Of a stretch of DNA of 64,000 nucleotides, positions 1 through 64,000 are shown one piece after another. Positions within the stretch are counted from its first letter, which is position 1; every line of letters begins with the position of its first letter. This DNA is from Leucoraja ocellata (taxonomy: Eukaryota). The translations under genes and the position numbers were made by a program. The stretch is taken from assembly GCA_036785375.1 (NCBI GenBank), contig JAWMAR010000160.1, forward strand, positions 1,922,001 through 1,986,000. The letters are read 5' to 3'. A model generated the notes under the pieces. The model was given only the letters and a program-made list of their open reading frames with translations. It was not told the origin of the DNA and ran no database searches.

Positions 1-244
1 TAATTTTCATTCCTCCCCATGCTTCAAGAACAGTGAATATGTTAACGATGGACAGGGAGGTGGTAGGCTCTCAGGGAAGAGCAATTTTACTCATAGGTTT
101 TTCTCAGTACCTTCACACTGTTGGTTTTCTGAAGTTACAACAATCCTGCTCTTGGTATAAATAATCTGCTTCTTCTTCCGATTGAATACTGGTCTCATGG
201 TCTGAAATACTGTCCCATCATCCAATGATTGGTTCTGTCCCTAC

Positions 245-547
245 TTTACAGATACAGCATGAAAACAGGCCCTTCGGATCACAGACTCCATGCTGACCAG
301 TGATCACCCTGTACACTTGCACTACCCAACACACTAGGGACAATTTACAATTTTATAGAAGCCCATTAACCGACAAACCCTGTACGTCTATGAAGTGTGG
401 GGGGAACCCGGAGCACCCGGTGAAAACCCACACAGGTTACGGGGAGAACATACAAACTCCATGCAGACAGCACCTGTAGTCAGGATAGAACCTGAGTCTC
501 TGGCGCTGTATGGCAGCAACTCTACCACTGCGCCACCGTGCCGCCCT
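245..547 (-). mobile_element. HE1/V-SINE-like tRNA-derived SINE (one of >25 copies in the window)
   Basis: tRNA-like head GGTGGCGCAGTGGTAGAG, V-domain-like core TGTCTGCATGGAGTTTGTATGTTCTCCCCG, and CR1-like tail GAAGGGCCTGTTT...GCTGTATCT. Confidence 0.75.
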
Positions 548-3500
548 CCTCAAGCATTGTGTGATCTTGGCGTTCTGCCAGCATTTGGCCCCGGTGAATA
601 GGTCATAAATAATGTGTCCATCAGGCCATGATGTCCTTGTGGGCAGTGCACACAGCGTTCCCTTTTCTTTACCTTTATCCCACCTTATTATTGGATTATT
701 TTCTGCAGCACATGTTTGTTAATAGAGAACTAATGTTGCTTGAGATTTGCAGGCCACTTTGGAAAATGTCCTTTTGTTGATTGACTCAAAAATACTTAAC
801 AGTGTTAACAGTAACTCTAAAGATCAGTGTGTTTATATGAATTTACAACTGAAACTTTCCAATAACATCGATGCAAAGTTATTCTTGTTTAATATTTGCA
901 TCAAAATTCTCTCAAAAATATCAAATAGAAACCAATAAGGTTTTCCATTCTGTTGCAGCAAAATCAGCTATCCGGACCCCAATGTTTTGTCATCTAACTC
1001 AAAAGGAAGTAGTTTAGTTTAGTTTAGAGATACAGTGCAGAAAAAGGCCCTTCGGCCCACCGGCAATCTCCCCACACTAACGGCATATAACACACACTAG
1101 AGACAATTTACAATGATACCAAGTAAATTAACCTGCCAACCTGTACGTCTTTGGAGTGTGGGAGGAAACTGGAGCAGCCGGAGAAAACCCGCACAGGTCA
1201 CGTTGGTCACGTTTGCCCTCAAGCTGAAGTTCCTCCTATAGATGGTATAAAATGCTGCTGCTGTGCTTCAGTGGTACAGGAAGTGGATGTCTGGGTGCTT
1301 ATCAAACAGGTTTTGATGTATTCTGTGGAGTGGAGATTTTTGAATACTGTTGAAGGTGCACTCATCCAAGCAAATGGATAGTATATCAAACACCTGACTT
1401 GAGCCTTGTAGATGTTTCAGTGTGGGGATGAGTTTCTAGCTGCAGGATTCCTCGCCTCTGACCTGCTCTTATAGTTATATTGTGTATATGGCTACTCCAT
1501 AGAAAATAGGTGCAGGAGGAGGCCATTTGGCCCTTCGAGCCAGCACTGCTGGCTCGAAGTTCCGTTTGTGGTCAATGATAACCCCATGGATATTGCTGGT
1601 GGGGGATTCAGTGATGGTAACGCTATTGAATATCAGTGAAGTGGGGTAGGGGCGGGGAGGAGAGCTGCATTTTCTCTTGTTGTATATTGTCATGGGCTGC
1701 CACTGTGTAGCGTGAGTGTAACTTGCCACCTATCAGCCTAGGCTTGGATGTTGTCCTGGCCTTGCTGTCTATGACTGCGGGCTGCTTCATTAATAGCGTC
1801 CACCAGTGGGGAAGGAAATCTGTTCCTTTAGGAAGGAGATGAGGAAGAATTTCTTTAGTCAGAGGTTGGTGAATCTGCGGAATTAATTGGCACAAAAGGC
1901 TGTGGAGGCCAAGTCAAGGCAGAGACAGTTAGATTTTTGACTAGTACCCGTGTCAGGGGTTGTGGGGAGAGGGCAAGAGAATGGGGTTAAGAGGGAAAGA
2001 TAGATCAGTCATGATTGAATGGCGGATTAGATTTGATGGGCCGAATGGTCTAATTCTGCTCCTATCACATGAATTTATTATCTGAGGAGTGATGAATGGG
2101 GATGAACATTGTACACTCATCAGAGAGCAGCTCTACTACTGACCCGGTTGAAGGAAGGTTATTGATGAAGTAGCTGAAGCAGCTGAAGATGGTTAGGCAT
2201 ATGAGAAAACAGTGTATGCCAAAAAACATACTGAATGATTTTTATGTGATGGTGCTGTTGTTAATCTTTTGAAGTTAGCACAGAACAAATGGCTAATTGT
2301 TTGTGCTTATGGTGGCAATTTTTTGATTTATTCCATTAGAAGATGTATTTATTCACTGTAGATTGAACAGGAAGCCTGAGCCACACCTACCTTAAACAAT
2401 CCCTTTTCCTGTTCGCATTACGGAAACAGTACAAGTGCAGGATGCGCCCTCATTGATAAGTAGCGGCCTACGTGGATAGTTACATGGGTTACAAAAGCAA
2501 GTTCAGATGATACTATTTGGCTACATCTATCAAGGACTACCAAATTGAACCAAGTTAAAAAAGCATCTGACCATTAAACTGTTGATCACTGCATTAATTC
2601 AGTAAAACCATAAACTATGTTTGCCACACCCTGATCCTGAAAAGAAACATCACAGAATTTCCCCCTCAACATTGGTTGAGCTTTAATATTCTGCTGGAGA
2701 CTCGCAGCTACCACAACTAGAGAGTGGTCTTGAACTACTATCTACATCATTGGAGACCCTCGAAGTATCTTTGATCAGACTTTACTGGTTTTATCTTGCA
2801 CTAAACGTTATTCACTATATTCCCTTTATCATGTATCTGTTCACTGTGGTTAGATTGTAATCATGTATTGTCTTTCCACTGACTGGCTAGCACGTAACAC
2901 AAGCTTGTCACCAGTTGCAATGGGATCCCACCACTCTCCATATCTTCCCACTTCCCACTCCTTTCTGCGTTCCAGAGGAATCACCCCTTCTGTGACTCCC
3001 CCATCCTTTCATCCCTCCCCATCAACTATTCCCTGATTCATGGTACTTCCCTCTGCAACGTTTGTTCTCATACTTCTTCCCTTGTGACCACCCAGGGAAC
3101 AGCCTTTCCAAATGTGGTAAAGGTTCACAGAACCACCTCCAAACTTGTCAACTGCATTCACTGCCCAAAAATGGCCTTCTCTAGTTTGGGAAGACCAAGA
3201 CCTAGGCACCCAGTTTTCAGAGCACCTGAACTGAGTCTGCCAGTGTTTCACTGCTGTTTTCCAGTTTAGGGCTATTTATTAGCACCATCTGAGACCATAA
3301 TTCAGTCAGTTTACAGAATAGTTCAACTAAGAAGAACCATCAATGACATCTCCTCTATTCCTTCAATTGGTTAGTTAACCTCAGTTGGAATTTCAAAACA
3401 GTAATATTGTTTAATTCACCAAGATGTGAATGATAAAAATGACAAAGAAAACACTTACAGTATAACCAAATAGAAATAGGTAATTGACAATGGCTTAGTA

Positions 3501-6500
3501 GGTTCAATGGCAATTTAATAATTCATCACAAGAGACAAGAAGAACTAACAAGAGCTAAAAAACCCTCTTTAAAATATTTCTGCTAATCACTATTCAACAA
3601 GTCAAAACAACTATTGATAATAAAGTAGATTTTTCAAGTTTGCAAATTTAATTGCACTGAAAATAATACATTTGTCCCAACATGTACCTTCCTGGGTCAC
3701 TGTGAATAAATGCATTCAATCCTTTCTCTTTGGGATTTGATAGATATAAGGTTTGTTGGAAACTAGGAAAGTGAAAATAATATTTATATAATGCATAACA
3801 ATATCTTCAACTATCTCAAAATTATTCTCAATTATTTATTTTGTTGCTTCATTTTCCACATGGCAAGTGTCCATAAATAATGAATTGGCTTGTAATTAGA
3901 TTACGCGATACTATTTTTCAACGCCTAATTGTGATGGAAAATGATTTTTATCTGGAGTAGATCATAATTGAGTTTCCAAGTTGCATCATATCAAATTGGG
4001 ATAATTTAATGGAACACTTTCCCTGGGAATCCAGTTTTTGTACCTAATCCTTTATATCCCAGGACTGATCCCGGTAGAATACTATTAGTCACAGACCTCC
4101 AGCCAAAATAATACCCTTCCACCATTAGCCTCTATTTTCTATGGGTAAGCCAATTCTGAATCCAATGTACATCTTAATCTTCTGGATCAGCCTTCCATGA
4201 GGGACCTTATCAAATCCCTTAAGATAACATCTTGATATTGTGAGCTTTGTTTTTATTTACTGAAGTGCCCTTGTTGTCTGGTTAAAACTCTTATCTATTT
4301 TATAGTAGCTTATGAAGAGACACTGAGACTTGCTGCCAGCGTTGGTTGATAAAATCATGGAATGTAGATGTTCTGTCAGCCCTGGAATGCTGAATGCTGG
4401 ATACAATCTCTCCTAGTTGAGATTACACGTGGATATGTACCAGAGACAAAACAAAGTGTGATTCTGTTGTGGTTGACCGAATAAAGACAGCAGGGCCACT
4501 GGATTTCCAGCTGAACTGAATATTGAGCTGGGTTTATTAGTTTAGAGATACAATTAGAGACACCGAGTCCGCCCTGACCGTACATTTATACATTTACACC
4601 TGGCAAATTAACCTACAAACCTGTACATCTTTGGAGAGTGGGTGGAAACTGAAGATCTCGGAGAAAACCCACGCGGTCACGGAGAGAAAGTACAAACTCC
4701 GTACAGACAGCACCCGTAGTCAGGAAGGAACCCAGGTTGATAGCGCAGCAAGGCAGTAGCTCTACCTCCGCCCCACCATGCCACCCTGGCTGTAGCAGAT
4801 AAACCTGAGCAGATGAGACTATCTCACTCATCACAAAGATGAGAACGTTACTGTACCACAGAGCTCTCAAGTGAAATGTTGGAGAATGCCGCACAAGTGC
4901 TTTAATCCACATGGAAATGGATCAGTTGATGTTACCAGTTCTTCACACATAAACGGGTGGCAGAATATCTATGATACTGTTTTATTAACAGGGCTAAGGT
5001 TGTTAGCAGATCATCTAGATTTTAAGGGTCTCAACCCAAATCATCACCTATTCCTTTGCTCCATAGATTTGCCTCACCCACCAAGTTTCTCCAGCATTTT
5101 TGTCTACCTTCGATTTTTACAGCATCTGCAGTTCCTTCTCAAACATCTGGATTTTTCAGATTGGAAGGATCTGTTTATCAGACAAGTTGTGTAATCTGCG
5201 TAAATTATTACATGGGAAAGAGTTACCTCGAGAAATGTGCATACGGACCTGCGAAGCTGTGAAGCTATTCAAAGCCAGGCTAGGAAGATTAAATGGGCAA
5301 TAGAAGAAGCACAAATTCTACACAAAAGGCAGAAGAGGGAAGTGAAACCAAGACGGCTGTGAAAGTGCAAGTGCGGTACATGCCACCATGAGAAACTGGA
5401 AAGGCAAAGTCTTGCGTTCATTCTTCTCAGGTTCTCCTTTGCACAGGTGAAAATGTGAACATAATTATCCATAGCCGTTATTAGTCTTCTAACATGCTGG
5501 AAATAATTCCATCCTCAAGATTTTGAGCTCTTATTCTGTGAATCTTGGGGCTCATTCTCTTTCCCTAAGTACATACATTCATAAGTGATAGGAGAAGAAT
5601 TAGGCCATTCGGCCCATCCAATCATGGCTGATCTATCTCTCCCTCCTAACCCCATTCTCCTGCCATCTCCCTATAACCCCTGACACCTGTACTAATCAAG
5701 AATCTATCTATCTCTGCCTTAAAAATATCCATTCACTTGGCCTCCACAGCCTTCTCTGGTAATGAATTCCACAGATTCACCATCCTGGTAACTATTCCTT
5801 GTACCAGCTATAATGTGATTTTCTACCTAACCTTGGTGGGAGCTGTGCGTTTGGGGGCTAAGCCTGCTGTGATTGCTATGTGGCAAACTGCTAATAGTTG
5901 CTAGGATCAATGTGGCCTGCATTGCTTTCCTTTCATGGAAACACTCCTGCTGACTGTAACCTGATCTAAGATTGTAATTCTCTTCTGTGGACCCCAAATA
6001 GTGCAGAATTACTGCCTAACAATTTTTTTAATTGATCTTAGAATAGAGTTGGAAAAATTCCAATACTCTTGTTAATGGTATTGATTACCAAGCAACTGTA
6101 CCATAGGATAGGAAGAACTCAAAAGTTTAGTTTAGGGATATAGCATGGCAACAAGCCCTTTGGCTCACCACGTCGACAAATTATCACTCATACACTACTT
6201 CTATCCTACACATTGGGGGCAATTAACAGAAACCAAGTAACTTACAAACCTGTACGTCTTTGGAACATGGGAGGAAACCGGAGCATCCGGAGAAAACCCA
6301 CGCGGTCACAGGGAGAACATGCAAACTCCGTTCAGATAGCACCCGTAGTCAGGATCAAACCCAGGTCTCTCACTCTGTAAGATAGCAACTCTACCGCTGC
6401 ACCACCGTGCCACATTTTATGGATCTTATCAGATAGTCTGTGAAATCTTTAGATTTTTATTGTTCATTGGGAACTTGCACAACGACTATGAAGATTTGTT

Positions 6501-9500
6501 CAAAATGGTTTTGACAATTCAATAATCTCTTACTATTGATGATGTTGTTAAATCCTGACGCCACACTCCTCTGACCCAGAGATGCATGTAACAAAATGAA
6601 ACCAGTTGAAAGTAGTAACAGAATTGTTGAATAACAGCTCTCTTGATTGACGATAAACTGATTTTCCAATTGTGCTGAATTTGATCAGTTCTTTTACACC
6701 AGTTTATAATAAATTTCAACTAGGGGTCATTGGAGACCCTTGGACTATATTTGATCGGACTTTATTGGCTTTATCTTGCACCAAATGCGATTCCCCTATC
6801 ATGTATTGTCTTTCTGCTGGCTGGTTAGCACGCAACAAAAGCTTTTCACTGTACCTCGGTGCACGTGACAATAAACTAAACTGAACTAAATATCATCTCT
6901 TCTTCTTCTTCTTGCGTATGGTGTGCACAGCCTAAAATAGTAAGACAATTTGTTCCATTTGATTTTCTGTTTGTGCACTCCAGGTTGATTGTATTCATCG
7001 ATACAGGGTGGACCACGTGAAAGTTGCAATCTCCCACCCCAACTAAATATCGTCTAATAACTAAAACCACCAAATCTTATGATTTTATAAATGCTAGTGA
7101 GATTAGGCAGCAATCTATATCTGTACTGCAGAAAGACAGTCAGCGCATCTTGGTGATTATACTTGAAGCTGAGAGTTTTAATAATGGAGTTTTAATAATG
7201 GAATAATGGAGACAAGTAAGGAGACACTGTTTCCTATTGCAAATGGAGCAGTAACCAGAGGCCATAAATTAAAAATAATTGGCAAAGGTGCAAGAGGAAT
7301 GTAAGTTTTTTTTCCCACTACAGGAGTTTGTCATGGTCTGGAATATAATATATGCAAGGGTAGTGGAAGCAGGTACATTCCTTGGGAACTGGCAAAAGCA
7401 ACCAGACAAATACAGTATATGAGGGGGTGTAGGAAGGCACTGCGGATGCTGGTTTACACCTAAGATAGACACGAAATGCTGGTGTAACTCAACCCGTAAC
7501 GTCACCCATTCCATCTCCAGAGATGCTGCCTATCCCGCTGTGTTACTCCAGCATTTTACGTATGTGAGGGGGATCCAGGTTGTGGGAAAAGTCTGTTTTT
7601 TGGAATAATTTCAACAGTTCCTTTTGAAAAACTTGTCGCGGGCCCAACTGAATGAATTGTTGTCTTTTACCTTGGATGATTACATGGATAGGACAGATTA
7701 GATGGACAAAACATGGGCAGGTGGGACGAGTGTAGCTAGGACATGTTGGCTTGAGTGGGTAAGTTGGGCTGAAGGGCCTGTTTCCACACTGTATAACTCT
7801 ATGATTGTGTGAACCCATTTGTATCACTTTCCTCCATACAAATTCATCTTTGCACCAAATCAATAAACAGGGGGACAAGGGAAAGGAAGGAATAGTTCTT
7901 GGTGTGAAACCTGACCTGAAAGAGGATCTTTCCTTGTGCATACCACACAGGGGCGTTCCTTATGTTACAGGAAACAAACAAACATTGGGTGAGGCTTCTG
8001 TGGTAGCTGGGCACATTCCAGTGAAGTTGCAGAATCGTGCAGCTGTCTAGAGTAGCATGTCTCTGCACGTTATAACTACACAATGAAAGAATGCAGTCAA
8101 GAAATATAGTTGTTGGCAAGATATGCAAATTTATAAAGATAATGGTTTAGTTAAGAAGAGTTAATTTGTGTTCTTTAATTTCAGCTAAGACATCATTTCC
8201 AAAGACGTACAGGTTTGTAGGTTAATTGGTTTGGTATAAATGTAAAATTGTCCCCAGTGTGCGCTAGTCCATGCTGACCAAGATCCCCCATTTGTTAGTT
8301 ACATTTTTCCCGCATTTGGCCCATGTCCCTCCAAACCGATCCATGCACATGTCAAAGTTTCACTTAAATATTGTCATTATACTTGCCTCAACTATCGCCT
8401 CTGGCAGTTATTTCCATATAGCCACCACCTTCTGAGTGAAAAAGATGCCCCTCGGGTTCCTATTCAATATTTCCCCACTCACCTTAAACCTATGTCCTCT
8501 GGTTCTTGATTCCTCTCTACTGGGTAAAAGATCCAGTGCATTCATCCTATCAATTCCCCTTTTATGATTTTATCCACATCTATAAAATCACCCTTTACCC
8601 TCTTGTGATGATCCAAGGAATAAATTCCTAGCGTGCCCAATCTCTCCCTTTAGCTTAGGCCCTTGAGTTCTGGCAACATCCTCGTAAGTCTCTGCTCTCT
8701 TTCCAGCTTAATAATATCCTTCCTATATAACAGGGTGACTAAAACTGAACACAATGCTCCAAATGCCGGGTCTCACTAACACCTTGTCCATCTGTAATGT
8801 TATGTCCTAGCTTCTACACTCAGTACCCTGACTGATGAAGGCCAATGTACCAAAACCCTTCCTAATCACTCTATCAACATGTGACGCCACTTTCAGGGAA
8901 CTGTGCACACGTGTGCTGCTAGATCCTTCTGCTCTACAATACCCCCATCCCCCCAGCGCTGTTCCATTCACTGTGAAGATCCTCCCCCCAGCCCCCCCCC
9001 CCCATCCCCCACAGGGCTGTTCCATTCACTGTGAAGGTCCTGCCCTTGTTTGACTTCCAAAATGCAACGCTGACATTTACCCACCCAAACCTTAAATAGC
9101 TCAGCCAAATTATTCTGCTGCCTTGTTTCTCATATATAAAAAAAACCTTGATGGGTGTCACTTTTCACCTTCACTATCATTGCGTTAAATCTCTTTCACA
9201 CTTTCTTGGTTTTGTGAATTCAACACACAGTTCCACCGTAAAATCAAAAATGATCATTGGTAATACTGAATAGGGCCATGCTAACATATAAGCTTTACTG
9301 AAAAGACATTGACACATGAATTTCAATAAAAAATAAATGTGAAATGATGTGTAGGGAATGTAAGGAGACCACAGACTGCAGAAAAGAAATAGGTAGGGAA
9401 GACCAAAAAGGCATTTGGGGATTACTGTAAGATTAAACAGTAAATAACATGTTAGAGTTAAAATGGTTTAAAAAAGCAAACATTTTTACCAGTAAAACAA

Positions 9501-11866
9501 AATGGTGAACGAAGGTGTTTATGTTAAACTTATATAAAAACATGGGGAAATAAAACAATACTATGCACAGTTTCTACGTAATAAATACGTTTTTTACAGG
9601 AACTGAGAAGGTGTAAAAAAAGATTTAACGCATTGATATTGGAACTGAAAAGTTACACCTATCAAGAAAAAATTAAACTGGCTCATGTTTTGTTTAAGGT
9701 AGAGAAATTAAAACTGTAGACAAAAAATGCTGGAGAAACTCATGGAGAAAAGAAGTAGGTGATAGATGCTGCCTCACCCGCTGCATTTTTCCAGCATTTT
9801 TTGTCAACTCGATTTTTCCAGCATCTGCAGTTCCTTCTTAAACAAATGAAACTGTAGGATAATTTAACTGGAGTTTAACTCTTGCCCAGAGTATGTGGAT
9901 CTCTTGCCCAGAATAGGTGAATAGAGGACCAGAGCACATAGGTTTAAGTTGAAGGGGAAATAATTTAATAGGAATCTGAGGGGTAGCTTTTTCACAAAAA
10001 GAGTGGTGAGTGTATGGAACATGCTGCCAGAGGAGGTAGGACTATCCCAACATTTAAGAAACAGTTAGGCAGGTGCATGCACAGGACAGGTTTGGAGGGC
10101 TATGGGCCAAACGCAGGCAGGTGGGACTTGTGTAACTGGGACATGTTCGCCAGTGTGGGCAAGTTGCGCCGAAGGGCCTGTTTGCACGCTGTTATAGTCT
10201 ATGACTATGACTCTATGAGTGCTTAATGACAAAGATGTTTGCACATGGGAGACATCAAAAATATAGGCCATAAATAGAAGACTAACAAATCCAAAAAGCA
10301 GTTCAAGTGATTAAAAAAAAATCTAAAGCATGATGAGTATTTGGAACTTGCTTCTGCAAGGAATAATTGGGTCAAATAGCATTTTGTTCCTGGATTTTGT
10401 TACATGCGGATTGATTAAGTAGACTCGGTGTAAACCAGCATCAACAGTTCTGTCCTACACGAATATATCCATACGTGGGTGATTTTTAATATTGCATTAG
10501 TTCGAAATAGAGGCCATGGTGAGAGAATCATACTGGCTTTATATCTGAGAACCATACAAGAGCATATGTAAAGCAGCAAACAGATTCAAATGGGGAAAGC
10601 CACAGAGAAATAGAAATTCTAATGTAACCCATTCTATTGTAACTTCCATCAATTCTTTTTGTAGTAACCATGGCAACCACATGGGCTTGATGTCAGGAAG
10701 TGTGCAACAGGAAAATGGAAAGTAAATGAAAGTTTACGTTTCATTCTATTTTCACTCTTTCATTTACCGTATTTCTGTCAATCCTTGCTTGACTGATTAT
10801 GTTTACAAATTGGAGTTGCTGAGTGAATTGTGAGTAAGCCATGACAATGAATTGAGATTTACAGATTCGTTTTCCTGGAGCCTGCACGGTTCATAGAGTG
10901 ATACCGCATGGAAACAGGCCCTTTGGCCCAACTTGCCCATGCCGACCAACATGTCCCACCTGCCCGTGTTTGGGCCATATACCTCCAAACCTGTCCTATC
11001 CATTTACCTGTTTAACTGTTTCTTAAATTTTGGGATAGTCCCTGCCTCAACTAGCTTCCTGGCAGCTCGTTCCATACACCCAACGCCCTTTGTGTAAAAA
11101 TGTTACACCTCAGATTCCTTTAAAATCTTTTCCCCTTCACCTTGAACCAATCTCCTCTGGTTCTCGACACACCTAGTCTGGGTAAGAGATTCTGTGCATC
11201 TACCCGATCTATTCCTCTTGGCACGTGAGAATCTCTGCTCCAATGCTAATGAACAGGAAACGTCAAATAAATTTAGTGCAGGAGTCATTATTCCTCCGGG
11301 CAGACAAGTTTAAAAGGATATGTTCTTCCTGATTAAGGATGCAGCTGTGATGAGCTATGCTCGCCCCCAGTACATAAGACAATAAAACATGTCACAAACA
11401 AATATCCCTAACGTTGATGGACAAGAACCACTTTTAATGACATCACCTTTTTTCCTTCCTTGTCCCTAGGCATTGACTATGCTGAATGTCTCAACTCACT
11501 GCATTTCATGAACTTATAATCTTATTTTATTCTTCATCATCATATTCTAAACCTATTCACATGCTTTCTCCTTCCTTACTTTTTTCTCTCATTCCCATTA
11601 TCATGCTCGGTGTAACTTTTGTCAGGACTGTTACAACATATAATCAATCTAAGATACTTGACCATAGATTTTCCTTGGCAGTGTTCACAAATGCTGGTTG
11701 ACCTGGACAAGGTGAGGACAAGAAAATAGGTTGGAGGTTACTTTACGTTGATGATATTTGGGGTCTGCAAAGGGATATACAGTAGATAGGTTGAGTGCAT
11801 GAGCAAAAACCTGGCAAATGGAATTTAAGCACTTCAGCAAAAGGAATCTAAAAGCAGACTATTATC

Positions 11867-11914
11867 CAAAGATCTTCTAGCAGAGCCGCTATAAGATCCG
11901 CTATAAGATCTTTG
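11867..11914. mobile_element. 48-bp hAT-type micro-MITE
   Basis: TIRs CAAAGATCTT(C/A)TAGC match 14/15. Perfect 8-bp TSD CTATTATC at 11859-11866 and 11915-11922. Confidence 0.7.
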
Positions 11915-12089
11915 CTATTATCTACATGGACACAAAAGTTGGAGTAAGCAGCGGATCTGACAGCATCTCTGGAGAAAAGGAAGAGGTGGTGTTTCAGGAC
12001 TTTTGTTTAAAGCAGCTTCTTCGGTTCCTTCCTACACATATTATCTACATGGTGCAGGTTAGGAGATGGTGTGGTGTAGAGAGAGCTGT

Positions 12090-12388
12090 AGTTTAGAGAT
12101 AAAATGCGGAAACAGGCCCTTCGGCCCACTGAGTTTGTGCCGACCAGCGATCCTCATGCACTAACACTATCCAACACACACTAGGGCCAATTTACAATGA
12201 TACCAAGCCAATTAACCTACAAACCTGTACGTCTTTGGAGTGTGGGAGGAAACGGGAGATCCTGGAGAAAACCTACGCAGGTCACAGGGAGAACGCACAA
12301 ACTCCGTACAACAAGCACCCATAGTCAGGATCGAACCCGGGTCTCTGGCCCTGTAAGGCAGCGACTCTACCGCTGCCACCCTGCCACC
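12090..12388 (-). mobile_element. HE1/V-SINE-like copy
   Basis: Full head, core and tail with (CTAAA)n end. Confidence 0.75.
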
Positions 12389-14104
12389 CGATGAATTGTC
12401 CTTGTATGAATTGCACAAAGTCAGCTGGCAAATGGTTTACAAGGTAAATGGCATATTGGCAATAATAGCATCGACCTGGAGTTCAAGAATAGGGAGCAAT
12501 TGTTTACATTGTACTGGGCTGTGGTGAGGCCACTCCTGTAGACTGGAAGGTGATAAATGTTTTATGAATCATGGAATTGAGGTGCTGCCTAACCCCCTGA
12601 GTTACTCCAACATTTTCTTTGTAAATTAACCAATTAATCTACAAATCTGCCAATTGGTTAACTTGTTATCTTTCATTCTCAGTTCTGATAAAGGCTCTTT
12701 GACTTTGATTTTCATTTGAAACTCTTTTATGTTGCCTTGTCTTTAACTTTCAAGAGCTGGTTCTGCCACCATTGAGGTTGTGAATGCACATAAAACCTCC
12801 CTCTCACATTATTGGATTTGAATGAGAATGTGCAAGGCATGATTTGTATGTTTGCAGATGACACTAACATAGTTGGTATAGTAAACGCATGAAGATGTTC
12901 TTTGAGAATTACAGCAGCATCTTGGCAAACTGGACAAGTGGACTGAGGAATGACAAATTAAAATAATCCAGATCATTGTGAGGTGTTGCAATTTGGGAAT
13001 TCAATGCATGGCAGAATCTTTGCAGTGAATGGTGGGGTCCTGTGAAGTGTTCTAGAGCCAAGAGATCTAGGAGTACAAGAGCTTTGTTCTCTGACAGCAG
13101 TGTAACATATGACCATGTGATAGCAGCAGAATAAGGCCATTCGGTCCATCAGCTCTACTCTGCCATCCAATCATGGCTGATCTATCTCCCCCTCTTAACC
13201 GCATTCACCTGCCTTCTCCCCATAATCCTTGACACCCGTACTTACCAAGAATCTATCTATCTCTGGCTTATAAATATCTATTGACGACCACCACAGCCTC
13301 TGTGGCATTGAATGCCACAGATTCACACCCTCTGACTAAAGATAGGGTGGTGAAGAAAGCTTTGGGCACATTGGCCTGCGTCAGAGAATTGAGCACAAAA
13401 GTTGGGATGTTATGTTAGTTGTACAAGATATTAGTCTCGCCACCCTTATTGTGTTCCGTGTTGGCCCTGCTAACGAAAGATGGCATGAAGCTGAAAAGAC
13501 TTACAAAGATGCTGCCAGGATTGAAGCATCTGAGCTGAAGTTGAGTAAACTAGGGCCTTCTTATTCCTTAGAGTGCAAGAGGCTAACATTTATGAGGGCT
13601 TAATATTATTAAACTGATCTGAGTCAGGGAGACGGACTATCTGAGATGTCACCAATCCACGTTCTCCAGGGATACTGCCTGACCTGTTGAGTTACTCCAG
13701 CACTTTGTGTCCTTCCATGATCAAACTCAGTCTCTGATCTGATGACCACACAGTGACTTCCTTCTGTTATCAGTAAAGTTTACTGTTTCAGCATTCAACA
13801 ACTGAAAATAGTATCCTAAACCTCCTATGGTTTAATTGCTCTCTCTGCTGGACAATATGCTCCAATACAGGTTGTCAATGACAGTCCAAAATTCTATGTT
13901 GAACGTCCCATTGCGGTAGTTGGATGGATTGGGACCATGAAGCTTAGATCAGGGTAACAATGGAGAGATGGGGTGGGGGTGGAGTGGTGAGGTAGGGTTG
14001 AATCATTCGTGGCTACAGGGAGAGTGGGTCATGTTTGTTGCTGGGGCTAGATGGCTGTAATTAGCTGCTGACTATGGAGGGGGATTGAGATAAGAGTTGC
14101 CATG

Positions 14105-14400
14105 AGGTGCAGAGTGGCGCACTGGTAGAGTTGCTGCCTTACAGCATCAGAGACCCGGGTTCAATCCTGACCAAGGGTGCTTGTCTGTACGGAGTTTGTA
14201 CGTTCTCCCTGTGACCGTGTGGGTTTTCTCCAGGTGCTCCGGTTTTCTCCCACACTCTAAAGACGTGAAGGTTGGTAGGTTAATTGGCTTCTATAAATTG
14301 TCCCTGGTGTGTAGGATAGAACTAGTGTGGGGTAATCATTGGTCAGCATGGACCCGATGGCCGAAGGGCCTGTTTCCGCGCTGTATCTCTAAAGTAAAGT
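14105..14400 (+). mobile_element. HE1/V-SINE-like copy
   Basis: GTGGCGCACTGGTAGAG...GGTTCAATCC...CTGTATCTCTAAAGTAAAG. Confidence 0.75.
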
Positions 14401-15844
14401 CTGAAGTATAGAAGGTAAGGTATAGCTTAAAGATCATCAGTTAATGTCAGTTCCCAGTTAAATCCCACTCCAATTGTTAAGGCATCTCTATGGGTTACCA
14501 CATCTTACACATGGAGGATCTGGAAGAAAGACTCTGTACTTTGGAAACTAAAAACAATTACTACGAATCCTTCAGTGAGAGTTTTAGTTATCCTTATATT
14601 GCGACTTGTAATATCTCAACTCTCTCACGCCCAGCTGACCTGACTCGCATGTTGCTGCAAGTATTCTTGCCTAAGGGGAAGGAGTTTTACTTTTGTGATT
14701 GAATTAAATTACATTAAAGGAAATTTACTTTCAATGTCAAACACCAATAGGTAGAAATATATTGACGACTCAGAAGGTATAAAATAAACTTGAATGCCAC
14801 ATTTGAATCCTCTCAATAAATGCTGCTTTTTTTAGTTTGTGTTTGTGTTTAGTTCATTATTAGAGTATCTTTGATCGGACTTTACTGGCTTTATCTTGCA
14901 CTAAATGTTATTCACATTATTCCCTTCATCGTGTATCTGTACACTGTGGACGGCTCGTTTGTAATCATGTATTGTCTTTCCACTGACTGGTTAGCACGTG
15001 ACAAAGGCTTTTCTCGGTACCTCGGTACACGTGACATTAGACTAAACTCCAGCCTGGTAGGAGCGTAGCCAGCCTGTGTTTAAAAGTCTGTACACTTTGG
15101 TTATATTTTCATCCCCTTAAAGTTAGGTCACCTCTACCAATAGTGAGATCACTGAGAGAACCAGCGTAATGTGTGCTGTCTGTGTTGGACACTTACACAA
15201 TGCACTGGCCGAGACATGGAGGTCACGGGGAGAAGGTACAAATTCCATACATACATCACCTGTAATCAGGATCAAACTCGGATCTCTGGGCTGTGAGGTA
15301 GCAACTCTACCGCTGCGCTACCATGCCGCCCGTAAATGTAGATGACAAGCGGTGTGGGTGAAGGACATGTCCACGGGGTCGAGGGCAAGCCGCCAAATTA
15401 GATTCAAAAGTGACTTGGTATGAGGAGATACATGGGTGATGAAGAGTATGGGCTTTGTTGATGCAAGCACATGACCAGTGATGTACCACAACGACTAGTG
15501 CTGACATTCTATACATGAACAGCTTGGATATGAATGTAGGAAGTCTGAGGAGTCAGCTTACAGATGAGGCAAACGCTGATGGTGTTGTTGAATAGGCTAT
15601 AGGATGATATAGATATAGGGCCAAGCTCCTATACTTTGTAAGGAGTTATCGTCTATTCCTGGAATCATAGCTTCTGTAGGCGAAGGGGTCATAGGTTCCA
15701 ACTGAAGGAACTTGATGTAGTTGATCTGATTGACCACAGAAACAATGAGTGGCTGGCTCTGTTGCAGTGTTAAATATACAATCCACAGATGTAGGAAAAC
15801 TTTAGCAGAGGACAGTATGTGCGGAGACTTCTAGAGGTGTACCA

Positions 15845-16225
15845 TAGATCATATAGAGGTATACAAAATCATGAGAGGAATAGATTGGGTAGATGCACAG
15901 AGTCTTGCCCAGAGTAGGGAAATCGAGGACCAGAGAACATAGGTTCAAGGTGAAGGGGTAAAGATTTAATAAGAATCCAAGGGGTGACTTTTTCACGCAA
16001 AGGGTGGTGGGTGTATGGAACAAGCTGCCAGAGGAGGTAGTTGAGGCTGGGACTATCCCATCGTTTAAGAAACAGTTAGACAGGACAGGACATTGATAGG
16101 ACATGTTTGGAGGGATATGGACCAAGCGCAGGCTAGTGGGACTAGTGTAGCTGGGACATTGTTGGCCGGTGTGGGCAAGTTGGGCCGAAGGGCCTGTTTC
16201 CACACTGTATCACTCTATGACTGTG
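15845..16225 (+). mobile_element. CR1/HER1-like LINE 3' fragment (similar pieces at ~1830-2075, 8270-8930, 9880-10215, 10890-11220, 32010-32455, 51750-52190, 55470-55700)
   Basis: Remnant coding motifs IEVYKIMRGID, RTREHRFKV and FFTQRVVGVWNKLP, typical of CR1 ORF2 C-termini. 3' tail is shared with the SINE. Confidence 0.75.
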
Positions 16226-16334
16226 GCCAATGCTGTGAGAAAACAGCTGTAGTTACTTTCAATGCCAACACTGATGTGAATAGGTTCTTTTTTCCAACAT
16301 TTGTATTTAATATTGCTTCACCAATAAGCTATAT

Positions 16335-16340
16335 TTTATT
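16335..16340 (-). terminator. Candidate polyadenylation signal (AATAAA) for gene A
   Basis: tttatt on the + strand at the end of a unique AT-rich stretch ~1.65 kb past the stop codon. Use of this site is not provable from DNA. Confidence 0.4.
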
Positions 16341-16788
16341 CAAAGATATATTCTGTTTACTTGTACAAATGTATCACTAGAAACAGCCCTTGTTATATCA
16401 TTACCTACATCTTCATTTAGTGGTTACAAATATAAGTAGCATCGTTGGAAAAATTGTCTTGACAAGAAATGGCTTTAGGCTGTAAATGCAGTGAAATACA
16501 CAGTATGTATTCAGGAACCAGCGGCAACAAAAGTCTAATATATGACTGTGAAATTAATGCTATAACAGGCACAATATAATACAGTATAAACAATTTGCTT
16601 GATAGAGTCTACAGTGTTGTTAACATCAGGAGGCCCAACCTGTGAAAAGTGCTAGCCTGATTATCGGGGTACTGCTGAAATGGGGGGAGTCAAAAATGGA
16701 TCGAGGAGTTAGAATTGAATTAGCATGAAAAGTAAGTAAGAAAGAGAAAAAGGTAAACACTACAACTATGCAAATAGACAAGAGGCTA

Positions 16789-17185
16789 TCACTGTGTAAC
16801 ATTTGGGTACGGGACTGGTGAGGACACGTCTGTCACTGTATAACACTGGGGTACTGTAACGGAGGGGACACGTCTGTAACTGTATAACACTGGGATACAG
16901 CACTGGCAGGGACAGGTCCGTCACCGTGCAACACTGGGGTACTGTAATGGTGGGGACAGGTCTGTACCTGTACAACACTGGGGTACAGTACCGGTGGAGA
17001 TGGGTCGGTCACCGTGTAACCCTGGGGTACATTACTGATGGGGACAGGATCGTCACTGTGTAACACTGGGGTACAGTACTGATGGGGATAACTCTGTCAC
17101 TGGGGTACAATACTGGTGGGGACAGGTCTGTCATTGTGTAACACTAGGGTGCAAACCTGTCATGTATAATACTGGAATGCAGTAT
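16789..17185. repeat. 44-bp minisatellite (~8.5 degenerate copies), consensus TCACTGTGTAACACTGGGGTACAGTACTGGTGGGGACAGGTCTG
   Basis: Units start at 16789, 16833, 16877, 16921, 16965, 17009, 17053, 17097 (10-bp deletion) and 17131. Confidence 0.9.
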
Positions 17186-17384
17186 TCTAGAGCACTAAGT
17201 GCAATTCCACTGATTACTCTAGCAGAGAGATCATTTGATTTACTCTCACGAGTGGAAATCAGGATGAATAAGAATTTGTAAATGGACATGAATGAATACT
17301 GAGCATTGTGTAGTTGGAGGAGGTTACAGGGATAGGAAGGGATGAGAGTATGGCAATAATGAAACAAGAGGAAGAGAAGAATGG

Positions 17385-17602
17385 CACAAAAGGCAGGAGT
17401 AACTCAGAGGGTCAGGCAGCATCTCTGGAGAAAAGAAATAGGTGATGTTTCGGGTTGAAACCCTTCTTCAAACTGAAGAAGGGTCTCGACCCAAAACATC
17501 ACCTATTCAATTTCTTCAGAGATGCTGCCTGACCCGCTTAGTTATTCCAGCCTTTTGTGTCTGTCTACGGTTTAAACCAGCATCTGCAGTTCCTCCCTAG
17601 AC
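17385..17602. mobile_element. Penelope-like inverted terminal-repeat (pLTR) palindrome; dozens of related pieces in the window
   Basis: Head-to-head GGAGTAACTCAG...CCCTTCTTCA / TGAAGAAGGG...TTATTCCAGC arrangement containing a hammerhead-like core. Confidence 0.6.
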
Positions 17603-17988
17603 AAGAGGGTAAGAATACAGGAAAAGGCATCGACTCACATTTTATCCATTTATGACAATATTTTATCAGACAACATTCACGTAATTTAAGCAAGTAGTTC
17701 ACCTTGGAAAGATTATTGCACCAAGTGTGTGATCCAATGTCCATTCCCATCAATGGGAAGAAAAGTCGCATGGCTCTGATGTTCTCGGTGCACAGCTGGC
17801 TTTGATGCCAGCGTTCTGGTATCAGTTCAGAGTTTGACAAATGGACACAAAAACGACCCAAAATTCAGAACATTCCTGAGAATGAACTGTTGTTACATTT
17901 CCTAGAGTAAGTGCCATCAGTCGACTGTAACATTGCATCAGGAGCCGCCTCAGTAACAATATTCAGACAATTGTTGTGATATGTCCGT

Positions 17989-18266
17989 CTAACTCACAGG
18001 TGTAATACAACTATTATTATTTGGTCCAGTCTGTGAGTTATTGTCATTGCCGTTTGAAATCACTTCCTGCAAAGGAAAAATGTCCAGAGGTTCATTCACA
18101 CGAGGGATTTCTTGGTTTCTGCTGGGTGTTGGATTCAGTACATTATATTCTCCTGTTTTCCGAGCTCTGTCGATCAGGCAATAGCAGATTATTGCCACTA
18201 TTATTATTATTATTGCCCCCACAATTGAAAAGACCATGATGATGATCACCCATGACGATTCTTCAC
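17989..18266 (-). CDS. Gene A exon 6: transmembrane helix and cytoplasmic tail
   Basis: Acceptor ttatccacag|GT in phase 1. TM WVIIIMVFSIVGAIIIIIVAIICYCLI, followed by RARKTGEYNV. Stop TAG at 17991-17989. Spliced CDS total 1515 nt = 504 aa. Confidence 0.88.
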
Positions 18267-18403
18267 CTGTGGATAATTCACAAAAACCATTACACAATCA
18301 TCATCCATTCTGAGCAAATACATCTACTGTAAAACTACAGATCCTTTCTTTCCAAAATCCATGAATTTTGCCTGCACTCATTTGCAGGTATAATTTACTT
18401 ATA

Positions 18404-19626
18404 CAGGTGCACAACCTTTTATCCGAAAGCCTTGGGACCAGACACTTGTCGGATTTCGGACATTTTCGGATTTCAGAATGGAAGATTTTTAGCGTAGATT
18501 AGGTAGGTAGCGCGGGCGGCTTGAAAAGTCTGGAGCTGCTGCCTCCTCCCCGGTGACCGGGAGAATCATTGCATAAATGTTAGTCAGTTAGTTTGGAGGG
18601 ATTTTATGTGGTGGTGGTGGAGTCGGGGTGAAGGGGGAAACTTTAATTCTTAGTCCCCTACCTGGTCGGCGACTCCCAACCTCGCGGAGCTGGAGGCTCC
18701 GTCCGGCCGCGGGCGGCGCCGGTTGTAGCTCCGACCCCGGCAACTCTACCCCTGGCTGCGAGGCGCTCCAAATCCAGCGCGGCCCGCGGTCGGACGTCCC
18801 AGCTCCGGGAATGTCGGGAGTCGGCGGCGTCGCGCTGGGATACCAGCGGGGAGCGGGCAATGCCTTACCGGGTCGCCGTGCGGCAAGCTCCGGAGCGCTG
18901 TGGCCGCCAACACACATCGCGGAGCATCGCTGGATTTGGAGCCGCGGAGCTGGGGGCTCCGTCCGGCCGCGGGCGGCGCCGGTTGGAGCTCCGACCCCGG
19001 CAACTCTACCCCTGGCTGCGCGGCTCCAAATCCAGCGACGCTCCGCGATGTTGTGTGTCGGCGGCCACAGCGCTCCGGAGCTTGCCGCACGGCGACCCGG
19101 TAAGGCATTGCCCGCTCCCCGCTGGTTTCCCAGCGCGACGCCGCCGACTCCCGACATTCGCGGAGCTGGGGCGTCCGGTCGCGGGCGGCGCTGGACTTGG
19201 AGCGCCTCGCAGCCAGGGGTAGAGTTGCCGGGGTCGGAGCTCCAACCGGCGCCGCCCGCAGCCCCAACGGCCACAGCGCTGCGGAGCTTACTGCACGGCG
19301 ACCCGGTAATGCATTGACCGCTCCCCGCCTCTCCGACCAGGTAGGGGACTAAGAATTAAAGTTTACCCCTTCACCCCCCTTCACATAAAAGCCCTCCAAA
19401 CTAACTGACTAACATTTAAGCAATGATTTACAGATGTTTAAGCGTCTCCCGGTCTCCAGGGAGGAGGCAGCCGCTACAGTAGTACAGACCTGGGTTGACC
19501 GTGGGTCGTTTTGGGTCAAGTTTGGCGCCAAACGCGAGCTTTGGTGCGCAGACGACATCTGGAAAAAATGGCCGGTTTTCGGAGCTTTTCGGTTTCTGGA
19601 ACACCGGATAAAAGGTTGTGCACCTG
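18404..19626. mobile_element. Non-autonomous Tc1/mariner(pogo)-type fold-back element
   Basis: Perfect TIRs CAGGTGCACAACCTTTTATCCG. TA TSDs at 18402-18403 and 19627-19628. GC-rich interior made of nested inverted repeats; no transposase. Confidence 0.85.
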
Positions 19627-21429
19627 TAATCTCTCGAATTACTATCTACCTCATCGGGGACCCTCGGACTATCTTTGATCGGACTTTACTGGTTTACCTT
19701 GCACTAAACGTTATTCCCTTATCATGTATCATGTATCTGCACACTGTGAACGGCTCGATTGTAATCATGTATTGTCTTTCCACTGGCTGGTTAGCACACA
19801 ACAAAAGCTTTTCAATGTAGCTCAGTTACATGTGACAATAAGCTAAACTAAACCAATGTTTTCTCATTATATTTATAAACACATTGTGCGTACGAATGGC
19901 ATAGCATGCTACTCGACGGCCAATTAAATATTTTTTGAAGAATAAAGTCCATTTTCATTTAACTTAGTTTAGCAATTCAGTGTTGAAACAGGGTCTTCGG
20001 CCCACTGAGTCCATGCCGACCATCAATAACCCATTCACATTAGTTCAATGTTATCCCACTAACCGGAGATACCAGATAAAACGTACACAGGTCACGGGGA
20101 GAATGTACAAACTTTGTACAGACAGCACCCGTAGTCAGAATCGAACCCATGTCTTTGGTGGTGTAAGGCAGCAACTCTACTTCTGCGCCACCATGCCACT
20201 CGCATGTTCTAATGCCTTGTCTGAAAGGTGGCACCTCAGACACTCTTTGCCACTATTCACCAAAAGCAAGTTGGGTGATGCTTTGTAGAGCACATCTGTT
20301 TAACCCAGAAGGGAAACTCTGAACCTTTAGTATCCTGTCACTACGGTTCTCCATCCAAGGCAGCATCCATGGAGAACATGGAGAGGTGACGTTTTGGGTC
20401 GGGACCCTTCTGCAGACAAGGGCAAACATTTGAGTGTCCAGAAATTGACAGGGGCTCGTTTTTCTACCTGCTGTTATTTCATTATTTTGGTGTTACTATT
20501 TATGGGTTAATCAGAAACAAGAGGTGTGAAATCACAGAATATTCTCAAGAGTTCTCAGAACTGTGCTTTTATTGTAGACTACCGGAAGTTTCCTTGTGTT
20601 AATTATCTGCTAAGTGTGTTTGGTGTAGACACTGGGGATGCTGAGGGTTGTGACAAGGCAAAGATTGCTTCAACAAAGGCATTGGTGGACAAACGGACTC
20701 CTTTACATTAGACTGAGAGTGGTCGTACAGCTGGTACTCTTGCCTGGAGTCAGGAGATTAGTGGTTCAAGTCCCAAACACCAGGATATTCCAGGGACACA
20801 AAGATATTCCATGGAAATACTGACAAAGAATCTCTGAGGTGCCACATTATTTTTTAGTATGGCTATATGGTAATTCACCTACCACTGTACCTTAATTGGT
20901 ATACGTGACAATAAACAGACCTTTGAACCATTGAAGATTAACGACTGTATCCTTCATGTCTATGGTTGGCATTGTGAGTTGTATTTAGAACAGTAAATGA
21001 TGCGTTGTGCAATATTAATGCCTATTCTGCATTGCATGCACCCTGAAGAAGAGACAGAGTATTGCAGTAGCTCAGCGGGTCAGGCAATATCTCAGGAGCG
21101 GCCTATCCATGGTCTCCTGAGATGCTGCTTGACCCGCTGAGTTGCTCCAGCACTCCGTGTCCTCGTCTGTAAATCAGATCTTTGTTGAAAGGTTTCGACC
21201 CAAAACGTCACCCATTCCTTCGCTCCAGAGATGCTGCCTGTCCCACTCAGTTACTCCAGCATTTTGTGTCTATCTTCGGTTTAAACCAGCATCTGCAGTT
21301 CCTTCCTACACACTCCTTGTTTCTACATTGGAATCATCCTGTTTTTTGAAGAGAACCACGAAAAAGCATGCAGTTCCAAGCAGATCCACTAGGCGGCAAT
21401 GCAATACGTTCCTAAACCCATTGGTTATA

Positions 21430-23117
21430 CAGGTGCACAACCTTTTATCCGACAACCTTGGGACCAGACACTTTTCGTAATTCGGAATTTGTCGGCCTTC
21501 GGAATGGAAATTTTTTAGCGTAGATTTTAATGGCTGGCTCAGTGGTAGAGTGCTCGGCTCATATCCGCAAGGTCGCGAGTTTGCGCCTTGATCCCGGCAG
21601 TTCCTCGGTCGCGAGTTTGAGTCTTCAATGTCGTTTTTTATTGCAGAATAAATGTCTGTATGAAATGCAGTGTGTTGAATGAATTCCTGAATTTGTAAAT
21701 GTGACCGCAGCATTGAATCACCTCTCGCACTCATGTCACCCTAGCGGGGCTACATGCCCTTAGGCGGCATAAGGCGACATTTTCACACTCTTATATCCGT
21801 GTGCAGCAGAGGCGACGTGCGTTTGGCGCCAAACATGAGCTTTGGTGTGCAGACGACATCCTTGAAAAAAGGTCCGGTTTCTTCCAGGTAGGCGATATAC
21901 CCTCCAGGGCAATATACCCTCCACTTCTCTTTCATGAAGGGGATTTAGTTCCCCTTTCTTCCAGGACCGACCGGAGGTTCCGCTGTCACCTCTGCAGGCC
22001 ACCATCGGTGAACGCTCACTCAACTTTGTCTTGGGATTCCTACTCTCCCGCGCAATGTACCCTCACCTTCTCTTTTATGAAGGGGATTTAGTTCCCCTTT
22101 CTTCGAGGACCGACCGGAGGTTCCGCTGTCACCTCTGCGGGCCGCCCTCGGTGAACGTCCTGTCTCCCTGTCCCTGGGATAGCAGGGGGCGATCAAACAG
22201 CACAATACCCCCCTCCCCCTCCAACTCCAGAGGAATCCGCTCCCCGATGGGCCGCTACGGCGACAAGTGGCAGTTCGCCCACAGCCCGAGTTGTGCCACC
22301 CCAAGAACAAGACGTACCTTGCACACCATCAGCTTCTGCCCCTACGTGTTCCTCTGGAGTTGGAGCGGGGCTGGGCTGGAGTTGCTGATCTGGGATCTCC
22401 GTGCTTGCAGTGGGCCTGGGGGTCGGTGTCCCGATGAGGGGGCACAGCTCGGGCTGTGGGCGAACTGCCACTTGTCACTGTAGCGGCCCATCGGGGAGCG
22501 GCTTCTGGTGGTCCTGATGTCTCCCGCTAGTTTGCAGTTTTCCTCTGGAGTTGGAACGGGGCTGGGCTGCTGCTGGCTGTGGGTCTCTGGGATCTCCGTG
22601 CTTGCAGTGGGCCTGGGGGTCGGTGTCCCGTTAGTCCTGACGTCTCCGGTGACTGGCATTGTATGTGACAGTGCAAAGCCCCCACGCCGATGCATTGGGC
22701 GGGGAGCTGGAGAGGGGAGGGAAGGGGTCACACACATGGCCGGGAAGCAGAGGGGTGTAGGTGGGGTGAAACTGAAGGGAGCGACAATCTGCTGCTCCCT
22801 GCCCGCTGAGTTAAAAAATTCCCACGCAAGACTCACGATACACTGTGTATCGCGAGTCTACCGTGTGAACTTTTTAACTCAGCGGGCAGACAGCAGCATA
22901 TTGTCAATTATTAACCCTCGCAATATACCCTCACCTTCTCTTTTATGAATGGGGATTTAGTTCCCCTTTCTTCGAGGTACGACCGGAGGTTCCGCTGTCA
23001 CCTCTGAGGGCCGCCCTCGGTGAACGTTTTCAAGGACCTTTCTTCAAGGACTGAAAAAATGTCCGCTATTCGGAGGTTTTCGTTATTTGGATCTTCGGAT
23101 AAAAGGTTGTGCACCTG
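21430..23117. mobile_element. Second non-autonomous element with the same TIRs but a different modular interior
   Basis: Same TIRs, TA TSDs at 21428-21429 and 23118-23119. Three ~105-bp direct repeats (~21910, ~22053, ~22921) and internal hairpins (~22240-22500, ~22790-22900). Confidence 0.85.
21535..21591 (+). pseudogene. tRNA-Met(CAT)-like pseudogene / Pol III head inside a DNA transposon
   Basis: A box TGGCTCAGTGG, D arm GCTC/GAGT, anticodon loop CTCATAT, variable AGGTC and T arm GCGAG-TTTGCGC-CTTGA at canonical spacing. Acceptor stem is lost. Confidence 0.55.
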
Positions 23118-23701
23118 TAGCGGTCTTTGTTGCATTCACGAAACAGCCTTTTCAATCCATGTACTGAGGCCATTTATTCCCTGTGATCCTCACCTGATAG
23201 AAAATGTACATTCAATATAAATTATAATTCTGCATTCCCAATATTCCCAACCTAAACAGGTAGATGTGAACAGAGAGTCTACAAGTTACAGTCACAGTTG
23301 CAATGGTTCTAGAATACCATCTTTTTATCTTAGTTTAGTTTAGTTTAAAGATACAGCGCAGAAACGTGCCCTTTGGCCCACAGAGTCCGCACCGACCAGC
23401 GGTTCCTAACACTAACAGTATCATACACACACTAGATACAATTTACAATTATACCAAGCCAATTAACCTACAAAACTACGTCTTTGGAGTGTGGGAGGAA
23501 ACCGGAGATCCCCGAGAAAACACATGCAGTTTACGGGGGGGGGAGCATGTAAAGCTGCATATAGACAAGCAACCCGTATACAGGGTCGAACCCGGGTCTC
23601 TGGGGCTGTAAGGCAGCAACTCTACCGCTGCGAAATCATCCCACCTCATTCATGATTGAAAGGCAGAGCAGACTCGATGGCACCAATGTAAAGTTACTTA
23701 C

Positions 23702-23986
23702 TTTGCACATTGAGTGTGATATTCTGTTGCTTAACAATGGGTTCAGGGTGATTTTGGAGTGTCAGTTTAGCCACACAAGTCAACTGCTGTCCATTCATCT
23801 CCATCTTTGGATGCAAAGTGTGGTAGATAGTGTGCTCTGTACTGGATGACTCGCTTGGCAAAGACATATTCCCATTCTTCAGTGTAAGTTGAAGTACTCC
23901 CGAGACATTAAACACACTGCAGGTAATATTCACCGGTTTTCCATCGATGATGGTCAGTGATGCTTGGATTACAGGTTCGGAGAAAA
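23702..23986 (-). CDS. Gene A exon 5: Ig domain D4
   Basis: Acceptor ctgttgttgcag|TT, donor CAAA|GTAAGT, 285 nt. VFSEPVI...NITCSV...NGQQLTCVAKL...ITLNVQ. Confidence 0.9.
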
Positions 23987-24064
23987 CTGCAACAACAGAA
24001 AAATATTGTTAGAAACCCTATCAAAGCTTAGAGCAGCACGGTGGCGCGGCGGTAGATTTTAATG

Positions 24065-24582
24065 TTCAATTTCAAGTGAGTTTATTGTCATGTGTCCCTG
24101 TATAGGACAATGAAATTCTTGCTTTGCTTCAGCACACAGAACATAGTAGGCATTTACTACAGAACAGATAAGTGTGTCCATATACCATGATATAAATATA
24201 TACACACATGAATAAATAAACTGATAAAGTGCAAATAACAGAAAATGGGTTATTAATAATCATAGTTTTGTCCGAGCCAGGTTTAATAGCCTGATGGCTG
24301 TGGGGAAGTAGCTATTCCTGAACCTGGTTGTTGCAGTCTTCAGGCTCCTGTACCTTCTACCTGAAGGTAGCAGGGAGATGAGTGTGTGGCCAGGATGGTG
24401 TGGGTCTTTGATGATACTGCCAGCCTTTTTGAGGCAGCGACTGCGATAAATCCCCTCGATGGAAGGAAGGTCAGAGCCGATGATGGACTGGGCAGTGTTT
24501 ACTACTTTTTGTAGTCTTTTCCTCTCCAGGGCGCTCAAATTGCTGAACCAAGCCACGATGCAACCGGTCAGCATGCTCTCAC
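24065..24582 (-). mobile_element. Rex1/Babar 3' fragment inserted into a SINE head
   Basis: ORF 24260-24574 matches the C-terminus of the 33341-34735 ORF ([20 protein letters not shown]). The SINE is split into ~24033-24056 and ~24590-24750. Confidence 0.75.
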
Positions 24583-26235
24583 CTTATGTAATTGCCTTAT
24601 AGTAGTGTCAAAGACCTAGGTTCGATCTTGACTATGGGTGCTGTCTGTACGGAATTTGTACATTCTCCCCGTGACTTGTGTGGGTTTTCTCCAGGTCCTC
24701 CAGTTTCCTCCCGCACTCCAAAGACGTACAGGTTTGTAGGTTAATTGACTTTAGCTATGGCTCTACATCCAACTGTAGTTGGACAATGATCGGAGGCAAT
24801 CACCCAAAGTCACCCTATTATTCCTGGCATCATTCACCCCCTATACCAATCTCATCAAACCTAGTGACATGTTGGTTGAACGCATCCTGATGAGTGCAAT
24901 TTGAAATGTCCTCAATGTTTGGGCAACACTGGCAAAGTTCCCATTGAACACCAGGTGTAGGAAGGAACTGTAGATGCTGGTTCACACCGAAGATAGGCAC
25001 AAAATGCTGGATAACTCAGCGGCACAGGCATCATCTCTGGAGAGAAGGAATAGGAGACATTTTGTGTCGAGACCCTTCTTCAGACTGCAAATCAGGGGAG
25101 AGGGAGATACAGCGATAAGGAAGGTGTCAAAATGAGACCTGAGACAATATAATAGATGAGGTCATGACAATATCATGACATGAGACAAGATGAGGATCAA
25201 GAAAAATGTAGAATAGATCAGAATGTAGAATAGGAGAAGGTGACCACAAAGCAAACGGAGACAAAATGTCATTGGGGAGACTGGTGGGAGAACTGGGAAG
25301 GGGGAGGGATGGAGAGAGAGGAAGAGCAAGGGTTACTTGAAGTTAGAGAAGTCAATGTTCATACCACTGGGGTGTAATCTGCCCAAGCCAAATATGAGGA
25401 GCTGTTCCTCCAATTTGTGTTGGGCCTCACTGTGACAATGGAGGAGGCCCAGGACAGAAAGGTTGGTGTGGGAATGGGAGGGGATTTATAGTATTTATTA
25501 GCATCTCCACCCTGGCTGGTAACAAGCCAGAGGCTTCTATGTCACTTCAGGGAACTCTTTGCTTTCAAAACAATGGTAAATAGTCCACTGATTTAATTCC
25601 TGGGCGTAAGGAAGGTACTACAATATTTCTCCTTTATGTAAATGTTATGCATATATATTCAGTTTGTATCTCTGATAAATTCAGTTGCTGGTAGCTGCCT
25701 CTGTAACAGGATCTACATTAAAAACAGACAAAATAAGAGCAGGGCTTTATCACACACTCCAACGAGGCAGCTCTTGAATGAAGAAGGGTCTCGACCCTAA
25801 ATGCCACCCATTCCTTTTATCCAGAGATGTTGCCTGTCTTGCTTTTGTGTCTATCCTCCATGAGTAAGAATGTGGCCGAATAACAGCATCTAGGTGACAT
25901 CATGTTGCCTTTTTTCCACTAATTCCTTTGTTTTCCGTACAGGCCGATTAAAGTTTTGTGACTCTCCAGTACCAAATGTCCCCTTTGGTATTCTTTAATA
26001 GTTGCCAAAGGAGGTAGTTGAGGCAGGGACTATCCCAACATTTAAGAAACTAGTTACACAGTTACATGGATAGGACAGGTTTAGAGGAATATGAGCCAAA
26101 CGTGGGCAGGTGGGACTAGTGTAGCTCGGACATGTTGGCCGGAGTGGGAAAGTTAGGCCGAAGGGCTTGTTTCCACGCTGTATGACTATGACTCTATGAT
26201 ATCAATCATAATCTCTGGTTATCCAGCATGCTTAC

Positions 26236-26529
26236 CGTACACCTCAATGGAAATGTTGGCACTCCTTGTTAGATTTAATGGATAATCCTCAAAATCTGCT
26301 CTGCAGGTGAATTCAGTCAGTCCTGTGTCTTGTGGTGTCCATGTTGTTGTTGCCCAGATATCGTGGGATGATGACGTCTTTGTAACTGGCTTCAGTTCTT
26401 CTTCATTGTGAAACCATGTTACAGTCAACTTCTCAGCTGGATAGACATTTTGGACCTCACATTCCAACGTGGCCTCCTCATTCACTTCAATGGGCTTTCT
26501 GTTGAGGATTCTAGGAGGCTTTGGAAAAG
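26236..26529 (-). CDS. Gene A exon 4: Ig domain D3
   Basis: Acceptor gtcttttcag|CT, donor TACG|GTAAG, 294 nt. SFPKPPRI...LECEVQNVYPAEKLTVTWF...FTCRA. Confidence 0.92.
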
Positions 26530-27308
26530 CTGAAAAGACACATAAGGAATTCCCTGCATATTAGTTTTCTGTAGACAATGGAACTAATGGAAAACAGACC
26601 AATACTGGCATTGCATTGAACGCAAAAACAATTCACCACACCCGAGTCAGAATCTGGATGTCCCGTAATTTAGTTTAGTTGAGAGATACAGCGCAGAAAC
26701 AGGCCCTTTGGTTCACCGAGTCCGCGCCAACTGGCACACTAATGCTATCCTATACACTAGGGACAATTACAATTGTACCGAGCCAATTAACCTACAATCC
26801 TGTACGGCTTTGAAACCGGAGATCCCAGATGAAATCCACGCAGGTCACGGGGAGAACGTGCAAACTCCATATAGTCAGCGCCATTAGTCAGGATGGAACT
26901 CATGTCTCAGGCGCTGCAAGGCAGTTGCTCTACCGCTGTGCCACACAAATTTGTTATTTAAATACACTTCTCCTATGCTTCTGGCATCATGAGGATCTAA
27001 CTCTGCTTTGAGCTCCAGCTACGGACTGTGGTACAAGCCAATACACTCACTGACATAGCACGACACGAAGTGCTGGAGTAACTCAATGGGTCAGACAGCC
27101 TTTCTGGAGAACACAGATAGGTGATCTTTCACGACCACTTCCATGCTCTCCAGGGATGCTGCCAGGCCTGATGAGATACTCTAGCACTTTGTATAAACCA
27201 GCATCTGCAGTTTCTTGTTTCTACTGTGCCCAGATAGGTTTGGTAACTGTTGTAAGGAACAATCCCCGGAGCACTCTAGAAGTTGTAATGAGGTGGGGGG
27301 GAGGTTGC

Positions 27309-28057
27309 TTGGCACAGCGGTAGAATTACAGCCTTACAGCGCCTGAGACTCGGGTTTGATCCTGACTATGTGTGTGGTTTGTACATATTTTGTACGTTCT
27401 CCCCATGATCTGCGTGAGTTTTCTCCAGGAGCTCCGTTTTCCTCCCACACTCCAAAGATGTGCAGGTTTGTAAATTAATTGGCTTCATAAAAATTGTAAA
27501 TCTACCCTAGTGAGTAGGATAATGTTAGTGTGCGGGGATCGCTGGTCGGCGTGGACTTGGTGGGCCAAAGGGCCTGTCTCCACGCTGTATCACTAAACTA
27601 AACTATACTAAACAATGCAGAAACACACATTGTGTTAACGTGTTCTACAGAGGAAACCTTGCAGACAGGGTAAACTCAACTTAAAGTGCTTGTTCTGTAG
27701 ATAACTCATCTCTCCTGGTTTAGTGTGTGTGGCTTGCTTGTAAATGTGTCAGCAGACAGCACGGTGGCACAGGGGTAGAGTTACTGCCTTACAGCACCAA
27801 AGACCAGGGATCAATCCTGACTAAGGGTGCTATCTGTACGGAGTTTGTACATTCTCCCCGTGACCTGTGTGGGTTTTATGCAGGAGCTCTAGCTTCCTCC
27901 CACACTTCAAAGACATGCAAGTTTTGCCAGCTAATTGGCGTGCTACAATTATAAATTGTCCATAGTGTGTAGGATAGTATTGGTGTGGGGGGATCGCTGG
28001 TTGGCACAGACCCGGTGGGCCAAATGGCCTGTTTCCACGCTGTATATCTAAACTAAA
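27309..28057 (+). mobile_element. Two HE1/V-SINE-like copies (~27309-27612, ~27757-28057) in gene A intron 3
   Basis: Both have head, core and (CTAAA)n tail. Confidence 0.75.
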
Positions 28058-28135
28058 CTTTACAAAATGCGACTCCAGTTTGTTTCAACTTAGTCTTGAG
28101 CAGAGGAGAGCAATTATTGTTCAAGTGGAACTCAC

Positions 28136-28450
28136 AGTATGTTTGCAGAGTCACGGAGGAGGATTCGATTTCTTTTGTGGTATTTGTGTCCAAGTCCAGC
28201 TCTGCCAAGCATGTGTACACTTGTCCATCCTCAGCCATGCTTGCATTGAGATTGAGAATATTGACCACCGGAGTCACATCTTCTGGAAACTTTTGTTCCG
28301 TTGGGTGAACTAACTTCACAACTTTGCTCCCTCTGAGCCACTTGAGATGGAGCTTGGTGTTTGGATACACTCTTGGACCGGTGCAATTAAGCTGATATGT
28401 TTTGTTAATTTCCATCACTTTTGGATGTGGTGCAATGACAAGATCTCGAT
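28136..28450 (-). CDS. Gene A exon 3: Ig domain D2
   Basis: Acceptor ctccttcaacag|AT, donor TACT|GTGAG, 315 nt. NCTGPRVYP...KWLRG...DGQVYTCLAELDL. Paralogous to 53117-53431, which has the same length. Confidence 0.93.
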
Positions 28451-29948
28451 CTGTTGAAGGAGAATCATGTTAATAAAATTCACTGAAATAATGAACCTGA
28501 ATAGTATTTGTCCCACCTCATCTCATATTCACCGATTATTCAAGTTATATACACACGGCATGAATGTACATATGTTCTTCAATATTTAGGGTGGCACAGT
28601 GGTGCAGTGGTAGAGTTGCTGCCTTACAGCACCATAGACCCGGGTTTGATCTAGAATACGGGTGCTGTCAATATGGAGTTTGTAAGTTCTCCCCATGACC
28701 ACATTAGTTTTCTCCAATATCTTTGGTTTCCTCCCACATTCCAAAGAGGTACAGGTTTGGAGGTTAATTGGCTTGGTATAAGTGTAAATTGTCCCGAGTG
28801 TGTGTAGGATAGTGATAGTGTGCCGGGATCGCTGGTCCTTATGTACTTGGTAGGTCGAAGGGCCTGTTTCCGCACTGTACCTCTAAACTGAACTAAACAA
28901 ATCTAAATTGTAAGCAAGAACTTAAATGTTCTCTCCCCACAGATGCTGGTTGGACTGCTGTGTTTCCAGTATTTCAGATTTAGTTTAATTCAGAGATGCA
29001 GCATGGAAACAGGCCCTTCAGTTTACTGACTCCAATCCGACCATCAATCACCCGTTCATACGAGTTCTACGTCATCCCACTTTCTCATCCACTCCCTACA
29101 CAATAATGGCAATTTACAGAGGCCAATTAACCCATCTATTCTACATCACATTCTATATTATTTATTCTACATTTTCCTTGCTCTTCATTCCCTTTGTCCT
29201 GTTTTCACACCTTTCACTTCCTTATCTATGTACCTCTCTCTCCCCTGACATCAGTCTGAAGAAGAGACTCAACCCGAAACATCACCCATTCCTTCTCTGC
29301 AGAGATACTGCCTGTTCCGCTGACTTACTCCAGCATTTTGTGTCTATCTTCAGTTTAAACCAGCATCTGCAGTTCCTTCCTACACATTCAGAGTTTGAGT
29401 TTAGTTTATTGTCACGTGTACCAAAGTACAGAGAGAAGCATTTGTTGTGTGCTGACTAGTCACCGGGAAGACTATACATGATATTCTGCAATGTTACCTA
29501 TGTAACTAATTAATTAACATTTTAGAATAAGAGGTTTCGCTTATTATACAGTGATCACAAGTTTTCAAAGCTTTTTGTTTAGTTTAGTTTAGGGAAACAG
29601 GCTCTTGAATCCGTGCCGATCAGTGATCCCTGCACACTAGCACTATCCTACACACACTAGGGACAATTTACAGTTTTACTGACAGTAATTAACCTACAAG
29701 CCTGGAGTGTGGGAGGAATCCGGAGCACCCGGAGAAACCCCATGCAGGTTACGGGGAAAACCTACAAACTCGTAGTCAGGATCAAATCCTTGTCTCTGGC
29801 GCTGTAAGGCAGCGACTCTACTGCTGCGCCACTGTGCTGTCCGGTTCTGCATATTATTCTGCTAGCAAATGGTTATAGAGTGATACAGTGGAAACAGGCC
29901 CTTCGGCCCAACTCTCCTATACCGGTTAGAATAAGAAATTACACTTAC

Positions 29949-30224
29949 TGTACACAGTGATCACTGTTGTGGCCTCAACTTGAGTATTGTTTTCAGATTT
30001 GCACAATGCACTGCAAACCATTGGTAAATCCCACCTCTTCACAGTTGGGATTTGGCATGTGATTGAGTTGTTAACTTCATTGCAATATTTATTTTGCCCT
30101 GGTTTTAGTTCCATGAATATAATAGGATCTAAACATGTGGTTCTGCAGGTCACATTCAAAGAGCCATCGATTTCCACAGCTAGAGTGTCTGTGTTTATCT
30201 GAACCTCAAATCCATTCCCTTTAG
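29949..30224 (-). CDS. Gene A exon 2: ICAM-type N-terminal Ig domain D1
   Basis: Acceptor ttttctctgacag|CT, donor TACA|GTAAGT, 276 nt, phase 1-1. CRTTC...CSALC double-disulfide pattern typical of ICAM/VCAM/MAdCAM D1. Glu in IFMEL at the ICAM GIET-like position. Confidence 0.92.
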
Positions 30225-31029
30225 CTGTCAGAGAAAAAGCACAATAAGTACAGAGATACAGAATCCATTTAAACAAAGGGCAAAATCAAGGTAATTTCTT
30301 GATCTAAAAGAGTCATTTCTAATTACTCACAAACCAATAAAATGTTATTTTTCTACGAATTATATAACTCCAGGAACTGGGAGTCGGTGTTAGAGACTGA
30401 GGTGATTCTTAACATTTCCCGGTGTTGAAGTAAAGAATGTTTCTGTTTAGCAAGTGTTGAATATACAGTAGAATAAAGAGTTTGACAACAGAGAAACGAA
30501 TGAAGTGATTTTACAAGGCGGAGTTCCATATCAACACTGTACATGCTGTTTTTTTTAAGATAGACACAAAATGCTGGAGTAACCCAGCGAGTCAGGCAGC
30601 TTCTCTTGAGAAAAGGAAGAGGTGAAGTTTCGGGTCGAGACCCTTCTGCAGACAGTCAGGAGAAAGGGAAACGAGAGATTTAGAACAAATGGATGAAAGA
30701 TATGTAAAAAACGTAACAATGATAAAGGAAACGGGCCATTGTTAATTCAGCGGCTCAGGCAGCGTGTGTGGAAGGAACAGACAGGCGGGACCCTTCAGGC
30801 AAAATGCATTCCAGGCAAACATTTAAATTACAAGAGAATCACATTTAAATCCTCTGAAAAAACATGTTCAAACTTCCTTCCAGATGGAAAGCCGGTGATG
30901 TTTCTGACCCGCCGGGGCAGCGGGTCCCCGTTCCCGTGTGGAACAGGCATCACTGCCGGGGCTGGAGACGAGACCTCCCCCCGTCCGTGATGCTCACTGC
31001 CCGGCGGCCCAGAGGCCCCGGTCCACAGG

Positions 31030-31305
31030 TACTCACTCACTCACTTACACTCACACAATTACTCTCACGAACATTCACACTCACTCCCTCTTTCACACAT
31101 CCACACACACTCACTCACACACACATCCACAAACACTCATAAACACACTCACACACACCCTCTCACACGCACAATCACTCACTCACTCATACGCGCACAC
31201 ATCCACTCACACACTCATACGCATACACACTCACCCTCACATAGACACACACATACTCCACACGCTCGCACACTTTTACACACATGCTCACACTCACACA
31301 CACAC
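31030..31305. repeat. (CA)-rich low-complexity tract in gene A intron 1
   Basis: Degenerate CACACT/CACA runs. Confidence 0.85.
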
Positions 31306-31533
31306 TAGCTGTTCCGACAATGGCGTGATCACAACGTCCAGGCTGCGCCCCTCTCCCACCGCGCCCCTGCTTCACTCCGCCAAAAATAAGCAATCATCTG
31401 CTTTTTGTTTGGACATTAATAAATGACAGGAAATACCCTCGCTGATTATTGAGCTCCGCTTTATAGCTCGGCCATGAAATAAAAACGCTACATTCCACGG
31501 GAGAAGCGCGTTTGATGTGAGGATTGTACTAAC

Positions 31534-31600
31534 TTGTTAACGTGAATACGAACAAGACGAGGTGAAGGTATCTCCCGCTTGAAGTGAGTGTAGAGACCAT
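31534..31600 (-). CDS. Gene A (ICAM-like, 4 Ig domains) exon 1: signal peptide MVSTLTSSGRYLHLVLFVFTLT
   Basis: ATG at 31600-31598 in good Kozak context (GCAGTCATGG). 22 codons + 1 nt, then donor A|GTTAGT. Hydrophobic core present. Phase 1 joins exon 2 in frame. Same 67-nt length as exon 1 of gene B. Confidence 0.8.
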
Positions 31601-31709
31601 GACTGCGACCCTCCTCGGCGCCTGCTGCCTCTCCGATCACCGCTCGTCCAAATGAACACAGCGCTCACACAGTCCACACACTCGCTGTTAATGCAAACAA
31701 TCTCTCTGA

Positions 31710-31720
31710 TTTCCCGGAAA
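31710..31720 (-). promoter_or_regulatory. GAS/STAT palindrome TTTCCGGGAAA in gene A promoter
   Basis: + strand TTTCCCGGAAA, 110 bp upstream of the gene A ATG. Same sequence as the recalled human ICAM1 palindromic IFN-gamma response element. Confidence 0.7.
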
Positions 31721-31828
31721 CAATTCAGAAACTAAACTTCAGAGAAAGCCCCTAAAAAAAAGAGTTTAAAGAAAAAGCCTCCCCTCGGCTCAACTTTGTG
31801 CTCGCCGTTGCAACAGAGACTGACTTGG

Positions 31829-31838
31829 GGAAAGTCCA
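31829..31838 (-). promoter_or_regulatory. NF-kB-like site TGGACTTTCC in gene A promoter
   Basis: + strand GGAAAGTCCA. One mismatch from the canonical GGGACTTTCC. ~230 bp upstream of the ATG. Confidence 0.6.
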
Positions 31839-33088
31839 GTGACAATCGTGCGGTAAACACGCCCATAATGTGCAGAGCGATGACCACTGCCGAGAGGTAT
31901 GTACAGGGTCTTTGCTGTAGACTGCCCTTAACATCAGTGGAAGATTCACACTGGATCTGAGCTCTGATAATCAGCGCAATGGGGTTACTCCCCATCTCTC
32001 TCACTCCCTCACATTACATATGAAGAAAGACTGGATAGACTCGGTTTGTACTCGCTAGAATTTAGAAGGTTGAGGGGGGATCTTATAGAAACTTACAAAA
32101 TTCTTAAGGGGTTGGACAGGCTAGATGCAGGAAGATTGCTCCCGATGTTGGGGAAGTCCAGAACAAGGAGGTCACAGTTTAAGGATAAGGGGGAACATTT
32201 TTAGGACCGAGATGAGAAAAACATTTTTCACACAGAGAGTGGCGAATCTGTGGAATTCTCTGCCACAGAAGGTAGTTGAGGCCAGTTCATTGGCTATATT
32301 TAAGAGGGAGTTAGATGAGGAACTTGTGGCTAAAGGGATCAGGGGGTATGGAGAGAAGGCAGGTACAGGATACTGAGTTGGATGATCAGCCATGATCATA
32401 TTGAATGGCCGAATGGCCTACTCCTGCACCTATTTTCTATGCTTCTATGCTTCTATTCCCATCACAGTAAACCAGCATCTGCAGTTCCTTCCTTCACAGT
32501 AACCCCCCCCCCCTCCCACCACACACACACACACACCCCTCCTGCCTCTCATCATAGACCTCCCACATTCCCATCACTGTAACCCCCTCCCTACCCAGTC
32601 TCCTGTCACAGTAACAACCCCCCCCCCTGTTGTTCCCCATCATAGTTCATACCTTCATAAGCTCTATAAGCAGAATTAGACCCATCAAGTCTACTCCACC
32701 AATCAATCTTTGCTGATCTATCTCTTCCTCTCAATCTTTGCTGATCTATCTTTCATTCTGCTGCCTTTTCCCCATAGCCCCTGACACCCATACGAATCGA
32801 GTATCTGTCATTCTCTAAAAATATTACCCCCCACAATAATGAATTCCACAGTTTCACCACCCTCTGACTGAAGAACTTCCTCCCTATCTCCTTTTTAAAG
32901 GTACGTCCTTTTATTCTGAGGCTATGGCCTCTGGTCCTCGACTCCTCCCACTAGTGGAAACATCCTCTCCACATCCACACTATCCAGCCTCTGCAAAAGT
33001 CATAGATAGGTTTCTTGAACTGCTTGAAGGTAGATAGAAACGCAGGAGAAACTCAGCGGGTGAGGCAGCATCTATGGAGCGAAGCAAT

Positions 33089-33124
33089 AGGTGACGTTTC
33101 GTGTCGAGACCCTTCTTCAGACCT
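33089..33124 (-). ncRNA. Minimal hammerhead ribozyme-like motif with 4-bp stem I
   Basis: Minus strand AGGT-CTGAAGA-A-GGGTCTCGACAC-GAAAC-GTC-ACCT. One mismatch in stem II. Confidence 0.5.
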
Positions 33125-33375
33125 GAAACATCACCTAGTCCTTCACTCCATAGATGCTGCCTGACTCACTGAGTTTCTCCAGCATTTTTATCTACCTTCG
33201 ATTTTTCCAGCATCTGAACCGCTTTAGATCGTTTGACAAATGCTGAAGACTTGGACATCACCTGGGATTAGCCTTCATGGTTCATTCACAGGGAACACAT
33301 ATATCACCTTCTTTGGTGCACTGTCCTCTACACTCTTTCTGTGAATTCTGTGACGGCAATGGCATATTCATCTAG

Positions 33376-34961
33376 CATAGTGAACCCCAAGAAGGCTACC
33401 GGCCCAGATGGAGTCCCTGGTAAGGTGCTCAAAGCGCGCGCCCACCAGCTCACTGCCATCTTCACCAGAATTTTCAACCTCTCCCTGGCCCAGGCAGTTA
33501 TTCCGTCCTGCCTAAAATCAGCCACAATCGTCCCTGTGCCGAAGAAGTCTACCATCACCAGCCTTAATGACTACCGTCCTGTGGCCCTCACTCCGGTAAT
33601 CACAAAGTGCTTCGAGAGGTTGGTCCTCCAGCACATCAAGGACTATCTACCACCAGACTTCGACCCCCACCAATTCGCCTATCGCCAAAACAGATCCACA
33701 GAAGACGCCATTACCGTAGCTCTCCACTCTGTGCTGAGCCATCTGGAGCAGGGGCAGAGCTACGTCCGGATGCTCTTTGTGGATTTTAGTTCAGCCTTTA
33801 ATACAATCATTCCGGACATTCTCATTGGTAAACTGGTCACTCTCGGCCTCCCCACTGTCACATGTGCCTGGATAAAGGATTTCCTCACCAACCGGCCCCA
33901 GACTGTGAGACTCGGCCCCCACCTCTCCTCCACTCGCAGGTTGAGTACCGGTTCCCCACAGGGCTGTGTGCTAAGCCCCCTCTTATACTGTCTCTACACC
34001 TACGACTGTAGTCCGGCCCACAACAACAACCGCATCGTCAAATTTGCTGACGACACTACTGTGGTCGGACTTATTTCAAAGGGAGACGAGGCAGCCTACA
34101 GAGAGGAAGTCCTGAAGTTGACAACCTGGTGCTCAGAAAACAACCTGGCTCTGAACACCAGGAAAACAAAAGAGCTCATTGTCGACTTCAGGAGGCACAG
34201 CACCGACTTAGCCCCCCTACACATCAACGGCGAGTGTGTGGAGAGGGTCAACACCTTCCGGTTTCTCGGCGTCCATATCGCTGCTGACATCTCCTGGACG
34301 GACAACACGACAGCGGTCATCAAGAAGGCTCAGCAGCGGCTGCACTTCCTGAGGGTCCTCAGGAAGCACAACCTGGACTCTAACCTGCTGCTGACCTTCT
34401 ACCGCTCGTCCATCGAGAGCCTGCTGACATACTGCATTACAGCATGGTATGGCAGCTGCACCATGGCAGACAGGGAGAGGCTTCAGAGGGTAACCAGGAC
34501 AGCGCAGAGGATCATTGGCTGCCCTCTCCCCTCCCTGATGGACATCTACACCTCCCGCTGCCTTAGCAGGGCAAAGAAGATCATCAAAGACAGCTCCCAT
34601 CCTGCGTTTGGACTGTTCGACCTGCTGCCCTCTGGAAGGCGCTATAGGTGCATCAAATCCAGGACAAACAGACTCAGGAAAAGTTGCTTTCCGAGAATTA
34701 TAACTACTATAAATTCAAATTCACACATGCACTGACTACACCGCCCAACACGGACTTCCATCTGTATATATGTACATATGTATATAGCGCCGCAGAATTT
34801 GTGCACCTATCCCCCCCCCCCCCATCTCCCTTCTGTTTTTTGTTTTTTCTGTTTTTTGTTTTTTGTGCTAAATTGTATGTATGCACTGAGTACGAGCAGC
34901 TTTCAGTTTCACTGTACATGTATAGTGACAATAAATGGCATATCTATCTATATCTATCTAG
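33376..34961 (+). mobile_element. Young 5'-truncated Rex1/Babar-type non-LTR retrotransposon (RT plus C-terminal domain)
   Basis: Uninterrupted ORF to 34735 with [33 protein letters not shown] and FLG RT motifs. 3' UTR ends in AATAAA plus a (TATC)n tail. Confidence 0.9.
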
Positions 34962-37350
34962 TCACTTTCTGGAAGGAATCATTCCGCTTCAGTAGGAAGG
35001 AACTGCAGATGCTGGATCAGTCTGAAGAAGGGTCTCGACCAGAAATGCCACCCATTCCTTCTCTCCAGAGATGTTGCCTGTCCCGCTGAGTTACTCCAGT
35101 ATTTTGTGTCTACCTTATGCTTCAGTTTGTGTTTGTAAGCACAGAGTAGAATCACATTACAATATTTCAGAGGAAATGAGTCAGTTAAACGTCACCTCCA
35201 ACTGTGACTTCCTGATTGCCTTTCACTGTTTCTAGTCCTAGCACAGCCCTTGTGACCATGCTCCCCGACCAAACAAAGCAGATTGAAAAGGCAAACCTTT
35301 GTTTTAGCTACTGTCGTGAACACACAAAACACCATCATCTGCTGTTAACGACCATATCTGTTCATTATCCCAAGATATGGGTTTGAAGAGCTTCCAACTA
35401 ACCTAAACTAAACTAAATGAAACTTTAGGATTTTGTGGCCTTTGCAGTATTGCAAAGCCTTTCACCAAAGCCACTAATGATGTTAGGTCAGCCTGTGGCA
35501 AAGATTTAAACAAGTCTTTGTCACAGCTAACCACAATATCCTCTTCCAAAATAGACTATGCATCCAAAACTGATTGTAGTTCACTCGGTTCCATTGTGGA
35601 CAATTCAATTATAGAAAAAAAACACATCAGAGCAACTTATATGTAATTGTTTGTTTCAGAATCACTGGCTATGGTCAACATGACACAGTCCTCTAGCTAA
35701 CAATGATCTATTCTACATTTTCCATCAACTTCATCCCTTTTGATCTTTAGTTTTCACAACTTGTATTGTATTGTATTGTATTGTTTTCCCTCCATTTCTG
35801 ATCCCTCTCCCCTGACTTTCAGTCTGAAGAAGGGTCTCGACTCAAAATGTCACCCATTCCTACTATCCAGAAATGATGCCTGTCCTGCTGGGTTACTCCA
35901 GCATTTTATGCCTATCTTAAAAACAAAAGATAGCATGTACTATGGTGATATGGAGCTCTGCCTTGTAAAAACACTTCTGATGACCTCTCCATTTTCAAAC
36001 TGTTTATTCTATATTCAACACTCGCTAAACAGAAACTTCCTTTACTTGAACACTGGGAAGAATTAAGAATCACCTCAGACTCTAACACTGACTCCATTTC
36101 CTGGAGTTATATAATTTGTATATAAATGTTTTGCTGCTTTGTGATATAATGGCACAACGGTACATGTGACGTATGGCCATGTGGTAGCAGTTGTCAGCCT
36201 TCAATATTGAGTTTAGTTTAGTTTAATTTAGAGATACAGCGTGGAAACAGTCTCTTCGGCCTGATGATCCCTGCACATTAACACTATCCTGCCCTAGGGA
36301 CAATTTTTACATCTATATCAAGCCAATTAATCTACAAACCGGTACATCTTTGGACTGTGGAAGGAAACCGAAGTTCTCGGCGAAAACCCACGCAGTCACG
36401 GGGAGAGCGTACAAACTCCATACAGACACCACCTGTAGTCCGGATTGAACCTGGGTCTCTGGCACTGTAGGTCAGCAACTATACCGCCGCACCACCATGC
36501 CCCCCACAACACATGTTCTAAAGTTACTGGTGAATCCTGGAATTTGTTCAATGTGTTATTTACGTTTTTTTACAATGATGGGTCATGGACCACATCCCAG
36601 TACACGACACCTAGCAGCCCACTGCATTCACACCCTAGGTTGTTTATAATTTTGGAGTCATAGAGTCAATACAGCATGGATCATCAAGCACCCATCTACA
36701 CACAGTGTGTCACTACACCAAAACTAATCAATTTTGCTCTCAACACAAACCCATCCACCAGGGTGGCAGAGTGGCACAGCGGTAGAGTTGCTGCCTTACA
36801 GCGCCAGAGACCTGAGTTCGATCCTGACTGCGGATGCTGTCTGTACGGAATTTATACACGAAAAAGAAGAAATAACATTTGTTCAAAATCTTATTTATTT
36901 ATATATTCAATTTTGTATAAAGCAACATAGAATTAATTTAAAAAAAGCATTGCAATGTAAATTTTTGCAGCATTTTTACAGATTTTTCATTGCTATTGCA
37001 GTATGCAATAAGGTTATTCTAACAAATGAAAATGATTCTGTTCATGTCTACACGATACCAAGTGTGGCAGACAACACTCTGTGTCAATACTTACAATGCA
37101 AATTTATCAAATTTAATCTGGAATTATATTTCCCATCTTCCAAATTACTGTGCCATGCAATATATGTGTCAGAGGACGCGACTGGCTATTTGCCAAAAGC
37201 ATCAATTCACTCCTCATCATCTCATTTAATTACTGGCAAAGTGCCCGTAACATTCCCACATAAATGGAAACGGAAATATCAAATTCCCTTGTCCTAAAAG
37301 TCAGTGAGTACTGGAGGTCAGTTGAAATATTTCCTATTTTATCTAATCTC

Positions 37351-37654
37351 GTTTAGTTTAGAGATACAGCACGGAAACAGGCCAGTTGGCCCACCGAGTC
37401 CACGCCGACCGGCGATACCCGCACACTAACATTATCCTACACTCACTGGGGACAAATTACAATTAAACCAAGCTTATTAACCTGCAAACCTGTACATCTT
37501 TGGAGTATGGGTGGAAATCGGAGCATCTGGAGAAAACCCACATGGGTCACGGGGAGAACGTACAAACTCCGTTCTGACAGCACCCGTTGTCAGGATCGAA
37601 CCCGGGTATCTGGCGCTGTAAGGCAGCAACTCCCGCTGAGCCACCGTGCCACCC
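37351..37654 (-). mobile_element. HE1/V-SINE-like copy
   Basis: Same consensus, reverse orientation. Confidence 0.75.
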
Positions 37655-40600
37655 TTAATGTATTTCATTACGATATAAAAGGTCATTTAGCCCATTGACT
37701 ATATACCAGATCTCAGAGCAGTCCCATCTATCCAAATTCCCCATTTATTTCCTCTTAACCTATTTGCTTTCACACAACAATCAGTGCCTCTGATTCCCTT
37801 TCCACCCTCCTACACTCAGAGTCATTTACAGCATCCTGTTAACCTATTTACCGGGATGTGAGTGGTAACCAGGGCTTCCACGAAGCAGTGATAGGGAGAG
37901 AATGCGAACTCCACACAGACAGCACTAACAGGGCGGGATGGAGCTGTGAGACTAGCTTGCTAACTGTTCTGTGTAGGAAGAAACTGCTGATGCTGGTTTA
38001 TGTCCAGGACAGACATTATGGGCTGTACTGTTCTGTTCTAAAGCCATTATCCTGGGCCCTGGCACACAGTTTATACACTCTCCCCATCCCTATTCCCAGC
38101 CAGCATCTGGAACAATGATGTACATCAGCTATGAACCAATGGTTCACACTTTATCCGAGAGTGAAAATTGTCTGAGTTCAAGTCCCAAGCTGGAGGTTTG
38201 AGCAGAGAGATGCCCACATTGTTGCTCTGGTGCAACACTGAAGGAGTATCAAAAGGAAACATTAAAAAGAAGCCCATCTCTCACACTGCACGTTAAGCTG
38301 AGCTCTTGTCTGCTCTCCTACGCGGATGTTAAAGATTCCATAGAACTATGAAGATGAGAAGTTATTAACTGTGTCCTGACTAATGTTTATCCTTCAATCA
38401 ACATCTCAAACAAAGATCATCTAGTTGTAACCAAAGCACAGTTTGTAGAACAGCATAGCATAGGACGGGGCCTTTCAGCTTACAATGTCTGTGATGCCAA
38501 GTTAAACTGATCTCATCTGCCTGTACATGATCCATATCCCTCTATTTCCTGTCCCTCCGTGCCTATCTAAAAGCCTCGTGAACACCACTATCATATCTCT
38601 CTACACCATTGGTGATGGCACAGGGGTAGAGTTGCTGCCTTACAGCGCTAGAGACTCAGGTACGATCCTAACTAGGGGTGTTGCTGTCTGTACGGAGTTT
38701 GTACGTTCTCCCCGTGACCCGTGTGGGATTTCTCTGGGATCGCCCCGGTTTTCTCCTACATTAACACAGGTTTGTAGGCCAATTGGCTTTGTTAAAATTG
38801 TAAATTGTCCCCAGTGCACGTAGGGTAGTGTCAGTGTACGGGGATCGCTGGTCGCACAGACTCGGTGGGCCGAAGGGTCTGTTTCCGTGCTGTATCTCTA
38901 AACTAAAATAAACTAAAATTACCCATGGCATTACGTTCCAGGCCCCCACCACTCACTGTGTAAAAAATCTGCCCCTGTCCTGCACTTCTCCATTTATCTT
39001 TCCCCACCTCACCTTATAGATATGCCCTCTAGTGTTGGACATTTCCATACTGGGAGAAAGTTCTGATTGTCTGCCCTATCTATGCCTCTCATAACATTAT
39101 ATGATAGATTGTGGCAGATTAGCTTGTGAAAATTGACTGCTGCCTTTCCCAACATTACCTCTGGGATTACAGTTGTTTAAAATAGACATTCTTACGATGA
39201 ACCATTGACCCAGGATAGACCTTCTGATGCTATATCTTCCCCATCACCAGTAACATGTGTTTCCTCCTTTGTAACATCACCACTCTGCTGCTGTGACCCT
39301 CACCCTTGCCCTTCCTTCCCAGAAACTCAATCATTCCATCACATACTGAGCCAATCTCACCCCTTTCACTCTCCATAAACCAGAGCACCTCCACAACCCT
39401 GGTGTTCTTGCCACAAACCCCATTCACTCATTATCCTGGTTCAGCTGACCAAACTTAATGAGTTGTCAGTTTGGCAATTCGTTCATTTAAAAATGCTCTT
39501 CTGCATTTTTGGTTCCCTCTAATTCCCTCGTGCTCCCTGTATTAGTAACCTCTCACAGTTCCGCTGTCTTCCATTTCCACATTGCTAATTCTGGCTACTT
39601 GATCTTTCAGGATTTGACTCAATGGCAGCTGATGGCTCTGAATCCTCCTCCCCTTAGAATTAACAATTTACTTCTTCAACTTTCCTTAAATCCTACAGTT
39701 CTTTCAGATATATTTTGCATTACCAACCCACATCCTTTCCTTAATGTCTCAGTGACAAGCTACTTGATGGTTGTGCTTGTGAATGACCTTTAAATGGGTG
39801 TAGCACAGAACTGCAAATGGTGATTGATATAAGGGTAGACAAAACATGAGATGTGTAGTTTTGTTTTAGTTTAGTTTAGTTTAATTTAGTTTATTGTCAC
39901 GTGTACTGTGGTACAGAGTAGAGCTTTTGTTGCGTGCTAACCAGTCAGCGGAAAGACAATACATGATTACAATCGAGCCATCCACAGTGTACAGATACAC
40001 GACAAAATAGAATAATGTGAATAATGTTTAGTGCAAGATAAAGTCCAGTAAAGGTATTGGATGGAGCTGTTCCCAAACCATGCTGTGAAAATGCTTTCTA
40101 CGGCGCGTCGGTAGAAGTTGGGGATATATACAGGTAGCAGGACAGGCAGCATGTGCAGAGAAGGAATCAGAGTAAACTTTGGTACTAACCAAAGAACATC
40201 AATCTGTTTCTCCCCACCTGACCGCTGAGTGTTTCCAGCATTCTCTGTTCAATTTCAGATTTCCAGCATCAGCTGTTCATGATGCTTTTAAGGACCATCA
40301 TTCACTAATTCCCCATTTTTTAAATGACCGAGCCTTAATACTTCCTCTCTATCGGTTGTTCCCACGTTTCTCCTAATTCTATTGAAGTTTCTGTTCTTTC
40401 ATTTTGCAGCCCAGGGCATGACCCTTCCACATTCTCCACCGATTCAGGGCTGACACAGTGGTAGAGAAGTTCCTGCAAACCCTTGCCCACGGCCCGCACC
40501 ACAGAGTGGTAGTGAGCGGATTCACAGCCTCACCTCTCCCCTCCAGCACACGTTGTATCTGGGCAAACACAGAGACATTGTGAGTGACTTCCCCTCCAGA

Positions 40601-43600
40601 GGATGAGAAATGACTGGAAGGTCAGCTCTGGGCCATGGGTATAATTAGCCTGGAGAAATAGTCATAGAGGCTTACAGCATGGAAACAGGCCCTTCAGCCC
40701 AACTTGCCCACACTGGGCAACATGTCCCATGTACCCTTGTCCCACCTGACTGCGTTTGACCTACAGTATATCCCTCTATATCTGTCCTATCCATGTACCT
40801 CTTTAAATGTTCCAATAGTCCCTTCCTCAACTATCTCCTCTGGCAGCGTGTTCCATACACCTACCACCCTTTGTGATGGAGACCTGGGTGCTGTCTGTAC
40901 GGAGTTTGTACATTCTCCCCGTGACCTGCGTGGGTTTTCTCCGGGTGCTCCGGTTGCCTCTCACACTCCAAAGACGTACAGGTATGTAGGCTGGTTGGCT
41001 TGGATAAATGTAAAAAATGTCCCTGGTGCGGGACAATGTTAGTGTGCGGGGATCGCTGGCCAGTGCAGACTAGGTGGGCCGAAGGGCCTGTTTCTGCCTT
41101 ATATCTCCAAACGAAACTAAAATGAGAAGTTTTACTGGTGTTCATCGCATAGCCAGTGTGGATTTTACTGCATCTGACCACCCTCAGTAAGGTAGGGAGC
41201 CAATGCTGAACAGTTTATGTGTGAAGAGTTTATTAAGTGAGGTTAAGAATAGAGGAAGAACTTCGCCTCAAAATACTTATTCTACTGATTATTTTTTCCT
41301 TATGATTATTCCTTACAAATTATTTTTTTTTATTATTGTGAATAGGAAGCAACTATTTTCTATATTCTTTAAAACATCCTGCATTTGACTTGTGCAAAGC
41401 AGTTAAATAACTTTGGGTGCCTTTCATTTAACCTTCAGCTCGACACTTCAGAACAACAATACTGGTGAATGGGGCCCAGCCATCAGTGCCAAGTGTTTGC
41501 AAAATATTTGCTGACCCATTCAAACTCGGTTTCCCGCACTCCCTGGCTGTTGACCAATGTACCGGTAATTACAGTTATATTTTGTAGCAATATTTAACAC
41601 TATGAGAACTGCGGAACGAGTGAATCGAATCAATTTACTTCTCGTCGCAGTGAGGCTTCGGGTTTTATAGATTGAAGAATTAGAGGGGATTAAAGAGAAA
41701 TGTTTTCAGCCAGACTGGTGAGTGCCGAGAATTCACAATCTGCAAAGGTGCCGAGTTACTCCAGCACTCTGTGAAACGTCACCTATCCATGTTCTCCAGA
41801 GATGCTGCCTGACCCGCTGAGTTACTCCAGCACTCTGTGTCAAAACCAAGAATCCTTGAGCCATTTGCAATTACACTGGAAGATAGCCAGTGGCTTTGAA
41901 CTTAACTGTAAACAGGATAATTTAACAGTCTAAATTATCTTGAATTGAAAGAATGTCATGTTGTTCTGACTGATTTTCATCAAAGTGCTTGAATGGACTC
42001 ATTCTTCCCTCTTCACAAAAATTAAAGATGCAGGAATTGGGAGGAGTATTCCCAAATGGGATGTGCAGTGAAAAATATGAGGTCATCCACTTTAGAGCAC
42101 AAAATCTAAAAGGAGGGTATTTTGGGTGTTCACAAGCATGTACATGTCCATGTACACATCACCTTGCAAACACAGCGAACAATTAGGAAGACAAATGATT
42201 TGTTGCCTTTAATTATGAGAGTATTTGTAAAAAAGTAAAGCAGTTTTGCCTGCACATCTCCACTCCATACCAAGCCAGAGTCACAGCTTATTCACACAGG
42301 TTCACATCGATCATTGCAAGCCTTGTACACTGTAAACAGCTACACAGTGGAATCGGCAGAATCGCTGATCACAACACATCCCCTCCACCCCCAACAAGCT
42401 CAATGCATTGCATGTGTATGAAGGAACTGTAGATGCTGGTTTAAACCAAAGATAAGACACAAAATACTGGAGTAACTCAGCGGGACAGGCAACATCTCTG
42501 GAGAGAAGGAATGGGTGATGTTTCGGGCGAGACCTTTCTTTTGACGACTCTCAACCAACATCCAAAAACAACTCTCAGCCATCACTTTCTCCTCCTATTA
42601 CATAGGAAATAAATATCGAATCTACCAAGTCCCCTGGATCCCACGGGCTGTTAAAGTTGAATCAGCCTCTCAAGTCAGTCTTTGTCAAAGACCTTGCTTG
42701 TGTAATTCTAGATGACATCCTTTGCATTACCCTCATTGACACACTTAGCTAAACCTTTGGAAAAACTCGATCAATTTAACAGACAGTGTCTTCCCTTATC
42801 AAAGCCACATTGCCCCTCCAAGTGCAAATTATACCTGTCCCACAGAATGTTTTCCAATAACTTCCTTATCTCTGATGATAGATTCATCAATGTGTAACTA
42901 CCTGGCTTATATTTGTTCCCCATCTTGGATACAGGTACCACTGTCATTTGGAACCTCTTATGTGGCTAAAGAGACTCAGCAATCTCTTCCCATTATTTAT
43001 ACATCTATAACCCTGTTCAGACATCTATTATCTCCTTTTAATTGATCATTTGCTTCAACATTCCATCTGCTGCAAATCACTAACTTCTCCAGCCAGTGAA
43101 TGGAGTTGGGAAGTATTGAGTACACAAGTTCACGTTATAGGAGCAGAATTAAGCCATTCGATCCATCGAGTCTACTCTGCCATTCGATCATGGCTGATCT
43201 CTGCCTCCTAATCACATTTTACTGCCTTCTCCCCATAACCCTTGACACCCGTTCTAATCATGAATTTGTCTATTTCTGCCTTAGAATATCCACTGACTTA
43301 GCCTCCACAACCCTCTGTGACAGTCTGAAGAAGGGTCTCGACCCGAAATGTCTCCCATTCTTTCTCACCAGAGATGCTTCCTGTCCTGCTGAGTTACTCC
43401 AGCATTTTGTGTCTATCATGGGAAATATTCACTTAATACCTCACCATTTTCAAGACAACACCAACCTAACAACATTCCATTTCCTGAAATATAAAATTGT
43501 CCAAAGCTTTGCCTTTCTTCTCTCTGGAAAGCCTTCTGTTCTAAAATGCTGTAATGAGCATGTTGGCCATCCTTCTGACCAGATGTGGCCACCATCTGCA

Positions 43601-45473
43601 GCAAATTGCCCAGATACTCCATCCTTCCTTATATGTCAAAATATCTCCCACTCACACATTCCTGAAAGAATTCAGGATTGCATCATTTGCTACAGACTTA
43701 TTTACACATAAGAATCTCGGCCCCAGTGAAGGCTTCCTGCACTTTCAACATACACACTGCTCATCTGTAGCTTTAGTATTTTATTTATAAATACTTTTCC
43801 TGAATTAACACACTAACAGTCACTTTCTGCCTCATGTTTGTATGAAGCTCTCCAAGTATATGAGGCAAGAGAGGGAATTGCCTTCTTTCATTGTCCCAAA
43901 TTTCCCTCTGATCAGATTCTATACCATACTCTGTGTTTGAAGCATTCTGTTTGAGACAACTATATGTTGGAGTACTTCAATTATGAGGAGAGACTAGGTC
44001 TGTTTTCCCTGGAGTGGAGTAGGTTAAGAGGTAACACGATTAAGGTATATAAAATTAAAAGGGGTGTAGATGGAGCAGACTGCACAAAACGTTGCCCCAT
44101 ATCAGAGATTAATACAATTTGAGGATAGACACAAAATGCTGGAGTAACAGTGGAACAGGCAGCATTTCTGGAGAGACGGAATGGGTGACGTTTCAGGTCG
44201 AGACACTTCTTCAGACTAATGTCAGGGGAGTGGGAGGTACATAGATAAGGAAGTGCATAGATAAGGAAGTGTAAGGTTCGAAAACAGGACACGGAATGGA
44301 GATCAAGGAACATGTAGAATAGATCATTGTTGGTTGGGAGAAGGTAACAAAGCAAACAGGACGACTCGAGGACACAGATTTAAGGTAACAGGTAAGGAAT
44401 TTAGAGGGGATCTGAAGGAAACATTTTTCATTCAGAGAGTGGTGAGTACCTGGAATGTATTGCATGAGAGAGTGGTGGAAGCAAGAGTCAAGAGTGTTTT
44501 AGTGTCAGAAAATAGACACAAAATGCTGGAGTAACTCAGCGGGACAGGCAGCATCTCTGGAGAGAAGGAATGGGTGACGTTTCAGGCCTAGACCCTTTGT
44601 CAGACTGAAAGTCACGGGAAAGGGAAATGAGAGATATAGGCGACGATGTAGGGAGACATAGAACACATTAATGAAAGATATACAACAAAGTAACAATGAT
44701 AAAGGAAACAGGCCGTTGTTAGCTGTTTGCTAGGTGAGAAAGAAAAGCTGGTGTGATTTGGGTGGGGGAGGAATGGAGAGAGAGGGAGAGAGAGAGAGAG
44801 AGAGAGAATACAGAGGTTACCTGAAGTTAGATAAATCAATATTCATGCCACTGGGATATAAGCTGCCCAAGCGAAATATGAGATACTGTTCCTCCAATTT
44901 GTGTTTAGCCTCACTCTGACAATGGAGGAGGCCTAGGACAGAAAAGTCAGTGTTTATTGTTATGTGTACCGTAATTGAACAATGAAATTCTTACTTGCAT
45001 CAGCAGCATAACAGGTTTGTAAACACAGTACTGAGTAGATGGACATGTTGGGCTGATGGGCCCATTCCTGTGCTCTATGAGTCTATGTTGCTGAAGTTGT
45101 TAGAATATTGAAAGGAAATTGTGACAATCTAGTTGTTGTAATCCGTTGGAAAAAGGCCAGGAAAAACAGGAAAGGTTCTGTTTGTCAACCCAAGTGGAGC
45201 TAAATTAAAAAGCAAGACCTAATTCCCAAATTAATAAGTCATATGTAGGAAGGAAAACTATCATTGAAAGTGGCTCCACCCAAACTGAGCGGGGATAAGG
45301 AAATAGGATGGTCTCAAGAAGATTAAAGTTGTCAATGGGTTGTGTGGTGAGGTCGAGAAAAAGGCAGCATTTATGATAGTTTTAAATACAATGAGAAGAT
45401 AAATAGTTAATGGAACTACTTTAAGTAGCAGGAGAAAGTGTGAGAGGTGAAGGTAGAAAGTCAAGCGTTATCC

Positions 45474-45746
45474 TTTTGTTTTCACTTAAATTTTTATTGA
45501 TTTTTTACAGAGATATATACAAAACAGTCCAACACTATCACCATAAATAATACAAAATAGGAAAAACAACAATCAAAATAAAAACATAAATAGATAGGAA
45601 AAAAAAGAAGGAAATAGATTTTTAAAAAATGGAATTGGAAAAACCCTGTTGTTCACTTACCAAATTTTAAAAAAAACATTACATTGATTAGTTATCTGGA
45701 GATATTTCAATATTCACACAAACATACCATCTAATTCTATATAACC
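45474..45746 (-). mobile_element. Short AT-rich retroposed insert (L1/Tx1-like 3' end or processed-transcript fragment)
   Basis: 18-bp TSD GAAAGT(C/G)AAGCGTTATCC at 45456-45473 and 45747-45764. AATAAA and an A-rich end on the minus strand. Confidence 0.55.
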
Positions 45747-45949
45747 GAAAGTGAAGCGTTATCCAAGCAAAATATATCATACATGGGTCAATGGGTAGGA
45801 CAGGTTTGGAGGGATACGGGCCAAACATGGGCAGATGGGACTAGTGTAGCTGGGTCATGTTGGCAAGTTGAGCCGAAGATCCTGTTTCCACACTATCACT
45901 CTACCACTCTATGACTCTAATGGGGAATGCAGAAGAAAAAAAATAAACG

Positions 45950-46935
45950 GTGTAGAAAATACTGTCACAGGTACAGAGAAGGTACAAATAATACAAAAGG
46001 TGAGACTGCGATGAAATAGCATGCTAGATTGTCCCTAGCATATGAGAGGTATGTTTAAGGGTCTGATTACAGCAGGGAAGAAGCTGTTTTTGAATCTGGT
46101 GGCATGTGCATTCAAGCTTTTCTACCTTCTGCCCGACAAAAGAGGTGATAAGAAAGAATAGCCAGTGTAAGTGGACTTAGATTACATATAGGAAGGAACT
46201 GTAGATGCTGGTTTACACTGAAGATGGACATAAAATGCCGGAGTAACTCAGCGGGACCGGCAGCAACTCTGGAGGAAAGGAATAGGTGATCACCTATTTA
46301 TTTTACGCAGAGATGCTGCCTGTCCCACTGGTCTTAGATTATATTGGCTGCTTTCCCAAGGCAGTGTGTTCATAAGTGGAGTCGTTGGTGGATGGGTGGG
46401 GTTGGGGGGGGGGGGGGGGGGGGGGGGGGGTGAGGCACAGAGCTGTATTCACATTTCGGCAGTTTCTTGCAAACTTGAGCAGAGCAGATGCCATGCATCT
46501 GATTAGGATACTTTGTGTGCTACGTCTATAGAAATTAGTGAGAGTCATTGGAGATGTGCCAAAATTCCTTGGCCTTCTCAGGAAGTAGAGGCGTCTGTGT
46601 GCTTTGTTGGCTGTTGCATCAATATGGTGAGAGTGAGACCAGGACAAGTGGTTGGTGATATTTACCTCAAGAAACCGATCGCTCTTGGCCACCTCCTCCT
46701 CAGCATTGATGGCACGGACTGGGATGTGTGCTCCACCCCATTCCCTGAAGTCAATAACCAGCTTCCTTGCTTTACTGACATTGAGGGAGAGGTTGTTGGC
46801 ATCCTCTTGTTCCTAGAGTCGTTTGCAGCCTGGCCCACTGTGGTGTCAGAGCAGAATGTGGCCGCACAGTCACGAGTGCAAAGGGAGTATAGAAAGCGGC
46901 TGAGACCACAACCTTGTGGGACACCAGTTTCGTGC
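45950..46935 (-). mobile_element. Decayed Rex1/Babar RT fragment
   Basis: Frameshifted remnants GVPQGCGLS..LYSL, KAHRRLYFLRR, LTNFYR. Confidence 0.65.
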
Positions 46936-48007
46936 ATGTTGTGTAGGAAAATCTCTGGAGAAAACCCCAGAGTTAGGATTTACTCACTCTTGATGTGAAT
47001 TTATCAGGAGAATCTGCAAGGTTTTGTAGCAACTGACCCAAGATCCCTCCGAGAGTCTGGGGAAGGGTCTTTACGAGAGGTGGTGGTCCCAAGGTTGGAA
47101 TCAAGCATTTAATTGCAGAGGAGGTTGCTGAGATATAGGTCCAGAAGATTGGTTGTTGGAGCTATGGTCAATAAATAGGGGGGGGGGGAGATTTAGGTGC
47201 CGTCAGTATTCAGACGTTTCAGGGATGAAGGTAAGGGCCAGGGGGATGCTATCTGTTGCAACTGTAGGTGAATTGCAGTGGATTGAGACTGGAGTTAATG
47301 TTGTGTGTGCATGAGCAGCCTCACAAAGCACTTCACGATGGTGGACATCAGAGCCGCAATGTGTTAGCTATTAGTCTGGCTTGCACTGGCTTAGACACAA
47401 AATGTCGGAATAACTCAGCGGGACTGGCAGCATCTCCAGAGAGAAGGAATAGGAGGTGATGTTTCAGGTCGAGACCCTTCTTCTTCTTCTTCAGAAGAAG
47501 GGTCTTGACTTGAAAAGTCACCCATTCGTCCGCGTTGGTTTTCTCCAAGATCTTCGGTTTCCTCCCACACTCCAAAGATGTACAGGTTTGTAGATTAATC
47601 GGCTTGGTATAAATGTAGATTATCGCTAGTGTATGTAGATAGTGTTAATGTGCGGGGATCGCTGGTCGGTGCTGAATCGGTGGACCGAAGGGCCTGTTTC
47701 CCTGCTGTATCTCTAAACTAAAGTAAACTAAACTATAACCAGTATACAGTTTTTCTTTTGGAAACGTTTATTTTATGTAGAACAGTACATACAAATGATA
47801 CATTTCTCTGTTTACTTTGTACAATCCGTTCAAAGATCCACAAATGACTCAACTGCTATTGATTCAATAAACTAAACCAGAGAACAGACAGCGAGTAACA
47901 CAAGGGCTCAAATTTAATCTTGTTAATGTTATAAACGCCAGCTATTCATCAGCACTCATGCAAGCGATTGTAAAGCCTCACATCCTGACTTTATTAATGA
48001 GTTTTAA

Positions 48008-48203
48008 GGGCCTGTCCCATTGGCGATTTTTTCGGCGTCTGCCGGCATCATTGACTGACATATCAGGTCAGCGAAAAATTCACGGCATGACGCGGCGGTG
48101 ATGCACGATGTTTTTTCAAGTGTCGCAACTTTTTTTTGTCACCGATATGACGCTGATATGATGCCGGCAGTCGCCGAAAAAAATCGCCAAGTGGAACAGG
48201 CCC
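48008..48203. mobile_element. 196-bp MITE with ~40-bp imperfect TIRs and TTAA flanks (Kolobok- or Harbinger-like)
   Basis: GGGCCTGTCCCATTGGCGATTTTTTCGGCG...CGCCGAAAAAAATCGCCAAGTGGAACAGGCCC, with TTAA on both sides. Confidence 0.75.
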
Positions 48204-50152
48204 TTAAGAATTTCACTGTTCTGTTTCGGTCACAGGACACAGAATAATTTTAACGAAACATATTAAAGGAGGAAGGAGATAGATTAAAGGAAGATTACGG
48301 TTTGAAATGTCAAAGGCAAGGAAGTAATACGTTAAAATAAAGGAAGGTCAAAGAGCCACAGAGAGAAGAGCCGAGGGCATTCTTGTGGTTCGTGGGGAAA
48401 TTTACCGAGTTAGGAAACAAGTCATCCAGAAAACTGATTGTAAATTGTTGCACTGCTTCTCCTGAACGCTTGCTGGTAGCCCTCATCAAAACTCTTTGTT
48501 TACTTTGTTTACTGTACCGAGGTACAGTGAAAAGCTTTTGTTGTGTGCTATCCAGTCAGCGGAAATACAATACGTGATTACAATCGAGCCATTTACAGTG
48601 TATAGATACATGATAAGAGAATAATGTTTAGTGCAAGGTAAAGCCAGTAAAGTCCAATCAAAGATAGTCCAAGGGTCACAAATGAGGTAGATAGTAGTTC
48701 AGCACTGCTCATTTGTGACCCTCGGACTATCTTTGATTGGACTTTACTGGCTTTGCCTTGCACTAAACGTTATTCTCTTACCATGTATCTGTACACTGTA
48801 AATGGCTCGATTGTAATCATGTATTGTATTTCCGCTGATGGTCAGCACACAACAAAAGCTTTTCACTGTACCTCGGTACATGTGACAATAACTAAAGCAA
48901 AGATAGACACAAAATGCTGGAGTAACTCAGCGGGACAGGCAGCGTCTCTGGAGGGAAGGAATGGGTGACGTTTCAGGTCGAGACCCTTCTTCATGTCACC
49001 TGTTTGGCCAATGCCCTGAAAGGGTCACTTTATGCCTCTGTTAGAGGCAAAGATTACCAGATAGACAGGGAAACAGATTCTAAACCTCCTTGATGCAACA
49101 TCCCAACTGACTGCATGGATTCTATGGCCCATGACTTAAGAAGACAGGCAGAACCTTTTTCCCAGGGTGGAAATATCCAACGCTAGAGGGTGTAGCTATA
49201 AAGTGAGAGGAGGGAAGTCTAATGGAGATGTGCAGGGCACATTTTTTACACAAAGAGTGGTGGGGGCCTGGAACGTATTGTGGTGGTGAAAGCAGATATG
49301 ACAGTGGCGATTAAGAGGCTATTAGATAGACACATGGAAGAGGAAGGAATACAGGGATATGGACCATGTACAAGCAGATGAGATCAGTTTAACTGGGCAT
49401 CATGTTTGGCACAAATATTGTGGACTAAAGAGCCTGTTCCTGTGCTGCACTGTCCTAAGTTCTAAGATACATTTTGGAAAGCGTTAAAACGCCAAGGTCA
49501 TGATTCATCAATACCGATGACGTATGAAAGCACAGGATGTGTGGAAATTTGTTCTAATAAAAACAATTGTCTAGCTCTGCCTTAAAAATATCCACTGACT
49601 TGGCCGCCACAGACCTCTGTGGCAATGAGTTCCAAAGATGCACCACCCTCTGACTGAAGAAGTTTCTCCTCACCTCCTTTCTAAAAGAACACCCTTTAAT
49701 TCGGAGGCTATGACCTCTGGTTCAAGGCTCTCCCACCAGTGGAAACATCCTTTCCACATCCACTCTATCTATACCTTTCATTATTCTGTAAGTTTCAATG
49801 AGACTCATCTACAATGGTAGGAAACAATTCTCCATCCCCCAACCCTCACCCCAAGTGAGTGTCTATGAAGAAGGCAGTCTTCAAAGTAGAATACAGTTTT
49901 GAAAAATACTTCTAGGGAATGTTAACAACACTTTCCCATTCCAGTTATTAGAGAGCTCCTTAAATATTACATTCCAGAATTAAATCCCACAGCTGCATCT
50001 TGTACAAACTTGTGCAATAACAAAACAGATGAAACAATTATTTATGTTGGAAGGAACTGTAGATGCTGGTCTACTCCAAAGACAGACACAAAATACTGGA
50101 GTAACTCAGTGGGACAGGCAGCATCTCTGGAGGGAAGGAATGGGTGACACTT

Positions 50153-50180
50153 CTGAAGAAGGGTCTCGACCCGAAACGTC
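50153..50180 (+). ncRNA. Minimal hammerhead ribozyme-like core (Penelope type)
   Basis: CTGAAGA-A-GGGTC TC GACCC-GAAAC-GTC: all core nucleotides present, stem II intact, palindromic ACGT stem III. Stem I is weak. Confidence 0.55.
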
Positions 50181-50474
50181 ACCAGAGATGCTGCTGATCC
50201 CTCTAAACAATGATTTATTCTAACCATTTCGCAACATTACAGCAATAATGATTGAGGAGAGGCAGCCAAGATATCAGTTTTAAGACATCTTTATAATTTA
50301 TCTCGTTGGCTTTTAAAGCAGACAGATGGAAGAATAATTGTGCAAATTCCCATCAAAATCATGTCTGGAGAGATCGGCAAGTGATAATTTCCAATAAACA
50401 CAAACTGCTTCCCTATTTTGTTCTTGGTAGTTTATATTTCATATTCCTTTAAGAGTGATAATTGTCTGGTTTTA

Positions 50475-50638
50475 CTATCCGCTGAGCACCTGTGGATTGT
50501 TGTGAGGCTTTGCATTCCGTAGTTTGTATTCTTGTGATTTCTGAGCCTTTTGGTACAAGTAATAAATAACAGCCCCACTTGCAAAGGTTGCTGTGGCCAG
50601 TGCCATTACACTTACTCCTATGATGATCGCCGATTTAT
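50475..50638 (-). CDS. Gene B exon 5: TM and ICAM1-like tail (DKSAIIIGVSVMALATATFASGAVIYYLYQKAQKSQEYKLRNAKPHNNPQVLSG*)
   Basis: Not in the ORF track; translated by hand. Acceptor ttatctctacag|AT in phase 1, TAG at 50477-50475. Spliced CDS total 1074 nt = 357 aa. Confidence 0.88.
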
Positions 50639-52334
50639 CTGTAGAGATAATCAGAACAAAATGATTTGTAAAGCCAACTGTACAGTCTAAACTATTTCAA
50701 CAATAATTGATTTGAAGAGAAATGTTAATATTATGTAAGGCAGATTTTTGTTCTTTGCAGTTTAGTTTAGAGATACAGCATGGAAATGGCCCCCCTGAGT
50801 CAATGCCGACCAGCAATCCCCGCACACTAACACTATCCTACACACGAGTGATATTTTACAATTCTTACCAATACCAATTAACCTAGAAGCGTGCGTGCGT
50901 TTGGAGTGTGGGAGGAAACCGAAGCACCTAGAGAAAACCCATGTGGTCACCGGGAGAACGTGTACAGACAGCACCCGTAATGAGGATCGAACCCAGGTCT
51001 CTGGTGCTGTAAGACAGCAACTCTACCACTGCGCCACCGTGCTGCTTAACTATCACATCAGTTTCTGTTTACACACCGGCATCTTGCGCGTGTGAGCTCT
51101 GGCATCCCTGCCGGCCAGAAACGTTACGGGTGTGTGCGTGCACGGTAGTTTGGGAACACTGTTCAATCACGGGACTTGTGCAGGACTCGGCTAGGACACG
51201 GTTTGTTAGACTGCAGCCAGTTTACGTAGGTTAGGGTGATGTACCCTGTTTGATGTTAGTTAGTAAATCAATGTTTCATTACTTCACACAACCACTGTTG
51301 TGGTTATTGTTCTGGGCAATACATAATAGATAGGAATAATAAGGAAGGATACAAGCCTTCTAACTGGGGTTGGTGGGCTGGGGCATCTTTGTTGGCGTGG
51401 ACAAGATGGGCCAAAGGGCTTGTTTCTGTGCTGCATGACTATACGCTGGCATTGTAGTGCACGGTATTGTAGACCTGTCACACACAAGTGGGTGAAAATA
51501 TATAGTTGGACAAAATGGTCCGATTGGTGACGGGAGGAACAGTGAAGCACGTTAGAAGCCAGGAACTGTGAGTGGTGTGGGGGCACTTCTGATCTTTCAC
51601 TCACTCTTGTTGAACTGGTGTTTAGGGTGATTTGCTTTTTACAGACTTTTAGTTTGTTGTGATGAAGGTAAGTATTTTAATTAACAGACATCGTTTTCAA
51701 ACTGACCTTTCACTTTGATCTCCACTTTGTTCTCATCAGCTTCACTGCCTGCATCCCGGGAATGAGTGTTTGACGGCACAGGGCCTGTACTCGCTGGAGT
51801 GTAGAAAGATGAGGGGGGACCTAATTGAAACTTACCAAATAGTGAAAGGCCTGGACAGAGAGGATGTGGAGATGATGTTTCCACTAGTGGGAGAGTCTAG
51901 GATCAGAGGGCACAGCCTCAGAATTAAAGGATGCTCCTTTAGAAAGGAGATGGGGAGGAATTTTTTTAGTCAGATGGTGGTGAATCGGGGGAATTAATTG
52001 CCACAGAAGTCTGTGGAGACCAAGTCAATGGATATTTTTAAGGCAAAGCTTTTTGATTAGCACATGTGTCAGGGGTTATGGGGAGAAGGCAGGGAATGGG
52101 GTTAGGAGGGAGAGATAGATCAGCCATGATTGAATGGCGGAGTAGATTTGATGGGCCGAATGGCCTAATTCTGCTCCGATCACTTATGATTTTATGACCG
52201 TTGCAGGGTCCCCTCGACAGAAACAAACAAAAAGAAACTAGGAACTGGTGTTTCGGCTGATTTCTTTTGGCATCGGTTTACTTTGTTGTGATGAAGGTAA
52301 GTATTTTAATCAAGAGACATGTTTTCAAACTGAC

Positions 52335-52613
52335 CTTTCACTTTGATCTCCACTTTGTTCTCATCAGCTCCATATTTATTACTAGCTGTACATTTGTATA
52401 TTCCATTATTTTCCATCGTGGCTTCAGAAATATAGAGGACTGCGGAAGAATTGATTGCAATGTTGGTACTTTCAGGGTATTCCCATTTTAATGTTGGCTC
52501 TGGGTTCCCCAGTGTGTCACAGACTAAGGTGATGCTGTCCCCACTAGCCACATGCACTGGAGACTCTGTGGAGCTTTGGTTATTTACTGATATCATTGTG
52601 CTTCGAGGTTCAC
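52335..52613 (-). CDS. Gene B exon 4: membrane-proximal I-set Ig domain
   Basis: Acceptor tttcttttcacag|GT, donor AAAG|GTCAGT, 279 nt. ITLVC...GNPEPTLKW...NGIYKCTASN. Confidence 0.92.
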
Positions 52614-53116
52614 CTGTGAAAAGAAAGAAAATGCATTAAAGTTAAGCAAATTAAGCACGGTGACGCGGGGGTAGAGCTGCTGCCTCACAGCGCCAGAGAC
52701 CCGGGTTTGATCCCGACTATGGGTGCTATCTGTACTGAGTTTGTATGTTCTCCCCATGACCTGCGTGGGTTTTCTTCTCTGTCCTGATGCCAGTTTGTAT
52801 TTATCATCTTTACATTGTACCGATTATTAATTGCTACTGGGGTAAACATTATAGTAGCATCCAAGACTTTTGTCATACGTTCCATCACTACTCTGGTATA
52901 ATAAAGAAAATTAACCAACTAACATTCATTCAAAATGTTTAAGAAGGAACTGCAGATGTTGGAACAATCGAAGGTAGACAAAAATGCTGGAGAAGCTCAG
53001 CGGGTGAGGCAGCATCTATGGAGCGAAGGAAATAGGTGACGATTCGGGTCGAGACCTCACCCGCTAAGTTTCTCCAGCATTTTTGTCTACCTAACATTTA
53101 TTCAAAGGTAACTTAC

Positions 53117-53431
53117 GGTAGGTTTGCAAGGTCACGGAGGAGTTTGTGATTTGCAAAGTGGTGTTGGAGCCTAGGTCTACTTCCGCCACGCAGGTGTAAA
53201 CCTGTCCATCGTCCGTAGTCCTTGCAGTAAATTGTAAGACATTCCTTAATCGTTTATCCTCATGCGAGATACCATTTTCTTCTGTAGAATTGGTCTCGAT
53301 GATCTTGTTTCCTCTTTGCCATTTGAGAATTAGCTTATTGATAGGATTGACCCTGGGGCCAGTGCATTCCAGGCTATATGTTGTATTAATTTCCAACACT
53401 TCAGGAGGGGAAGTAATGTTCAACTCTCGAT
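53117..53431 (-). CDS. Gene B exon 3: Ig domain D2
   Basis: Acceptor atttcaacag|AT, donor TACC|GTAAGT, 315 nt. ECTGPRVNP...KWQRG...DGQVYTCVAEVDL...SSVTLQTY, clearly paralogous to gene A D2. Confidence 0.93.
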
Positions 53432-56422
53432 CTGTTGAAATATAATCACAATGGACGGTAATCATTGAGGCATTACGATGTGTTAAAGGACTGTTGACAG
53501 TAATCATCGAACCAGTCTGTATTTGAACATGTTTCCCTGAAGATTCAAAATATAGCCAACGTGCAAACAGTCTGTGAGTGAAACTGAAACCCATTGTCAA
53601 ATATGCCCTCTTAAATTTCTATTCCAGTTTATAGGTTTAAGGTGAGGGGAGGAAAGATTTAATAGGAAGCCAAGGGTAACCAGTGAGCAGTGCTGAACTA
53701 CGATCTACAACATTGATGATCCTCAGACTATCATTGATCAGACTTTGCTGGCTTTACCTGCATTAAATGTTATTCTCTTTTCATATATCTGTCCACTGTA
53801 AAAGGCTCGATTGTAATCATGTATTGTCTTTCCGCTGGCTGCTTTCCCTGTAGCTCGGTATAAGTGACACTGAACTAAACTGAACTGAACTAGAGGTGTA
53901 TTTTTTTCCACGCACAGTATTATACATTATTTAGTAAGACCAAAGTTAGAATGGTTGAGGTATCTATTAGATGAAATATTAACAATATTATAGAACATAG
54001 AACATTACAGGAACGGGCCCTACAGCCCACAATGTTTGTGCCGAACATGATGCCAAATTTAAACTGATCTCATCTGCCTGTACATGATCCATATCCCTCT
54101 ATTCCCTGCACTTTCTTATGCCTATCCAAAAGCCTCCTAAATGCTTTTTATCACATCTGCCTCCATCACCACCCTGGCAAGGCTTTCTGGGCCCCCAGCA
54201 CTCTCTGTGTAAAATGAAACTTGCCCCACACATCTCTATTAAACTTCCCACCTCTCACCTTATAGCTACGCCCTCTAGTGTAAGACATTTCTTCCCAGGG
54301 AGAAAGGTTCTGACTATATGCCCTCTCATAATTGTGTATACTTCTATCGTCACCCCTCAGCCTCCTACATCCGAAAGAAAACAATCCAAGTCTATCCAAC
54401 CTCTCCCTATAGCTAAAAACCTCTAATCATGGCAGCATTCTGCTAAACCTACTCCAAAGGGCAGCACGGTTGCATAGCGGTAGAGTTGCTAACTTACAGC
54501 ACTAGAGCCCCGGGTCCTGGGTTCGATCCTGACTACGGGTGCTGTCTGTACAGAGTTTGTACGTTCTTCCCGTGACTGCGTGGGTTTTCTCCGAGATCTT
54601 TGATTGCCTCCCACACTCCAAATGTGTACAGATATGCGGGTTAATTGGCTCCGTACGAATGTGAATTGTCCCTAGTGTGTGGAATAGTGTTAATGTGCGG
54701 GTGATCACTAGTCGATGTGGATGGCTTAGTATAAATGTAAATTGTCGTTAGTGTGTGTAGATAGAGACATCACTGGCTGGTGCTGACCCAGTGGGCCAAA
54801 GTGCCTGATTCTGTGCTGTATCTCGAAACTAAACTAAACTAAACAAAGCCTCTGCATCTTTCTGTAAAGGGGCGACCAGAACTGCATGCAATACTCCAAA
54901 TAAACACTCCAAGAATCTAAATATTATGGAATTATAATGATCACAATTTTATAATCAGGAAATAAATAAAAATTTAGAATGGTTGCGGTATCGTTTACAT
55001 GACAAAATATGAACTATATTATGAAATAATAATGGTCAGGATATTGTAATCAGGGAAGGAATTATGTGAGGGATGAAAGAACAGAAGGGTGAGGAGGCAG
55101 CTGATTTAACTTTCAACAATCTTTGTTTAAAAGAACTCTAACAGCAAATATGTGTCCTCTGGCACCCCATTTCCTCTGGATAAATAAACTAAACACTTTA
55201 TGTCATCTGAGCTGTAGATAAGAGAAAACGAGATCCTGTGTCAGTATTTTTAGACACAATCGACTCCATTAACATGGGGCTGCTGAAACAGGCTTATCTG
55301 AAATTGTTGTCTAACTACATTATACCACAACCAGTGTGATGAAGCAGGAGAGGTCACTGCCACATCACTTAAGAATTATTCACGGCCACTAGTTTAACAT
55401 CCTCTGTTTTTTATTGGACTGAGGAGATCGGAGCTTTTTTTGGTAGCTAAAATATGTTTGGTGGCTAATACATGTTCCCGATGTTCGGGGAGTCCAGAAC
55501 CAGGGACCACAGTTTAAGAATAAGGGGTAAGCCATTTAGAAAGGAGATGAGGAAACACTTTTTCAAACAGAGAGTGGTGAAACTGTGGAATTCTCTGCCT
55601 CAGAGGGCGGTGGAGGCAGGTTCTCTGGATACTTTCAAGATAGGGCTCTTAAAAATAGCGGAGTCAGGGGATATGGGGCGAAGGCAGGAACGGGGTACTG
55701 ATTGGTTAGTTGGCTTGGTATAAATGCAAATTGTCCCCAGTGTGTGTAGGATAATGTTAGTGTGATGGGATCGCTGGTCAGTGCGGACTTGGTGGACTGA
55801 AGGGCTTGTTTCTGAGCTGTATCTCTAAACTAAAGTCTATGCCGCCATTCAGTCTGATCTATTTTTCCCACTCAATCTCATCCTCTTGCCTTCTCTCCCT
55901 ATGAGTTTTGACGCCCTTAATAATCAGGAACCTGTCAACCTCTGCTTTAAAAATACCCAATGACTTGGCCTCCACCGCCATCAGTGGCAGTGAATTCCAC
56001 CATTGCACCTCCCCGGCTGAAAAAAATCCTCCTCATCTCCATTCTGAAGATACGTCCTTTTTTTCTGAGGCTGTGCTCTTGTGTTCTACAGCCTTCCCAT
56101 TACTGGAAACTGTGAGAGACATTGGCACATTGCTCAGCTGTGTCAATTCCACCTTTGTGTAAATGAATGAATGAATGATTAAGTTTATTGGCCAGGTATT
56201 CACATACAAGGAATTTGCCTTGGTACTCCGCCCGCAAGTGACAACATGACATACAGTGTCAGTTAGGAATAACACTAAACATTAAACCTTAATAATAAAT
56301 CATTATTGATTAAACATGTGAATTAAATATAATGTCAGAGCAAAAGGAGGCTACAGATTTTTGATTATTGAGTAAGAACTATTACTTGTGGAAAAAAGCT
56401 GAAGAGAAATTCTTGTACTTAC

Positions 56423-56671
56423 TGTAGACAGGAATTATTGTATTCTGGTCATCTTTTTCCCCAGGTGAGCATATCGCAGTGCAATGCATTTGAAGAGACC
56501 ACACCAGAATTGTTGAGTAAGAATGTGCCACCCATTGAGGTTGTTTTGTTACATTAGATCCTTTCGTTCCTTCAATGAATATCCTTGTTGCTACACAAGA
56601 TGAACTGCAGTTCACTATCAAAGGATGTCCAAATTCCACAGCTGACGGTTCTGCTTTGATCAATACTGTAT
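56423..56671 (-). CDS. Gene B exon 2: ICAM-type D1
   Basis: Acceptor gctgcag|AT, donor TACA|GTAAGT, 249 nt. AVEFGHPLIVNCSSSC...IFIEG...CTAIC. Confidence 0.9.
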
Positions 56672-57970
56672 CTGCAGCCACAATTTTGGACAAGAGAAGA
56701 AATCACGTTACAAATAGTACAGATAATAGATAATGAAAATCCAAGGGCAGCACGGTGACGCAGCGGTAGAGTTGCTGCCTCACAGCGCCAGAGACCCGGG
56801 TACGATCCTGAATATGGGTGTTGTCTGTACGGTGTTTGTACGTTCTCCCTGTGACCTGCATGGGCTTTCTCCAGGGTCTCCGCTTTCCTCCCGCACTCCA
56901 AAGACGTACAGGTTTGTCGATTCATTGGCTTGGTATAATGGTGTGGGGGGGGGCAGATGACACTTCGGGTCGGGACTTTTCTGATGAAGCATGAGGTCGT
57001 TCTTTTTCAGCTTCCTTTCTCCCCCCCCTCCTCTCATCCTTCTCCGTCAGTCTGAAATGTCCCGACCCGAAACGTTGCCCCACCATTTCCCTCCATAGAC
57101 GCAGCCTGACCCGCCGAGTTCCTCCAGCACCTTGTTGCTTTATATTAGAACAGCCACCCCGTCCCTGTAACTATTTCACCTTTCATTGTACCTTAATGTG
57201 AATCAGGACGTGGAAGCTTTTCATTGTACCTCGACAATAAACCTTTGATAATAAACTAAACTCTCAGACTGAAACATTGAAAAGAGGTGTAGTAATAGGC
57301 CCTTCGGCCCTTCGAGCTAGCACCGCCATTCAATATGAAGAATGGTCTTGACCCGAAAAGTCACCTATCGATGTTCTCCAGAAATGCTGCCTAACCCGCT
57401 GAGTTACTCCAGCATTTTGTGTGTCTATAAACGAAACTTTTCCACTCAGAGAATTGTGAATTTGTGGAATTCTCTGCCACAGAGGACAACAGAGGCCAAT
57501 TCACTGGATGAATTTAAAAGAGTTAGATGGAACTCTAGAGGCTAGCGGAAAGACGGGATATGTGGAGAAGGCAGGCACGGGTTATTGATTGTGGGTGAGC
57601 AGCCATGATCACAATGTATGGCGGTGCTGGCTCGAAGGGCCAAATGGCCTCCTCCTGCACATATTTACCACGTTTCTAAACTTCAACTGCGGTCCGGTCC
57701 CGAGAATCTCACTGTTAGAAGCGAAGATAAATCAGTGGCCAGTTCAGGGTGTGGGTTTTGCCAGAGGTGACGGGGAACTGGGGTTGGGAGGGGGAGAGGG
57801 GAGGCGGGGGTCGGCGACGCCATGGACAAGTTTTCTCCCACCAAGAACCAGCTTCAGCCAAACCCCCAGCATCTGAGCACATATGATTACAGCCCTCTCC
57901 TAAGCGCCGTGTTACCGGTAACCGCGGTCAGATCACAACCCGAACAACAGCGCAGCCTCGCCGCAGGTAC

Positions 57971-58037
57971 CTGCCACAGTAAACAACCAGGTCAAAATGT
58001 AAAGGTATCCAGCCCACGGCGTGAGTCCCGCATCCAT
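57971..58037 (-). CDS. Gene B (ICAM/VCAM-like, 3 Ig domains) exon 1: signal peptide MDAGLTPWAGYLYILTWLFTVA
   Basis: ATG 58037-58035, 67 nt, donor CAG|GTACC. Aligns with the gene A signal exon (YLxxxxxxFTxx). Lies in a CpG-richer patch. Confidence 0.82.
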
Positions 58038-61000
58038 AGCTGAATGGTTGCTTTCAAGCGCTCAATCCTCAGACTAAAGGTTTCCTCGGCAAGTTCCCTC
58101 GCGTTCCCCAGCGCTTTGAGATGAGCGCGGTACCAGGGCTGGACTTGCACTGGAAGGAAACTTCAACACCGCCCTCCTTTCCACAACTGCCTGAGATGCT
58201 GGCATCGACATTTATGTTTCCACATCAGCCTTGGCCGTCCCCCGCCTGTCTTATCACACCAAGGGTCTCGACCCGAAACGTCACTCATTCCTTCTCTCCA
58301 GAGATGCTGCCTGTCCCGCTGAGTCACTCCAGCATTTTGTGCTTATCTTAGGTGTAAATCAGCGTCAGCAGTTCCTTGCGACACAAAATGATACTTATGT
58401 CCAGTTCAACGGGACATTTTGAAGTCCCCTTGATTGCATTTTATCTCTGTATGCTTCGTTGTCAGCTTGTCCTAGGTAACAATGATCTATTCTGGACAGA
58501 CACACAATACAGCAGCATCTCTGGAGAGAAGGAATGGGTCTGATGCTTCAGACTGAAGAAGGATCTCAACATAAATGTCACCCATTCCTTCTATCCAGAG
58601 GTGATGCCTGTCCCGCTGAGTTACCAGAGACCCAGGTTCGATCCTGTCCACGGGTGCTGCCTGTACAGAGTCTGTACCCTCTCCCCGTGACCTGCGTGCG
58701 TATTCTCCGCGAGCGCCGGCTTCCTCCCACATTCAAAATATGTACAGGTTTGTAGGTTAATTGGCTTGGTAAAATTGTAAATTGTCCTGTAGTGTGTGTA
58801 GGATAGTGTGCGGGATCACTGGTCGGTGCGGACTCGGTGGGGCTTAAGGGCCTGTTTCCGCGCTGTATCTCTAAACTAAACTAAACTAAAGTAAATCAGA
58901 TAATACTACACATGAATACAATCAGGCCAAATTCAAGAACAATAGATGGAGCAAGAGAAAGGTGCAGAGTGCAGAATATGGTTGTCAGCATTGTAGCCTA
59001 ACAGTTCCAGAATAAAAGTCCAATGTCCATAAGCATGACTTCTACATGTGAAAGGCGACATTATCAGAATCAATGTGTAGGAAGGAACTGCAGATGCTGG
59101 TTTACACCGAAGATAGACTATACATGCTTACAATCGAGCCATTTACAGTGTCTAGGTACAGGATAAGGGCAATAAAATTTAGTGCAAGATAAAGTCCAGT
59201 AAAGGAAAGGATCTTGACACAAACCGTCACCTATCCATGTTCTCCAGAGGTGCTGCTTAAGGTCATAAGGAATAGGAGCAGAATTAGGCCATTCGGCCCA
59301 TCAAGTCTATTCAGTGCTGACTGTCTTGCTGGGTTACTCCAGCGTTTTGTATCTTTACTTGGTAAACCAGCATCTGCAGTTCCTTATTTCTACTTATCCA
59401 GCCTGGATTTGCTTTGCCAATCAAAGCTACCAAACAACTTTAGCCAACAGAGCTTGGCTATAAAGAGAATGTTATTTATAAGATAAGATATTGAAGATGA
59501 TTATGTGGAAATTCATTTCTTGTGGGACGAGGTGTTATTGTCAAAACAAATCAATATTTCTTCCTGTGCATCTGTGCTTTATGTCAGGAAAAAGGAAAAT
59601 TACTCATCTTTTATTTGTATCCATTGAGAATATTGTGTTATGAAAGCCCCATTGATGCTAAATTTCTTTCCTGTTGTAATGACTTTGATTGCCAAGAATC
59701 AGAGGAGTTTTATAGTGTTATGCACAGCGAATTCCTAACACAAAGCTCCCACATGGAGCATACACATTAGTTCCTTTCACATAAGATAGACACAAAAAGC
59801 TGGAGTAACTCAACGGGACAGGCAGGCAGCATTTCTGGAGAGAAAGAATGGGTTGAGACGCTCGACCCGAAATGTCACCCATTCCTTCTCTCCAGCGATG
59901 CTGCCTGTCGCACTGAGTTACTCAGTCTGAAGAAGGGTTTCGGCCCGAAAAGTTGCCTATTCCTTCACTCCATAGATGCTGCCGCACCCGCTGAGTTTCT
60001 CCAGCACTTTTGTCTACCTTCGATTTTTCAGCATCTGCAGTTCCTTCTTAAACACTGAGTTACGCCATCATTTTGTGTCTATCTTCGGTGTCAACCAGCA
60101 TCTGCAGTTCCTTCCTGCACAGTTCCTTTCACATGCCCAGCACAGTCATTTAATTAATTTTTATGACTAGTTACAGTTATTTTGTAAGCAGAGACTGATG
60201 GTAGATCCTGTGTTTGTTCGTTAATAGGACGAAAAGCCAACGACTGTGGACATTCCTAATTTATAGGAACAATTTACTGAGATCTTGGCTATTCTTATAG
60301 TTAGTGCCACTCTCCTGCCTGACCCCATAACTTTGCTGTGAAGACCAAGTTCAGGCCAAGGTTTCCAATTTCCTGAGCTGTAATTGTCATCAAAACTGGT
60401 TTCCATTTCCCAAAGATAGACATAAAAAGCTGGAGAATAGTTCTCATTCCGCTAACATGCAGAATATGGTGGTAGCTCAACAGTTCCAGAATAAAAGTCT
60501 AATGTCAGCATGTGAAAGACAACATTAACAGAATTAAAGGTAGACAAAAATGCTTGATTTATCTATCTTCGATTTTCCAGCATCTGCAGTTCCCTCTTTA
60601 ACAGAATTAAAGGTAGACACAAAATGCTGGAGTAACTCAGGCAGCATCTCTGGAGAGAAGGAATGGGTGACATTTCGGGTCGTGACCCTTCTTCAGTTTA
60701 AACCAGCATCTGCAGTTCTTTCCTACACATTAACAGAATTAAAATGTGTAGGAATGAACTGCAGATGCTGGTTTACACCGAAGGTAGACACAAAATGCTA
60801 GAGTAACTCAACGGGACAGGCAGCATCTCTGAAGAGGAGGGATGGGTGACGTTTCGGGTCGAGACCCTTCTTCACACTGAGAGTGAGACCCTATCAGTCT
60901 GAAGAAGGGTCTCGACCCAAAACTTTACCCATTCCTTCTCTCCAGAGATGCAGCCAGATCCGCTGAGTTACTCCAGCATTTTGTGCTTATCTTCAGTCAA

Positions 61001-64000
61001 AACCAGCATCTGCAGTTCATTCCTACACATTCCAATTTCAAAACTTGAGTATCTTTTTTATTCTCTGAGAAAGAATTGGGATATTATACCAATAAGTGTC
61101 AGTTTCACATTTTTGACTGCGTGCTTTGCCTTTGCATTGGGTCTCAAGTAATGTTTGTGTTTGTCTGTGTTATGAGCTGGAAGAAGTATTTAGCAACTAT
61201 TTTAAGAAAAGCTTTTTTTGTTCACCATAACTTGCCATGGTCTTGTATTTTTTTCAAAATGTATTTTGTACTAATACCTTCTTTCATTAAAATGTTTAAT
61301 TTATGTCTAATTTGTCTAGATAGTCAAGAGTGTTTAATTGCCACATGTATTGAAACAGAACAATTACATTCTTACTTGCAACAGCACATCAAGTTTGTAA
61401 AATCAATTATCTATTTTATAGCTTTCTATATAGTCGCCCATTAACCTCATACTTTGCTTGGGCTGCTTATGCCCCAGCAGTATGAACATTGACTTCTCTA
61501 ACTTCAAATAGCCCTTGCTTTACCTCTCTCTCCATCCCCTCTCCCTTCCCACTTCTCCCACCAGTCCTACTGTCTCCAAGTACATTCTATCTCTGTCCCA
61601 CCCACTTCCCTGACATCAGTCCGAAGAAGGGTCTCGACCCGAAACGTCACCCATTCCTTCTCTCCAGAGATGCTGCCTGTCCTGCTGTTACTCCAGTGTT
61701 TTGTGTCTACCTGCATTTCTATCGAGTATTTCGCAACTTTTGCCAATAAATCTCATTTTGAAGAACAATTGCCATTGTGAAATAGGAAATGCAGCAGTTA
61801 ATATATGCACGGGGTCTTTAATCAGAGGGTGGTGAATCTGGGGAATTTGTTGCCACAGGTGGCTGAGGAGGCCAAGTCAATGGGTATTTTTCCGGCACAG
61901 ATTGATCGATTCATGATTAGAACAGATGTCTAACTAGCAAGTGACTCTAGTCATTGTACTAGTTTCACTGTCGTCCTGTTGAGTTTCATTGTCTGTATAA
62001 CTCGCTATCATCTAGCCCACGGCCAACAATGGACCATTGTGGACTCCACGGTTCCTTGATCATCGTTACTTTTTTGCATCTCTTTCATTATTTGTTCTAT
62101 ATCACCGTCTATATCTCGTTTCCCTTCCCCCTGACTCTCTGAAGAAGGACCTTGAGCTGAAATGCCACCCATTCCTTTTCCCCACAGATAGTGCCTGATC
62201 CGATGAGTTACCTCAGCTTTTTGTGTCTATCCCCACCTCAAATCTTATTTTCAAGAGTCATTCTATTTAGCAATTACAAATGGCTTGGCCCTGCTCAGCT
62301 ACTGTTCTTTAGCTAAGGGGATTGAGTCATACATGGCACCATGCAGATGAACTGCACAGAGTTGCTGCAGTAAGCAGTTAAGGGAAGTTAAAAGTTCAGT
62401 CATATTTAGTCATCAGAGCAGTGGGCTCAACTTTCTGGTTTAGCGAGCGGTACGTGAGCTAATCTTCCATTCCTCATTCCTGTTGACAATGTTTATGTTT
62501 AGTTTAGTTTCATTTAGAGATACATACACTAGGCTTGGAGCAATTTACAGAGGACAATCAACCTACAAAGCTGCAAGCCTTTGGGATGTTGGAGGAAACT
62601 TGAACATCCAGAGGAAACCCATGCAGTCCAAGGGAGAACGTGCAAACTCCACACAGACAACATTTGAGGTCGGGATTGAACCTGAATATGTGAGGCTGCA
62701 GCTCTATGGCTGTAGTGCTGTAAACATTTGGACAGATACATAGATACGAGATTTGGAGGGGGAAGGGCCAAACGTGGACAGGTGGGACTGGTGTAGATGG
62801 GGCACATTGGTTGGGGTTGGCAAGTGGAGCTGAAGGCCCTGTTTCCATGCTGTCTGATTCTATGATTCTCTGACTACCTGCATTGATGTCAAATAAAAAA
62901 AACAGTAGTTTGTTTCAGTGTGATAGTTTCTGTCATGGAATAACCTGCTGATATACGTGAAGAGTTTCATATGAAGAACTGCAGAGTTTTAATGTTGGAT
63001 TCGTCAACATCTAGAACACCAGGGAGTAAGGCCATAAGCTCATAAGTGATAGGAGTAGAATGAGGCCATTCGACCCATCAAGTCTACTCCTCTATTCAAT
63101 CATGGCTGATCTATTTCTCCCTGCAAACCCCATGCTCCTGCCTTCTCCCCATAACCTCTGACACCCGTACTAATCAAGTATCTATCTATCTCTGACTAAA
63201 ATATCCATTGACGTGGCCTCCACAGCCTTCCGTGGCTGTTAACAGAATGTTATTGTTTAGTGGTGGGGGAATTTAATGCAAAAGTAGGGAGGTAGCACTT
63301 CAGATATAGAGGGCATTGGTGAGACCACATCTGGAGTACCGTGCAAAGTATCGATCTCCTACTTCATTGGAAGTGGTTTCAAGAAAGTTTATCACAGCCT
63401 TCTGAGGCAAAGGTGTTGGTTGAAAAGGAAATTCATTTTATTCAAGTAAACAATTCAGTCTGCAGTCATCAGATTTTTAGCACTGATGATTGCTTATTAT
63501 TAGAATATACCAAGGATGTTAAAAGATCAAGGATAGGAATATTAAGTTCCTAATAGTTTGACCATCTGGATGCTATAAAGAGGTCTGTACAGGATGCATT
63601 TATCTCAGTTAGCAGAAATGAATAGACAATTCAGGTCAAGGCACGCATTGAACAGTTGTGTTGGTTGCTTCCCCAAACACTGACCGTTTCCTTGCATCCA
63701 ACATTTGCTCGTTCCTTTAATGTAATCAGTCACTGTAGGGTCGGAAACACAACACACCCAGCCTCATTCGATTGATCAAACCGATAACATACTGAATGAA
63801 GAAGGGCGAGAGACAAAAGGATTTAAGAGTTGCAAAATGTGAAGCTGGAGGAAGGAATGTAGATGCGAGGGAGGGGGAGGGGAGAAATGGGTGTAAGTCC
63901 AGGCGGAGGACAGGAAGTGGGGGGAAGGGGTTGGAAAGAAGAGGATTACATCGGGGGAAGAAGAGAGAGGCGAAGACTATTCTGAGGACTTGCAGAATGA

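What the first reader, a model, noticed from the sequence alone, without database searches (positions are those of the whole stretch)
31600..31850. Mammalian ICAM1-style cytokine-inducible promoter (GAS + kB) apparently conserved in a cartilaginous fish
Seen: on the gene A sense strand, CGATTG (31848-31843), then TGGACTTTCC (31838-31829), a 108-bp gap, TTTCCGGGAAA (31720-31710), 109 bp, then ATG. Recalled knowledge, to be verified: the human ICAM1 promoter uses the identical TTTCCGGGAAA STAT1/STAT3 palindrome roughly 115 bp upstream of the ATG. It also has a T-initiated variant kB site (TGGAAATTCC) roughly 225 bp upstream, with a C/EBP-type GATTG just 5' of it. Inference: the IFN-gamma x TNF/IL-1 synergy module, including order and spacing, may date from the origin of jawed vertebrates.
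Basis: partly seen in the sequence, partly recalled or inferred. Interest (0 to 1): 0.75.

Follow-up and report, generated by a model that had tools for sequence, protein, structure and literature searches.

The report
Skate ICAM gene's cytokine-response promoter
A skate cell-adhesion gene of the ICAM family carries a perfect STAT site and a variant NF-kB-type site before its start codon, laid out much as in human ICAM1, so it is likely switched on by inflammatory cytokines; whether the layout is inherited from the first jawed fish is untested.

Summary
The motifs are at the stated coordinates. The 11-bp GAS is beyond chance (3 of 20,000 shuffles), the kB variant modestly so (683 of 20,000); GATTG alone is chance-level. 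Gene A is a four-Ig ICAM-family gene of a skate, but part of a cartilaginous-fish expansion, not an ICAM1 orthologue (AU p 2e-5). Spacing resembles human ICAM1 (kB-GAS 108 versus about 101 bp), but the human ETS, Sp1 and TATA elements are missing and the C/EBP match is poor. Spliced contigs from 2 of 2 presumed RNA assemblies of a close relative reach 31818 and 31814, beside an initiator at 31821: those transcripts contain the GAS, and the kB sits at -17..-8. A second initiator at 31653 would give human-like positions but has no RNA support. One genomic copy in the relative lacks the whole module. No informative orthologous promoter could be fetched, so conservation is untested. Verdict: a probably functional STAT/NF-kB-responsive promoter; common descent of the module from the jawed-vertebrate ancestor is possible (about 0.35), not shown.

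The parts
31858..31864 (-). KLF/SP-type box GGGCGTG, -43..-37 from the distal initiator
   Evidence: motif consensus recalled; function inferred
31843..31848 (-). CGATTG hexamer, also present 5' of the human ICAM1 kB site; poor C/EBP match here (ATTGT, 4-nt spacer)
31829..31838 (-). Variant kB-type site TGGACTTTCC (8 of 10 identical to the human TGGAAATTCC; fits the recalled RelA/c-Rel class NGGRNWTTCC)
31818..31823 (-). Distal initiator match TCAGTC, A at 31821; likely basal start site
   Evidence: presumed-RNA contigs end at 31818 and 31814
31601..31821 (-). Likely 221-nt 5' leader with no upstream ATG
   Evidence: covered from 31818; 46 of 2552 equal stretches lack ATG
31738..31746 (-). Second, loose GAS TTCTCTGAA, 18 bp from the main 9-mer
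   Evidence: role inferred
31710..31720 (-). Perfect GAS palindrome TTTCCGGGAAA
31650..31655 (-). Proximal initiator match TCATTT, A at 31653; would put kB at -185..-176 and GAS at -67..-57
   Evidence: no RNA support obtained
31679..31908 (.). Stretch absent (replaced by 32 other letters) in one genomic contig of organism B; holds kB, distal initiator and both GAS
   Evidence: run X5 record 8, depth 23 against 25.7 for the intact copy
31534..31600 (-). Gene A exon 1 coding part (signal peptide)
29949..30224 (-). Gene A Ig D1 (ICAM_N), with the Glu column of the family
28136..28450 (-). Gene A Ig D2
26236..26529 (-). Gene A Ig D3 (ICAM1_3_5_D2 match)
23702..23986 (-). Gene A Ig D4
17989..18266 (-). 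Gene A transmembrane and tail exon with stop

Best explanation
This is the 5' end of a skate ICAM-family gene, with a perfect GAS and a variant kB-type site that likely let STAT and NF-kB factors raise its transcription during inflammation. Basal transcripts likely start at a TATA-less initiator near 31821, so the GAS would act from about +100 inside the leader and the kB site from the edge of the core promoter; induced transcripts may instead start at 31653, which would give human-like positions. Cytokine-activated STAT dimers (STAT1 after IFN-gamma, STAT3 after IL-6-type signals, by analogy with human) would bind the GAS, perhaps helped by the loose GAS beside it; RelA/c-Rel would bind the kB site after TNF, IL-1 or TLR signals. 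Shown: motifs, gene identity, transcripts spanning the GAS in a relative. Inferred: binding, inducibility, synergy, start sites. The gene is at most a co-orthologue of the whole tetrapod ICAM set.
For: GAS 11-mer unique in 64 kb and in 3 of 20,000 shuffles; GAS 9-mer plus kB class in 3 of 20,000. Both lie within 240 bp of the start codon of an ICAM-family gene, the family whose human member is induced through these two element types (review section). CpG enrichment begins near 31900 (o/e 0.88 at 31600-31830 against 0.46 for the window). Two spliced contigs from two studies end 3 and 7 nt inside the distal initiator, and the 221-nt leader has no upstream ATG (P about 0.02). The neighbouring paralogue gene B has no GAS and no alignable promoter, so the motif is not a generic feature of these exons.
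Against: No binding or induction data. The kB class alone is only modestly enriched (P 0.03-0.1) and would overlap the core promoter of the distal start. Human partner elements are missing: no GGAA/TTCC between kB and GAS, no GGGCGG near, no TATAAA (human ETS sites and TATAAA). One copy in organism B has lost the whole module while keeping exon 1. The RNA label of X13 and X18 is a guess, contigs cannot show a start, and both come from a relative's paralogues or alleles; the raw-read run X23 laid 2 reads, none on the exon.
Confidence: 0.6

Rival explanations
1. Only the GAS works. The gene is a STAT target (IFN-gamma or IL-6 family); the kB-like 10-mer and CGATTG are chance core-promoter sequence beside the initiator.
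For: kB class P 0.03-0.1 in 300 bp, GATTG P 0.42; site at -17..-8 of the likely basal start; a 12-nt near-copy occurs in the LINE-like fragment 322 bp upstream.
Against: Same T-first form, orientation, order and near-equal distance to the GAS as in human; a profile of the window's LINE-like fragments finds no match in the promoter.
Confidence: 0.2
2. All motifs are chance matches in a constitutive promoter and leader, picked out because the human ICAM1 promoter is well known.
For: Post-hoc choice of motifs; organism B differs at only 2 of 306 positions, so their retention there says nothing; one copy lacks the module.
Against: The GAS 11-mer is expected 0.05 times per 64 kb and falls 109 bp from an ICAM start codon.
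Confidence: 0.12
3. The GAS binds another STAT (STAT5 or STAT3, possibly as a tetramer on the two adjacent GAS) and sets leukocyte or developmental expression, not the IFN-gamma x TNF response.
For: Two TTCN3GAA sites 18 bp apart; all these STATs share the core (recalled); a shark 'Icam3' marks splenic myeloid clusters (passage, PMC10529500); transcripts are seen in runs not known to be stimulated.
Against: A kB-type site accompanies it; no data on which STAT binds.
Confidence: 0.08

Closest known systems
Human ICAM1 proximal promoter (variant kB -187..-178, adjacent C/EBP element, IFN-gamma/IL-6 response element)
   Same: T-first kB-type site upstream of a GAS, same orientation and order; gap 108 against about 101; GAS about 110-120 bp before ATG; CGATTG 5' of the kB site. 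Identity of the 11-bp GAS with the human one is recalled, not seen in a paper here.
   Different: kB core differs at 2 of 10 positions; CGATTG spacer 4 against 8 nt and C/EBP half-site ATTGC replaced by ATTGT; ETS sites -118 and -96, Sp1 box (recalled) and TATAAA absent; observed transcripts include the GAS; no collinear similarity between the motifs by eye against the 95 nt tiled by the paper's oligonucleotides.
ICAM family (Pfam ICAM_N PF03921, ICAM1_3_5_D2 PF21146)
   Same: Signal exon, one Ig domain per exon, four-Cys D1 with a Glu in the column after the second Cys, transmembrane and tail.
   Different: Four Ig domains; falls in an all-chondrichthyan clade (100/99) with its own duplications; a chondrichthyan-only profile scores ICAM5, ICAM2 and ICAM1 alike (E 9e-22, 1.5e-20, 4e-19; VCAM1 1e-11).
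RefSeq skate and ray 'ICAM-like / VCAM1-like' proteins (XP_055520211.1, XP_055520209.1, XP_078285646.1)
   Same: 387 of 412 residues identical to XP_055520211.1 over the first five exons; nearest D1-D2 neighbour is XP_055520209.1.
   Different: Those records say nothing about the promoter; their names are automatic and mixed.

Membership tests
ICAM family | N-terminal ICAM_N domain followed by C2/I-set Ig domains, TM and short tail | tested here: met
   (23.7 bits, cut-off 21)
ICAM family | Glu in D1 at the integrin I-domain binding position (E34/E37) | tested here: inconclusive
   Glu at the motif position after the second Cys, nearly invariant column E61; role from PMC4237329 passage; no direct alignment to human E34 was printed
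ICAM1 orthologue | Groups with mammalian ICAM1 apart from other ICAMs | tested here: not met
   AU p 2.35e-5 (four skate rows plus echidna ICAM1) and 0.008 (all chondrichthyan rows plus echidna ICAM1); only one mammalian ICAM1 in the set
ICAM1 orthologue | Synteny with the human 19p13.2 cluster | not testable with these tools
   no genome held; the window showed only two ICAM-family genes and repeats in the searches run
ICAM1-type inducible promoter | Palindromic GAS | tested here: met
ICAM1-type inducible promoter | Variant T-first kB site about 100 bp upstream of the GAS | tested here: met
   (8 of 10 identical; 108 bp)
ICAM1-type inducible promoter | C/EBP element beside the kB site | tested here: not met
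   no consensus match at 31590-31960 (consensus recalled); only the hexamer CGATTG is shared
ICAM1-type inducible promoter | ETS sites between kB and GAS, Sp1 box and TATA box 3' of the GAS | tested here: not met
   Sp1 position recalled
ICAM1-type inducible promoter | Both sites upstream of the main transcription start | tested here: inconclusive
   2 of 2 presumed-RNA contigs span the GAS; a proximal initiator exists; contigs cannot show starts
ICAM1-type inducible promoter | Motifs conserved in orthologous promoters | tested here: inconclusive
   only organism B reached, 2 differences in 306 bp; metagenome scan gave chance matches
ICAM1-type inducible promoter | Induction by IFN-gamma and TNF that needs the sites | not testable with these tools
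   needs bench work

The most novel reading that the evidence does not exclude
The kB-plus-GAS module is homologous to that of human ICAM1 and has kept its order and roughly 100-bp spacing since the last common ancestor of jawed vertebrates, although the proteins are about a quarter identical and both lineages expanded the family on their own. Skates would use a distal initiator for basal and the initiator at 31653 for induced transcripts, and paralogues would drop out of cytokine control by deleting the module.
Probability: 0.35. Interest if true: 0.6.

Novelty: new member of a known kind. Interest (0 to 1): 0.38.

Why it matters
If functional, it gives a concrete, testable target for IFN-gamma/STAT and TNF/NF-kB signalling in cartilaginous fish, where ICAM biology is barely described: one recent survey places ICAM1-3 at the amniote level (PMC13262535, passage) and another dates ICAM1 to bony fish (PMC7916592, passage). 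If homologous, the cis-wiring for cytokine-driven leukocyte adhesion would be as old as jaws and older than ICAM1 itself as a distinct gene. The logic is textbook, so the gain is in dating it, not in a new mechanism.

Tried and rejected
Own genome: none held. Metagenome pattern scan for the two-motif layout: 119 loci returned (about 320 estimated in all; scan cut at 26 of 64 parts); 0 of 119 matched the promoter by blastn or ICAM proteins by tblastn, 94 of 119 lay inside long ORFs, gap lengths were flat, so chance. No listed holder was on record as RNA; raw-read run X23 (about 1 in 100 read) laid 2 reads, none on the exon. Origin of the kB site from the LINE-like element upstream: no profile hit, rejected. 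Homology of promoters A and B: alignment score 22, reached by 223 of 300 shuffles, rejected. First tree had gene B out of frame and was replaced. The structure search with alignment A1 was circular, since A1 held tetrapod ICAMs, and was redone with chondrichthyan rows only. Rfam: 0 matches. The bacterial promoter scan is irrelevant. Ten paper searches listed no paper whose title or abstract start concerns a chondrichthyan ICAM promoter, and none gave the human GAS sequence with coordinates; most subscription papers are not in the library. Earlier findings of this scan: none.

Full report
Observation. All four features are at the stated minus-strand coordinates, with gaps of 108 and 109 bp. The GAS 11-mer occurs once in the window, against 0.05 expected under an order-3 Markov model, and in 3 of 20,000 dinucleotide shuffles of 31601-31900. 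The 9-mer core appears in 101 of 20,000, the kB class KGGRNWYYCC in 683, both together in 3. GATTG has P 0.42 in 300 bp. These motifs were chosen after the fact, but GAS and kB are the natural prior for an ICAM gene. A second loose GAS lies at 31746-31738.

The gene. Gene A has six coding exons on the minus strand: signal peptide 31600-31534, four Ig exons, and a transmembrane/tail exon ending at 17989. D1 matches ICAM_N and D3 matches ICAM1_3_5_D2. It is 387 of 412 residues identical to Leucoraja erinacea XP_055520211.1, so the host is a skate. A second ICAM-family gene (gene B, ATG 58037, three Ig domains found) lies upstream; its promoter has no GAS and does not align with that of gene A. 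Many rays and sharks carry several such paralogues.

Orthology. I built a D1-D2 tree of 38 rows: the 2 window genes plus 36 of the 136 fetched proteins with a full D1-D2 match, dropping isoforms and most squamates; model LG+G4. All 19 chondrichthyan-side rows form one clade (100/99), and echidna ICAM1 groups with mammalian ICAM5 (100/99). Forcing the skate rows, or all chondrichthyan rows, together with echidna ICAM1 is rejected (AU p 2.35e-5 and 0.008). Limits: one mammalian ICAM1 (by its NCBI label), no placental ICAM1-4, and a long-branched outgroup that I read as VCAM1-like from its D1 motif. A chondrichthyan-only profile scores human ICAM5, ICAM2 and ICAM1 about equally and VCAM1 lower. 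Gene A is therefore ICAM-family, at most co-orthologous to the tetrapod set. Any shared promoter would predate ICAM1 as a separate gene.

The human comparison. From passages and Supplementary Table 1 of PMC3320982 (one supplementary file was not searchable): the kB site TGGAAATTCC lies at -187..-178 from the transcription start, CGATTG lies 8 nt before it, ETS sites lie at -118 and -96, a TATAAA box is present, and a GGAA-type site is listed at -75. That last fits the recalled GAS at -76..-66 and gives a gap of about 101. Section 2.1 of the review PMC10215618 confirms the kB, the adjacent C/EBP element and an IFN-gamma/IL-6 element within -116..-36 of the start codon; it gives -187..-178 relative to the translation start, which conflicts with the first paper's numbering. 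I did not see the human GAS sequence in any paper; its identity with the skate 11-mer is recalled. So order, orientation and spacing are close (108 against about 101; 109 against about 105, recalled), and the hexamer CGATTG is shared. But the kB differs at 2 of 10 positions, the C/EBP half-site ATTGC is ATTGT here, and the ETS sites, the Sp1 box (recalled) and the TATA box have no counterpart.

Where transcription starts. Of 24 runs listed I laid 4: one DNA assembly (X5, 1 of 10 DNA holders of organism B), two presumed RNA assemblies from different studies (X13, X18, 2 of 8), and one raw-read run (X23). Both presumed-RNA contigs stop matching at the splice donor 31534 and go on into exon-like sequence, so they are spliced. 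They reach 5' to 31818 and 31814, 3 and 7 nt inside a TCAKTY initiator with A at 31821. The 221 nt from there to the ATG hold no upstream ATG (46 of 2552 comparable stretches), and CpG enrichment starts near 31900. With this start, the GAS is at +102..+112 and the kB at -17..-8, unlike the main human start. At a word depth of only 9, such long contigs likely reflect a sizeable share of transcripts (inference). Against over-reading: contigs cannot show starts, the RNA label is a guess, the copies are a relative's, and human ICAM1 also has a minor upstream start (recalled). A second TCAKTY with A at 31653 would place the kB at -185..-176 and the GAS at -67..-57, close to human; it has no RNA support here and such hexamers occur at 0.0015 per position.

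Conservation. Organism B differs at 2 of 306 positions in 31645-31950, neither in the motifs; this is too close to be informative. One X5 contig (depth 23, against 25.7 for the intact copy) lacks 31679-31908, the whole module, with 32 other letters in its place; allele or paralogue cannot be told. No distant orthologous promoter was obtainable: no genome is held and the metagenome scan gave chance matches only.

Mechanism. Most likely (0.6) the GAS binds cytokine-activated STAT dimers and the kB-type site binds RelA/c-Rel, raising transcription of an integrin-ligand gene in inflammation. Motifs, gene identity and leader extent are shown; binding, induction and synergy are inferred from the human case. 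Rivals: GAS only (0.2), chance (0.12), another STAT with a non-inflammatory role (0.08). Indirect context only: a nurse shark plasma protein annotated VCAM1 rises after immunisation (passage, PMC9207270; its relation to this gene is unknown), and shark 'Icam3' marks myeloid clusters (passage, PMC10529500).

Descent or convergence. Against: missing partner elements, no collinear similarity between the motifs by eye, proteins 21-26% identical to the amniote rows of alignment A1, family turnover in both lineages, loss of the module in one copy, and observed transcripts from a different start. I put descent at about 0.35.

Literature seen. Passages or named sections only, none in full: PMC3320982 (passages, supplement 2), PMC10215618 (passages, section 2.1), PMC5889392 (passages, one supplement searched), and passages of PMC5561029, PMC8453019, PMC5361151, PMC13262535, PMC4237329, PMC10529500, PMC9207270, PMC10886500, PMC7916592, PMC5768537. 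The ten searches named under Tried and rejected listed no study of a chondrichthyan ICAM promoter; older subscription papers and unseen supplements could hold one.

Verdict. Real, non-random motifs in the 5' end of a skate ICAM-family gene; a new member of a known kind of promoter logic; the ancient-module claim is open. Interest 0.38.

Noticed in passing
window 58037-50478 (-): Second ICAM-family gene (gene B): signal exon from 58037, D1 56671-56423, D2 53431-53117, I-set 52613-52335, TM exon near 50642-50478; GC-box promoter without GAS; groups with a Pristis protein in a separate elasmobranch subclade.
   Followed up: partly
window 31679-31908, run X5 record 8: A genomic copy in organism B lacks this 230-bp stretch, with 32 other letters at the joint; part of them resembles the flank at about 31913-31920, as in templated repair insertions (by eye).
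   Followed up: partly
window 31534, run X18: In organism B exon 1 is also spliced to a Ser/Thr-rich repeat exon like the N-terminal repeats of XP_055520209.1, implying an ICAM-like form with a mucin-like stretch before D1; no such exon was found in the window.
   Followed up: partly
window 29949-30224: D1 differs from close paralogues far more than D2-D4 (72-85% against 93-99%), suggesting fast change or exchange of the ligand-binding domain.
   Followed up: no
window 33272-34735 (+): Open 487-residue frame that looks like a LINE reverse transcriptase, 1.7 kb upstream of gene A; a further LINE-like fragment at about 32030-32450 abuts the promoter.
   Followed up: no
window 16789-17133 and 18588-19355: A 44-bp tandem repeat (7 copies) just 3' of gene A, and a GC-rich repetitive stretch in its last intron.
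   Followed up: no
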